Under the pieces are notes generated by a model. That model was not told where the DNA came from. It did not search any database and saw only the letters and a list, made by a program, of their open reading frames with translations. A program made the translations under genes and the position numbers. A stretch of 64,000 bases of DNA from Epithemia pelagica (taxonomy: Eukaryota > Protista > Bacillariophyta): assembly GCA_946965045.2 (NCBI GenBank), contig OX337241.1, positions 2,852,001 through 2,916,000 of the forward strand, given 5' to 3'. Position 1 is the stretch's first letter; the number at the start of each line of letters is the position of its first letter. This document shows positions 1 through 64,000 of the stretch, piece after piece.

Positions 1-1
1 A

Positions 2-3000
2 ACCGCATTCAAGAAGGGTACCAAGCGTGACGCTATGGCATATGAAACATTCAAGGATGAACGATACTACGACACATTCTGGAGGACTTTCAAGACCACA
101 GCAAAAGCCCAAGGTTTATCTAATGTTCTTGACTTCCGATACAAGCCGCCGACGAATGATACATATGCAACAGAACTTTTCCAAGAGCAACAAATCTTCC
201 TATACTTCGTCCTTGTGCGCATCATCCAGACTGATGAAGGAAGAGCTTATGTTCGCGAACATGAACATGATGAAGACGCACGAGCAGTGTTACAGAAGCT
301 TCACACATTGCATACGAAGTCAGACTTAGCGAAACGAGAGGTCTTACGATTAACCAATTACATCTCCAACCTTCGCCTCGATGATACATGGCGTGGATCA
401 TCACGTCAATTTTTGCTTCATTTCCAAGACAAACTACGTTTACTCGATAACCTTGTTGATCTCTCCGATCGCATACCTGATCACACCAGGATGACGTTTC
501 TTATGTAAGCTGTCGAGAAGGTACCTGACCTTCGCAGAGTTAAAATCTTGGACAACGTCGTCAACACGAAGTCTGGAGCAAAGTCTTTATGCTATCAGTC
601 GTACTTCTCCATTTTGATGGACGCAGCATATGACCATGATCAAGTCACGCAATCTTCTGCAACTGGTCGTCGTCGTAGTGTCAAGCAACACGAGCAACAC
701 GAAACACAACATGATATTGAGGGATCCCTTCAGGAAGACGATGCATATCAGATAAACAATACCAATGTCCAAGATGATAACACGGCATCTCCAAAAGCCA
801 GTCTTCCTCGTGACCTATGGTTTAAACTTCCTGAGGATGCTCGCAAGATGATTGTTGAGTATAACAAGAACGTGCAAGCTTCTACTCCAAGTCCAAGAAA
901 AGTACAGCAACACTCCCTTGACATTGATCCTGAACCTGATCCTGACCCTGGTCAAGATGTTTTCGATGACCTGGACAACCCCACATATCCGCAGGATGAT
1001 TCCGATCCAGCCACCCATCTCATCCATCAAGCAATGACGTCAACCGACCTCAATCACCCAGCTTCTGATTTGTCTAATGTTCTATCCAATGCCGCATCTA
1101 AGACGAGTAAGAAAGTTAGTTTCAACCAGAATGAGCACAAGCAGAAGGTCCACATGACTCAATATATGTTCTCTCGAAAGTCGACTTATACTGGGAATCA
1201 ACTCATTGATCGTGGTGCCAATGGTGGTTTAGCCGGAGCTGACATGCGTATCCTTTCCAAGACAGGTCGTAACATCACGATTGTGGGAATCGACAACCAT
1301 GAACTTACTGGTCTCCCCATTGTCACTTGTGCTGCCAAGTTTGAAACTAATGATGGACCAATCGTTGGTATCTTCAACGAATATGCATACTATGGAAAAG
1401 GACAGTCTATACATGCGCCTTGTCAATTGGAACATTATGGGCTATCTGTGGATGAACGTTCTGTCAAGGTGGATGGAAAGCAACGTATCACTACCCTTGA
1501 TGGACGTGCTTTACCTCTGTGTATCAAGGATGGACTTGCCTTTATCCACTCATTAGGTATCCCTTCTGATGATGACATAGACCGATTGCCGCAAATCATC
1601 TTTACTTCGCCATCTACTTGGGACCCCTCTGTTCTTGACCATACTCATTCTGATCCACAGCATGATGCTTCTACTACATGGCATCAGGTTGCGACCGACG
1701 GCAGTATGGCACGTTATCCATATGACACGTATGGGGAGTACACTGATCGTGTTGTCTGCAATCTCAATCTTCTCCTTGACCTTCCTTATGACCACGGACC
1801 CGACAACACCACATATTTCTCTATCTATGCTGATGCTAATGGTGAAGACCCAACCCTTCAACACGCATCTGTCCATCGTCGTTATGTGGAAGAACATGAT
1901 TGGAAACAATTTCGTCCCTTCTTTGGTTGGCAATCCGAGGAAGTTATTGCCGATACTTTCAAGCATACTACACGACATGCTAATGTGATTTTTGACTGTG
2001 ACACTCTCAAGAAACATTTCAAGGCACGCAACCCTATCCTGAATCTACCACGTCGTCATGAACCCGTTGCTACCGATTCGATCTTTTATGATACACCTGC
2101 TGTTGATCATGGTGGAAAGGTGGCTCAAATTTTTGTTGGCCGCGATACTCTTGTCACTGATATTTACGGTATCAAGTCTACCAAGCAATTTGTGAACACT
2201 CTTCAAGACAATATACGCATGCGAGGTGTTATGGAGACACTCATTAGTGATGGGGGTTCATCTCTCATTTCCCATAAGGTTAAGGATATCCTTCGCACCT
2301 TGCTCATCGGGGAGTATTGCTCTGAACCATACCACCAGCATCAGAACAAAGCCGAGAATCGTTATCAGACCGTTAAACGAATGACGAACGCTATCATGAA
2401 TGCAACTGGATGCCCGGCCAATGTTTGGTTACTTTGCCTTGAATATGTCTGTGACTTATTGAATCATTCTTCTTCACATGCACACTCTGGACGTACTCCT
2501 ATTGAGGCTCTCACCGGTCACCCTCCCGACATTTCGCACCTCCTGTTCTTTCCCTTCTGGGATGAAGTCTACTATTGTGTTGACCCCTCCGAACCGTCGT
2601 CTGGTCCCTACCCTTCTTCGACCGATGAGAAACTTGGCCATTGGGTTGGTTTTGCTCACAACGTTGGTGATGCTTTTACATGGAAGATTTTGTCTGCTGA
2701 CAACCATATCCTCTACCGTTCCGCTGTTCGCCGTGTCGCTTCCACTACACCCAACCTTCGTGTGGATCGACCTTCAGGGGAGACGTCTCCGAAAGATGAC
2801 ACTGATAAGCAGGCTGACACTGTCTTCATTCGCAGTAAAAGTGAAGATCCATCCAAACCAATGCCTACAATCGATTACGAAGACATGATAGGACGCACTT
2901 TCCTATGCGACACTGAAGAAAATGGGGAGCGTCATCGAGCACGCGTTGTCAAACGAGTTGTAGATCTTAATGAAGAATCACTCAAGCAAGAAGAACGCAT

Positions 3001-5161
3001 CAAGTACATCTACCGCAAGACAAATTCTGACGTTGATGAAATGATCTCTTATAACCAGTTGATGGAGTATATTGAGAGGGACAATCAAGCGCAGACCTCG
3101 GGAGATAATTTGTTCCGTTTCAGGGATGTTATTGCACATCAAGGCCCACTGTCTTCAACCGACCCGGATTATAAGGGGAGTAAGTATAACTTGCTTGTGG
3201 ATTGGGAAAGTGGGGAGACAACCTATGAACCACTCTCCCTTATTGCCAACGACGACCCAATCACCGTTGCCATATATGGAAAGAAGCATGGGCTCCTCAA
3301 CGAACCAGGATGGAAACACCTGAAACGCTACGTCAAGACGAGTAAACGCCTGATACGTGCTGCAAAACAATCAAGGATCAAACAAGTACGTCGATCAGTC
3401 AAGTATAAGTTTGGATTCCAAGTCCCTCGAGATTACGCCGAGGCTGTCAATCTTGACAAACAAAATGGTACCACAAGGTGGCAAGATGCAACTGAATTGG
3501 AACTGTCTCAGATACAATCATATTAGACATTCAAGGACCATGGGAAGGCCATCTTCACAAATGGCAAGGTATCAAATGCACCTGAAGGATATCAAAAGAT
3601 TTGAGTGCATCTCGTTTTTGATGTAAAACATGATGGTAGGCACAAGGCACGACTTGTTGCAGATGGACACTTGACGAAGGAACCTGTGGAAACGATCTAC
3701 TCTGGAGTTGTTTCTATTCGCAACCTACGAATTGCTTTATTCCTTGGATCTCTGAACGATCTAGAAGTATGGGGAGCAGACATTGGGAATGCGTATCTTG
3801 AAGCATTGACTGGGGAGAAGTTATATATTGTGGCAGGACCCGAGTTCAAGGAGCTAGAAGGTCACATCCTCATCATCTACAAGGCCCTCTATGGTCTCAA
3901 ATCTTCAGGCGCACGATGGCATGATGTCCTTTTTGACGTCCTCACCGATATGGGTTTCTCACCAAGCAAGGCAGATCCTGACATTTGGATGAGAAAAGCA
4001 CCTGGGGAGGATTGCTACGAATACATTGCCGTATATGTGGATGACTTAGCCATCATAGCTACTGACCCTGGAAACATTTGCAAAGTCTTCAAGGAAAAGT
4101 ACAACTTCAAGCTTAAGGGAGATGGACCTATTGACTATCACCTGGGATGCCGGTACACCAAGGACCCTGACGGAACCCTAGTCTCTGATCCACGCCGATA
4201 CATTAGCAAAATGATGGACACCTTCGAACGTATCTTCAAAGAGAAACCCAAGAAGGCTAAAACCCCTCTCATTGCTGGTGATCACCCGGAATTGGACGAC
4301 ACCGAATTCCTTGATGAAGAAGGTACACAGCACTTCCAGACCTTGATTGGACAGCTTCAGTGGGTGATTACAATTGGTCGCTTTGATGTTTTTACTGCTA
4401 CGATGACCCTTCCCAGGTTCCGCGCAGCTCCAAGACAGGGACATCTCAACAGAGCTAAACGCATCTATGGATACCTTTTCACTCTTTCTGATGGTGCAAT
4501 CAGATTCCGAATCGGAGAGCCCGATTTCTCAAGCATTCCAAGTCAAGACTTTGATTGGAGTCGTACGGTCTATTCAGATGCCAAGGAATACATCCCTCAT
4601 GATTGCCCAGAACCACTTGGACGATATGTGACGACAACGCACTATGTTGATGCTAACCTTATGCACGACATGATCACAGGAAAGTCTGTAACAGCCATCC
4701 TTCATCTCTTGAATGGGACACCAATTGATTGGTACAGCAAACGACAGAGCACTGTGGAAACGGCAACATATGGATCAGAATTTGTGGCAGCAAGGACAGC
4801 AGTCGACCAAATCACTGAATTACGGCATTCACTTCGTTACCTTGGAGTACCAATCAGGGATCGCAGTCATCTGTTTGGAGACAATCGATCTGTGGTTGTT
4901 AACGCAACAATGCCTCATTCTATCTTGTCCAAGAGACATCATCTCCTTTCATATCACCGGGTACGAGAAGCGATAGCAGCGCAATACGTTGCATTCTATT
5001 GGAAGGATGGGAAGACCAACCCTGCCGACATCCTCAGCAAGCATTGGGAATTTGCAACTATTTGGCCTCTACTCAAGCCCCTATTGTTTTGGAGAGGAGA
5101 AGTTCAAGATCTCTACGAATCCAGCGATGACAAGGCTGAACCAACGAGCTGTGGGGAGTAG
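2..5161 (+). pseudogene. gag-pol polyprotein interrupted by three in-frame stops (506-508 TAA, 3524-3526 TAG, 3602-3604 TGA)
   Basis: ORFs 35..508, 548..3526 and 3605..5161 share one frame, and the gaps still translate as conserved sequence (AVEKVPDLRRVK; TFKDHG...KI*VHLVFDVK). Confidence 0.9.
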
Positions 5162-5872
5162 TAGAACTCTCACCGAAAATCATCGGTTAGGTTTGGCACC
5201 TCATCGGTTAGTCGAGTCCCGTGGCTTCAAACATCACCTACATCACCTACATCCACACTACATGCCTAGCTTCGCGCTAGCTCAACCTATATTTCGGTCG
5301 CATATACCAAAAAGTGAGAACAGATTGACGAACGTGCTATCAAGAATCAACTTTGGTCTTGATATCCCATCAACGGATGATCATCCGTTGAACATCCGAG
5401 CCTGACCTATGCCCTAAGCGTGCGCGCCCAAATTCGTCAAGATGCGCGCAAGAACTATCCGAGCGTGGCGATCATGTATCCGACCCAACGGTCTAAGTAC
5501 ACAAGGCACGAATCACGATCACGCGAGACCATATCATCGTTACCACTATTTCAAGATTGCAAACAAGGACGCGCCAACAAAACTACATATACCAACTTTA
5601 GCCAAGAATCGTTGAGGCTGTATATGATATACAAGCACATATACATGTTATATACCTCACATACATCAACTCCAACCATTCCAGACCTATCACCGCCAAG
5701 AACCTATTTCACACGATTAACAACAAGAGTGGAAATCTCACACACCAAACCTAGTAGTAAGCTCACAATCATTAACATTACCATATCATCACGTCTTCAG
5801 TGTCCTGACTATCCCTACGATAGAACCCTTGGGTTTCCTTTGTTCTCTGACCCGTGGAGAACCTTGGTATCA
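5159..5872 (+). repeat. putative 3' LTR of the first copia element
   Basis: Starts right after the PPT-like GTGGGGAG and ends at ...GGTATCA, where hAT coding sequence resumes. The 5' LTR is outside the window, so the boundaries cannot be confirmed. Confidence 0.45.
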
Positions 5873-7680
5873 GTTGGTAATCGATTGTGGCTCTTCTAGA
5901 GCGTGTACTGACGGAATTCTACTAACACCTTCCCAACCATCATGATACTGTATACAAGCGATTTGTTCTCCCCATTGATAGAAACTGTCGTGAGGAGCTG
6001 AAGCAAATGTTGCACAAGATTCAGGGTGGACTTAAAATTGCTGCTGACGGTGTGACAGCAAATGGTACGAGTACCATTCTGTACACAGTCTCCAAGGGTC
6101 CAGTCATTATGTTTTGTAGAGCCACGAGAATTCGAAACGAAGCACATGTGGCTGATGCAGAGGTGGAGGACATGGTGGATTTTATGGAGACAGCACGTCG
6201 CGACTTTGATACATCAGTGGTTTGTGTTGCTTGTGACAACGCAGCCAACAATATTGTGAAAGGAGCATGTGAGAAGTACAGAGAACGCAACAAATCAGAA
6301 CCTAGTATTCTCCATAACCGAGACTGTGCACGCTGCATAGATCTGGTGGCCAAAGATCTGGCAAAGGTTCCATGCATTGAGTCAGTCCTGACCGATGCTC
6401 AGTTACTCATGGAGTTTTCCACAACAGACAACGTCGATGGCATCCGGCACGAGCTTGTGCAAACTGGAGAGCTCCCTTGGTCATGTGGTCATGTGACAAA
6501 TTACTCCGACACCAGACTCAACAAAGTCGGCATGACACTCATGTCTATAACCAAACAGAGGCAGTTCTACGAGTGGTGCTGTAACAATCCACCTATGTTC
6601 ATGCAGTACTACAATACGAGGATCAAGAAGCGTCAGGAGAAGCTTGATGCTGCTCTCCGATTGGTCAATCGCGATTTCTGGGCCAAGCTTCATGTCCTAA
6701 TTCAACTATTCCAAGTCATTGAACATGGAACGAAGCTGGTATCAAGTGAGAAATTCCCACTGTCAGCATACTACCCACTGGTTGTGGCAATGAGGAACGA
6801 GATTCACCAAGTCATGAAGAACAGTAGTGGAACACGATCTTTTGATTCTCTGTTTGCAGTGCCTGGGGCAAAAGAATCAATTTTCGACAGTATTGATGTC
6901 CGCTTCAACTTCGCTGGTGTCCTACCCAATGGAAGGAAAGTTGGGCTACTTGACAAGTACCATGTGTGGGCCTATATTGTTGACCCATTCCGCCCAATGA
7001 TCCCATTCCGTCCGTTGCTTCCCTCCCTTGCTCGTTCTGTCCGAGAAGCAATCGACTTCTTTGTCCACGAGGATGGCTCAGCAACTCCAACAAACTCAGC
7101 AACTCCTCCTCCAGCTCCAGGTCCACCTCAATACAACCCAAACTATGACTATGGGGATGAAGATATTGCTGAGGTCCAACAAGCAATCCGTGAAATTGAG
7201 CGAGAATTGGAACCACCACAGAGCAACAAGACTGCTGTCGACAGGGAGCTTCGGTCGTACCTAGGTCGTTCTGGAGACTGGATTGACCTGTTCCACAAAG
7301 AAAAGGCACGGCCAACTATGGACAAGAATGCAGAAGAGCGTCAGCTGACCATTGAAATGGTTACCAAATGGCTCGAAGACATGGGATGGTATCAAGGACG
7401 GATGGACTTCTTCAGCATAGCACCGTCTACAAAGGTGTTTCCATTGCTGATTGAACCACTCCTATCTGTCAGGGCAACAGGGTCAATTTGTGTCGAGAGA
7501 ATTGCTAAACCTCTGAAAAATAATATTTGGAAAAAAATTCGTGCATCGCTTGGCCAGGACAAGGCTGTGGTTTGCCTCAGGGTTGGGCTCAACCTACGGT
7601 ATCTGCTGAACGTGCGGTCAACTATCCGCCAAGCAACCCATGAGCAATACCTTGATTGTGATCTCTTTGGATCTGTGTAA
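5873..7680 (+). mobile_element. hAT-family transposase (DUF659-like), 5'-truncated or interrupted
   Basis: ORF 6007..7680 has KIAADG (first D), ACDNAAN (second D), RDCARCIDL (C/DxxH-type motif with H to R), SDTRLN (TRW/F-like) and GSICVERIAK (catalytic E region). The frame extends to ~5875 through two TAA codons (5878, 5923). Confidence 0.8.
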
Positions 7681-7779
7681 GTCAATCAATGGTTTACCTT
7701 TGATATAAACGAGGACCTGTTGTTTTGTTGGTCTTTACTACGTCTTACGAAAAAATGAGGGAAGGAGCCGTATTTCATA

Positions 7780-7875
7780 GCTACCTAAACTACCTAAACT
7801 TCAAAACCTAAGTTTCACCTAAACTTCTTTAGAAACTACACTAAAAATCTGAGTACCTAAGTTTGATAGCTATAG
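7780..7875. repeat. short CCTAA(A/G) subterminal-type repeats downstream of the hAT transposase
   Basis: ctacctaaactacctaaact..aacctaagtttcacctaaact..tacctaagttt. A possible hAT terminus (...GAAAAGTTCATACTG, reverse complement CAGTATGAAC) lies at 10201-10217, after the intervening insertion. Confidence 0.45.
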
Positions 7876-10194
7876 CTGGGGATACCGATCCACGTACATC
7901 TAAGTAGGCTCAGTACAAAAGCTACGTAGAGTACATAAAATCCCATAGTACACGTCACCCCAGAAATGGTCGGAAGTCCAAAAAAACTCCACGATGACGG
8001 CGAGATCCGGTGATGCCGCATGCATTCACCCATGCATCGCAAAAACATCTGATCATTGTAAGTTGTTTGACTTTGTTCTTGTTACTGTGTTCTGCAGTTA
8101 CAGAAGATTTGTCCCGTTGGATCAAAAGGTATGCTCATTTTTCTGTGGTGCTGTAATCCAACGACCTTCCTAACTCTTTCATTTTTCAACGGTGACTGAA
8201 TCAAATTGAAAGCATAGTTGATCTAGTAGTAAAAAGTCTTATTCTACGAGCTCCACCTCAACAAAATTGCAGCCGCAGTAGCCCGTGCTATCAAGGCCTC
8301 CACTGTTTTTTCTATAGTGATTCTAGCGTCGTAGGAAGACCACTACGTTCATTTTGCACTGCATAACACCACCATGGACAACAAGAACCGCTAGAACCGC
8401 TGTGCACCTCCAACGAAAGGTGCTAGTACTCCTCCGACCATCCAGGATGCCTCAGAATCAAGTGTACCGTGATGGGTGAAAAGGGCGGCATTGAGTTGGC
8501 GAGTTTGATGGACCTACGGTGGTCTTCCATTTTGGGGTCGGAAGCTCGCGACGAGTAGATCGACTGTGGAGATGGATACCGATGGAATGAGCAAAGATTG
8601 CGGGGAGGGAAGTCACCTGAAGCTTTGAAATAGATGGATGAGGCATTGGAGAGCAGCAGCAAGGACACATGGCAATCAACTGGAGGATTCCGAAGCACAA
8701 ACATGACGAGAATCTCGGCAACAACAACGAAGCAAGTGACGATGAGAAGACGACGCCACTGGAGACAATGAATGCAGCAATTCACTTATCGTCCGTCCGC
8801 ATGCAACAATCAACTTCTTGTCTTAGCGTGGTCCGAGCACAGCAAATGAAAGCCTCGTCGGGTTGGTCCAAACGCTCCGAGGCAACAACAACAATCGCGA
8901 CAACAGCAAACAAGGAAGCAACAATACAAGATGACTATGTTTGACAGAATGCAAATTGAAATGGAGTCCGATGGCTGGAATCCTTTGGCATAGATCAGCA
9001 ATGCATGAAAGAGTGTTTACAGCAAACAAGGCAATCACACGGATCGCAATCAACAACAAAACAACAACAGAGTTCCGAACAACAACAAGCAACATGGATG
9101 CAACATGCAACAACTCCCCAAAGTCCTCCTACGAGTCCACTCTTGAACGCGCATCACCCTGCGACAGCGACAGCGACAACAAGGGGTGACAACGATAGCA
9201 AGTGCTGACAACGATAAATCAAAGGGCGAACGTAACAATCCACGATCAACCCCTCGTATCTCCCAAACGAATCATCTCCAAATCGGCAACAAGCGACGAA
9301 AATGACAAGCGGCGACAATGGCAACCACAACAAGCGGCGACAACCACAAAGACAGCAAGCGGTGACAATGACGACAACAACCCAAAGCTCGCTGAGGCCC
9401 AACGAAACACGCGGCGACAACCACCACAACAACAAGCGGTGACAACGACAACAACAATCAACTACTCGCTGCCGCCGAACGAAACACTCGGCGACGAGGA
9501 CAACACTCGGACAACAACAACCCCAATGCAACAACCCCAATGCAACAATCAACGATCGAACATGGGATGGTGGTGAAACAACAATCAACAAAAGAAAGGA
9601 TGGCGAACGAGGATAGATGAACAAGGATGGATGGACCAGCATGGATGAACGCGTAGCGAAAGCCTACGACACATACAAAGCTATCTAGATGCTTTCTATT
9701 GGTAGATGGTCTCTATTAGTAGCTGTTCATATTCATACTCGTAGAGAAGGCGGGTTGATTGTTGTGCCAGCGCCTCGTCTCCATGGTGAAAGTGGGTTGA
9801 TCGGTTTTAGTCCACCACTCGTACGAGAGTGTGAGTCGGCACGTGAAGGAGGGGCAATTCATTTTACTCTATGAAAATGAATGGTGTATTATATCTCGTT
9901 GGGCCGGAAGTGCCACCGAGAAGTGGAAACGTGAAGCACGGGCTACTGCGGCTGCAATTTTGTCGAGGTGGAGCTCGTAGAAGTGATTCAGTCAAGCCCA
10001 ATTATCCAGGAAGTTATTGCCATGGGGGTGATGGCCTCGACCATTGTCGAGTGATGGCTTCCGGATTGCATTGTTTCCCTTGGCGGCAAGTTTTCGAGTG
10101 TGACCATCCGCCCCACTTGTTACACAGACGAAAATAGTACTACGTAGATTAATGTACTGAGCCTACTTAGATGTACATGGATCGGTATCCCCAG
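7876..10194. mobile_element. non-autonomous TIR element (2.3 kb), superfamily unassigned
   Basis: 42-bp terminal inverted repeats CTGGGGATACCGATCCACGTACATCTAAGTAGGCTCAGTACA (7876-7917, 10153-10194; 1 mismatch). A second 48-bp inverted pair lies at 8242-8289 / 9935-9982. The interior is CAA/ACA low-complexity with no convincing ORF. Confidence 0.75.
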
Positions 10195-10362
10195 TTCTTA
10201 CTGAAAAGTTCATACTGATACGAGATGTTAAATCTTAACAAAGACCAACGCGTTTCTGACAGTCAAGCAGTCCCACTTTGAAGACGGGGGACACTTTTCA
10301 AGATGATGACATAATCGTAGTCATGACGTATAAGAGGAGAATGTCGAAAGAGGACTGGAGAA

Positions 10363-10667
10363 TAGAGGTTGGACCCGCACCGCGGTGCTGCGGATCGGAT
10401 CCGCGGATCCGTGGTGCTGATCCCTGGAATCGCAGAGAAAGAGACTGGCGGGTCCGATCCGCGCTACTCGCACCTACGCACAGTAAAGGCGGGGTGCACC
10501 GATTTGGTGCTTTCGAGGTCTGACCGCCCGTACGTCAAATTTGTGCAGAGTACATAAAATCCGATAGTGGTGCGGAACTGCGGAGCACGCGGGTATTTGG
10601 AACCGCATAGGCTGGGATGCGCGGATATCCTACCCGCATCGATGTGAGCTCGCGGGTCCAACCTCTA
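10363..10667. mobile_element. hAT-type MITE (305 bp)
   Basis: 16-bp perfect TIR TAGAGGTTGGACCCGC, and an exact 8-bp TSD CTGGAGAA at 10355-10362 and 10668-10675. Confidence 0.9.
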
Positions 10668-11601
10668 CTGGAGAATCAAACGAAGAAGGCTCCGACATCA
10701 AGACGAAAATGACGTGATATTTTGAAAATAATCTATTGGGAATGATCGCGTTGGATCCAAAGTCTATGGTTGCTATCTGATAAGAACAGGTAGACTTAGA
10801 ATTTAGAACCTATAGGAGTACTCCTACGTATTCTCCGAGAGTCTCGTTACGACCAACGACTTGGTTTCGAAATGCACAAGAGTAGCCCTTTCACTTGTAC
10901 TCCTAGTGAATAAGGAAGAACCAACAACGGTCTAGGGAGGTGTCAGTTTTGCGCACTGTTGAGAGGAGTCGTTGTGAATCGTCCAGGTTTCTAGGTAGCT
11001 TCGTAATTCTAATTCCTCCGTCGACAACATGCGGTGTGAAGCAACAGTAGCGGCTCAAGATTCGTTGCTTCGTTTCAGGATTTATCGAGAGGAGAAATCA
11101 TGTGGGGTCTTGGAGCGGTTTGCGCCCCAAACGAGGCGAGGCAATAGTCGGAGGCAATGATGTTGCTAGGAGCACACACCATGCACATTCACAGACACGG
11201 CAAAATTTCTCAAGCCTCACGAAACTCACCAAATCTCTACCGTTGTACCTCGAAGAACCAAATGGAACCTTTTGAGAATCACCAAACAGAAAAAAGTGAA
11301 TGGCTGCAGAAAGGTGTGACGATAAATGACGCATACAATGCCAGATGTCGATACCACCTACCACCTGGTGGAGTAAGCCTTGTGTACAAGTATTCCAACC
11401 GTTTCTATTTACATCATAGCTATGTAGGAGGATGGAACTAGCGGGGATCGCAAAATGCGTAGCGGCAAAGGGGACTCTTTGAGAGGTTTTGTACAAGTGA
11501 TACAAGAAGAAAGCGCAAATCGTAGTCCAGCGGTAATAGCATGTACAAGGGATGAATCTTCGTCACATGGACTTGACTGTCTTGCTCGGAGGCCAATGGT
11601 A

Positions 11602-12540
11602 TTAACAACACTCGGCAGCCATGCCCAAATACAAGGCAAAGGATCGGGACGGTCCGCTAATGTTTTCACAAACACGACGGAGGACGGCCTCTTGTAGCTC
11701 GTCACACCAATCCGTGCCCTTGATTTCCGACACGGCATCGAGCAACATGCCGCGTCGTCTATACTTGTCGCGGTGAAACTGTTTGGATACGAATTGCTCC
11801 AATCTAACCATTTCCAAAAACTCGTGACAGGGAAGGTCCAGTTCTTGCAGACTCTCTGTGGAAAGGTCCTGCTGCAGCAGCATGTTGCTGCTGCCCTGGA
11901 CACCATGACACTGGGGTAGAGCCGTCGTCTCGCAAATCTTGTTGTACGCTTGACGGATGGGACAAAGATTGGTCTTTGTTCCTGTGGCGGATCGATACTT
12001 CTTGAGGGTATCTTTGACTTCCAAAATCAAGGTAGCCTTGAAGCGATCGTAGTCCTCTTTGGAATACCATTGGGACGACTCGTTACTCTCTGGATCCAAT
12101 TCCTCTTGGAGATTCGCATCGGCAGGAACCGAATCGGTCCAGATTTCCGTCACTTCTTCAAAGCGGACTCGTGAATAGGGCCGTATTCTGCGGCGCTTGC
12201 CAATTTGCCGCTCGTTGGTGTCGTCGTGATCGAGATGGACGCCAGGGACCTTTGTGATATCGGGTTCCACACAAGCTCGTTCGGAGGAAGACAAGGGCGA
12301 TGGCGGATAACAAAGATGATGGTGTCGTGGTTGTTTGGAAGTTAGCAAAATCATCTTGTAAGTGCTGTCCTCGTTGTGGTTGTGTTTCCATAACAGAGGG
12401 ACAAAAAAATGAGTGCGTCTCACCGCCATCGACATCGACCCTACAGCACTTAAGCCAAAGAATGCTGTACTACTGCCCACAACGTCATCCGAACAACCAA
12501 TGATGTCATTGGCCGAAAATCTCAATTTTGTTAAATCCAA
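11602..12540 (-). CDS. hypothetical protein of the common diatom VRF...WYSxxDY...LE...aV family; true start may be a downstream Met (MILLTSKQP)
   Basis: 312-codon ORF with RVRFEEV, QWYSKEDYDRFK, RLEQFV..RRRGMLLDAV and a C-terminal helix SRSFALYLG. The family is recognised from motif pattern only; function unknown. Confidence 0.65.
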   Translation of the reverse strand: MDLTKLRFSANDIIGCSDDVVGSSTAFFGLSAVGSMSMAVRRTHFFVPLLWKHNHNEDSTYKMILLTSKQPRHHHLCYPPSPLSSSERACVEPDITKVPGVHLDHDDTNERQIGKRRRIRPYSRVRFEEVTEIWTDSVPADANLQEELDPESNESSQWYSKEDYDRFKATLILEVKDTLKKYRSATGTKTNLCPIRQAYNKICETTALPQCHGVQGSSNMLLQQDLSTESLQELDLPCHEFLEMVRLEQFVSKQFHRDKYRRRGMLLDAVSEIKGTDWCDELQEAVLRRVCENISGPSRSFALYLGMAAECC

Positions 12541-13702
12541 ACAGATTTAGGCAACAATCTGAATGAGTGTCTCTCGAACTGTACAGCCCCAAGATGCGTC
12601 ATCCTGAGTCCAGATAATTCCATGGGACTTTCCTGTTTTGCCGAAGCAAGTTGTTCTCCACAAAATGGACAATTTCAGACGCTTGCTCGGCGGCAACATC
12701 AATGGTGTTTTTCGATCTTGGCTCCATGATGTTGTATTATTATTATTCCTTGAAACCAACGAATTTCTCATTCACACTTCTTCCATCTTTCTCTTGCTTG
12801 TGGATGCATGCATCTTACTCCTATTGTTTATGGTTTCGACTGAAGAATCACGTACCATGATGTCTTGTTGATTGCTGAGTTTTGGCATGATATTATTTAG
12901 CATGGTCACTCGGGTTTTTCGTAAAAAAGTAGCTCCAGATAGTTTCATGCCTGGAGGAAGATGGACAAAGGAATTGTGTGTTGAATAGGACAGCTTTCCT
13001 GACTACGCTGACGAGCAACGTTTCCCCGTAGAACGTACCCTCCTGACGAGATAAAGCTAGAAGACAATCATGCACTTGGTCTCTCCAATTTCAGAAAAGC
13101 AAGGTGCCAACATCTAACAGACACAATGGGAAATGGGAATGCTCTAGGAGTTGGCCTTGGCCGCCCGTAGGAGTAGACTCAAAAGACTTCTCTCCGACTT
13201 GGGGGAGTACCTAGGTAGCTAGCTAGAGAGACAAAGAAACTACTCCTACCCTACAGATAGGGTAGTGTCGGTAGTGCCTGGTACCAGTAAAACTCAAAGA
13301 TTCAAATAGACCAGTTAAAATTTGAAACCTGATCTTTCGTTCTGTAGGCCATTCCATGCCCAAACGCCTTCAGCCTCTCGGAAGAAAGAGGCTCCTAAAC
13401 TACGAATGGCCTTTCGGAAGGATCTTCCCATCGAGCAAGACTGTCGACTACCATCCCTATCATCACTCCAACCAACGCAACAAACAGAGTACTGCTATAA
13501 AAGCAGATATTCCAGAAACTTTGTAAAACAGCGAACTAAAGAAACGGAAACGAAAATGAATGCAACAACTCCTACAGGAAGGTTGATCTGTGGCATCGTG
13601 TACGCTCTCGGAAGCTCGACTATACCAAACATTCTATTTCTTATGAGAGCAAACGAGTGCTTCTGGGCTGAATTTCGGGAAGCCAAGATAGTTGATATGT
13701 TC

Positions 13703-13833
13703 CTTCCTCTTCCATCCAGTTACCCCATCGCTTTGTGGATCTCTGGATGACTTTCTGATTAGGGCTTCCTCTTCCATCCAGTTACCCATATCTCTTTGTG
13801 GATCTCTGGATGACTTTCTGATTAGGGCTTCCT
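13703..13833. repeat. 62-63 bp tandem duplication (about 2.1 copies)
   Basis: cttcctcttccatccagttacc...tggatctctggatgactttctgattaggg starts at 13703 and again at 13765. Confidence 0.9.
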
Positions 13834-14080
13834 TGGTACACAGGCAATCCCCTCTTGGACTTGGATCTATGCCTAGCGATAGATCCCATCCTGTGGAAGC
13901 GGCGTCTCCTAGCTCCAGTAGCGTTTAGGCCCATCCTTAGGCTCTACCTGTGGTTGCTCGATCGCCTTCGATTCCAGGCCTTTGGAGGCACGACGAGCAG
14001 ACGTGAGAAGCACGCAGATCGAAATAGATCCACCCAAAACTTTGCGGAATTCCCACTCGCTCGCTGCTCGCTCGTCTAAT

Positions 14081-15932
14081 ATGGTGAATCCACCGCCGGA
14101 AAAAAAGGCCAAGACCGAGAGCAACAACGACAGCAAAGACAAAGACGACGATAAGAAATCAACGGATCATATTAGTGCCATGTGGAAAAACGGATCGGCT
14201 CCTATTGTACCTGGTACGTGCTGGTGACGAATGCAGGTTGTGTGTGTTTGGAACCGGAGGAAGAAGAAATGGCCTGTCCAGACCACCCAAGATTCCAGTT
14301 TGGGACTGGTGCGGACGACGACGACGACAGCAGCAGCGACAAGACGACGACGACACACGATCCATGACCACCACTGCTTGGAAGAAGAATATAAGATTCT
14401 GGAACATGGAGGAGAGTTCCTACTAGCGTAGAGAACGGATTCTCGTCCCATTCGACCGGATCTGGTAGTGGGATGGCTCGTGGTGTCACAGTGTCAATCG
14501 TGAAACTGTCCTTCCTTATGTTCTGTACCAAGCATGGGCAGCAGAGGGATGTGGTCCTTGCGCTGCGAATGCTGTTGCTTGGCTTGTGAAAATGGTTACA
14601 TCTGGTTGGAACCATGTTGGACTCTCACACGCGCATTGTTTGGTTTGTCATTCTTCTTCTTGTCATGGATGCTGTCGTTGCCCTGGGTGTCTCTCGTATA
14701 TCATTCTCCTTGGCCTTATGACTCGTCTGCTACGATGACTCTACTACGACGATTCCTAATAACACACAGTCACGGTCTTGACGGGCTTTTTGGGGTCGGG
14801 CAAGACGACCTTGTTAAATCACATTTTGTCGGATACGACGCACGGGATGAAATTTGCCGTGGTTGAAAATGAATTTGGCGAAGTCGGAGTGGACGAAAAC
14901 ATTTTGACGGAACAAGCGGATGAAGAAGTGATTGAAGTCATGAATGGATGCATTTGTTGTACGGTGCGAGGTGATTTGGTGACGGCCCTGAAACGCTTGT
15001 ACAAGCGCGTTGACAAGTTTAATGGCGTCATTATTGAAACGACGGGTCTGGCCGATCCGGCCCCCGTCGTCCAAACCTTTTTCGTCGATGAAGAAATTTC
15101 CAAACAATACCGATTGGACAGTGTCATTACCGTCGTGGATGCCAAGTACATTTTGACCCGCTTGGCCGAAGAAAAACCCGAGGGTGTCGAAAATGAAGCG
15201 GTCGAACAAGTGTGTTTTGCCGACAAGATTTTGCTCAACAAGGTGGATTTGGCCAAGGATGAAGACGAGTTGAAAAAGATTGAAGCGGAAATCAAAAAGT
15301 TGAATCCGACGGCCTCCATTTTGCGAACTCAACAAAGCAAATTGGATCCCAAGGAACTCTTGAACCTTCAAGCCTTTGAATTGAAACGTGTCTTGGACTT
15401 TGATCCCGAATTTTTGCAAGAAAATCAAGAACATTTGCACGATTCGTCCGTTACGTCCGTGGCCGTCAAGGTGACGGGCAATGTCAATATTACCCTCTTG
15501 GAACGTTGGATTCAGCGCCTGATTCAAGAAGAGGGAGCCAACCTGTACCGGTACAAGGGTGTCTTGGCCGTCAAGGGCATGGATGAAAAGTTTGTCTTTC
15601 AAGGCGTCGGCATGATGTTTAATGGTGGTTTTCAACCCATGCTATGGAAGGAACCCGAAGAGAAGCGCGAAAGTCGGTTCATTTTTATTGGCAAACATTT
15701 GGACCATGAATTTTTGCGCATGGGTTTTCATGCCTGTTTGGTGGGCCACGAATTGCGCTTTGCCATTGGCGATGAGGTGGAAGCCAATGTCGGCAAATTT
15801 GTCAAGGGCAAGGTGTTGAAACAGTGGGATGAAGGCAATGCCTATCGCATTGAATTGCATGATGGATCCAACACCCAAGTCTGGGCCCCCGTGGATATTG
15901 ATGTGTACATTCGAAAACCGCTGTCGGCCTAG
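14081..15932 (+). CDS. COG0523/CobW-family G3E metallochaperone GTPase with CobW_C and an extra C-terminal SH3-like domain; exons 14081-14213 and 14770-15932
   Basis: Splicing GTACGT(14214)...CTAAT..CAG(14769) rebuilds IVPVTVLTGFLGSGKTT (Walker A). Also present: ENEFGEV, GCICCTVRGDL (CxCC metal motif), IETTGLADP, LNKVD (G4), LYRYKGVL..FVFQGV (CobW_C). Confidence 0.92.
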
Positions 15933-16879
15933 AAACAGACGGTTTCGTTGCGTTGGCGCCGTTTGGATGTCGTATTCCATCCCACAGTAGAGAAATTCTC
16001 CCAGAAGGAAGAAGAAGAAGAACAAGAAGACGAAGAGCATCCATGATATATATACACACAAGCGACTATGGATAGTTTTAGGATCACATATGGATAGAAA
16101 GCTTCGCACTCTCGTTGGGCCGTCTAATCTGTCGATCTGCCAAGAGATTCCGGATACTTTTAGGATAACTTGTGGATAGGAAGCTTTGCACTCTGGTTGG
16201 CCCGTCCATTTCCACGAGTCGCGATCGCAGAGATCCACAATGAATGTGTGGCGACTGGAGATGCTCGAAACTCAAGTGTCGCCCGGCGTCTGTACGCGAT
16301 GACAGACAGAAGGGTTTTGGTCGTGGTCCTTCGTTGAAAGTAATCGTGGTCCCGTTTACAGAATCTTGGTCTTGGTGAAAGAATCCGATCGGTTGAACCA
16401 AAATCTTGAGGAGACATCCTTCTTCGGATTGTTGGCCAATCTTGAGCGGTTCAAGTTTTATGGATTTCCCTTCCTTGTGTTGTTGCAATAGATCCAATCC
16501 TTTTACCATATCCTTTGTTGTGGTTTGTCCAAGAAAACACCAGGAGAGTGACTGCTTGATCGAGAAACTCCATCTATAGGAGAACGAGAGAACGAAAATT
16601 CAAGTCAGCCGAGAAACTGTGACACGGAATCTCAACGCTTGGACGAACCAACCTGGAAGCGTTGGAAACAACCAGACACAAATCGAAGTACCACAAAAAC
16701 ACCAAAGCTGGCGTTTACAGAAACAAGCAAACAAGCAATCGGTACAAACAATCGGTACCATTGACAACGTGCAAGCAGAAAAGCAGGATTTGGACAGTAA
16801 AGTTTGTCTTTTCGAAGCAAGAAGTGGTGTGAAGAGGGTACATTATACTGGTCATTCTCTTTGTTGGCCTCATTGAAAG

Positions 16880-17400
16880 ATGGACAACAAAGAGAATGAC
16901 CAGTATAATGTAACCATGGCAACTGAAGAGGCCTCATCCCCTGCCATCGCTTCCTCGCAGTCACCGATGGACACTCTCCTGGTAAAAATACAACGTATAG
17001 CCACCGATGTGTCCAAAATTCGAGAGGATATGGCCACCAAAGAAGAGTTGTCCAAAATTCGAGAGGAAATGACCAATATCCAAGACACGATGGCCACCCA
17101 GACCCAGAAACTGGACCGCCTTTTGGTGGCCACTCCTGCTGCTGCCATACCGGATGGCGATTTTGTTCTATCCCCGCCCCGAGGGGACTTTGCTGCGCCT
17201 TACACAGGGAGGTCGGTAGACGTTTTCGCTGGTGAAACACTGCTCGAGTGAAGACACAGACTATCGGTACTATGTAGTGAGCTGTGCCCATTGCGTACTA
17301 AGACAGTGGTTTTAACAAGGGCAAGCCGACGACAGTAATTGTGTGTTTCTTTCAGTGCCGAAGAAAATTGTTAATGTTGATCGACGAGTTGGCTAACACA
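16880..17400 (+). pseudogene. coiled-coil plus YVVSCAHC-motif gene fragment
   Basis: ORF 16880..17251 has heptad repeats (MATKEELSKIREEM). It continues after a +1 shift as EDTDYRYYVVSCAHCVLRQWF*. Further copies of the CAHC segment lie at 17395-17535 (-), 17531-17650 (+) and 18398-18548 (+). Confidence 0.5.
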
Positions 17401-17689
17401 AAGCCAACTCGTCGAGCAACATTCATAATTTTCTTCGGCACTGTAAGATACACAGAATCGGTAGTCTCGTCGGCTTCACCTTCGTAAAACCATTGCCGCA
17501 GTACGCAATGGGCACAGCTCACTAGATAGTAGCTGTATGCTGTGCACACTGCTTACTGTGGCACTGGTTTGAGGAAGTGGAAACTGACGACAACACTGCC
17601 AATTCGTTGATTCTGCAGGTGCCGGAGCAAATTGTGCATGTTGCGCATGACCAACTCCGGCGAGACTTTCGCATTCAAAATCAACCTGG

Positions 17690-18030
17690 ACGGAGTTTGT
17701 CCACTTTGAAACAGTGAGATGAAGGCCATGCATTGAATTGCAAGATGGATCCAAGACCCAAGTCTGGGCCCCCGTGGTTATTGATGTGTACATTTGAAAA
17801 CCGCTGGCGGCCAAGAAAAAGACAGTTTCGTTGCATTGGCGCCGTTTGAATGTGGTATTCCAATGCCAGTAGAGACATTTCCCATCGTGCCTTGTGTTGT
17901 TGCAATAGATCCAATCCTTTTACCATACCCTTTGTTGTGGTTTGTCTAAGAAAACACCAAGACAGAGTGACTGCTTGATACTGTGACACGGAATCTCAAC
18001 GCTTGGACAAACCAACCTGGAAGCGTTGGA
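17690..18030 (+). repeat. degenerate copy 2 of the [CobW 3' end + bZIP upstream] segment
   Basis: 17692-17882 resembles 15800-15995 (caagtctgggcccccgtg..gatgtgtacatt.gaaaaccgct). 17888-18025 resembles 16475-16665 and 19515-19710. Confidence 0.85.
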
Positions 18031-18033
18031 GTC

Positions 18034-18326
18034 TGTTGTTCCCGTGCCACAAAAAATCATTCACATTGAAAAATGGACGAAAAAGAGAATGGTCCGTCGA
18101 ACGTAAACGAGAAGGATGATACTCCATTCCTGATGGTCGTGTATATTTTGCGGTATTGTGCACGTGCAAGCAGAAAAGCAGGATTTGGTCCCATGCCACA
18201 AAAACCATTCACATTGAAAAATGGACGATAAAGAACCTGAAAATGGACGATAAAGAACGATAAAGAACCAAGGTTCTTTATCGTCCATTTTTCAATGTGA
18301 ATGGTTTTTGTGGCACGGGAACAACA
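18034..18326. repeat. nested inverted repeats / fold-back structure
   Basis: Perfect 45-bp inverted repeat 18194-18238 / 18271-18315, with a 32-nt spacer made of copies of the arm tip. An outer arm at 18034-18080 also pairs with 18280-18326. Confidence 0.85.
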
Positions 18327-18587
18327 AACCTGGATCGCAAACCACTTCGTGCTTCGAAAAGACAAACTTTACTGATTCCCCCCGGCCTTGTCCAAATCTA
18401 TGTAGTGAGCTGTGCACACTGTGTACTACGACACTGGTTTGAGGAAGCGGAAATCGACGACAACACTGCCAATTCTTTGTTTCTGCAGGTGCCGGAGCAA
18501 ATTGCGCATGTTGTTCCACGAGTTGGTTTTGTTTTATGGCGAAGATGACAAACTCCGAGACTTGTCGCATTCAAAATCGACCTGGAC

Positions 18588-19710
18588 GGAGTTTGTCCAG
18601 GGCACGGTGTTGAAACAGTGGGATGAAGGCAATGCCTATCGCATTGAATTGCAAAGTGGATCCAAGACTCAAGTCTAGGCCCCCGTGGATATTGATGTGT
18701 ACATTCGAAAACCGCTGGCGGCCTAATCGGTGCTAGAAAAAGACGGTTTCGTTGCGTTTGTGCCGTTTGGATGTGGTATGCCATGCCACAGTAGACACAT
18801 CTCCCAGAAGGACGAAGAAGAACAAGATTACGATCTATGATATATACACACGAGAGAGACTCTATGGATATACTTTTAGGATAACTTATGGATAGAAAAC
18901 TTGGCGCTCTCTCGTTTGGCTGTTTCCAAGTCTATGTTAGAGATCCACATTATTGTGTGGTGGTGGGTTGCTCCAGACAGAACAAGACGATCCATGACAA
19001 TTGCACCAGAGAGACTCCCTATGGAGAGATACTTTTAGGCCAACTCTTGGATAGGATCGTTTGGCAGACTCGACACTCGATTATCCAGCCCCCGTGTCCC
19101 GTGTATGTGCGTGCTCGACAGGATGCGTGACCGACAGACGGTACTTGGTCTTGGTCAGTGGTCTTGGTCCCGTTTACAGAATCTTGGTCTTGGTGAAAGA
19201 ATCCGATCGGTTGAACCAAAATCTTGAGGATCCTTCGGATTGATGGCCAAGCTTGAGCGGCTGAAGTTTTGTCTGATCCATTTATTTTCAAAAACATGTA
19301 TCGATCGCGGACGCGGAGAATTGAAATTCTGGACCGCACAACAAGATTTTCGCCTTGCTCGGTTGCACCAACCGGATCCATCATCCATCAAAACTTGGAC
19401 TGTGCCACAAAGAGAGGGAGAAGTCGACAAGACTGACGTACATTCTTCACTTTCGCCTCGCACTGTTTCGTGGTGAAGGATTTCCCGTTTGCTTCTTGGA
19501 ACCATTCTTTCCTGGTGTTGTTGCAATAGATCCAATCCATCCTTCTCTTGGTACCATCCTTTGTTGTGGTTTGAATACACCAAGAGAGAGTGACTGCTCA
19601 ATTGCCAGAGTCATTCTACAGGAGAACGAGAACGAACTAGCCTCATTCAAGTCAGCCTACCTCGAACGAGAAACTGTTACACGGAATATCAACGCTTGGA
19701 CGAACCAACC
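18588..19710 (+). repeat. degenerate copy 3 of the [CobW 3' end + intergenic + bZIP upstream] segment, running into the real bZIP gene
   Basis: 18590-18725 encodes FVQGTVLKQWDEGNAYRIELQSGSKTQV*APVDIDVYIRKPLAA (TGG to TAG). 19170-19232 matches 16350-16412. Confidence 0.85.
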
Positions 19711-19719
19711 AACGTGAAA

Positions 19720-20877
19720 ATGGTGCAAGTAAAAAGCGAAGACGAACAAGAAACACCAACGGCCGTTGCCTCCTCGAATGTTACAGTAGAGAAGCGCAAA
19801 CGTGGCGCCGAAGAAGAGGAATCCAACGAGACAACTGCCAGTGTGGTTGGTCATGACAGTAGTCCACCGACTAGTAGTCCTAGCAAACGGGCTCGGTGTG
19901 AGTCGTCCTTGTCCAACGACGTGACGGAAGATGACGACGACGATACCGATGAATGTGCCCGCACGGCTCAACAAGTGGTGGATGCCGCCTTGGAAACCAC
20001 ACCCCTCTCCTTGATTGTCGTGGAGCAATGGAACCTGCCCGTAGTGTCGACGACCACATCGTCACCACGAGGCCCGTCCAACGCTCCGACAAGCACAACG
20101 ACGACCACGACGACAAACACTCCAATTGTGGAACCCTCGTCTTCTGCCAGCCTCAAGAATTCGGACGTCTCCTTGGTGGTGACCCCCGTCGAGTCGTCGT
20201 CGTTGACAACGACCACGACGACCGACTCCTCCAAGCCCGTCCGTCGTCGGTCTACCACTCGTCGAACCACCACGACCACCACCAAGTCGTCGTCGTCGTC
20301 CTCCAACAACAACGCGAACAGCGGCCATCAACGTCGGTACGAACCGACCGTCCCCATGAGCAAGGAAGAATTGAAACAATGGCGGTTGCAGGCTCGACGG
20401 GTCCGCAATCGCGAATCGGCCGCCGCCTCCCGCCTCAAGACACGACAGCGCATTACCGAACTCGAACAGCAAGTCGCTCAGTTGCAACAAGCCTTGGAAC
20501 AGGCGCAGGATCGCATTGCGCAATTGTCAACAAACTCCAAGGAAGTTGTCGTCGTGACCACGGATGAATCGGTCGCCACGGCGACGACGACGACGACGGA
20601 TGCCTTGTCCGTGTCGTCGTCGTCGACGCAGTCTCCTCCGACACCCATTTCCTCGTCTCCGGTTGTACTCGTGTCTCCCGTTCCCGTTTCGCCCAAGTCC
20701 TGCACGGTTCCCGAAGAATCCCTGTCCTCGTCCTGTTCCCTTTCGTCGTCGTCGTCCGACGTGCCCCCCAAGACAATGTCTGTTGTTGCTACTGTTGCCA
20801 CGAGTGGTTCCACCACCACCACAACACCTTGTCCGGTGGTTGTACCTAATGTGATTTCTCGACCCACTGCCGTTTGA
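19720..20877 (+). CDS. bZIP transcription factor
   Basis: Basic region ARRVRNRESAAASRLKTRQR followed by the zipper ITELEQQVAQLQQALEQAQDRIAQL, with S/T-rich flanks. ATG at 19720. A possible further exon lies at 20952-21355. Confidence 0.88.
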   Translation: MVQVKSEDEQETPTAVASSNVTVEKRKRGAEEEESNETTASVVGHDSSPPTSSPSKRARCESSLSNDVTEDDDDDTDECARTAQQVVDAALETTPLSLIVVEQWNLPVVSTTTSSPRGPSNAPTSTTTTTTTNTPIVEPSSSASLKNSDVSLVVTPVESSSLTTTTTTDSSKPVRRRSTTRRTTTTTTKSSSSSSNNNANSGHQRRYEPTVPMSKEELKQWRLQARRVRNRESAAASRLKTRQRITELEQQVAQLQQALEQAQDRIAQLSTNSKEVVVVTTDESVATATTTTTDALSVSSSSTQSPPTPISSSPVVLVSPVPVSPKSCTVPEESLSSSCSLSSSSSDVPPKTMSVVATVATSGSTTTTTPCPVVVPNVISRPTAV

Positions 20878-20951
20878 GTCTCGGATCCAACCCCATATGG
20901 GCTGCAGTTTTTTTTTGTCCAAAAAAAACTCCCCACTAATCAATTTTCCAG

Positions 20952-21355
20952 CCGCGAAAATTCACCCCTCTTGTACAACCACCCCTGTTGTGGTGGAGAC
21001 ACGCTCGGCAACAACAACAACCAGCAAGACGACAAACACGACGACGACAACGACAAGTTTGGGAACGGACGACACTACCAAGAGCACCACCACCAAGATG
21101 GAATCCAGTGACGTTGCCGCCACGACGGAACCCAGTGTTGCCATGGCAGCTCCTCCCATGGTAGTATCGAGTTCGGACGAATCCAAAGAATTGTCGTCCT
21201 CGGACGAAGAGGACGAAGACGAGAACGACAAGAATGTTGTCTTGTCGTCGTCGTCGAGCAACAAGCGAGCTGACGACATATTGGAATTGGATTGCTTTTT
21301 GCAAGAAGCCTTTACGGACCACCAAGATTCCTTGTTGAAACATCTTCCCGTGTAA
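20952..21355 (+). CDS. probable terminal exon (acidic tail) of the bZIP gene, or a short downstream ORF
   Basis: Preceded by branch point CTAAT (20936) and acceptor TTCCAG (20951). Codon and amino-acid style match exon 1; it ends ..DEEDEDE..LELDCFLQEAF..LPV*. Confidence 0.5.
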
Positions 21356-21748
21356 CTACTGCATTCGGTTGATGTTGCATACAGGCGTTTGTTCTGTAAA
21401 GCGCAAACATAATGTGTGTGCCCCAAACGATTTTGTGTAGGTGTACATCAAACGTACATGTATGGATGCACAAAAGGATGGAATATGTAAGTCGGTTCCC
21501 ATATAGTTAGTGTCATTGTTATATGCCTGTTGTAGCGTCCTTAGGAATGCACAATCCTTGGGATATTCTCGGAAGGTTCCTAGTGTTCGTGCCATGGTAA
21601 TGATGATGATGATGATCCTTTCTATACAAAATGCTTCACTACATGAAATCCGTAGCGATTTCCTCGTGACTTCCTATATCCAAATATCATTTTGCCATAA
21701 TTCCCGATACAACAACGAGAACTTGATACGAAACAAACCACTTGTCCG

Positions 21749-24700
21749 TTACACCATGCGTTCCAGACATTGTCGTAACACTTGGAGTGATAGTGTGGAC
21801 TCTTCCTCCCCTTGCTGCGGTGCCACGAGCGTTGCCAAATTGGGACCGGCCAAACTCGATTCCTGATAGACAGCCAGAATATCGGAATAAAAGCTGGCAT
21901 CGCGGGTCGTACGCGCCGTTTCCAAACACGACACATATGCATCGCGTGTGGCATGAACGACTCGTTTGCACCCTTCCAGGACGGCCACATGTTGCGGCGC
22001 AAGTTTTTTGCGCGGCTTGTTGTCGTCGTCATCATTGTCGCTGCTGGGTACCGAAAGAAGAATGGCTCGAACTCGTTCGAGAAACAGTTGAATCAAGGGT
22101 GTCGCAAAGGTCACAAAGGATTCCGCGTTGCGCACATCACGCGATTTGCCTTGATCCGGCGCAGTGTTTGTGGCATTGTCGTCATTGGTGTCTCGTGCCG
22201 CCGCCGCGAGACCAATATGACCATAATCCGAAACAACCGGGAATAGTCGAGACCCACTAATTTGCATGGCGGCCTCACATACTTCCCAACACCATCCTCG
22301 AAGTTGCACTTCCATCAGATGCTGAAACGAAAACGTGTCTCGGGTTTCTGTTTCCGTGCTGCTGCTGCTGCCAGTCGTGCTCCAGCGCAACAACCCCATG
22401 GGACTCAGAATGGATTCCTCCAGCAATCGCTTTGTAACTGTGATCCACGCTGTCCGCGAATAGGACAAGCAACATTCTGAAAGAAGGTCCAAAAAGATAC
22501 ATTCACACTCCAATGCCAGTTCCTTCTTCTTTTCATCATTGCTTTCTCCTCCTTCTTGTTGTTGTTGTGTTTCTTGGGCCACAACGCCTTCAATCAATGC
22601 TCGATATTTACGAATGGCATTCAAAACTTGGGCCAGTGCATCTGTGGTTTCGTTTTCCATCATGGAAAGGTCTTGATCCATGGCGTCCGCATTTGGTTGC
22701 GACTTTTCCAACAAGAGTATCCGCAAGTCGCCTCGCTCTCCATACAAGGGAATCCACAACGCACGAATCAAGGCTTTGGTTCGCCAGAATGTGGCATTCG
22801 CCGACGGCGTTTCGGTCATACTAGCTTCTTCCTGAAGAGCCGATTGAAAGGATTCTTTAAGTTCGTCGGTCCCCATATACTGTAAAATCGAGAACGGATC
22901 TTCCTCCATGCCCCATATTCGACGACCCAAATCTTGCTTCAACGTGTCCAAGAATTTCCGACTCGCACCTTCCGGTTCTGCTTGTTCGGAATCGGGAGGA
23001 ATCATGGTCTCTATCAATGCGTGCGGCAAATGAGATACCATGTCCGAAATGGTATCGGGACTGGCATGTTCCAGAACCAGGGCCAAACTTTCTCGCACAA
23101 AGGCTCCTCGACTATTGGCCCACACCGACGATGATCCACCGCCTACAAATACAAAGGACTGCCAATGGGTCCAATAATCCGCCGGCCATTGATAATTGGA
23201 ATGAATCAGGTGAAAGGAAAACCATTGACACAGATTGTAGCGCGCCGTGGGCGTCAAGGTGGGCATGTAATCTTCCACCAAGGTGGCCACTCCCAGGACG
23301 GTGGCGGCGGTCATGGCCGCCGGTTCCACCTTGATCAATTCCAACAAGATGCGCGAGAGATAGGTCACATCCAAAATCGATTCCGTCCAAATGGTTCCCG
23401 ATTGTACAATCAAGGATAAAATGACTTCCACAACGACAAATTCCAAGCCAATAGCAGCCGTTGGTGCGGATGTGGTTTCTTTGTCCGCAGTGGCCGTTGC
23501 GTCTGCCGGTTCTCCTTCTTCTTGTTTCATTGGGTTTTGCTTCGTCGGTTCCGTGTCACTGTCCAAGACAAAGTGTCGCAAGGACCAGACTTGTTCGGCG
23601 ACCGCTTTGAGGGTTCCCCGTTCCACACCGACAGGACTGACCTTGGGTTCATGACACAGTAAACAATCTCGAACCGCTTGTCCCAAAAAGTACCGATCCA
23701 CCTGACCAAAGGTTTTGCGATACAGTCGGAGTCGTTCATTGTCGTGTTCTTCTTCCTCCTCTTCATCATCTTCTTCCTCTTCTCCGTCATCAGTCGGGGG
23801 CGATCCAAAAATGGGCAATCGACCGACCACCACACCTTGCAACGGATGACGGGACGCCAAGGACCAGGTCCGCCACGTGGGTGGTGCCTCGGACGACGAC
23901 GACAAGGCGGCCGGTCCTCCCAACAAGAGCGTCAAGGCGCGACAGTGGGAAAAGAAATGGAGCATCAAGGGGGGTTCGGTATAGACCACGGCCTCCGTGG
24001 TGGATGGCTTGTTGTTGTTGGTATTCATGGTGGAATCGTTTGGTTCTTCTTTGGGGATTGATTCGCCGTCTTGGGACGGCGCCTCGTCCATGGTTGCATC
24101 CTTATTGTTGTTGTTGTTGTTGTTATTGTTGGACGAGGGCATGACATTCCAGGGATCGTCGGTAAAGAGTGACACACGACTCGGGTAGGGTGTCATCGTG
24201 GAAAGCGTGTGAAGGCAGGTTTGCAATTCTTGCAAACTATCGCACAAGGGACGGGCCGCGTCATCCTCGTCGTCGTCCATTTCGTCCTCTTCTTCCTCCT
24301 CTTCTTCTGCTTCAGTATCCTCTGCCTTGACGGTGCCCGTTGGTTTGGCATCGTCTTGTTCGTATGGCAACAAAATGGCTTGGGATCCAATTCCGGGTTC
24401 AAAGACGGACGAGGAGTGCGGCGCATGATTCAGGAAGGACGACGACAAGTTGTGCAAGGGTTGTACCAAGTCGTGCTGAATTCGAACGGCCGAGACGGTT
24501 TGGGGTGCGCCTCCTGTCAGCAGGAGATAGGGGAGGGTAGACTGAACGACATGGGCCAGAATGTGGGCCAGATTCGAGTCTATCGTGGTAGTGGTACTAC
24601 TGCCCAGGGATGGCGGCGTCGATTGCCCCACACACGTGGCGGCTTGCACGAGGACCTGCAGCAATTCCACAAGGGTGAGCGCGGATTGATTCGTGGCCGC

Positions 24701-25723
24701 CACGACGGGATCCATCCAGTCCTCCTCGTCCTCGTCGTTCGGTTCGTTGTCGTCGGGTTCCCCCGTCGTGGCACTCGAGGACCGCGTTAGGGCCACGAGT
24801 CCGACCCGACTCAAAAGGACCAAATATTGCAACCACAAGCGCACTCGAACGACGCGTCGCGCCAAGCTCGTCGTGTCGTTGTGGTTGTCATTGTAGAGAA
24901 ACATGGCATTGAGATCGTGGGCCAGGCGGCACAAGACATAATTGACGGTCCGTTCCGCCAAGGCCCGGCCGGCATTTGGAGTGGAAGATGATGGTGATGA
25001 TGGTGGCGATTGTTGCAGAGTGGTCACGACGGCCACCGTCAAGGCGGTATAGGGATTGGTTTGCAAGGGTCCGGTCGCCACGGCTTGCACCAGACTCGAT
25101 GCCAAGGGACCGGCCACCACGGCGGCATCCTTGGGATTGGGGTCGGACGACGATTGCAAAAACAAGTGCGCGCGTTGACACACGACTTGGGTCAACCGAG
25201 CGACATTGTCGGCCGTCCACAAGAGGCGTTGGTGTCGACGGTCTTGTTGTGGTTGTTGTTGGGACGATTCATTCCTGGTCATTGTCTTTTGGTCATCCTC
25301 CATGGTAGTTTGGTGCTCCGTGGCGCAAGCCTCTAGTAATTGATGTGGCACTTGTCCCACTTGATAGAGCATTTCATTCAATTGTTGCAACAAGAGGAAT
25401 TGCGGATCGTGGGAGGGCGGTTCGGCACAAAATCGATTGCTTTGGGAAGAGGATGGTGGGGGACCCCGACCTCCCCCTCGGCCTCGACCCCGTCCCCCAC
25501 CATAGGGTTCATGATACTGTGGAGGATATCGTCCACCACCGCCTCGACCTCCTCGATCGCGAAAGCCTCGTCCTCGTCCACCACCACCATGATGATGATA
25601 TCCACCCCGGCGTCCGCCGCCACCACGACCACCTCGACGAGGATTGTTGTTGTACGATCGATGATGCGAGTTGTTGTGATCTATGCCAGACGAATCACGA
25701 TGCGCACTCAAGGGACGATCCAT
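21749..25723 (-). CDS. NCBP1: nuclear cap-binding protein subunit 1 (CBP80), MIF4G-like repeats, with an RGG-rich N-terminus
   Basis: 1324-aa intronless ORF. It contains GLEFVVVEVILSLIVQ, YLSRILLELIK, YNLCQWFSFHLIHSNYQWPADYW (resembling the CBP80 WFSHHLSNF.f.W.W.dW signature) and RGAFVRESL. Confidence 0.8.
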   Translation of the reverse strand: MDRPLSAHRDSSGIDHNNSHHRSYNNNPRRGGRGGGGRRGGYHHHGGGGRGRGFRDRGGRGGGGRYPPQYHEPYGGGRGRGRGGGRGPPPSSSQSNRFCAEPPSHDPQFLLLQQLNEMLYQVGQVPHQLLEACATEHQTTMEDDQKTMTRNESSQQQPQQDRRHQRLLWTADNVARLTQVVCQRAHLFLQSSSDPNPKDAAVVAGPLASSLVQAVATGPLQTNPYTALTVAVVTTLQQSPPSSPSSSTPNAGRALAERTVNYVLCRLAHDLNAMFLYNDNHNDTTSLARRVVRVRLWLQYLVLLSRVGLVALTRSSSATTGEPDDNEPNDEDEEDWMDPVVAATNQSALTLVELLQVLVQAATCVGQSTPPSLGSSTTTTIDSNLAHILAHVVQSTLPYLLLTGGAPQTVSAVRIQHDLVQPLHNLSSSFLNHAPHSSSVFEPGIGSQAILLPYEQDDAKPTGTVKAEDTEAEEEEEEEDEMDDDEDDAARPLCDSLQELQTCLHTLSTMTPYPSRVSLFTDDPWNVMPSSNNNNNNNNNKDATMDEAPSQDGESIPKEEPNDSTMNTNNNKPSTTEAVVYTEPPLMLHFFSHCRALTLLLGGPAALSSSSEAPPTWRTWSLASRHPLQGVVVGRLPIFGSPPTDDGEEEEDDEEEEEEHDNERLRLYRKTFGQVDRYFLGQAVRDCLLCHEPKVSPVGVERGTLKAVAEQVWSLRHFVLDSDTEPTKQNPMKQEEGEPADATATADKETTSAPTAAIGLEFVVVEVILSLIVQSGTIWTESILDVTYLSRILLELIKVEPAAMTAATVLGVATLVEDYMPTLTPTARYNLCQWFSFHLIHSNYQWPADYWTHWQSFVFVGGGSSSVWANSRGAFVRESLALVLEHASPDTISDMVSHLPHALIETMIPPDSEQAEPEGASRKFLDTLKQDLGRRIWGMEEDPFSILQYMGTDELKESFQSALQEEASMTETPSANATFWRTKALIRALWIPLYGERGDLRILLLEKSQPNADAMDQDLSMMENETTDALAQVLNAIRKYRALIEGVVAQETQQQQEGGESNDEKKKELALECECIFLDLLSECCLSYSRTAWITVTKRLLEESILSPMGLLRWSTTGSSSSTETETRDTFSFQHLMEVQLRGWCWEVCEAAMQISGSRLFPVVSDYGHIGLAAAARDTNDDNATNTAPDQGKSRDVRNAESFVTFATPLIQLFLERVRAILLSVPSSDNDDDDNKPRKKLAPQHVAVLEGCKRVVHATRDAYVSCLETARTTRDASFYSDILAVYQESSLAGPNLATLVAPQQGEEESTLSLQVLRQCLERMV

Positions 25724-26849
25724 GTTGTATCCTTCTTGTTGTTGTTGTTGTTGTTGTGCTTGTGCTTGGAATTCTTGGACCGATTCAATGAACTGGTGCC
25801 GTCACACACACACACACTGGAATCGTTTGTCGTCACACGTTGGACCTTGAGTGTTGTGTTCGGAATGGTGCAACGGTCCTCGGTTGTCGGTTGTCGTTCG
25901 CTCAAGATTTGTGTCACGAGGAATCGGCTCCGGTCAATGCCCTTTTCTTTCTTTTGTTTACTTGTCGTTCTCGACTTGTGTGTTAGCTTGGTTGGTTCCT
26001 TGCGTTTGCTGCCCTTCTCTCCAAAGTTGTTGTGGTATTGTCGTTGTCGCTCTCTCTTCTTCTTCTCACCAAAAATCTGGCAGAGAGCATAGAGCAACAC
26101 AGCCAGAGACAGTGTCAGTCAGTCAGTTTGTCAGTCAGCCTGTATATAAGTCAGTCCGTCTGTACTGACTTTCTGTCTGCCGATCTGTACGGATCGGAAG
26201 CGAGCCAGACCAATAACGCGCACAGCCAGCCACGCCCGAGCTCCATTCGCGCCGGTCGAGAAATCATGATCGGCCGGAACAGGATCACCGCACAAACAAA
26301 CTCTCTGTACGGTTCCGTCTCCCCGCCGGGGCGATTGATTGAAAGTGACAGCGAACCACACGACGAGACTGTGCTCCACCACCAACAAGCACGACGGAGG
26401 GGTGGCAAAGAAAGAAATGGCCCCTGTTTGCTGGTTCGCCAAAACATGTCGCCGTTCTTGTCGTCGTCGAGTGACTCGAGCCAAAAAACAACAAGAACAA
26501 CAACACAAGAATCCAATTGCTCCAATGGGAGGGTCCCCATGACACAACAACCAAACATGAGACTACATCACCTTTCTTTCTTCTTCCCCAGTGTGCGTTC
26601 TTGGAGCTGCATCGGCACCCGGACGGTCCACCAGCATGGACTGACCCATTGGTGACACATGCATTAAATGAACGTTGTGGGATCTTCCCCAATCTTGGGA
26701 AGACGATACGACAAAAGTTTATCAAGCGGAAAGAACGACGGATTCTTGGATCTCTTTAGAATATAGGTCTATAGTATTGCGTTGTTCTGATACCTCCCTG
26801 TGGTGGTCACGTTCGACACAACGGCACTCTCGGAACGGAAAACACACTT

Positions 26850-28164
26850 TTACTTTTTTCCTGTTTGTTTCACTTCTTGATGATCTCCCACAGCCAACTG
26901 ATATACACGCATTGGTGAATCGACATAATACGGAGTCCATGAAGTAGTTTTCTTGCCCTTGGACTCGACCAATTCTAAATCCGGAACAGAATAGCCAAAA
27001 ACAGCATTCGAACCAGAAAGCACATCAAAGCCCACGACATAAATGATATTATCGCAACTCGAGGACATACCAAAAAAAGATTCCACTGACTTGTGATACC
27101 ATCGGAACCAACAGTCGCACTAACATCCACTTCTGCAGAAGGCTCCACTGGTGACGCGGGGAAAGCATCTTGAATGTCGTATTGATGAATCAGTCCCCCT
27201 TGGAGCAGAGTTCTATTAAGAAAGCAACCTCCATCCTTACCTCCTCCACGATGTACATGGAGATCATTGTAATAATCATCCGGCTCTACATTGGCAAAAA
27301 CTGTAACGTTAAGCGTATCTTGATGATCATCACGAAACGATACAATCTTTCCGGTCAAACCAACAAACACAATGCTGTTCCACACGGCCAGCGATTTCAC
27401 ACTTGAGAATTCAAAAGGGACATTCTTTCGAAGGAACCATCACTGAGGGAAAAACGTGCAAATGTTTAAGAAAAGGGGATGTCTCTGGCAATCATATACA
27501 ATTTGTCCTGGTCGATATCAAATTCGGCAATGAATTTGCTTGGAGATTTAATAAAGGCTGGTTCAATGGCCCCAGTTTTAGTGTCAATGCGAGCGATCGG
27601 CCTTTTGAGACCACACAGTCCTAAAAACCCAAACCATCCTATTCGAGCAAACAGGAACTCTCCAATTCGCTGCACGTCCTCAACACAAGAACTACAGTCT
27701 CCAGGATTCAAGAAATCTTCCCCCGGATAAAGCAGCACAGCCTCGTTTTCCGTGTCGTCCAGCGGTGAGTACCCATAGATGGATGTCGTGGAGGGCGGAT
27801 CACTAAGGACCATATAGGCTGCATTTTCTTGTTCTTCCTCTACGCTCTCGCTTGAGGCTGCTGCAAAAAGTTCGGCTTCTTCTGCTGCATCATCATGACC
27901 AAGAGCGACAGGCGAAGGAGCTGACGACGAAAAAAGTTCCCGCGAAACAAACATTTCAGATGAAGCGAATTCAGTTCTTCGTATCCAGTATGAATACCTT
28001 GACAATTCCAGAAAACGTTTTGGTACGTTTGCAACTTTATGGATAACGTCATTGTGATGCCAGAGACAAACAGCCATGAACGCATGCATCTCGGCGACAA
28101 CATCTCGGTGACAAAGTTGCAGAGACCCGAGACCCAGTTCTACAGTTCTTGTCGTTCTGTACAT
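26850..28164 (-). pseudogene. fragmented beta-strand-rich (propeller-like) gene
   Basis: Three consecutive protein-like ORFs (27466..28164, 26975..27400, 26850..27086) are linked by a stop and frameshifts, one at an A7 run near 27071. The upstream region is occupied by the copia insertion. Confidence 0.45.
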
Positions 28165-28301
28165 CGCTCTGGAATCCAGTCAACATATTTCAGCATCGCT
28201 CCGATTCTCACATTTGGAGGCTTTTCGCCCCCCTACGATACACAACATGTGATGGCTCCGTTCTATTACTTGTGCCATGACTTGGCTAAGGGTGTAATCA
28301 G

Positions 28302-28562
28302 TGTTGAGGATATGTGACCAGGCGACGAGTAGCAGCGAGCAGACGCCGAGTAGCAGCGAGCAAGCAGCGACTCAAGAATGTGATTCGGAAGCAAAGGATC
28401 CAAACTTGAATGATGAAGATGAAGCCTGGACTTTAGTCCGTCGACGTGGCAAAAGCAACATTAGGCAAGATGAACAAGCAAGTGTTCATTCTAAGGAGAT
28501 TACGTAGTTCGATAAGCCTATAAAGAGTTGCTTTTACGGCACGGCTTGTTTGAGTTTCAACA
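28302..28562 (+). repeat. 5' LTR (261 bp)
   Basis: TGTTGAGGATATG...GAGTTTCAACA; direct repeat of 34381-34644. Confidence 0.97.
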
Positions 28563-28622
28563 TAATCTCCTTAGAAATAAAACCTTATATCGTATCACAG
28601 ACTGTGACGGGAACTACGGTAT

Positions 28623-29294
28623 ATGAGCGAGAGACTTGAAGCGCGTTGGCAAGATATATTGGCTCAATTGGCTCGGCTGACTCTCGAGGAACAAGAAGAG
28701 GTACACGCAATTGAAGAGCGCTTTCAACAAGAATACCGAAGAAGAGAAGCTCAACACCGTCAAACGGTGGCGGCACTTGAGCGTCAACGAGAAACGGATC
28801 GTGACAACGCATACGACGAGTGTGAGATTCGGAAGCAACTTGTGTTTGAAAAAGCTCAAGCAAAACGTGACAGCTTGTTGAGAGAAATCCAATACCTCGA
28901 CGAGGACAAGACACCTGTCCCAGAACCACGGTCAACTACACCGGATCCACCGCAACCATCAAGACAGGCAACGCCCGAACCAGAGGTAAAACAGACAGCT
29001 GGGCCAAGATCCCAAAACAGTACGCCTCAATCTCAAACAAGTCATCCAGTGCAAGTCACACAGCCTCCTTCAATCGCATCGCAAAGAAACAGCCCCATCA
29101 GGTGGATCCCAATTGGAACTAGAGTGTGGGTACTCAATCCCCTCAAGTTGAAGAATCAAACCTCCACCACCTATCTTGAAGGAGTCATATCGAGACACGG
29201 TAGTTTCTACCACTTCATACGCATTTGGAATCCATCGACGGGGAAACACGAAGAACATCGTCGACACCGAGACAGCCTAGCTGTAATCGAATAA
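28623..29294 (+). CDS. accessory ORF1 of the copia element (coiled coil, Pro-rich linker, SH3/KOW-like beta domain)
   Basis: Intact 223-aa ORF between the 5' LTR and gag. Its TAA is separated from the gag ATG by one base (TAAGATG). Confidence 0.7.
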   Translation: MSERLEARWQDILAQLARLTLEEQEEVHAIEERFQQEYRRREAQHRQTVAALERQRETDRDNAYDECEIRKQLVFEKAQAKRDSLLREIQYLDEDKTPVPEPRSTTPDPPQPSRQATPEPEVKQTAGPRSQNSTPQSQTSHPVQVTQPPSIASQRNSPIRWIPIGTRVWVLNPLKLKNQTSTTYLEGVISRHGSFYHFIRIWNPSTGKHEEHRRHRDSLAVIE

Positions 29295-29295
29295 G

Positions 29296-32200
29296 ATGTC
29301 GACTGGTGGGAACGGCCCTCGGCCGGATGGAGCAGAATCAAACGGGGGACGAGGTAATCAAACGGGCGGTCGATCCAATGGAGGCAGAGGACGAGGAGGT
29401 CGTGGCAAAAACCAAGGCCAACAATCAAACACTCGCTTTCAGGGCCAAGAACCATCGCTGAAAGATTGCGTGTTTGATTATAGTGAAGATCCCCAGTCCA
29501 AGCGTTACCTACGCAACGTTGAGTTGTTAGTGGGCTACGTGGGGACATCATTCGACTACTACAACCTAGAGTATCAAAAGGCGCTGGAGAAATTGGAACT
29601 TCAAGATCCAGAGAAAGCAAAGGTTCCAGATGATCCCACAGACCCCATTCAGATGGAAGAATGGAAAATGGAGTACAAGGCGAGAAAGGATCAAGTGAAG
29701 GCCTATCGCAACTTTCGCGCTTCCTTGTTCAGTGTCATTCTCGGGCAATGCACGCCCCTCATGAAGGACAAGTTGCAAGCCAAACCAGAATATGAAGCGA
29801 TCAACGATGAAAGGGACGGTGTAGCTCTACTCAAGTTGATCAAACAAACAACCTTCACGTTTGATTCCGGCCGAATCTACAAGCTGGTCGGTCGTGACAA
29901 GTTGAAAGAAGAGTTTTATGGCTTGAAACGCAGAAATAATCAAACCCTACACAGCTATTATGAAGTGTTTAGAGCAAAAGTGAAAGTTCTCAATGAGGTC
30001 GGTGTGGTGTTGTATGATAAAGATCTCGTGGAGATGATTGCCAAGAAAAACGGAAGGGACCCTCCATCATCTATCGATCGTGACGAAGCACAAGAGAGAT
30101 GTGTGGCAATCCGATTCATCCGAACATGTGGCCATCGCGAGTACGAGGCCCATTTGCAAAACATGTTTTTGGACGGCCACAAAGATGTGTACCCTGCCAC
30201 GCTGGCGGATGCAAGGGCAATTCTTGATAACCGCATGACAGGTAAACAGAAGCAACCGAATCAAAACCAACAGACTCCGACTGAGAATGCCACTGGCATG
30301 GCATACCATACACAAGAGTTGGACGACAGCAATGAAAGCCAAGCAGCGTCCACATTGACTGGTAACAGCCACATGACAACAAACTCACGACAAACCCAGA
30401 GTCGCAATGGGAGTGGCAACAATAGCCGAGGAAGAGAACAAGCGAGTACAGGCAGCGGTCAATCACGAGGTCATGAATCAAATCAAACACAGACCAACAA
30501 TAATGGTGAATTGAATGAGACCAATGAATCAACCGGCCTTCAGGATACGCATCGTGACTCACTTCAATATTCTTTTTCTGCTTCTTCTTCACAGGCTAGC
30601 ATATCTCCAGAATGGCTACTCCTCGACAACCAATCGACTGTAGACATCATCCGAGACTCCACCCTCCTCAAGAACATTCACACAGCCGAGCGCCCAATCA
30701 TGATCCAAAGTCACGCTGGGCGACGTCAAATTTCCAAACAAGGCCTACTCCCCGGATATGGCATCGTCTGGCATGACCCGGAAGGGCCGGCCAACATCAT
30801 ATCACTCAATAATGCACGCACAAGGTTCTCAATCAAGTATGACAGCGAGAACGGCAACACATTCAATCTCTCCGACCGATCTTCAGGGCGACTCAAACAC
30901 CAATTCCTGCCAAGTCAAGACGGTTTGTTCTATATGTATACGTCAAGAATGCAGAGTAGTTTCATCACTACGGTTAATGATAATGAATCTGCTTATTCTC
31001 AAGACGAAGTCTATAGAGCTAAACTGGCACGATCATTAATGGCCAAGATAGGTCGTCCATCCACACGTGATTTCGTACACATCATACGAAACAATCTGTT
31101 GCCGAACACAACGATCACTGTGGACGACGTCAAGAGGGCCGAGAAAATATACGGGCCAGACCTTGGAAGTCTCAAGGGCAAGACGACGCGTCGTAAATCG
31201 CCTGCGGTTGACTCGTCACAGACCGTACCACCACGGATCAAAGAAGAACACAAGGATGTGACACTCACTGTTGATATTCTCCACGTCAACAACATTCCTT
31301 TCCTCGCAACGACGTCAAGGAAGTTACATTTTGGGACTATGGAAGCAATGGCCAATACCACCGACGACGATGTCATGAACTCGTTGCGCAGAGTGGTTGC
31401 AATCTATCGCAGAGGTGGCTTGCGCCCGCGGATGTTGCTCGCGGACGGAGCCTTCTGTTCCGAAAAGATGAAGACAGAGTTGCAATTGATCGGTGTATTG
31501 TTAAACCCTACCGCAAGAGATGAACATGTGGGAGACATTGAAAGGTACATACGTACAGTAAAAGAAAGAATGAGATGCGTTTATAACACCCTACCATTCA
31601 AAGAAATCCCGAAGGTCATGATCATTGAGATGGCCAAATTCGCTACCTTCTGGCTAAATAGTTTCCCTCATCGGTTGGGGATTTCACAATCAGAAAGCCC
31701 ACGACTGCTCGTCACGGGAGAACAGGTCGACTTCAACAAGCACTGTCGCTTCGAATTTGGACAGTACGTCCAATGTCATGAAGAACATGACAACTCGATG
31801 GCGCCCAGGACCATAGGTGCTCTAGCATTGAGGCCTACTGGGAATCGTCAGGGTAGTTATTATTTTTTGAGTCTTGTCAGCGGACGTGTCATAACACGGA
31901 ATCACGCCACAGCCCTACCGATGCCCCAAGAAGTGATCCAACGTGTGCACCAATTGGCTAGAGCCCAAAATATGCAACCAGGGTTAGCTTTTGGTAATAG
32001 AGACAATCGGATTTTGTGGATGGATCAAGACAACGACCTTTACAACGAAGAAGACGATGAATCCTACATCAATGAAGAACAGGAGGACATCGAGCTACGC
32101 TATGATGATGATATGATTGAAGATGAACTGGTGGATGCCGTCAACAATCCCGACTATGTTGATCCTGAAGAAGATGTCAACGGCGAACCTGCAATCAACC

Positions 32201-32511
32201 CGATGTTTGGTCCCGATGATCAACACATGGAAATTCAAGGAGTGGGTGACCCACTAGCCGGAGAACTTGACGACCTGAACGGTCCGGAAATTGAAGGAGT
32301 GGAGGCAGATGGAGAACTGCCAATCCATCCTATGGCAGATGATGATGTTAGTGGAGTCCCGGAGGAGACAGTGATGGATGTGGTTGAGGATGTAGGGGAG
32401 AATGGGGGGGAGCTAGCCGGTGGAGAGGATATGGAAGAGGGACAAGACATACAAGACATTGACACTAATGAAGGTACCGAAGATAACAGTGAGGCTGATC
32501 CGGTACGTCAG

Positions 32512-32546
<35 letters not shown>

Positions 32547-34589
32547 AGACAGGTACAATCTACGACCAAATCGTGAAAGGAGCTACGCGCACCGATACGG
32601 GCACTCGTTTGCCTGTATCGATACTCTAAAAGGAGGGCGTTATGATGGAATCCTTCGAGATGGAGTGTTGTTTCTTGTAGCGAGTGAGGTGAATCAAGCC
32701 ACACCGCAGATGTCTATGAAGAAGGGCATCAAACTGTTTGGAAACAAGGGAGTGGCCGCCGTGAAGGTGGAAATCCAACAATTGCATGATAGAGGAGTAT
32801 TGAGGGCAGTACACAAAACTGACCTCAGCTGGAGTGAGGTGCAACAAGCACTAGGTTACCTAATGTTTTTGAAACGAAAACGGTGTGGCAAGATTAAAGG
32901 AAGAGGCTGTGCCGACGGACGCAAACAACGTGCGTACATAGAGAAAGAAGATTCAGCTTCTCCTACCGTGGCCACCGATTCTGTATTCATCACTGCCGTC
33001 ATTGACGCCCTAGAACGACGTGTGGTTGCTGTGGCAGATATCCCAGGTGCGTTTATGCACTCGGATATGGATCCTGGTGTGTATATGCGGCTTACTGGAC
33101 TAATGGCTGAGCTACTCCTAGAAGTCGACCATGAAGCATATGCCCCATATCTAACATATGAGAAGGGCGAGCCGGTTATATACGTGGAAATGTTGAAGGC
33201 TCTCTACGGGACGTTGCGTGCAGCTCGTCTCTTCTGGGAAAAATTGACCGTGGTGCTCAAAAGTTGGGGATTTCAAATCAACCCCTATGATTCATGCGTT
33301 GCCAACAAGACAATCAACAACAAACATCATGCGTTGCCAACAAGACAATCAACAACAAACAATGCACGGTAACTTGGCACATTGACGATCTGAAAATATC
33401 GCATGTGGACGGTGCCGTTGTGACCAAATTTATTGAGGACCTCAAAGCAGAGTTCGGCCAGTTGGGAGAAATCTCTGTGTCGGAAGGGACAAGGCACGAC
33501 TATTTGGGCATGTTCTTAGACTATGGAGAGGATGGGGTTGTGCAGGTGGACATGAGATCCTACCTGGACACCATTTTGATCTCGCTACCCAAAGAATGGA
33601 TCGGTAAAGCACGGTCACCCGCTGCTAAGCATTTATATCATACGGACCCGAACTCTCGAAAACTCAATGAGGAGGAGGCGGATCGATTCCACAGTGTGAC
33701 AATGCAGTTAGCGTACATGGCGCAAAGAGGACGCCCAGATATACGCACTGCTGTGGCCTTTTTGAGCACTCGTGTCATGAATCCAGACGTTGACGATCAG
33801 AGAAAACTCGGTCGGGTTCTCAAGTACCTACAATCAACCAAGGATCTGATCCTACGACTAGAGGGTGATGGATCTGGAACACTCTGTTGGTGGGTGGATG
33901 CCTCCTTCGCTACTCACCCAGACATGAAAGGACAGACCGGCGGAGTGATGACTATGGGCAAGGGTGCCGTCATGACTGCCTCATCAAAACAAAAACTTGT
34001 GGCGCGAAGTTCAACCGAATGTGAGTTGATAGGCGTGCACGACGTGTTGCCGTCAATGTTATGGAGCCAGAACTTTCTGAGAGCCCAAGGACATGAAGTA
34101 AAGAACGTTGTCCTGCACCAGGACAATCAGAGCAGTATCCTACTGGAACGAAACGGTCGGTTGTCGAGCTCGAAAAGAACCAAACACATCAATCTACGAT
34201 ATTTCTATATCACAGATTGTATTCGCCGAAAGGACGTGAATGTGCGCTTCTGTCCGACGGATGAGATGATCGCTGACTTCTTTACTAAACCATTGCAGGG
34301 TCAAGCTTTTTATCGCCTGCGGGATATCATCATGAATGTGGTCCCGAGTAGTAAGTATCACTCCTCGGCCCAAAGGAGTGTGTTGAGGATATGTGACCAG
34401 GCGACGAGTAGCAGCGAGCAGACGCCGAGTAGCAGCGAGCAAGCAGCGACTCAAGAATGTGATTCGGAAGCAAAGGATCCAAACTTGAATGATGAAGATG
34501 CCGAAGCCTGGACTTTAGTCCGTCGACGTGGCAAAAGCAACATTAGGCAAGATGAACAAGCAAGTGTTCATTCTAAGGAGATTACGTAG
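29296..34589 (+). pseudogene. gag-pol polyprotein frameshifted in RT by a 35-bp tandem duplication (33292-33326 / 33327-33361)
   Basis: ORF 29296..33372 shifts to ORF 33294..34589 exactly at two perfect copies of tcatgcgttgccaacaagacaatcaacaacaaaca. No other lesions seen. Confidence 0.92.
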
Positions 34590-34644
34590 TTCGATAAGCC
34601 TATAAAGAGTTGCTTTTACGGCACGGCTTGTTTGAGTTTCAACA
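34381..34644 (+). repeat. 3' LTR (264 bp)
   Basis: Preceded by purine-rich CAAAGGAGTG. Carries an extra GCC at ~34500 relative to the 5' LTR. Confidence 0.97.
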
Positions 34645-34780
34645 ATCAGCTTGTGCAACTCAAAGGATCCTTCAAAGATGCGCGAAGCAGGAAACGCGGG
34701 GGGCGAAAAATCCGATGCTGGACAGACGCTTAGAGGTACAGGGACGGTCCGGAGGCATTGTCTACCTCTGATGAGAGTTA

Positions 34781-35352
34781 CTCCCTCCTCCTGAAAGAAA
34801 ATACTTCACGTTTTTTTTTGGTTATTTTAGTCGCATAAAAAGATTACGTAGGATCTGGTACAACTCTACAGGAGGACGGCCGGCTCATTCGGAGTATAAA
34901 AATTTTAGAATAATATGGGGGAACATATTGGTTGACATGCGCGAGTCTACACTATTATAGGAAAAGTACAACTTTTGTGTGCGATGAGTGAGCAGAACCA
35001 TGGCCAAAGGTGCCGTCGTTGACCATGGAATTCAGCATGGAAATGGCACGAATCTTGTCAGTTGCACGCATATTCCTACTCTTTGATGCCTCGAGGGGCC
35101 GCCCTGAAGAGGACGTGTTTGGAGCCGCCGTAGAAGTGTCAACCGGTGGGCTCTGAAGACCGATGCTTAAAATCACGCCTTTTGAACAATCGTATCTCGT
35201 TCCAAAGCAAGAATCGAACATAAAAATAATACACCGATATAGAGCTAATAAGTAGGGCTTTCTAACAAAAAAATTTTATGGAAAAAGGACGTTCGCTCGT
35301 GAAAATATCGCTTTTTTGGTAAAATCGTGAAGTATTTTCTTTCAGGAGGGAG
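34781..35352 (-). mobile_element. Stowaway-like Tc1/mariner deletion derivative (572 bp)
   Basis: TA|CTCCCTCC(TCC)TGAAAGAAAATACTTCACG ... CGTGAAGTATTTTCTTTCAGGAGGGAG|TA, i.e. ~27-30 bp TIRs with a TA TSD. An internal minus-strand ORF fragment (RATDKIRAISMLNSMVNDG) may be a transposase N-terminus. Confidence 0.8.
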
Positions 35353-35831
35353 TAACACTCTTTGACAATGAAAAGTGGCTAGAGCTAAACCCTCTCTCCT
35401 CCTACTCCTAGGAGTACAAGAGAAAGATGAGTGGACACCAGTACGACCATCAACATAACTTGAAAAAGAAATTAAAATTCTACTACTTGAGACAAGACTC
35501 GATGGTGAGATGGCACTCTGTGGCGACCCAAACTATGTTTGTGAAGTAGATTTAAATGTATGAGAGGAACCAACGACGGTTCGTACGTAAATGGTTTCAA
35601 GGATAACGAGTGATATGAATCATCCAAGCAAAAGAGGTCCATACTACTTAATGTTAGCAATAAAAAACCAAATGGGTCACCCCACACAGAGGGGGTCCGA
35701 AAAAGAGAGAACGGCAACAGAATATGTTTTTGTTGTTTCATCATATGTTTTTGTGTGTATGAGAATGTATGTTTGAGTCTTGTCCTCTTGCCTCGAAAGC
35801 GATCACCCAAAGGATTCATGGCAACTGGAAT

Positions 35832-36677
35832 TCAACAATGGTAGGGTTGTTCCCAACCACATAATGTTCCAAATTCGTCCAGGTCGTGAAAGCATTGCAA
35901 TGGTTCTCGAGAATTGATTCCAGCCCAACAAGATGCCGCACAAGGTGAGACTTGTCTCGAAAAGGAGGGCGACCAGGTGTGGTTCGAAAACCAAATGCTG
36001 CTGCTTGTAGTGGTAGAAATCATGGTAGTCTTGCTGGTAGTCGGACGGTTGGTCGTGCTCCACCACAACAATACCATTTGTACGACGAGAATTAGTGCTT
36101 GCGTGCCCACGTAGAGATTCCATGGACGTGACGCCGGTTTCGTGGTGGCTGGACTCGCATCGACGTGTGGTATTATTCTCGTCTTGGTGTCGATGGTGTC
36201 GGCTTTACTTGTCTGGATGGCCTTCCTTTCTGGTCGAGAGAGGGGAGCAACAGAGCTAGAACAAGTCGGAGGGCCCTTGGATAGTAGAGATTGCTTCGTT
36301 GGGGCTTCGCTCTTTGCAGTACCAGAGGTTGATACAGGCGACTTGTGGTTGTTGTTGGCGACAATCATGGCACTTGGATCGGGGATCATGCCCACCGCTT
36401 GCAACAGTTGCCGCCGTCTCAAACGGCGCAATTGAGTCGCCAACCCTTGCGACGATTGGGTTTGTTGTTGTTGCGGTGGTTGTTGCTTGAGGGGCACTGT
36501 CGATGTAGAGGCAGCGGCGAGCGAGGCGGCATTGTACAAAAAGGGACGTGGATGGTAGGGCGATTGGTAATGACTCGTTGCACTACTATTCGTCGTCGAA
36601 TGCCACCGCTTGGCATGATTGACCGTCGTTGGATGGGCATGATAATAATGACTGGATCGCATGCTTCGAATCGTCAT
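35832..36677 (-). CDS. uncharacterised RRQxLxAVG-family membrane-anchored protein (paralogue 1)
   Basis: 281-aa ORF with LATQLRRLRRRQLLQAVGM and the hydrophobic helix WNLYVGTQALILVVQMVLLWW; paralogous to 52173 and 54432. Confidence 0.8.
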   Translation of the reverse strand: MTIRSMRSSHYYHAHPTTVNHAKRWHSTTNSSATSHYQSPYHPRPFLYNAASLAAASTSTVPLKQQPPQQQQTQSSQGLATQLRRLRRRQLLQAVGMIPDPSAMIVANNNHKSPVSTSGTAKSEAPTKQSLLSKGPPTCSSSVAPLSRPERKAIQTSKADTIDTKTRIIPHVDASPATTKPASRPWNLYVGTQALILVVQMVLLWWSTTNRPTTSKTTMISTTTSSSIWFSNHTWSPSFSRQVSPCAASCWAGINSREPLQCFHDLDEFGTLCGWEQPYHC

Positions 36678-37467
36678 GGTGTAGTAGTAGAGCTTGTTGT
36701 TGTTGTGCTTGATGGCAAAGCTTGTTGCTGCTGTGCCAAAGAGTGAAAAGTGCCGATGAGAGGATGTGAACTTTTTGGATTTTGTGTGTGCAAATCCGAG
36801 GTGAGCTAAAATGCAAAATGCATCATGCTTGGATCGATCGATCGAGTTCGAATCGAGGAGTTCTCATTGGTCCAGAGACACTCACTTGCGCACTTGAAAC
36901 TGGACCATGACAGACGCGACGTGTACAGTGCCGCTAATACGCAATCTACGCCGCTCGGGCGTGGAGTGCCGCTCGCAACCGGGCAAAAATCCGAACCCCC
37001 TCCGGGGACTGTCGTTGTTGTGGTTGTTGAGAGACGATGATGATTGACATGACATGAGTGGATGGGCAACGCGCAAAACGCCAAGTGTAGGAACCCAGGA
37101 TACATTGGATCGGCAGCACCACTCATTGTTCGCCTTGCGGTACTCGCTGCCACTACCCACTACCCGTAGCCACAAGATCCTTCCAAGGCGAACAAACCGA
37201 CAAACGTCAGAGACTCTCACCTTCATTCGGAAGTAGCGGTGCGTCAAACAGCGTCACACTGCAACAAGGCGAAGATTTGTCGTGGGGGAACTGGGGGACC
37301 GACGGAAGAGACCAATCGACGACCAGAACATTAGGGGGTAGTAGAAGTTTTGTTTCCCTTATTTAAAGGGGGTGGAATTCGTCCTCCCCGCGAAACGAAG
37401 CACCGCAGCAATCCACAATGTCATGTGCCAAGAAGAAAAAGGCCTCGAACCGATCTAGAATTCCGCA

Positions 37468-38105
37468 ATGATTCCTCTTCAAGAACGTACTTCTCCTGGT
37501 TCTTCACCAAGTCTTGAAGACCTTCCTCGCTATACCATGGAAACCGGAATGAATGGAGAGCACGATGGCAGATCAATCGCCAAAGGTGGTGTGGCATGGC
37601 CTTTTCCGTGGCGTCTGCATGAATGTTTGGAGGCGGTTGAGAAGGAAGGCTTGCAGAGTATTGTCTCGTGGCAAGCACATGGTCGTTCCTTTACGGTGTA
37701 TCAACCGAAAAAGTTTGCGGAGCTCATCATGCCAAGGTACGCGTGACCGTGAGAATGGATGCTCGGAGCTTTTCTTCCGAAACGTATACTCATTTTCTCA
37801 TGTTCAACTGCAGATTCTTCAATCAAACAAAATATGCATCCTTCCAACGACAATTGAACCTTTATGGCTTTTATCGCTTCGCTCAGGGGAAGGATAAAGG
37901 AGCCTACTTTAATTTATGCTTTGTACGTGGACACCGCTCCTTGGTTCGCAACATGATCCGTCGCAAGATCAAGAACAACAAACACCTCAACAACAACAAG
38001 TCCTTGGTGGAGGATCATGACTTTTACCACCCGGCTTGGAAGAACCATTTTGAGTCTTGCGTACCCGAGGAATTGCGTCGTACTGTGCCCGATCCTAATA
38101 GGTAG
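37468..38105 (+). CDS. HSF-type DNA-binding protein; exons 37468-37736 and 37814-38105
   Basis: PFPWRLHECL..IVSWQAHGRSFTVYQPKKFAELIMPR|FFNQTKYASFQRQLNLYGF..GAYFNLCFVRG; 77-nt GTACGC..CTGCAG intron. Confidence 0.92.
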
Positions 38106-38210
38106 TAGTGAGACAAATCCTCCTGTGATGATGAACATGCGCGTTTCGATCAAATCAAGGCATGGCTTGTCCTACCCGATAAGGCAAGAATCAATACGCA
38201 AATTCCCAAT

Positions 38211-38651
38211 TTGAAGGCACGCCTCTTTCAAACGAGCTTTTATTCCTGTGGAGAAGGATCACTGTCGTTGGAGATGAATCGAGCGACAAGTCAGTCGATC
38301 ATTGACCGACAGTCCGTGAGAGATGACAAAGACAGTATCTATTCTGAGCTGAAGGAGCTTCTCGTTTTCCAGCACGAGAGGTCACTGCTTCAACTTCAAG
38401 AGACTTTTCATCTCCAAAACCAGGAGAAGGTGCGAAGACGCAGAGCACGGACCAGCTTTGCAGTATGGATTATTTTTGTGGCCATTCTTGCAGCAGTTGT
38501 TGCGAATGTCTACGAACGAGTAGGGGACTCGTCTTCATTGGATATGATGTGTGCACCAGCAATGCCAGGTACTCAGATCCAATCCGGAGACATTCTCAAG
38601 GCGCCCTGGTGGGACGGGCAGGTGCCGCCATTGTACATTGTCACGATGTGA
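38211..38651 (+). pseudogene. fragment of a coiled-coil/TM protein gene, or a distal HSF exon; ends near the MULE insertion
   Basis: 146-codon frame with a coiled coil, a TM helix (FAVWIIFVAILAAVV) and an APWW motif; no clear ATG. Confidence 0.35.
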
Positions 38652-38963
38652 AATGCGATGCGACAGACAGACCGTAGCTTTAGAAGGAGAGGTAGTCTTA
38701 GCGTAGGATTTAGGATTAGTCTTAGTCCAAACTTTAGGAGGGAGGATAATTTTGTGAGTTCGTTGTGAGCTCACAAAATTGTCCACAGCCTAGAGGGGAG
38801 TTTCTAGGGGTAGTTTCTTTTTTTGTCCACATTATGTCTCAATACTCATAATAGACCATAGTTAAATTTGATTTTGATTCTTCGGACATTATTCCGATGT
38901 CTCACTGGTACTAAATGGCAAATTTTGTGAGTTCAAGTTGTCGACCGTCTGATTTTTTGGCCA

Positions 38964-39308
38964 ATTTTGTGAGCTAAAGAACTCACTGGAACACATAAGA
39001 AAAAGTTTATTTTGTCCAATGTTGTGAGCTAAAGAACTCACTGGAACACAAAAGAAGAAAAAGTTGTGAGCTCGTCATGTGATATTGTATTGGGTCAAAA
39101 AAAGAATTCACCGTAGCACAAAAGAAGAAAAAGATGTGAGCTCGTCATCTGATAATGTATTGGGCCAAATAAAAGAATTCACCGGAACACAAAAGAAGAA
39201 AAAGATGTGAGCTCGTCATCTGATTTTTATTGGGCCTAGGTAAGGAACTCCCTGGAGCACAAAAGAAGAAAAAGATGTGAGCTCGTTATCTGATGTTGTA
39301 TTGGGCCA
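38964..39308. repeat. 70-71 bp subterminal tandem array (4 full copies plus a partial)
   Basis: cacaaaagaagaaaaag(a/t)tgtgagctcgt recurs at 39047, 39117, 39188 and 39258. Confidence 0.92.
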
Positions 39309-40274
39309 GCTACGTACTACTCTGAGGCACTAATCCCGACCATTTTTTCCTCTACTTCTCACAATCTGTGAGATTACAGAATAGAAATCTGTTGTGTTTT
39401 TTGTGCGATTGGTTTTTGTGTGCTGCGTGCTCATTTTTGAATTTATCTTGCAAGAAGCGTCACTAGACCCACCTGATATTGCATTGGGCCTCTTTGTGCT
39501 TGCCCCGTCCCGTAACTAGATACCTGGCATTGTGAGTTTTTCCACTGAATTGGGGGACATATCCGAGGTAACCAATCCCACGGCCAACCCAATTCCCAGT
39601 CCCCGCGAGACTGTGTAATCCCCCATCCCGTACGTGATTGTACAAGTAGGCCAACAGGCTGAAAAGAGGGCGATCCTTGCCAGACCGGCTGGATATCGTT
39701 AGGGGGGCGAAGTTAAGGTACTCAACAGGTACTACTTTGCGTGCTCCGGCACACCGCTTGTTTCCTAACAAAGCATCTGTTGCTGTCGCCTGCCAAGCGA
39801 CAAGGCTCTCTATCTTTGTGCTGTGGCAGGTTGGTCCATCTTGAGAATCTACACTTTTGCAATCGGACAAGCGTGGAATTCATCAAATTGGAACGATTTC
39901 AGTGCAGCCAGAGTAGCCAGAGTTCATCTTGCTCCTTACAATTCCTCAACTGTCTATGTCTGGAAATTGGGCTAGGGACTGGCAATCCCGGTGTGTGGAG
40001 ACAAGAACAGTTACCGTCAGAACTTGCTAGTTCTTGGTTACTTCCGAGTAGCTACCTAGCCTAAAGACTGCAGTGGAAGCGTGTCACACCTAATTAGCTT
40101 TGCCAGCCAAGCCCAGTGACAACTGCTCCCGGTACTGATTACATTCCATTGGTGTTTTGGCATTCTACTGCTGTGGATCACGCGTTTCGTCATTAGTCGT
40201 GACATCTCTACCCGACTGGTAAGGGAGAGATAACTACAGCAGGGAACTCAGTTGGTTAGTTTTCTGCATTAATC

Positions 40275-40754
40275 ATGTCTTCTTCTAGGAGTAATGCTCA
40301 AGACTCGGATGACGACAAAACAGACCAGCAGAATGACTCTGCCAACACTGCTAGTTCTACTGGTGTCGACCCTCTCATGACACTTCTCATGCAGAATCTT
40401 GCATCATCTGGAGAACAGTCATCCATGCTTTCCAGGACAATGTTCCAAGGTGTTGTCCAGTCATTATCACTCATAGAGATGGATAGAAATTTGCGACAAC
40501 GACGTGAATTGATGTCTCTTTCGCATATGCTTCCCAATAACCCAAATAGTGGTGTCATCTCTCAGCAAACTCATCCTGTTCGAGTAGGTAATGGAACATC
40601 CCTGACGGCGTCTCCACCAGTACGGGGCAATTTATTTCCAGAGAGTTGCACACCCATGAATGCCAATGACTCTACTAGCACCACAAGAAGGCATAGCTAC
40701 AGAAGGTGCCTGTCCAGAGACATCCAATATGGATGCGACAAAACATTTTATTAA
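40275..40754 (+). CDS. upstream ORF inside the MULE, overlapping the transposase ORF in another frame (possible N-terminal exon)
   Basis: 159-aa ATG-started ORF overlapping 40660..44001 by 95 nt; no recognisable domain. Confidence 0.4.
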   Translation: MSSSRSNAQDSDDDKTDQQNDSANTASSTGVDPLMTLLMQNLASSGEQSSMLSRTMFQGVVQSLSLIEMDRNLRQRRELMSLSHMLPNNPNSGVISQQTHPVRVGNGTSLTASPPVRGNLFPESCTPMNANDSTSTTRRHSYRRCLSRDIQYGCDKTFY

Positions 40755-43700
40755 ACATCATCAGCAGAATGTCAAAGATGATACAGCTTCCAACGCCGTG
40801 TCAGATGTGTATTGGCCAAACGGGAATACTAAGTATCTCTTAGACACCGGCCTTTTGTCCAATGATGGTAAGCCATACTTTGGATATGCATTATGTCATC
40901 TATATACCAAGACACATTCAAATGGGAATTCAAAACGGTATTTGTATTGTCTTGGTGTGATGGCATGTCAAGATCCAACATGTAATTTTCTGCAAAGACC
41001 AATGCAACCAAAATCCAAAAACCTCGGTGCCCCGCCACGTCCTGCAAAGTATGTTTGTCCGATTCATCCTGAGCTACCTCTGAAATGGATTGCATGTACT
41101 GGTGGAATCCAACAGGGAAACTCACGATCACAGAATAAAGAAGATGTCCCATGCATGATTGTTTGTGAGTTCATCAAAGACAAGAAGCAGTGGTTGATTG
41201 AGCATAAAGGGTCACACAATCATCCCAACCCACCAGTAACAAAACCATCTCCCCACGCAGTCAAACAGTTTAATGAAATTGTTACTGCCAACCCTTCCCT
41301 TGGTCCCCAGAAACTCCAAATGGGGTCATTGACAAATGATTCTGTTGTTGCCTTAGATGATGCATTTAGCACTATTAACCGTGTTAAGTACCTTCGGCAT
41401 AAGACACTTGGACGTACACCCATCAAAGCACAGGGGATTCATGGCAGCATTGGTTCCTTGCTCCAATTTACAAAGGACTTACCAGAAAAAACTTTTATAG
41501 TAAAAGCCGAGCTTGTGAAGCTAGATGAAGCGATTATAACGTTGCAAAGCAATTACATGAGAGAAATCCTACATGAAGCAAATAGCGGAATGCAATCTGA
41601 TACTGTTGAAGGAGTCATTGATGATCCTGAATTCACAGGAACAATTGACGTTCATTTTACTTCGGCATATGATTTCATCCTTGAAAGATGGGTGCCAGTT
41701 CTAATCTCATTAATTTTTGGAAGGAGCAAAAAGCATTATGAATCACATTGGAGAAGCCTTTTTCATAGCTATGGAGATTCAATTAACACGTCTTGGCAAT
41801 CCTTTGCAGCAATTTTCCCAGGAGTCACTGTAGATTGGTCAGATGCTCTTGGGATGTCTTTTATGGATGAACTCTACGACCATGCCACAATAACACTTGG
41901 TGACAAAGCCATCAACAAAAAAGATTTGTTAGCATTTCTGCAAAAATGCAACGTCCACTTTGAACGGTCTGTAACTTGCATTGAGCGAAATGGTGCTGTG
42001 GTCCCACCTTCAAAAACGGGTGATTTTTGCAAACTAATCCATACCTTTACCAACGTCAAATCAAAGTTCCATCACTATTGGAATGCGTGTCAGAAAATGA
42101 TGCAACATTTCCCAAAAGCTATGCCGTGGCTTCGTTGGTATTTACATCCGGACAGAGCACAAACATTCTTCCCTGCCTGCCAAAATTTTACATCATCACA
42201 GGCTGACAGATTTTCCAAACTATCGTCGTCAACAAATGCACAAGAAAATGTTGGAAAGCAGTTTCAGGATCTATTTCTAGTAAGAAACCGGAAAATGAGC
42301 GTCAATGAAGCAGTACTTAATGCATGGAAGTTTGTTAACAGGTTCGAGTGCGACAGAAGAAACTCTGCAAGAGGAATGCCTTTACAATATGCGCAATACC
42401 CACGTTCTTCAACCAAGCGAACAAAAAAGATGTCCAAAAATGATGGAAGAGCACCTGACACCAACAAGTCACTCAATTTGGAAAAAGAATCGAAAGAAGA
42501 CAAGGAAACTCATGTCAATATAAAGGATTTGTCAGATGGCAAACAACCAGAAATCCAGTGTAATATTTTGGACAAAGATAAAATGGAAAACAAAACGAGT
42601 TACAATGTGCAAACTTACCAAACGAAAGAAAACAAGGAGGTGCATGACAACAAACAAGGTCACATCTTCAATGGTCCATGCTGGGGAATGAAGCACAACA
42701 GTGTAATCAATATGTGCGCTCTGGATTGCTGGCTAGTGTTGATTGATGCTCCCTACCATGCGGGGCAATTATTGACTCCTTATCCAGAATTGTCAAATCA
42801 GTCCAGTTTTTTGTCGAATACATTTTCATTGTTGGATCAAAATAGAAGTGAGGAGGCCAAAGTTTTGTGGATGGACTTGTTCAATACATTTGAAATGCAA
42901 CAAGCTTTCGACAGACGCCAAGATTTTGTGAATTGCCTTGGCAATATCAATAGATACTATTGTCATTTCCCAAACACTCCAAATCCACTTTTTCAGGAAG
43001 AAGTACAAGGTGTCACAACTGTTCACCCAATGCAGATGAGCCTAACAATGTATGCAGAGCACAAATTTCATTGTTGTCGCCGCAAACGTTGTCGTTATAA
43101 TCAGCATGGAAAAATATCGACGACACACAAAAATGAATTCAATATTCAGCCAGAACATGAGGCAAGCTGGGAGGTAGTGGAAAGGGTGATGGTTGGAGAC
43201 CATTTGAGAAGTCATTTGAGAAGTGGAAGATGCAAATGTGGAAGTATTGGTTGGGTAGATAGAGCACACACTGTGACTTGGCCACATACAGTGGCCCTGG
43301 ATTTAACTACCGCGACAAGAAAATATAAAGATCTTTCGGTTCTCACACCACAGTTTGAAACAGATGACAAAGAGCTCATACTACGTGGTTGTATCCCTCT
43401 GGATGAGCAACGAGAACACTTCATAACTTTGATTAAGTGTGAAGATGGGTGGATGCAGTATGATGGTCTCAGTAATCCACACAAATTCAAGTTGTATTCA
43501 TGCGATGAAACCCAATTGATTATGGAAGGATCACCTAAAACTCTCGTTGTGGGAACATATGAAGTAACAGACAATAATGCAAGCAGTAAAGTACAGGATT
43601 TTGTTGATTGGGAGGAATTGTTTGATGTTGAGAGATCTGATCGCGTACCGCGAGATATAGGAGAATCATTGACAAAACTCTCAAGCAAAATTTTGTCACA

Positions 43701-44001
43701 ACAAAGGAAACACAAAATGAAAGGCAAGGACGACAAAAGGAAAAGGAAAGCAGAGAGCAGTGAAGAAAGTGACAACGTAAGTAGGAAAAAACCCAAAAGT
43801 GCATCAAAGCAACGCATTCCACATGGCTTTTCATTACGAGAGAACATACAAAGCCGTGGTCCAAGGCCAACTTGTCAGGGATGTGGCAAAAGAATTGAAT
43901 ATGGACAGAATACCATACGTCATAATTGGAAAGAAAAAAAGAACTTTAATTATAACACGATTTCCCAATATCATTGTGAAGCAACATTTTGCAAAAATTG
44001 A
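40660..44001 (+). CDS. MULE transposase: GCM-like Zn domain, DDE core, USP-like cysteine peptidase, PARP-type Zn finger
   Basis: GCM-like: WPNG..YCLGVMACQDPTC..RP..CPIH..C..HKGSHNHP (40813-41235). DDE: QSDT (41599), VDWSDA (41833), CNVHF (41947), STNAQEN (42244). Peptidase: NMCALDCWL (42715), EHFITL (43417), YDGL (43462). Zn finger: RPTCQGCGKRIEYG..YHC (43873-43977). Confidence 0.8.
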   Translation: MPMTLLAPQEGIATEGACPETSNMDATKHFIKHHQQNVKDDTASNAVSDVYWPNGNTKYLLDTGLLSNDGKPYFGYALCHLYTKTHSNGNSKRYLYCLGVMACQDPTCNFLQRPMQPKSKNLGAPPRPAKYVCPIHPELPLKWIACTGGIQQGNSRSQNKEDVPCMIVCEFIKDKKQWLIEHKGSHNHPNPPVTKPSPHAVKQFNEIVTANPSLGPQKLQMGSLTNDSVVALDDAFSTINRVKYLRHKTLGRTPIKAQGIHGSIGSLLQFTKDLPEKTFIVKAELVKLDEAIITLQSNYMREILHEANSGMQSDTVEGVIDDPEFTGTIDVHFTSAYDFILERWVPVLISLIFGRSKKHYESHWRSLFHSYGDSINTSWQSFAAIFPGVTVDWSDALGMSFMDELYDHATITLGDKAINKKDLLAFLQKCNVHFERSVTCIERNGAVVPPSKTGDFCKLIHTFTNVKSKFHHYWNACQKMMQHFPKAMPWLRWYLHPDRAQTFFPACQNFTSSQADRFSKLSSSTNAQENVGKQFQDLFLVRNRKMSVNEAVLNAWKFVNRFECDRRNSARGMPLQYAQYPRSSTKRTKKMSKNDGRAPDTNKSLNLEKESKEDKETHVNIKDLSDGKQPEIQCNILDKDKMENKTSYNVQTYQTKENKEVHDNKQGHIFNGPCWGMKHNSVINMCALDCWLVLIDAPYHAGQLLTPYPELSNQSSFLSNTFSLLDQNRSEEAKVLWMDLFNTFEMQQAFDRRQDFVNCLGNINRYYCHFPNTPNPLFQEEVQGVTTVHPMQMSLTMYAEHKFHCCRRKRCRYNQHGKISTTHKNEFNIQPEHEASWEVVERVMVGDHLRSHLRSGRCKCGSIGWVDRAHTVTWPHTVALDLTTATRKYKDLSVLTPQFETDDKELILRGCIPLDEQREHFITLIKCEDGWMQYDGLSNPHKFKLYSCDETQLIMEGSPKTLVVGTYEVTDNNASSKVQDFVDWEELFDVERSDRVPRDIGESLTKLSSKILSQQRKHKMKGKDDKRKRKAESSEESDNVSRKKPKSASKQRIPHGFSLRENIQSRGPRPTCQGCGKRIEYGQNTIRHNWKEKKNFNYNTISQYHCEATFCKN

Positions 44002-44463
44002 GCAGAGAGCATATGAGGTCATTCATGGAAAAGCGATGGGTTGAAGCAGAAGTGGTGAAAGTTGTTCGTGAGCTGCAACATGATGTCAGTCCAAAGTGAG
44101 GGAAAGAAACTTCTTACATAGCAATAACACTTACTACATACTATTAGGACATGCATGTGAAATGAAATGATCTTGTACTCCCGTTGTTGTTTCGTGTAGT
44201 ATATTCCAATTTTTCTCATTGGCAACTTAGTTGGAGGCTAGCTAGGACATACATGTGAAAAGAAGTGTTCTTATACCTCCATTGTTGCATCGTGTAGAAA
44301 TTCTAATTTTTGCAATTGGAATCTTAGTGGGAGGCAAGCTGGGTGATATAACAGTTCTCTCATTTTTTTGTCATAAACTCTCATTTACAAATCTAGCTTA
44401 TGACCGTACTAGGGGCTGTTGGGACACCTAGCATACCTATCATGGATAGCATGCATAGCTTCC

Positions 44464-44516
44464 AACTCACAACTCACAACTCTCGTAGCTCACAACTCAC
44501 AACTCACAACTCACAT
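44464..44516. repeat. (CTCACAA)n heptamer array at the MULE right end
   Basis: aactcacaactcacaactctcgtagctcacaactcacaactcacaactcaca; inverse of the left-end TTGTGAG motifs. Confidence 0.9.
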
Positions 44517-44568
44517 TTTTGTATCTCCCCAAACTTTAGTTACTCCTACAATAAATCCAGCCTGTCTC

Positions 44569-46765
44569 CTACCCCCAAGCAGGGGTGAGTCCAGGTCGCA
44601 CATAGGTCGTACCTAAAGGTACATCTGTATACTCACCCCCTTGGCTCGACCACCCAAAATTGGCGATTTTCCGACATTGATACAAATTGCATTTTACCTC
44701 AACGCATCCACCACGGTGCCAAACTAGTGAGGTCGATTGCATCCGCCGTGAAGGTTGTCCAACCGCACCCAAGCCCTTGTAAGCTTTCCCATCCTACCGA
44801 CGACACTTCTGCCTACTCGGTGTTGCCTTCAATTGTCCTTTCACGAGCATGGACAACCAGCAAAACACCACATTTCGCGACAACAACGAGGGAGATGAAG
44901 ATCCATCCACCGACTTCCCAAACCGCTCTATTACGTCCCTTCTCCGCCATCTCATTCTCTCCCCATAATACCGAGCGGCCTTCCAAAGGTCCAGACCTTC
45001 TGCACCAGGCACGAACCGGAACAACCATAAACCAAGACAAGACAAGACAAGGATGGAAGGTTGTGGTTGTCTCCATTGATAGTGCCATCTGATGCAGCTT
45101 TTATCTCTTCTGTCTGTGTGTCTCCTCGGTGAACGAAAGATAGCTTGAATCTTTCCTTTTGTTTCGTGATCTGAAATTGGTGCAGCGGCGGTCGTCTCGT
45201 CATTGGACACGCTTTCCCAACAACACCATGTCTTCCTTTCGTTCGGCCTCAATTCCCAGGACGAAGCAAAAGTAAACAGACGGTTCCATCGAGACTGCGT
45301 TGAAGAGCAAACGATTTTGTTTTGATATTCAGAGACAGTCCGCTTCTAGAGCTGTAAACCTCTGACATGCTCCAACTTGCAAAAGAATACTTGTTGATGC
45401 TCGACTTCCTTGGCTACTCTTGACTGGACCTCTAATGACCTACTCGCTTGCTGGATTTGGCTGTCAAGTCTATATTATTATAAGTACTATTACAGGATTT
45501 TCTTCTTCTCTTGTTGTATACAAAAATAGTAATTTCAAAAACAGGCAGCGCGAGCAAAAACACACCCTTCTCGTTTCACCATGGCTTGTTGGGCGGCCAA
45601 GGCCGAACCCAATTCTTCCGATTTTTGTTTGGACGACGACGACGACGAGTTCCAGGCATTGGCCAATTCTGGATTGGATTGCAACAATTGTTGTTATACC
45701 AACAATCAAGCCTTGTCCCTGCCATATCGTGGTTGTGCGGCGGTCATGGCCAATCGGTTTCACAGATCCGCCTCTCCACTTCTCGAGCCAAGCGAGCGCC
45801 TCCACATTTGGGCACAACGTGCCCAGACATTCACAAAGAAGATCCCGAACGGCGCCAGTCACAGAAACATACTTGTGCGCCACCAGAATGGCCGGCCGTA
45901 GTATCTGGCCGTTGATTCCCCACCAGGAGTCGTCGTCCAGTGAGCCCACTCATTCCACCACAAAATCCAACAAGGCTTGCGCAAGACATTTTGCGAGGCC
46001 CGATTGCGTGCCTCTCGAATTCTTTGTTTTCATATGGTGCCTTGATAACATTCCTCGTATCGTTCTTCCATGGAGTGCACTGCGTGTAAAGGGAATGTGT
46101 TCGCCATAAGAGAGAGGCATGTGATTCCAAACTAGATTGCAACTGCGCCTTGGAGTATCCGATGGAAGTTGTGGCACTGCTCCCGGTATTTGATGAATGG
46201 AATCCGTGGAGCGTCTTGTTGCGACCTTTGGACGGCCCGTGGTCAAAGATGATGACGAGAAACCAGAACTATGATACCATGGGTTGAGCCTGAGCGTTGG
46301 TCCGTCCCGTTGCTTTCGTTCGTCGTCCTCCGATTCATTTGAGGGAGCACCACGCAAAACCGCATCCTCCTGAGATGGTTCTCGGTTTCGGTTGCAAATG
46401 GGCGAAACGACGTGATACCGGGGGTTGAGGAGGAACGGGCCTGGGATGTAGGAGTGTTGTTGGTTTTGGCGATGCCAGTATCAAAACCTGCTCTTGCAGA
46501 TGCCACCGGCTGACTTGGGTCCACCTGAGCTTCATGGGCTTGTCGGGTTTGCTTCTGAGAAAGCTTCCGACGTTTATGTCAAGAAGAAGACATGATGTGG
46601 GTCGATTTGATACCTCTGCACCTCCACCACCGTAATGGATGCGTGGAGGTAGAATGAAATTTGTATCAATGTCGAGAGCGACCAGGTCGAGCCAAGGGGG
46701 TGAGTAGACGGATGCACATCGTGCATCCAATCACGCGTGACTGACTCACCCCTGCTTGGGGGTAG
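44569..46765. mobile_element. non-autonomous element with ~150-bp patchy TIRs carrying a decayed gene fragment
   Basis: Terminal 23 bp identical in inverted orientation (CTACCCCCAAGCAGGGGTGAGTC), with further matching blocks TACTCACCCCCTTGGCTCGACC and CGACATTGATACAAATT. Flanking direct repeat CCTGTCTC (44561-44568, 46766-46773), readable as 8, 10 or 12 bp. Confidence 0.85.
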
Positions 46766-46987
46766 CCTGTCTCCTCCTATCCGAATCAACATGAAATCGA
46801 TGAAGAAGAAGCAAAATGATCCTGAATCCAGCACTCTATAGAAGAAGAATCTCGACAGTACCAACATAATGTATCCAACGGGTTCTCAGACCAAACACTG
46901 ATCCTCCCGACTTTCGCTGCACCGGCCATTGCGTCTGAAACACCTCCTCTGACGTATCGTTCTTGGCGTCTGATCCTTAAGGCCTCA

Positions 46988-47947
46988 TCACTTTGGCCCT
47001 AGAGCATGGTTGGATACAAGAAAGTCACATACTTTTCTGGCAATTTCCGCAGGCTTCTCCATCATGATCAAATGGCTTGCCTTCTCCATCGGAACAAATT
47101 CAGTTGTGGTTGGGGCTAACTGGTTCACCAAATGTTGTCCCCATTCAATCTGTAAAACCCCATCATTGACACCGTGGAAATGAATCACAGGCTTGTTGTT
47201 GATCGCTTGAATGAGCTCGTCGGACGTTGCCCATTTTGTTTGTCTGTAAAAGGCTTTGACCATGAACATCGCATTGCTGTCATTGGACTTTAAACATTGA
47301 TCATGAAGTTCTGGGTTGCTGGGATCAATAGCTCTTGACAAAAATTCTTTTGTCAATGTACTTTGTAACATCTCCAGCATCCATACTGGCAATCGAAAGA
47401 CAGGATGACCCCCATCGGGCACAGGATGCGAAGAGTTGACACGTACGGCGGCTCCCAAGAAGATGAATCCCTTCACCTTATCCATAACAATCTTGTTGTG
47501 ATCTGAGTTCAGCAAGTGGACAAGAATATTGGGTCCATATGAATGTGAAACGAAGTGAATAGGTAGGGAAGCGTCAGAGAATGTTTCCAGTATAGATCCA
47601 AGATCTCTCTGCAGCTCCTGTCCACTGTAGGCATCCCAGTCTTCAATCATGGGTGACTGGCCACATCCCACCATATCGAATAAGATACATTTTATTCGCA
47701 ACTTTGTTGGTCCATAGAGAAGAAGATAATCCAACGCACGAAGTAGTGAATGAAATTGAGCTTCGGTGGCGCAACTGCCATGAATACACACGAGTTGGAG
47801 ATCCTTCGGCACTGCATCGTTGTTCTCATCGTTCGCCTGTATGCCAAGGGTCCATTCGCGAACAAAGAGTTTGCGTCCTGGACGGACTTCCCTCAATTCG
47901 GCAAATATTTCTTTCATGGTCTCGCGATCTTTGTTTGTTGAGATCAT
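46988..47947 (-). CDS. alpha/beta-fold hydrolase (ABHD-like)
   Basis: 319-aa intact ORF with CIHGSC (oxyanion), FDMVGCGQS, nucleophile elbow VSHSYG, acid HGVND and His ASHLIMME. Confidence 0.9.
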   Translation of the reverse strand: MISTNKDRETMKEIFAELREVRPGRKLFVREWTLGIQANDENNDAVPKDLQLVCIHGSCATEAQFHSLLRALDYLLLYGPTKLRIKCILFDMVGCGQSPMIEDWDAYSGQELQRDLGSILETFSDASLPIHFVSHSYGPNILVHLLNSDHNKIVMDKVKGFIFLGAAVRVNSSHPVPDGGHPVFRLPVWMLEMLQSTLTKEFLSRAIDPSNPELHDQCLKSNDSNAMFMVKAFYRQTKWATSDELIQAINNKPVIHFHGVNDGVLQIEWGQHLVNQLAPTTTEFVPMEKASHLIMMEKPAEIARKVCDFLVSNHALGPK

Positions 47948-48070
47948 TTGTGGAAAGGAGAATAAACCTAAGCTGGTTCATTCCGCGAGTGTTCTTTCTA
48001 ATTATCATGATGATCTACTCCGTGCGCTAAGTATTTCATACGTGGTTTCATTACCTACTCCTACCTACCG

Positions 48071-48491
48071 TATTTTCCGGATTCCTGGACCCCAGGAATG
48101 TACATGATTGAGGGCGGGAGGGTCCAGGACTCCGGCAATTTTGGATAAATTTTTTTAAGATTCCATTCACACGGTACAATTAACTTAATAGTAAAGTTCA
48201 TGTTCAACATCGGGGTTGTAGAGAAGGGTTGGTCGCTCTAATCCAGTTAGGGGAAAGACCGACGTAGCCTTAACCCTAATAACAATACCCATCATGCTGT
48301 ATCTCTTGTTTCTCCTCTTCGATTCACTCGCATCTAATGTCAGGCAGTGCGATGGAAAGCTTGGAACGTGAGGAATGTGGGGGTAACCCTAAAACCTGGA
48401 AAGAGCCTACAGATATAAAGTTAGGGGGTCATGTACGCTTAAAGGGGGTGGGGGGTCCAGGACTATAGGGGAACCAGGAATCCGGAAAATA
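48071..48491. mobile_element. putative MITE (~420 bp)
   Basis: 18-bp perfect inverted repeat TATTTTCCGGATTCCTGG (48071-48088 / 48474-48491; the outer TA may be a TSD), with internal repeats of GGTCCAGGA. Confidence 0.6.
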
Positions 48492-49003
48492 ATAGATCGT
48501 GCGATAAAAAAAGGCAGGAGGGAGTGGTCGGTTGTCGGAGTCGGAGGCCGTGTTTTGTCTACACCTTGTATTCCCTTTTGGGTAGGTAGCTGCCCAATTA
48601 GTATGGGGCTCGGTCTCGATGGCTCCGGGGATGTTCATTCGAAAACAATTACCGAGACGTCAATGTCAATCCTCTTGAGCACAAAGAACACCCACAGAGA
48701 AAACAAGACTTTGCTCACTTTTCGTTCAAATCTATCAGGCTGACTGTCTCAGTCTTCCTGTCCATGTTCCATTTCCGGATTCTTCAAACGGCGACGTCTT
48801 CTCGCGGGAGACGTTGGAGGATCTCATGGAGTTGCTGCTCTCCTAGGAAAACCCACAGTGGGCCTATCGAAATCTTGGTCTTTTGTTTTACTTGTTCAGT
48901 TTGGGAGATTGAGCAAGAGATAAGCGATGATATCCTCGTTGCTGTGTTTCATCCACGGTTGGCCATTCACGCCATGAGTAATGAACAAGAGCATTGGGCA
49001 TGA

Positions 49004-50195
49004 ATGACCCTGAAAGAACAAGCCTTTCGATCCGGCCTTGTCCTGGCCGACCGTGATGCACAATGGAACTCCCAAGACTGGCCTCCATTCTCGTTGGGGC
49101 GTCCGTGTCACGCATGGGTTGTGATGGACCGTCCCGCCGGAACGACGAAACGACGAGGTACACCGAGTGCTGTGGCCGTGTTGGGAGGACGACACAAGAA
49201 AATTGTGGAACCTGTACCAATTCTGTACTCGGGTGGTTGGATTGGGAGGACGAGACGAATCGTCGCCGCATGCAGTGGAGAAACGGACCACCCATGAACC
49301 AACCGGACTCGCCAGTATCATGCCGCCGTATAGTGTGCCACGGACAAGTGTACGTTCGCGGAGGATACAGGGACCGCTCACGCTTGGACTGCAGCGAACG
49401 CATTGCTGTACAACACTTGTTGTTGTTGTTGCTGCAAAACAAAGAACAAGAACAAGACGTGTCATGCGCAACAAGCGCTCCGGAGACCAACCCATGGAGC
49501 AGGTTGAAGTGTCGATTGTCCTCAAAACGGAGTGGCTGTTGCGCCGTTGCGGTTCATGATCGGTTTATTGTCGTCATGGGGGGAGACAAGAACAAGAAAG
49601 AGCACTTGTCGTCCTCGATCAATGGATATCATGGATACAGCTGTGCACATTGTGATTGTGGGACCAGCCATGACTGTTGCTCGGTATGGTGCCACCAGTG
49701 CAGTCTTTGGGCGTTGCAGTTTTGTGGTGGGAGGGCGCCACCAAACCGTGGAACACACGAGTCGGTGGAGTGTTTCGAGTTTGGTACTGTTTGGGACCAT
49801 CCGACCATAAATGATGATGACACTAGTGCCGCACGGCAAGTGTTTCCACCATCGCCTTGTGTGGTGCTTGGTCCGTTCCGGAGAGTCTGGAGCGTTCCGT
49901 CCATTTCGTGGTCGGTGGTAGCCGTGGGATTCTGTTGGATTGTTGCCGTAGGAGGAATGGACATGTTCGAGGTGCACGCCGTTTGGATACAGTGCAGGGC
50001 CTTTTTCGGGAAGCTCCCGGAATTCATCACATGGCCCCGCACTGTTTGTACTTTGTACCCTGGTTGTGGTTGGTTCACTCCAAGGGAATCCTTGCCGTGA
50101 TGGGTGGACCAGACCAACAGGGCGGCGATTCGTTCTGTGAGACACTATCCGTCATGGACAAGAGCACACACGTGGTGTTTTCGGAACCTCGTTGA
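49004..50195 (+). pseudogene. Kelch-repeat protein, frameshifted
   Basis: Kelch blades spread over three frames: AVAVLGG, WRNGPPMN..QVYVRGG, WSRLKCRLSSKRSGCCAVAVHDRFIVVMGG, VGPAMTVARYGATSAV..FVVGG, ILAVMGG. Confidence 0.75.
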
Positions 50196-50899
50196 GCAGC
50201 CGCAAGAGGTGCCATGGGAATGGTTGCATGCCGGAGCGGCCCGGAAGAAACGTGGTTGTACTATATTCAAACTTCCAAAGATTGACCGATAGCAGCATCA
50301 GGATGAGCTCAAGAACACAACCAAGTCGAACGATGGATCTCATATCTACGAGCATATAATAGTGATTGATCCTCTTGGTGTGTATGGAGTGGTTGTAGAG
50401 TTCCTTGGCGTCGAATCTACCCTCTTTTTCGAACTCCATTGCTACATTTACTTGCTAGAGAGCTAGAGAAGACGAAAATTCTATGGATCTCATCATGGCG
50501 CAACGATAGAGATATATTACAAATTACAACAATGGCAGCTCTCACAGTCATCATCACCTTCTACAGACAATAGTTTTTAATTTTTAATGCATGTGGTTTT
50601 GTTGGTTTGGAGCAAACGGCATGACACTTTGCTGTCAAGCAAGAATAGTATTTCCTTGTCCATGACAGGCACAACAGATGGATCTTTTGATGGTCTCTGT
50701 CAACAAGCTACAGCAGCTACTACGAGAGACTATCGATTGTCCTATACAAACATGGTGATTGGTGACTTGCGTGTCCTGAGAATTGACAGGCCGTTGTCAA
50801 GAGCCAAGTACTACTTCATCATCATCATCATCATCTGTTGGCCATCATGGCCATGGTGACTGCGAAGGAACAGCCGTTCGCAAGGGTTCTCCATCAACT

Positions 50900-51600
50900 A
50901 AAAGTTACGAGTAGTAGCAATATCCATAGACGCATACTCCTTGTCCTATATTCCAGGTTCAGTCTTCTGTGCCCAACAACCAACAACAACATGTACTCGT
51001 AAAGAAGAGTCGTGTCTTGTTGGTTCGACAGATTCCAGATTTCCTTTCGCGTTTGTGACAAGGATGAAGCATGATGATGAACCGGAATGGGAAGGACTCC
51101 ATCCAGAATCTCGACCAACAGCCGGTCGAAAGGTCTGGTTCGCATCCCATACTCCTCAACTGTACCATTACGCTCGTTTGACTCTTTGAATTCTATGGAG
51201 TAGCGCAGTCTTCAAGCGCTCGGAAAGTGATGGATGCGAACCAGTCGATGGAACCGTGTCCACAATCCGAAGTCGAAAGTGTCTCCCTGTTCCCTGTCAC
51301 GTACGTACCCGCATTCGCTGTCGGACCAACAGATGGATGTGCAAGTCTGTTGTTCTTTGTTGAAACGCGGTTCCCGACGATCCAAGAATTCGGTCCGTGA
51401 GAATTTGGAACCATTTCCCAAGTTCGGTACGGAGTCGGACGGTGCGTCCAGTACCGGTACGACATGTCGCATTCGATTCGGCCATCTGGGTGGAACGAGC
51501 AGCCCAGATGGTGAGACGTGTCTTTTTGGTGTCGAGGGATTCCGCCCTCCGCACAGAATTGCTCCAAGACCATGCACAAAAAAGTTCTGGTTCGCAAACA
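50900..51600 (-). pseudogene. degenerate gene fragment, weakly CRAL-TRIO-like
   Basis: ORFs 51193..51597 (..RYWTHR..) and 50959..51168 (..FPFRFIIMLH..) loosely resemble diatom CRAL-TRIO-like proteins; resemblance is weak. Confidence 0.25.
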
Positions 51601-52172
51601 TCAAACCTTCATGAGAACAAGACCATCAACCCTCTGGGTGCAACAAGCGTGAAACAACCAAACAATCGAGAGAATTCATCCATCAAACTCGAAAGATACC
51701 TTTGCACTGACTGTCTCTCTCTATTGTTTGATCCAAAAAGAGCCAGCACACACTCCATCACCTTTCTCTGCACCAACGAAAGAGAGACACACACCCCCTT
51801 CTCATTTTGTCGCTTGACGCGCAGTCATCAATCCAATCTCGCGGTACGTTCCCTCTTGGTCGATGGCTGTCCGTCCCCCCGACAGAATTAATAATAATAA
51901 TTGAACCAAGATCCAGAAACCTGGATCGTCAGTTTTCATCACTGCCTGTCGAGACGATGAGGAACAGAAAGAATGTCAGATGACTGGCAGATCAAACAAT
52001 CATCTGCTTGCTGATTTCTGATTTGCTTGTCTTTGATGAAAGAAGCACTTTTTTCACTCACCTCATCTTCTTCTTATTGTTATTGTTGCTGGTTGTTGTT
52101 GTTGTTGGTTGTTGTCGTTTCCTTCCTTGCTGTCTCTCTCTTTTCAGAGTGTATCATCATCATCGTATCATC

Positions 52173-53324
52173 ATGACTCTTTCGTCGACGGCTACCACAA
52201 CGACAAGTACCACCATGACGGTGCCCTGGCATTATCATTATTCGCCTCATCACTTTCATCCCCACACACAACGCCGTCCTGCGAGTAGTAGCAGCAGCAG
52301 TGCTGCTGGCCGCAAACCCCTGCATCATCATTCCCACCGCCATCATGAACAAGGCAAACTGCATGCCTTGCATCATGTGCATGCTCCGTCGCACCATCAT
52401 CATGGATCCTCGTCGGCTCTGCTCAGCGCGTCTGGTTCTTCCGCATCCTCCTCCTCTTCCTCCTCGTCGGGTTCCTTTTTGGCAAATTGTGCCCAAGGCA
52501 ATTTGGCCACGAAATTGCGCAAATTGCGGCGACGTCAATTGTTGCAAGCCGTTGGCATGGTGGAAGAAGAAGAAGAAGAGGAAAAGACACCCGAAGGAGA
52601 AGACGAAGCGGCCGCCGTCTTCACCACCACGACAACCCGGACTCGATTCCCTGTGCCACAACCACCCTTGCAACCCGCACTCACGTCCCATTCCTCCTCG
52701 TGTTCGTCCCTGGTAACCTTTGCTTCGTCGACTGGACCAGCAGGAATAGACCAAGAGGAACGAGAAGAACCGCTACGGGAGGAAACTCGCCGCCGTCCCT
52801 TGCACAAAATGACTCGTCACCAACCAGAACCATCCACCACCACGACATCAACTAGTGCACAAACAGAGGAGAAGGAACACCCGAACCATTCTTCCATCAT
52901 GGAGGACAATGATTCCAAACAACCAGCTGCCTCTACGGAATCTTGTGCTGCTGCCACGACTACGACAATTCCCAACCAATCCTCCACCTATTCCAATTGG
53001 TATTTGCTCACACAAGCCTTGATTTTGTTGGTGCAAGTCCTGGTATTACTCTTGAAACAGCAACAAGGAGGAGGAGGAGAAGCACATGCGGTATCTGTGG
53101 CAGCCGGAGCCGCATCCGTCACGGCCAATCCTGCCGTGGTGGATCGTTGGTGTCCTGATTCGTCCACAACGACAACGACTCCTACTACGACAACTACTGC
53201 AACAACGACTACCAATGGTTCCTTGTTTTTGGAGGATACGTGGGTGCAGCCCTTGTTGGATTCCACTACTACGACTACGACAACAACTGCGACAAGAGCA
53301 CAAGATTCCACGCGAGAACAATAA
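52173..53324 (+). CDS. uncharacterised RRQxLxAVG-family membrane-anchored protein (paralogue 2), His-rich N-terminus
   Basis: ATG at 52173. Contains LATKLRKLRRRQLLQAVGM and WYLLTQALILLVQVLVLLL, plus His tracts (HHHSHRHH, HALHHVHAPSHHHH). Confidence 0.82.
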   Translation: MTLSSTATTTTSTTMTVPWHYHYSPHHFHPHTQRRPASSSSSSAAGRKPLHHHSHRHHEQGKLHALHHVHAPSHHHHGSSSALLSASGSSASSSSSSSSGSFLANCAQGNLATKLRKLRRRQLLQAVGMVEEEEEEEKTPEGEDEAAAVFTTTTTRTRFPVPQPPLQPALTSHSSSCSSLVTFASSTGPAGIDQEEREEPLREETRRRPLHKMTRHQPEPSTTTTSTSAQTEEKEHPNHSSIMEDNDSKQPAASTESCAAATTTTIPNQSSTYSNWYLLTQALILLVQVLVLLLKQQQGGGGEAHAVSVAAGAASVTANPAVVDRWCPDSSTTTTTPTTTTTATTTTNGSLFLEDTWVQPLLDSTTTTTTTTATRAQDSTREQ

Positions 53325-54431
53325 TCAAGAACGGTCCGAATCTGTCGTTTCCTTGCTTGCTTTCTTCTACGAGTGTAGGCACAAACCAAACAGTCATTCC
53401 ATTTTTGTACAAACGAACGAATGGATGGAACTCTTTTTCTTTTATACTATTTGTATACAGTATAATATATATAAACTATAGAGAAGAAATAACACACGAG
53501 TAGAGAACCAAACGATACACAGACTCTTGTCTCCTGTTCCTTTCCATTTCGTTTGGCAACTACCTACCGAAAGGAGTCGTTGCAATGGGGCCTCTCTCTC
53601 TCTCTTTACTTGTACTAGAACTACATCAACACAGAGAGCCATTGTTCCAAGAAAACGAAAAACAAAAGAAACAATGGATGCACAGCTGTTGGTCCAAGAC
53701 CCAGACATGTTCGAATTCGGGTAGAGTCCCTTCCGGAACCCCATTCGTGTCGACAGGGTCTGTTCGGGAGGAGGAATCTCTCCTCTCTCATCTCGTTTCA
53801 TTAGCCAGAACACAGACACATCATACTCACACTAGTTCCTAATTCTGGATTCGGGCCGAGGGTATCTTTTTGGTGTCGCCCCCAACAACAACAAAGACAT
53901 TGGCGTGACAAGAAGTGACACCAGATGATCCCCAGCAGCTGCTTGCCATCTCTTGCTTGACTTTGTGCGACCCCTCCGTAGTATGATTTCTATAGAATTC
54001 CACGTGCCCGCATGGGATTCCACCGCCCCTCCTTCCACGCGCCAAACTACAAATGGGGGAGAGGGCGGGAAACCGCAAGCGCGCACGTATGTATGCGGTC
54101 GAGGACCCCAAATAAATCGCCCCTACACCAATGCACCCCTTGGTTGGTCCGTGTCCAACAATGCGACTGGCGTTATTCCCCAAACCGTCTCCTTCCATTA
54201 TTGTACGACTACGCGGCATCTGGTGGTGTCGTTCGCCATGTCAAGAGTTGAAGTCGTCCGTCGTCCAAGACACCGGCGCCAAGAGAGGAATCAAAACGAG
54301 ATGCGCAACACACTTACTCTTTGGTTTGATATCACAACAATCCAACCGTGTGGAACCACAAAGGAATAACAGGACAATCCCCCCAGTTCTTGGCATTGCG
54401 TTCACTCCTTTCGGAACCGAATGATACCAGA

Positions 54432-56105
54432 ATGGCTTGTGCCAGCGTTCCACAATCGTCTTCTTCTTCTTTTTCCTCCTGCACCGCCATCACCACTGCC
54501 ATTTCTTTGGAAACCAACAAGAAGGATTCCTCCGTAGTCTCATGTTGTCCAGCCGCAGCATCCAAACCCTCCGTTTCGGTTCCAACAAGTGCTTCCACCA
54601 ACCGTTCTTTTTCAGTCTCCACCTCATCCTCTTGTTCCGCAGCGGCTCGTGAATTGCGACGATGGAAACGACGCCAATTCTTGACGGCCGTGGGTTTGGA
54701 TCCAGTAGTGGCTTCCTCCTCCTCAAAACAACAGGAACAACCCGAGAAATGCTTGTCATTCACTCAGCCAGAAGAAGAAGAAGAAGAAGCACAAGACGAC
54801 GACGACGACGAAGGCACCACTGCCACCAACGACAACAACCACGTTCGATGGTTCCAACAACTGCCACCACAACGAAAACCGCACCCGCAAGAAGAACTCT
54901 GTGCCAGTGTGACACGGTCCTCCGCGTGCAACCATGCACCGCAGAGTAGTAGTACTTGTTCCGAACCGTTGCAGCTCCAGGAGCCACCGTCTCCTTCCAA
55001 CCACAACCACAACAAGTCTCACTATTATTATTGGGAGGACACCAAGAAGGATGGGTCCTCCGCTCCCTCCAACTCTTGTAGAAGTGGTGGTGTGGTCGAG
55101 TCCTCTTGTCCAGTTTCTATTTGGACCAGTCACCACCACCAACGACAACGACGAGAACGACACCAACGACGTCGGTCCACTCGTTCGTGGACGCGCTTGT
55201 TTTGGAATGTCGTGTCGCACCATCGCGCACAAGGGTGGCCGCCCGAGTGGCAGGACGACGACGACCACACCTTGGTGGTGGACGACACCATGAGTTCGAC
55301 GACGACCACGACCACCACCCTGCGTTCCTCTTTTGCTGGTTGGGACCACAGTGCCTATGATCGACAAGCGCTGTTGTACCGCTTGAGTGGTCATCACGTC
55401 TCGACGGCAAAACTGCCCCATCATCATCATCATGATTCTCCAGAGTACGACGACAATGACACGCACATTCCCAGTTTGGCACGGACCGTGGCCAGTGGCG
55501 AAACCAGCACGGTGCGGACCAAGGACAGTTCTTTTTCGTATGGTGGGAGCCACTCCTCCTCCTGCACTTGCACCACCACCGCCACAGAAATGACCCCGAA
55601 ACGACACACACGAACCACCACGGCCTCCTCCTTATTTGCGGATGCTGCTCGTCCATTATTACCACGACAGCGACATCCGGAAAGGTCGCTGCATCATCAT
55701 CACCACCACCACCAGTTCCCAACGAATACCCCTTTGCCAGAACAAACCACCAAGACCAAGCCGTTCCAGAACAACAAGAACGACTGCCGTGAAATTCACT
55801 ATTCTTCCAAGATTCCCGAACCGTCCTGGTGGTTGCCCTGGATGCAATTGACGGTCCTTTTCTTGGTGTTTGGGGCCAGTGTGAGCAGTAGCAGGAATGC
55901 GAATGGCAATCTTGGTCCTGGGATTGCGCCTACAAGTACAGCTACCGGCCACTCGACGAACCACCGTCTCCTGGCAACCACAGTGGCACAGCCAATGGTT
56001 CACAGTCGTCTACCACCAACCAAATCCTCCTCCTCCTTCTCACCAGCAGCCGCAGCAGTCCACGTGTCTGTCGGACACGTTCTCCACGAACCCACAAACC
56101 CCTAG
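54432..56105 (+). CDS. uncharacterised RRQxLxAVG-family membrane-anchored protein (paralogue 3)
   Basis: ATG at 54432. Contains ARELRRWKRRQFLTAVGL, His tracts and the hydrophobic helix WWLPWMQLTVLFLVFGASV. Confidence 0.78.
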   Translation: MACASVPQSSSSSFSSCTAITTAISLETNKKDSSVVSCCPAAASKPSVSVPTSASTNRSFSVSTSSSCSAAARELRRWKRRQFLTAVGLDPVVASSSSKQQEQPEKCLSFTQPEEEEEEAQDDDDDEGTTATNDNNHVRWFQQLPPQRKPHPQEELCASVTRSSACNHAPQSSSTCSEPLQLQEPPSPSNHNHNKSHYYYWEDTKKDGSSAPSNSCRSGGVVESSCPVSIWTSHHHQRQRRERHQRRRSTRSWTRLFWNVVSHHRAQGWPPEWQDDDDHTLVVDDTMSSTTTTTTTLRSSFAGWDHSAYDRQALLYRLSGHHVSTAKLPHHHHHDSPEYDDNDTHIPSLARTVASGETSTVRTKDSSFSYGGSHSSSCTCTTTATEMTPKRHTRTTTASSLFADAARPLLPRQRHPERSLHHHHHHHQFPTNTPLPEQTTKTKPFQNNKNDCREIHYSSKIPEPSWWLPWMQLTVLFLVFGASVSSSRNANGNLGPGIAPTSTATGHSTNHRLLATTVAQPMVHSRLPPTKSSSSFSPAAAAVHVSVGHVLHEPTNP

Positions 56106-56418
56106 AAATTAGAGAAACCAAAAGAATACCTACTAGAGAGAGAAACACTTTATAGAATTCCACCATGTACTACCTAGCTAGGGATCCACTCTACCGTTAT
56201 CATCCCAAGTGTGTGTGAAGTGTGAAGAGGAGTCCCAAGAAATGGAGGACCTGCCGTGGTTGGTGATAAGGAAACCAACGTTTCGACGACGCTTTCCAAA
56301 GACAGGTGGAGAGAAGTGTTCATGAACAATGCATTCCAATGAAATATAGAATGTTTATTTGTTGAAATGGAAACTACCGGAGGTAGATACAACAAGAACG
56401 AAGGAGAATGGAGATGGA

Positions 56419-56526
56419 GCATCCTCGACATGTCTACAATCGAAACAAGTGATCCGCGGAGATGGGAGATGGCATCCTCGACATGTCTACCTACAATCGA
56501 AACAAGTGATCCGGAGATGGGAGATC
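56419..56526. repeat. 53-55 bp tandem duplication (2 copies)
   Basis: gcatcctcgacatgtcta(ccta)caatcgaaacaagtgatcc(gc)ggagatgggagat starts at 56419 and 56472. Confidence 0.88.
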
Positions 56527-57105
56527 TGGGAGATGCAACTGTATCACGAGACTTCATTTTGTGATGGCACACCAATCGTTTTGAGTCGAAGGTGCGAGCG
56601 AGCATGATCGGATAGATTCACTCTAAATAATGCTATTGGTGACTTATGCGCGCGGCATTTTTGATCCGTTGGGGAAATTTAACACAGTTTTATACTGTAC
56701 ATGTTTGAAGGGTGTACTCTACAGCACTGATTGAAATTGGGGATACTCCGTACGCCGGATCGGAAGGAGCACGTGCATTATTTAAGACTCTGGATTGGCG
56801 ACCTTTCCGGCGCGCGTTTTTCGGAAGTCGTCGCCGGATGCGCATCGCCAGAAGTGTGAGACTCATGTCGCGGTTTGTCGACCGAAGCAACAACAAGGCA
56901 GTCCATCCAACACACGGCCACCAACACAACGAAAGCAAGCAAGCGACGACAACAAGGGACGGAGAAACAAAAAGAGCGATTCCTGATTGGATTGTGCTGC
57001 AGCATCTGGTTCACAACAAACAACTGACGAGAGCGAACCACACGAGAGCTTCCAAAGCAACAACCACAACAACTCTCCTCGTAGATCGATCCTTCAATCA
57101 TCACA

Positions 57106-58014
57106 ATGGGCAAATCTGGTGGCGGTGACGATTCAGCTTCGCACGACGAAGAGCACGGCAGTCGCGATCAGGACTCGGCTGAAAATGGTGGCGAGTACCA
57201 TCATCATGGCAACATGATGGACGATGACGACAACACGGGGCGACAACAAAATCACTTGAACTCGCTCTTTAACGGCCACTTGATGAAATGGAAGTACGAA
57301 GCCGAAGAAGGATCGAGCTTTTTGCGAGTGCCAGCCTTTTTGGGGGCCCTGGCACTCGTGACGGCCACTGTCATTACCTTGGTCATGGAACCCGACTCCT
57401 GGACGACGCATTCGATTGTCATGTCCGTGTGCATCCTCATTCTCAGTTTGTTTGTCTTGATTTTGGATTCACGATTCTTGGCTTCCAATCCTCTCAATGC
57501 GCGAGCTCATTTGCGCAATATCATGACGCGCAACTTTAACATTTTTCGCTTCTTGTGGGGCCGTGGCTTGCTCTACGTCATGGCGGGTATTTTGTGTGTC
57601 GCGCAAATGTGGCCCATTTGCATTTATGCCGGTGCCTACATGATTTTGGTCGGTGTTGTGGCCATTATTGTGGGTGTCCATGCCAGTCGCAAATTTGCCG
57701 CCCTGCGCAATTCCCTGGCGGACGAATCCTTTTTGTTGCTCGTCTTTTCCAATTACGATACCGATGGCGATGGCTGCATCAACCCATCTGAATTTGCCGT
57801 CCTCTTGTCCGATTTGGGTATGGAATTGGATGACCGATACACACTCAAGGCCTTTCATGTGATTGATACCGACGATGATCGACGTATTTCCTTTGAAGAA
57901 TTTAGTCATTGGTGGAGTTCGGGATACATTGAACGAGGACGAGTTCGTCAATCGCACATGAAACAACGAGGCAAGACCAAGGACGATACCGACGATTCCT
58001 ATCGTCGAATGTAA
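57106..58014 (+). CDS. TVP15/COPI-associated-like four-TM protein with a C-terminal EF-hand pair
   Basis: Four hydrophobic helices including FRFLWGRGLLYVMAG, then EF loops DTDGDGCINPSE and DTDDDRRISFEE. Confidence 0.8.
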   Translation: MGKSGGGDDSASHDEEHGSRDQDSAENGGEYHHHGNMMDDDDNTGRQQNHLNSLFNGHLMKWKYEAEEGSSFLRVPAFLGALALVTATVITLVMEPDSWTTHSIVMSVCILILSLFVLILDSRFLASNPLNARAHLRNIMTRNFNIFRFLWGRGLLYVMAGILCVAQMWPICIYAGAYMILVGVVAIIVGVHASRKFAALRNSLADESFLLLVFSNYDTDGDGCINPSEFAVLLSDLGMELDDRYTLKAFHVIDTDDDRRISFEEFSHWWSSGYIERGRVRQSHMKQRGKTKDDTDDSYRRM

Positions 58015-60375
58015 TGTTATGTCGTCCTGGCGTGTCTGATGAGAGGACGGACGGAATTGGAGGATACGGAGGAACAAGGGTTGGAACTGTGAATGCTAGC
58101 ACCGGTTAACCTTCGCTCCCTCTTCTTTTTCTCTCGTCCTTGTCCGCTCGGTCTGCCTGACCCCTACTTATTACTATACCCTCGTGTACTATTTCCTTTT
58201 TTTATTCTAGTTCCATCGATTGTCAAGTTATTTTGGTAGTGGGGGTCCAATCAATACACACCAACGTGTAGGAAGTGTATTGCAGCATTGTAGAGATGAT
58301 TGTGAGAAAGGGTTACCCAAGCATGCAGGATGATGGCCAGGGAGAATGAGAGGAAGGTGGACTGTTGTTGATGCCTCCATCATCCATCCTATCCTCCCTT
58401 ATTGGTCGATCGATGGATGGATCGATGGAACGTAGGATCAAGAGTAGCACAGTCCCTCTCTTTCCACATAGCTCTAGTCTGTAGAGAACTGGTGCCGCTT
58501 CAATCGAGGTCCAGGATTCCTTCTACTCATGTGTGTGAGTCCATAATCACTCCCTATTACATTGATGGCATCCCTGAAATGATCCATCGGATCGACATAG
58601 AAGGAGTACTATGCATTGATTGTAGGAGTAGTAGCCTTGGGAACCGGAACCTCATTGACCCAAAAGAACCCGGGGGGGTAGTCCGGTCCCACTGGAACCT
58701 GTGCGACTGTTTCTGCGATCGAGACCGGTTTTAACGGGCGACTGCAAGACGCATGGCGGCGCACCATGATGGGATCACAGCATCTGAGGACGACACGAAC
58801 CGAGGCGGCAATCGGCAACATGTCATGGTGCGAGACCTTTGGAGAAACAAGGAGAAGAAGAATGGAGGAGGAGCCAGAAGAAGAACCTTTGGTGGGATGG
58901 AACCAAGTAACACATATGGAGAAAAAGACGCACAAGACACACACAACGGGCATCGCTCATCTCTATTTCCAAACAGTGGTGGTCTAATCGGCCAATCAGA
59001 AGCTTGCAAAATGGAGTCCACCAATCACCGGCACACATAAAGCAAAGAAAACACAGTGGAGGGAGGGGGGCCCTTTTTTCTCGTCGTGTGGAACTCGACG
59101 AGCGACGAGACACTATGTGGAGCAGCAAGAGGAGCAGCACGCAACATGATTTGGATTGGTGGACTGGCAACTCGGACATGAAAAGCCCACTGCGTGCGAC
59201 ACGGAACCAACGAGCGCTTCTTCTTGCCTGTTGTACCGTGTATGCTCGCATGGAGTCTGACAAGAAGAGGATGGTTACTGGTGGCGGCTTGGACTCACAG
59301 CGCCTCTTTGTTAGGGTAGCACCAAGGGTAGCGGTCTCATGGGTTCTTTCCCGGTCACGGCAGCCTATTATAGCCGGTCCTATTCTACAGAGGCTTGGAG
59401 GGGGATTCCTCTCGCTCTGCTGGGCAGCTCTATGAGTCCCAGTTGACAGAGACACACATGGGGAGAGTGGTGGTGGTGGAACTCTCGATCGATCCGAACC
59501 ACGCACATACACAGTCGTGATGTGTTTTAACGACTACTGACACGAACGTGCCTGCCTCTCTCGTGTGCTGGTCCCTGCGTCTCTCTCGGTCCATCCGCCA
59601 GACTATTGCAGCTCGTTACTACGTTGTTCTCTCGTCACGTACGCAGAGGAGAGGCAAGATGTACGCCGCCTCCATAGACTGTTTCACCTCTGTGCCACAA
59701 CCAGGGCTCTCTTCTTCTTTCTTGGGAGGACAAACGCCACCACGGACTCCACAAGGGGCACACCCACACAAAAAACACCAATAACGTGTAGTCCTCTGGT
59801 GGAAGAGCCACATCCACAACACCACCTCTATTGTTGTCGTTGTTGTGGTGGTGGTGGCCCGCTTCCTCCGCCGTCCTCAACAGTGGCATCCTCCGCACGC
59901 ACAAGCTCGAGTCTTGGTGTGTGGTGGTTTCAAGTCACAGTTGTGGCAACGACCTATGTACCATGGTTCTCATTCCACCGACTGGTTCCCCCCAGAACAA
60001 TGGTCCCAACCAAAAAGCACGATTACCCATGATGCGAATCATGCTCGTGTTGATGAGACAAGGATGATGAGGATGAGAATGGGGTCTCCAATCTCACAGT
60101 CTCATAATCTCACAAACCCGTCCATTGGTAAGCAAAACCGAAACGAGAAGCATACTCTTGAATGTTGTTGCATGGTTTGGCTCGTCGTGTGTCGCTCCTT
60201 CTCTCGGTCTCCTCTTGTTGGGTGTCCTGCGACTCTGTGACTTGCATTCTGTTGTGGTTGTTGTTGTTGCTGTTTTGCTCTCATTCCAGGCTCTCACCAT
60301 CGCGTGTTCTGTTGCTTGTGCCCTTTCAGAAACTACGTTTACTGCTCGCAACAAGCACCTTTTGTTACAATCACG

Positions 60376-61293
60376 ATGATCATGTCTCGTTCCATTTCCT
60401 GTTTGACTCTCCTTCTCTTGGCCTCGGTGGGTGCCGCTGAACCACCCCAAGAAGCATCCTCGTCGTCGTCGTTGAAGAAGAACAACCAAAAGAAGGACCC
60501 CACGAATGACCCGTGGAACTTTTTGCGTCGTCGCAAGCACCATGACGAACCAGAACCTCAGCCGGATGACAACAATGACAATGGCGACAATAACGACAAC
60601 CAGGACGGCGGCCACCTGTACATGGGTGCCATTGTCACGATTGATCATGTCATGATGGACGCGCATCACAAGAATGATTGGAATCGCAATGTCATTGTCG
60701 ATGCCTTGGTGGATGCGGACAATGTCATTCATACCAACTCCAACGTCCATGCCACGTCCGGTTTTATTGAAAAGTATGCCGACATTCCCGAAACCGAACC
60801 CGATTGTGAGGACGATCCCAATCATCACCATGGTGGTGGTGGTCGTCGTCGCTTGAGCCGACATGGCTATGGCGATGTCTATTGGATGTGGGTCAATTAC
60901 GAATGTGGATTCATGTGTGGCTACGACGATGATTTCCACGTGGCGGCGTCGTCGTCGGGCAGTGACGGTGCGACAACCATCATTCAAACTCCGTTGGACT
61001 TGTTGGCCGAGGTGAGCAATGGTCGTACGCCGAGCAATCATCAAGCCTTGGAAGGCCAATTGTGTGCCACCTTGCGGGCGTCGGGGGAAGAGGCCTTGTC
61101 CAGTATTACCGAATGTACCATTGATTATGTCTACAATCAAGATGAATTCCTCATGCGTCATGGTCCTCCCTCCCTCGTGAAGGCGGCCAGCAACGGTGGC
61201 GACGACAAGAAGAACAAGAAGAAGATGATGAACCAGAACCATGGGGCGTCGTCGTGGGGACCCAGTTTTGGCCAGACGGTCGAACTGGCCTAA
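60376..61293 (+). CDS. secreted protein of unknown function
   Basis: Signal peptide MSRSISCLTLLLLASVGA|AE; basic motifs FLRRRK and RRRL; Asp/Asn-rich patch; cysteine motifs CGFMCGYDDD and LCATLRASG..ITECTI. Confidence 0.8.
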   Translation: MIMSRSISCLTLLLLASVGAAEPPQEASSSSSLKKNNQKKDPTNDPWNFLRRRKHHDEPEPQPDDNNDNGDNNDNQDGGHLYMGAIVTIDHVMMDAHHKNDWNRNVIVDALVDADNVIHTNSNVHATSGFIEKYADIPETEPDCEDDPNHHHGGGGRRRLSRHGYGDVYWMWVNYECGFMCGYDDDFHVAASSSGSDGATTIIQTPLDLLAEVSNGRTPSNHQALEGQLCATLRASGEEALSSITECTIDYVYNQDEFLMRHGPPSLVKAASNGGDDKKNKKKMMNQNHGASSWGPSFGQTVELA

Positions 61294-62522
61294 GAAGAAT
61301 GGACTGTCTTGAATGGATTCCCGGGAAAAAAGCAACCTATCTATATGTGTGTGTCAAACCAAAGAATGAATGAAAGAAAAAACCTGGTCGAGTCCACGAC
61401 AACAACAACAACAACAAGTGGGGGAATATATGGATGGGAGGAAGGGAAGAAGAGTGATGAATGAAGGAGTGGATGGAATCCAAAAGAGAGGGGGGTGAGG
61501 AAGAATATCTCATGACTCGACGTTGCGGAATCGTCGTGGGGGGAGATGGCCATAACAACAACAACAAGTGTCCTTGTGTTGTGGTGATGGGAGAATTGGA
61601 AAAAATGGGGGGGAGCTCTCTATAGTCGAATGATGCAGGAATGGTGTTTCGGAAAGAGAACCAGTTTGTTTGGATCATGAGAGAGAGAGAGAGAGATCCA
61701 TCCCCAAAAAACGAAAACAGAAAAAATACACAAGTCTATACACACAAACGATAAAGTCTAGTAGAAAATGGAGGAGGAATGGTGTTATATATAATATACG
61801 ATTGATACACATGACGTTCGTTGTTGCTCTATACTTGATATTTGGTAGAATCACAAATCATTGTTCGTCCACAGTGGTTTGTGGTTTGTGATACGGATGG
61901 ACTGTGCAACTTCACTGGAAAAATCCTTGTGTGTGTGGTCGATTGTTGGTACCATTGGGTCGGATCGACTCGGTCTTTGACCAGAACACTCCATCGTCTC
62001 ATCCTCATGAAAGTAGGTTTTTGTATTCGCTGCTTTTTGATGGATCGCTTTCGTTGGAGCAGTCATTATGGTCCCTCTCACGGGGCACTGCCATGTGTGC
62101 GACCGAGAGCACCACACCACTATTTTTCTTTGTGTAAGCGACAGATGGAACACTTCCAAATCGCGCGGTCCATCCAAGTGTGGAAAAGAATGAAAGGACG
62201 AGTTGGAGTTGCTTCACCATGCGCGCGATGGGGAAGACCCGGCGTTTGGAAGGCTGGTTCGACTGACTCTCGTCGTGGGGTAATGGTATATGCGACTGAG
62301 CATTGGAAGCCATCAAGAAAAAATTTGATGGTCGACACAGAGACAGAAGAGGTGTGACGAACGACAAAGCACACCTTCCAAAGAAAACACAAAAACATCA
62401 ACAGAGCACCCATCACCTCTAATATTATTATAGAGAGGGCCATTCATCCCTCCTCCTCCGACCACTCCCTACATTCAGAGAAACGACACAAGTCCGAACA
62501 AAAACCAAGCAATATTGGGATC

Positions 62523-64000
62523 ATGAAACAGAAGCGAGCTTGTATCCAGAAGCAGCCGCCATTCGATGCACCAATTTGGTGGCCTGGTGTTTGGTGGTGT
62601 GTGTGTCTGCTGTTGGCGGCCTCCTGTTCGTGGTCGGTCCTGGCGTTTCATCATCCGGGCGTGGGGCGACAGCGACCGACGCCACCACAAGGACCACCAT
62701 TCATGGGACGTCAAAAGAGGCTCTTTCGGGAAACAAACAGAAAAAGAGACGAGGGGACCATTCTTCGACGAACCAACAACAACATGCCTCCATCCTCCCA
62801 ACGAAAAAGCCATGAGTGGAGGTTGTTTGCGTCGGAGCAAGTCGACAATAGTAGGGATGACACCGAAACCAGCAACAACAATCTCGACTCGATACAGGTC
62901 GATGTCTGTATTTGTGGAGGGGGACCTGCCGGTTTGCTCTTGGCCTCGCAATTGGCCCAACAACAACAAGCATCACCCAACAACGACAAGAACGACCCGC
63001 CATTGTCCATTGCCATTGTCGATCCGGCCTTGACGGATGTCACATCGTGGCCCAACAATTATGGCATTTGGATGGACGAAGCCAATTGGTTTCGGTATGA
63101 CGATTGTGTCGACCGCGTCTGGAAAACGGCCCGCGTCGTCTTTGACGAAACCTCCCCCCAATTATCCCTGGATCGTCCCTATGGACGCGTCGATCGAGTC
63201 GCCTTGAAACGACGCTTGTTACAGGAATGTCGGCACCGCAAGCCGTGTCGCAACAAGAGCAAGGATACAAAGGACCAACACGACGAGGACCTTGTCCTGT
63301 CACACCATGAAAATGGACACAATGGCATTTGGTTTTTCAATGGCAAGGCCACCCAGGTGCAACATATGGACGACAATACGACTCCTTCGCAAGTCACAGT
63401 CACATTGCTTTCGTCCCCCAAAGAACCCAATGGGGACGACACCACCACGACAACAACCGCCACAACCATGTCCACACAACGACTGACGGTCCATGCTCCC
63501 TTGGTGGTGGATGCCACGGGCTTTGGCCGCGTCTTTTGCGACCATGCCGTCCCCTTTGATCCGGGCTACCAAGTCACGTATGGAGCTCGCTATCGCGTGC
63601 CCCATTTGGGTCCACAGTATACGGTGGACGAAATGGTCTTGATGGATTACAGTCAAGGTCATTTGCAACACAACGCAACGTTGGTGGCGTCGAACGAACG
63701 CTTTCCCTCCTTTGTCTATGTCATGCCACTGTCCGACACGGAGATTTTTTTGGAAGAAACCATTCTCGTGTCACGTCCCGGTGGATCGTCGCGCAATTTG
63801 CAAGCCCGACTGGAACACCGCATGCACGCCTTGGGCATTCCGCCACCCTGGCACGTGTTGGAAGACGAACGGGCCGCCATTCCCATGGGCGGCGCCGATC
63901 CCCGCATTCCGCAACGAACCGTCGGATTTGGGGCCACGAGTTCCTTGGTTCATCCCGCGTCGGGATACATGATGGCCCGCGCCATGGAAGTGGCACCCCG
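62523..64000 (+). CDS. LCYB: CrtL-type lycopene cyclase with bipartite plastid presequence; 3' end outside the window and absent from the ORF track
   Basis: Open frame from ATG 62523 to the window end: signal peptide ..LLLAASCSWSVLA|F, then VDVCICGGGPAG, WPNNYGIWMDE, LDRPYGRVDRVALK, VVDATGF, PGYQVTYG, FLEETILVSRP, IPMGG, LVHPASGY. Beta versus other cyclase-family activity cannot be read from sequence. Confidence 0.85.
   Translation, partial: MKQKRACIQKQPPFDAPIWWPGVWWCVCLLLAASCSWSVLAFHHPGVGRQRPTPPQGPPFMGRQKRLFRETNRKRDEGTILRRTNNNMPPSSQRKSHEWRLFASEQVDNSRDDTETSNNNLDSIQVDVCICGGGPAGLLLASQLAQQQQASPNNDKNDPPLSIAIVDPALTDVTSWPNNYGIWMDEANWFRYDDCVDRVWKTARVVFDETSPQLSLDRPYGRVDRVALKRRLLQECRHRKPCRNKSKDTKDQHDEDLVLSHHENGHNGIWFFNGKATQVQHMDDNTTPSQVTVTLLSSPKEPNGDDTTTTTTATTMSTQRLTVHAPLVVDATGFGRVFCDHAVPFDPGYQVTYGARYRVPHLGPQYTVDEMVLMDYSQGHLQHNATLVASNERFPSFVYVMPLSDTEIFLEETILVSRPGGSSRNLQARLEHRMHALGIPPPWHVLEDERAAIPMGGADPRIPQRTVGFGATSSLVHPASGYMMARAMEVAP

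Follow-up and report, generated by a model that had tools for sequence, protein, structure and literature searches.

The locus at 38738–44530 of the window (the whole stretch of 64,000 nucleotides that was analysed) is very probably a single insertion of a Mutator-type (MULE) DNA transposon that is young, occurs in multiple copies and moves by cut and paste, and that belongs to a widespread and apparently undescribed clade with a five-part transposase. An earlier note had read it as a Mutator-like element whose transposase combines a GCM domain, a DDE core, a USP-like cysteine peptidase and a PARP-type zinc finger, and independent tests now back each part of this core reading. The copy in the window is a dead passenger, as indicated by two frameshifting deletions and a Thr-to-Met exchange beside the catalytic cysteine of the peptidase.

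The element and its insertion site

The transposon measures 5,793 bp (plus strand) and is enclosed by two direct copies of the 9-bp target site duplication (TSD) AAACTTTAG, read at 38729–38737 and 44531–44539, which exactly abut positions 38738 and 44530 and thus bear out the earlier placement of the reading frame inside a 9-bp TSD. A second copy of the element at 4261–10122 of L001 is 98.6% identical and has the same ends, with the similarity to the window copy stopping exactly there, and is flanked by a different 9-bp TSD of its own, GAAAGTGAG. The empty site, which the earlier note had proposed to look for, is present in contigs of three runs of the same organism (X1, X2 and X3): these join position 38726 to 44529, contain the TSD only once, and skip 5,802 bp, corresponding to the element of 5,793 bp plus one TSD copy of 9 bp (with 11 ambiguous letters). 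Because the second copy shares the ends but carries its own TSD, and because of the empty-site joint, the boundaries do not represent a chance repeat, and the precise empty site in the contigs of the three runs indicates a recent insertion for which the organism is polymorphic.

The termini consist of short and imperfect inverted repeats (TIRs) at 38738–38760 (GAGGGAG...TGTGAGTT, plus strand) and 44508–44530 (minus strand); 14 of 23 positions match without gaps. Inside the ends lie arrays of the motif TGTGAGYT, with 11 copies on the left (38753–39283, ten of them on the plus strand) and six on the right (44464–44515, all on the minus strand), so that the right array is inverted relative to the left one. 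The motif occurs 21 times in the window compared with 6.1 expected, a number reached in none of 100 shuffles, and its subterminal copies are candidate binding sites of the transposase. The 5' non-coding region also contains tandem repeats of about 70 bp (39031–39378, plus strand), and the two copies differ by 54 bp in length at position 39321. As previously remarked for the reading frame, which has a GC content of 0.404, the element is richer in AT than its surroundings (0.417 for the element versus 0.481 for the window).

At a threshold of at least 90% identity, 22 cluster members were found, four of which encode 1277 amino acids, and internally deleted derivatives of the element are present in the contigs of the runs. 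The window copy and the second copy diverge by about 1.2% with a pN/pS of 1.21. In view of the many known GCM/WRKY and FAR1 transcription factors derived from transposases (PMC1702500), the locus might be regarded as a domesticated host gene that is no longer mobile, but this is hardly credible, since it is contradicted by the TSDs at two independent copies and the precise empty allele, by the presence of over 20 nearly identical copies, some of them with deletions, by the neutral pN/pS value, and by the frameshifts in the window copy. A canonical intron or transcript end was not seen in the contigs of the runs.

The transposase gene in the window copy

Comparison by tblastn with the intact paralogue P0177 places the transposase gene at 40275–44096 (plus strand), with 1277 codons if intact, as is the case in paralogues P0177, P0180, P0187 and P0189 elsewhere in the genome. 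In the window it is split over three frames (40275–40676, 40672–43986 and 43980–44096), and the open reading frame of 1113 amino acids at 40660–44001 (plus strand), previously taken as intact, represents only the middle part. The first break is an 8-bp deletion (TCCAGTTT) after position 40675 (40675–40676) and the second a deletion of a single G after 43987 (43987–43988); the missing bases are present at both places in the L001 copy and in the contigs of the runs. The second frameshift puts the final zinc ligand of the C-terminal finger out of place and removes the C-terminal residues (about 38), although the helix encoded beyond it is still readable in another frame up to 44096. In addition, among the 32 aligned C-modules only that of the window copy has a Met in front of the catalytic Cys, where the others have Thr or Ser. 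The copy drifts neutrally (pN/pS about 1.2); being frameshifted, it is not the self-contained transposase that had been proposed and, if mobile at all, must be mobilised in trans by the intact paralogues. The motifs quoted earlier are nevertheless all found at their expected places, namely CLGV..C..C, D314, D392, C430-x2-H433, TNAQE529, NMC686ALD, EH920F, YD935G, CQGC (1072–1075) and H1105.

The window protein itself does not match any curated Pfam model, the Pfam MULE model (PF10551) is matched by none of 45 long members at E<=0.01, and the Pfam UCH model has no match at E<=1 among 32 C-modules. Profiles, motifs and predicted folds are therefore the basis for assigning the protein to MULE and USP.

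GCM domain and DDE core

Amino acids 48–195 (approximately) of the reading frame (40801–41244, plus strand) constitute a GCM-type zinc-containing DNA-binding domain, as proposed before. Cys97, Cys103, Cys108, Cys133, Cys146, His186 and His188 are invariant and His136 and His182 nearly so. The family profile matches the sequence of the mouse GCM1 crystal structure with E-values of 3.5e-12 and 1.9e-13, the former over residues 24–170 of the 174-residue chain (1odh_A), and Foldseek finds the same structure (1odh, 2.6e-5). Pfam GCM (PF03615) matches 11 of 32 homologues, while the domain of the window copy itself stays below Pfam detection. The Cys/His ligand pattern of animal GCM proteins (PF03615, 1odh) is conserved, but the animal proteins are transcription factors, whereas the domain described here is located in a transposase. 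The families with which Babu et al. (2006) connected MULEs were HxC and insert-containing/FAR1 rather than GCM1 proper (PMC1702500).

The adjoining DDE core of the Mutator/IS256 type (41257–42489, plus strand) ends in a conserved NDGRAPDT motif and contains the catalytic residues D314 (41599–41601), D392 (41833–41835) and E529 (42244–42246), together with a CxxH motif (C430/H433, 41947–41958), all of which are invariant or nearly invariant among homologues. Its model (pLDDT 83) has its best PDB match in the ISCth4 transposase of the IS256 family (3e-6), followed by Hermes, and its atlas neighbours are MULE, FAR1, SWIM and FLYWCH proteins, which agrees with the MULE core recognised initially.

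The USP-fold peptidase

The third module (42655–43572, plus strand) is a cysteine peptidase of the USP fold, as judged from its profile, predicted fold and conserved catalytic triad. The latter consists of Cys686 (42715–42717, preceded by Met685), His920 (43417–43419) and Asp935 (43462–43464), with Asn684 close to the Cys, and a zinc ribbon is represented by Cys805, Cys811 and Cys860, to which the homologues add a fourth conserved Cys position. The family profile matches USP46, USP12 and USPL1 with E-values between 4.7e-7 (USP46) and 1e-4 (USPL1); in the alignment with USP46, NTC corresponds to GNTC, two Cys pairs to the USP zinc ribbon, and HF..YDG to HY..FDD. The structure was predicted for the C-module of the 97% identical paralogue P0001 rather than for the truncated window protein, yielding a peptidase model (pLDDT 78.7) for which all 365 Foldseek matches are of the USP fold, with a fold similarity of VIA Z=15.4 over 253 aligned residues; UCH clusters are also among the atlas matches. 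The earlier note had suggested a papain fold with a Cys-His-Asp triad and had named failure of either point as decisive against it; the modelled USP fold and the near-complete invariance of the triad in 32 divergent homologues speak for both. The module shares with USP46, USP12 and USPL1 the thumb-palm-fingers fold (Z about 15), the N-T-C Cys box, the His box, the Asp and the four-Cys zinc ribbon in the fingers, but is only about 10–13% identical to them and embedded in a transposase, and none of the Pfam models UCH, UCH_1 and Peptidase_C98 detects it.

This divergence from Pfam UCH, together with pseudo-UCH structures of Pan2 among the top Foldseek matches, could be taken to indicate a scaffold without catalytic activity that only serves to bind ubiquitin or a partner protein, like the Pan2 pseudo-USP. 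Such a role appears very improbable, because Cys (31/31), His (30/30), Asp/Asn (29/30) and the oxyanion Asn show essentially no variation among the 32 aligned C-modules even at identities of only 15–30%. Active enzymes show this pattern, while in pseudo-USPs the residues in question are lost.

Assuming an active peptidase, its substrate may be considered. Removal of SUMO or another ubiquitin-like modifier instead of ubiquitin, as by USPL1 and in analogy to the Ulp1 of plant MULEs, is rather unlikely but has several points in its favour: the profile also matches USPL1 (E=1e-4), USPL1-SUMO complexes (Z of 15.0–15.2) are structurally on a par with USP46, a true Ulp1/C48 domain is found in P0072, a member of the clade, and Ulp1 is known from plant MULEs, as are Ulp1 or OTU from Ginger1 elements (PMC2836005 and references therein). 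The top sequence matches, however, are the ubiquitin-specific USP46 and USP12, and the fold similarity alone cannot choose between ubiquitin and SUMO. It seems improbable that the peptidase cuts its own transposase in cis so as to release the DNA-binding, catalytic and finger parts as individual proteins, as suggested for the Medicago OTU-MULE fusions by Babu et al. (2006; PMC1702500) and as seen with USP-fold viral papain-like proteases. The linkers between the modules are indeed long, poorly conserved and predicted with low confidence, but those of the aligned homologues contain no conserved Gly-Gly or LxGG-like site, and the conserved inter-module motifs NDGRAPDT and RIPxGxS do not resemble USP cleavage sites.

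The C-terminal zinc finger

A basic linker (KDDKRKRK ... SRKKPKS, 43726–43806, plus strand), read from the translation as a putative NLS, leads to a PARP-type zinc finger (Cys1072-x2-Cys1075-x29-His1105; 43843–43998, plus strand), which is truncated by the second frameshift. Its profile matches fingers F1 and F2 of PARP1 (E=3.2e-6), and zf-PARP (PF00645) is its most common Pfam match (11/23), although scoring below the gathering threshold everywhere (best E=0.007; 14.4 bits for P0001 versus a cut-off of 39.3). The finger resembles those of PARP1 and DNA ligase III in its C-x2-C ... H ... C ligands, the spacing of about 29 residues and similar flanks, but differs by the H-x4-C instead of H-x2-C spacing, by occurring as a single copy, and by a conserved K-x-W helix that follows it. 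The resemblance to zf-PARP noted earlier thus holds at the profile level but not at that of Pfam assignment or exact spacing, and the finger is only PARP-like. It is possible, if somewhat unlikely, that it is not a sensor of DNA breaks but a general zinc finger for transposon-end DNA, RNA or protein, with only a structural likeness to zf-PARP, as the sub-threshold scores, the H-x4-C spacing in the window branch, and the weak matches of C2H2 fingers and ribosomal eL34 to the same profile would allow. PARP1 leads these matches by four orders of magnitude, however, with both of its fingers aligning and the alignment including the flanking G..P.C..C and YH..C context, and a sister branch shows the exact canonical spacing, C-x2-C-x28-30-H-x2-C.

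A possible mode of action

The full-length transposase, of 1277 amino acids in the intact paralogues, is one polypeptide containing, in this order, the GCM domain, the DDE core, the USP-fold peptidase with its complete Cys-His-Asp triad, oxyanion Asn and four-Cys zinc ribbon, the basic linker, the PARP-type finger and a short helix. By analogy with the respective families, the GCM domain may recognise the subterminal arrays of TGTGAGYT with their inverted orientation, the DDE core would excise and integrate the element, and the PARP-like finger may keep the transposase at nicks, gaps or double-strand ends made by transposition, where the USP module could strip off ubiquitin or a modifier similar to it. 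The USP module could act on the transposase itself, which would be protected from degradation, or on damage and silencing marks of the local chromatin, whose removal might steer repair or avoid repression. A role in anti-silencing or repair hijacking is, as in the earlier note, an inference.

Relation to other transposons

A view on known elements shows that the transposon shares with the MULE/MuDR superfamily and its bacterial IS256 relatives the 9-bp TSD, the TIRs with subterminal repeats, the N-terminal zinc-containing DNA-binding domain of the WRKY-GCM1 superfamily, and a DDE core in which a CxxH motif follows the second D and precedes the E. It differs from them by its short TIRs (about 23 bp), by a core that is not followed by a SWIM or CCHC finger, and by the USP-fold peptidase and PARP-like finger, which are unreported in the MULE surveys PMC6446971, PMC13359780 and PMC1702500. 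The active MULE of Phaeodactylum tricornutum (bioRxiv 10.1101/2023.01.02.522487) and the 'MULE-Diatoms' (Dupeyron et al. 2019) are likewise of the Mutator type with a 9-bp TSD. The former is also tied to the ubiquitin system via an ORF resembling UBR-type E3 ligases, but this element of 3.7 kb is SWIM-type with TIRs of about 200 bp and a separate E3-like ORF, and represents a different family, since it lacks the GCM domain, the USP module and the PARP-like finger. 'NOF-FB transposable element protein' clusters ranked second in a language-model feature search (score 0.90, 174 shared features), which may point to a relation to Drosophila FB-NOF (RepeatMasker DNA/MULE-NOF), from which the element differs in having no long foldback arrays at its termini.

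Peptidases fused to or carried with a transposition enzyme are also found in plant Ulp1-MULEs (Kaonashi type), Medicago OTU-MULEs and Ginger1 (Ulp1 or OTU), and Helitrons/Helentrons similarly carry papain-like peptidases for ubiquitin or ubiquitin-like modifiers (OTU and VTD deubiquitinases; PMC1702500, PMC2836005, PMC9741609). The enzymes of these other transposons are of the C48, OTU or VTD type, whereas the element described here combines a USP (C19-like) fold with a PARP-type finger; one member of its clade, P0072, has Ulp1 as well. In the published literature that was searched, neither a description of the four-module architecture was found nor any mention of DDE transposases with a USP-fold domain. 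The architecture belongs to a widespread clade and is not specific to diatoms: all four modules occur together in 18 of 36 long homologues and the USP module in 27 of the 36, and a distant four-module relative forms a bounded unit of 4.5 kb with 38-bp TIRs, present on three contigs.

Boundaries and mobility of the element

The 5,793-bp sequence at 38738-44530 is a real and recently active transposon that belongs to the Mutator superfamily; the transposase is a conserved four-module protein. By direct reading, both ends of the element are immediately flanked by the 9-mer AAACTTTAG, at 38729-38737 on the left and at 44531-44539 on the right. The termini themselves form short and imperfect inverted repeats (GAGGGAG...TGTGAGTT; 14 of 23 positions match without gaps). 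Together with the inverted subterminal arrays of the motif TGTGAGYT, these terminal inverted repeats (TIRs) of about 23 bp are as expected of a Mutator element, although they are shorter than the 100-200 bp of classic Mutator-like elements (MULEs). A second copy of 98.6% identity was reached via its protein, P0001, on a 1.5-Mb ENA contig (L001). Its similarity to the window is confined to positions 38736-44533, which corresponds to the proposed element within 2-3 bases, and it is bordered by a 9-bp duplication of its own, GAAAGTGAG, which differs from that of the window copy. A target site duplication (TSD) of 9 bp, the typical length within the range of 8-11 bp in Mutator elements, is found at two independent copies.

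Contigs from three public sequencing runs of the same organism (X1-X3) were aligned to the element ± 100 bp (5,993 letters), and a run contig was found that links position 38726 to 44529 and omits 5802 bp, with an ambiguity of 11 letters at the joint. The omitted length equals that of the element (5793 bp) plus one TSD copy (9 bp) and therefore represents a precise empty site. Note that X1 and X2 must consist of genomic DNA, because they contain contigs of more than 400 kb. Moreover, the protein cluster at 90% identity comprises 22 members spread over many large contigs, and internally deleted forms of the element are present in the contigs of the runs. The boundaries at 38738 and 44530 are real on these three independent lines of evidence (the L001 copy, the empty site, and the multi-copy cluster with the deleted forms), and the insertion is accordingly polymorphic and due to a recent transposition event. 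The 9-bp TSD proposed in the earlier note is confirmed by the separate TSD of the L001 copy and by an empty site from which just the element and one TSD copy are missing, and the empty or polymorphic sites it had regarded as worth looking for do exist in X1-X3. The element moves by cut-and-paste with a 9-bp staggered cut of the target, and occurs as multiple young copies next to an empty allele. The polymorphic insertion indicates recent activity in an alga that can be cultured and in which intact copies coding for 1277 amino acids exist.

Some further joints were observed in the run contigs. Several omit internal parts of the element (40840-42790, 42271-42835, 43333-43529, and 39675-39846) without GT..AG ends and are probably derived from internally deleted, non-autonomous copies. 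Introns were considered as the cause of the joints in X3 contigs and rejected, since the ends are non-canonical and look like those of deleted copies. Contigs of X1-X3 also connect the element's initial 21 bp (to 38758) with its final 19 bp (from 44512) with CTCACA in between, which reflects either a derivative of about 46 bp consisting of the ends only or a graph artefact arising via GTGAG repeats. Finally, many contigs depart from the window exactly at 44569-44571, with loose ends before and behind, indicating that another repeated sequence starts some 40 bp downstream from the insertion.

The transposase family and its DDE core

No meaningful Pfam match is obtained for the window protein or its ORF. 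An exhaustive phmmer search yields 934 representatives at E<=1e-3 (counted at 50% clustering) and 102 at E<=1e-30. The family is invisible to Pfam-based annotation and can be expected to be labelled "hypothetical protein" in genome projects. Word-indexed protein searches returned only the query's own protein with the C-terminal region, and added few named proteins with the full alignment, the sole named relative being a hypothetical protein of Melampsora; the taxonomic range is taken from atlas labels (Basidiomycota, Arthropoda) and from metagenome and transcriptome contigs. All fetched homologues were scanned with an HMM for each of the four modules. Of the 36 non-self proteins with a length of 900 aa or more, 18 contained all four modules, seven contained GCM, core and USP, two contained core, USP and finger, and nine were without the USP module. 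As judged from these profiles, the four-module architecture is clade-wide, and the earlier reading of the protein as a fusion of GCM, DDE, USP-like and PARP-type modules is correct by the profiles and folds of the individual modules, in the case of the finger at profile level. After the DDE core and before the USP module, a strongly conserved motif, NDGRAPDT (42439-42462), is found family-wide.

Residues D314, D392, C430, H433, T525, N526, Q528, E529, and C686 are each present in at least 90% of 45 aligned long members. Among them, the invariant or near-invariant D314, D392, C430-x2-H433, and E529 constitute a DDE signature with the C/DxxH motif between the second D and the E, which is that of Mutator transposases. 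The predicted fold is of the RNase H-like kind related to IS256. The best PDB match of an AlphaFold model of residues 40-630, covering the GCM module and the core (pLDDT 83.2), is the IS256-family transposase of ISCth4 (E=3e-6), followed by GCM and by Hermes (hAT); IS256 is a bacterial relative of Mutator. The MULE core proposed previously from its D, D, CxxH, and TNAQE motifs is therefore substantiated by conservation in the 45-member alignment and by the fold match to ISCth4. The ESM Atlas gives MULE, FAR1, SWIM, and FLYWCH proteins as neighbours in fold (TM up to 0.55), and a feature search places a MULE cluster first (0.94) and a "NOF-FB transposable element protein" second (0.90). Any likeness to Drosophila NOF (Foldback/MULE-NOF) consists of this feature similarity, and the termini of the element are not foldback arrays. 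The Pfam MULE model (PF10551) has no match at E<=0.01 among the 45 long members or for the window protein, and Transposase_mut (PF00872) gives a single weak match (0.0022) among the 45. Since the curated MULE model misses the family, its Mutator membership rests on the motifs, the fold, and the 9-bp TSD.

The GCM module

A profile from 32 aligned N-terminal modules matches the DNA-binding domain of mouse GCM1 (1odh_A) with E=3.5e-12 over chain residues 24-170 of 174, hence over most of the domain, and a second alignment (A4) reaches E=1.9e-13. The putative zinc ligands C97, C103, C108, C133, C146, H186, and H188 are invariant, and Foldseek comparison of the 40-630 model with 1odh gives 2.6e-5 (TM 0.54 by target). 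What had been described as a GCM-like N-terminus is supported by both profile and fold. The Pfam model GCM (PF03615) recognizes 11 of the 32 homologous modules (best 2.7e-9) and not that of the window protein. Within the WRKY-GCM1 superfamily, MULE transposases have previously been tied to two families, "HxC" and "insert-containing/FAR1", with GCM1 handled as a separate family (Babu et al., 2006; PMC1702500); a domain of the GCM type proper in a clade of MULEs extends this picture. With this clade, a bona fide GCM domain is present outside animals, in transposases, which bears on the origin of the GCM transcription factors.

The USP-fold peptidase module

The profile of 32 aligned C-terminal modules matches USP46 (4.7e-7), USP12, and the SUMO isopeptidase USPL1 (1e-4) over a span from the Cys box to the His box. 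In the profile alignment, NTC falls on GNTC of USP46, HF...YDG on HY...FDD, and two Cys pairs on the USP zinc ribbon. A structural model was built on residues 742-1227 of P0001, because the finger of the window copy is truncated (pLDDT 78.7). This predicted model exhibits the thumb-palm-fingers fold of USPs: Foldseek returns 365 matches at E<=1e-3, all 50 of those listed being USP-fold proteins, and VIA-align superimposes residues 7-311 of the model on USP46 with Z=15.4 over 253 aligned residues. Although the aligned modules are only 15-30% identical, the catalytic Cys is conserved in 31 of 31 sequences, the His in 30 of 30, the Asp/Asn in 29 of 30, and the oxyanion Asn in 29 of 31; three zinc-ribbon Cys columns are occupied in 32 of 32 and the fourth is near-invariant, giving a four-Cys ribbon aligned to the Cys pairs of USP46. 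The papain-fold Cys-His-Asp triad suspected in the earlier note holds in both fold and conservation, and the region assigned to it (42660-43560) coincides with the modelled domain (aa 666-971, 42655-43572). Pfam UCH, UCH_1, and Peptidase_C98 match none of the 32 C-modules at E<=1, while UCH matches one other long family member at 1.8e-6; as UCH misses all 32 individual modules, they represent a very divergent USP-fold lineage.

Three alternatives to ubiquitin deconjugation are to be considered. The module may act on a SUMO-type substrate, with USPL1 ranking behind USP46 among its matches; it may, though this is unlikely, serve for cis-processing of the transposase, and no conserved Gly-Gly processing sites were seen in the inter-module linkers; or, also unlikely, it may be a pseudo-enzyme, against which the near-complete conservation of the catalytic residues speaks. 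The window copy retains all of these residues, with Met replacing the Thr/Ser before the catalytic Cys (a change seen in this copy only, one of 32).

A true Ulp1/Peptidase_C48 domain, the mark of Kaonashi-type Ulp1-MULEs, is absent from the element and found only in the relative P0072 (1715 aa; residues 1354-1529, 5e-17, above threshold). P0072 also exhibits partial USP-like matches, and so has two types of UBL peptidases in one transposase.

The terminal finger

In an alignment of 23 sequences, the G, the C-x2-C, and the H of the finger are invariant and the last C is near-invariant. The canonical spacing C-x2-C-x28-30-H-x2-C is kept in one (sister) branch, and the branch of the element has C-x2-C-x29-H-x4-C, which departs from the ligand pattern C-x2-C-x(28,30)-H-x2-C of zf-PARP (PF00645). 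With two-finger constructs of PARP1 the profile gives E=3.2e-6, F1 and F2 both being aligned. The most frequent Pfam match, zf-PARP (11 of 23), stays below threshold in every case, with a best E of 0.007 and 14.4 bits for P0001 against a cut-off of 39.3. The finger should therefore be regarded as PARP-type by homology at profile level, and not as a certified family member: the zf-PARP resemblance noted before stands as profile homology, but not as to spacing (H-x4-C) or Pfam score, and the finger is frameshifted in the window copy. PARP1 and DNA ligase III sense DNA breaks with fingers of this kind; with the H-x4-C spacing, the finger may alternatively have a non-break-sensing role. A basic KRKRK/RKKPK linker, a putative NLS, is located N-terminally of the finger.

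State of the window copy

The ORF of the window copy (40660..44001, + strand, 1113 aa) had been taken as intact, which does not hold. Its paralogues P0177, P0180, P0187, and P0189 comprise 1277 aa and start with MSSSRSNAQ..., and tblastn places P0177 on the window in three separate frames: residues 1-134 at 40275-40676, 136-1240 at 40672-43986, and 1239-1277 at 43980-44096. Two deletions separate the frames, one of 8 bp (TCCAGTTT) after 40675 and one of 1 bp (G) after 43987. Neither site is a simple homopolymer, and the bases missing at both are present in the L001 copy and in the contigs of the runs. With the second frameshift, the finger's last zinc ligand is displaced and the C-terminus loses about 38 residues. 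As an insertion, the window copy is frameshifted and non-autonomous. It differs from L001 by 33 nonsynonymous and seven synonymous changes; the pN/pS of 1.21, with the two copies diverged by about 1.2%, reflects neutral drift of young copies. The L001 copy is likewise imperfect, since a 2-bp deletion (window position 40411; L001 about 5853-6062) removes its first ~50 codons, so that the called protein P0001 has 1227 instead of 1277 aa.

Relation to known systems and possible function

Known diatom MULEs are SWIM-type (10.1101/2023.01.02.522487; PMC6446971), and the active element of Phaeodactylum has a UBR-type E3-like ORF as a separate unit (10.1101/2023.01.02.522487). Other transposons contain peptidases of the OTU type (Medicago MULEs, Helitrons, Ginger1), the Ulp1 type (plant MULEs, Ginger1), or the VTD type (Helentrons) (PMC1702500, PMC2836005, PMC9741609). 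USP adds a third, independent peptidase fold to these known transposon ubiquitin/SUMO peptidases (Ulp1, OTU, VTD), coupled to a finger of the break-sensing kind within one polypeptide that itself makes breaks. In the literature examined, no MULE transposase was found to be described with a USP-fold or a PARP-type module; the architecture may already be catalogued in Repbase or Dfam.

From what is known of the respective families, the GCM module would bind the subterminal repeats, the DDE core would perform cutting and joining, the PARP-like finger would bind the discontinuities that transposition makes, and the USP module would take ubiquitin or a UBL off the transposase or local chromatin. 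The functional reading given earlier, a transposase that may recognize broken DNA and remove ubiquitin-like marks, appears plausible on this analysis. The combination of a USP module and a break-sensor-type finger in one break-making protein leads to the hypothesis of deconjugation at the transposition lesion. Members of the clade might then act as "repair-site deconjugases": after the cut by the DDE core, the finger would dock the transposase on breaks and 9-nt gaps, and the USP module would free chromatin marks of damage signalling or silencing, or else the transposase itself, from ubiquitin or a UBL, whereby the element would steer host repair and escape repression. If true, DNA transposons would have a counter-defence strategy that has not been recognised before. 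As a separate possibility, the clade may have been the source for the domestication of animal GCM factors, because its N-terminal domain is GCM-proper and not a generic WRKY-like finger. Taken jointly, we consider these two proposals rather unlikely.

Subterminal repeats and genomic neighbourhood

The element is AT-richer than its surroundings (GC 0.417 against 0.481 for the window). Twenty-one occurrences of the motif TGTGAGYT were counted in the window, where 6.1 are expected; this count was attained in none of 100 shuffles. Eleven copies, ten of them on the + strand, form the left array (38753-39283), and six, all on the − strand, the right one (44464-44515). Such an inverted subterminal arrangement is typical of transposase-binding sites, and the arrays are candidates for this function. 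Tandem repeats of about 70 bp at 39031-39378 contain a 54-bp difference between the window and L001 copies.

P0168, a distant four-module relative, is encoded in a 4.5-kb unit (L003 ~3892-8374; also on L004 and L005) with TIRs of ~38 bp, subterminal ACACAGTG repeats, and a conserved extra ORF of 113 aa upstream of the transposase (L003 4129-4470). The unit is identical in three metagenome samples and has unrelated flanks on the three contigs; no TSD is readable on L003-L005 although the TIRs are clear.

The element begins about 90 bp beyond the end of a neighbouring ORF (38211-38651), and just upstream lies a gene for an HSF-type DNA-binding domain in two ORF pieces (37468-38105, + strand; Pfam HSF_DNA-bind, 3e-5 and 1.5e-7). 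The L001 copy adjoins a reverse-transcriptase/RNase H retroelement ORF (L001 11515-15429, − strand) and the relative P0002 a piggyBac-like DDE_Tnp_1_7 gene (L002 5683-6852, − strand), both being located in transposon-rich regions.
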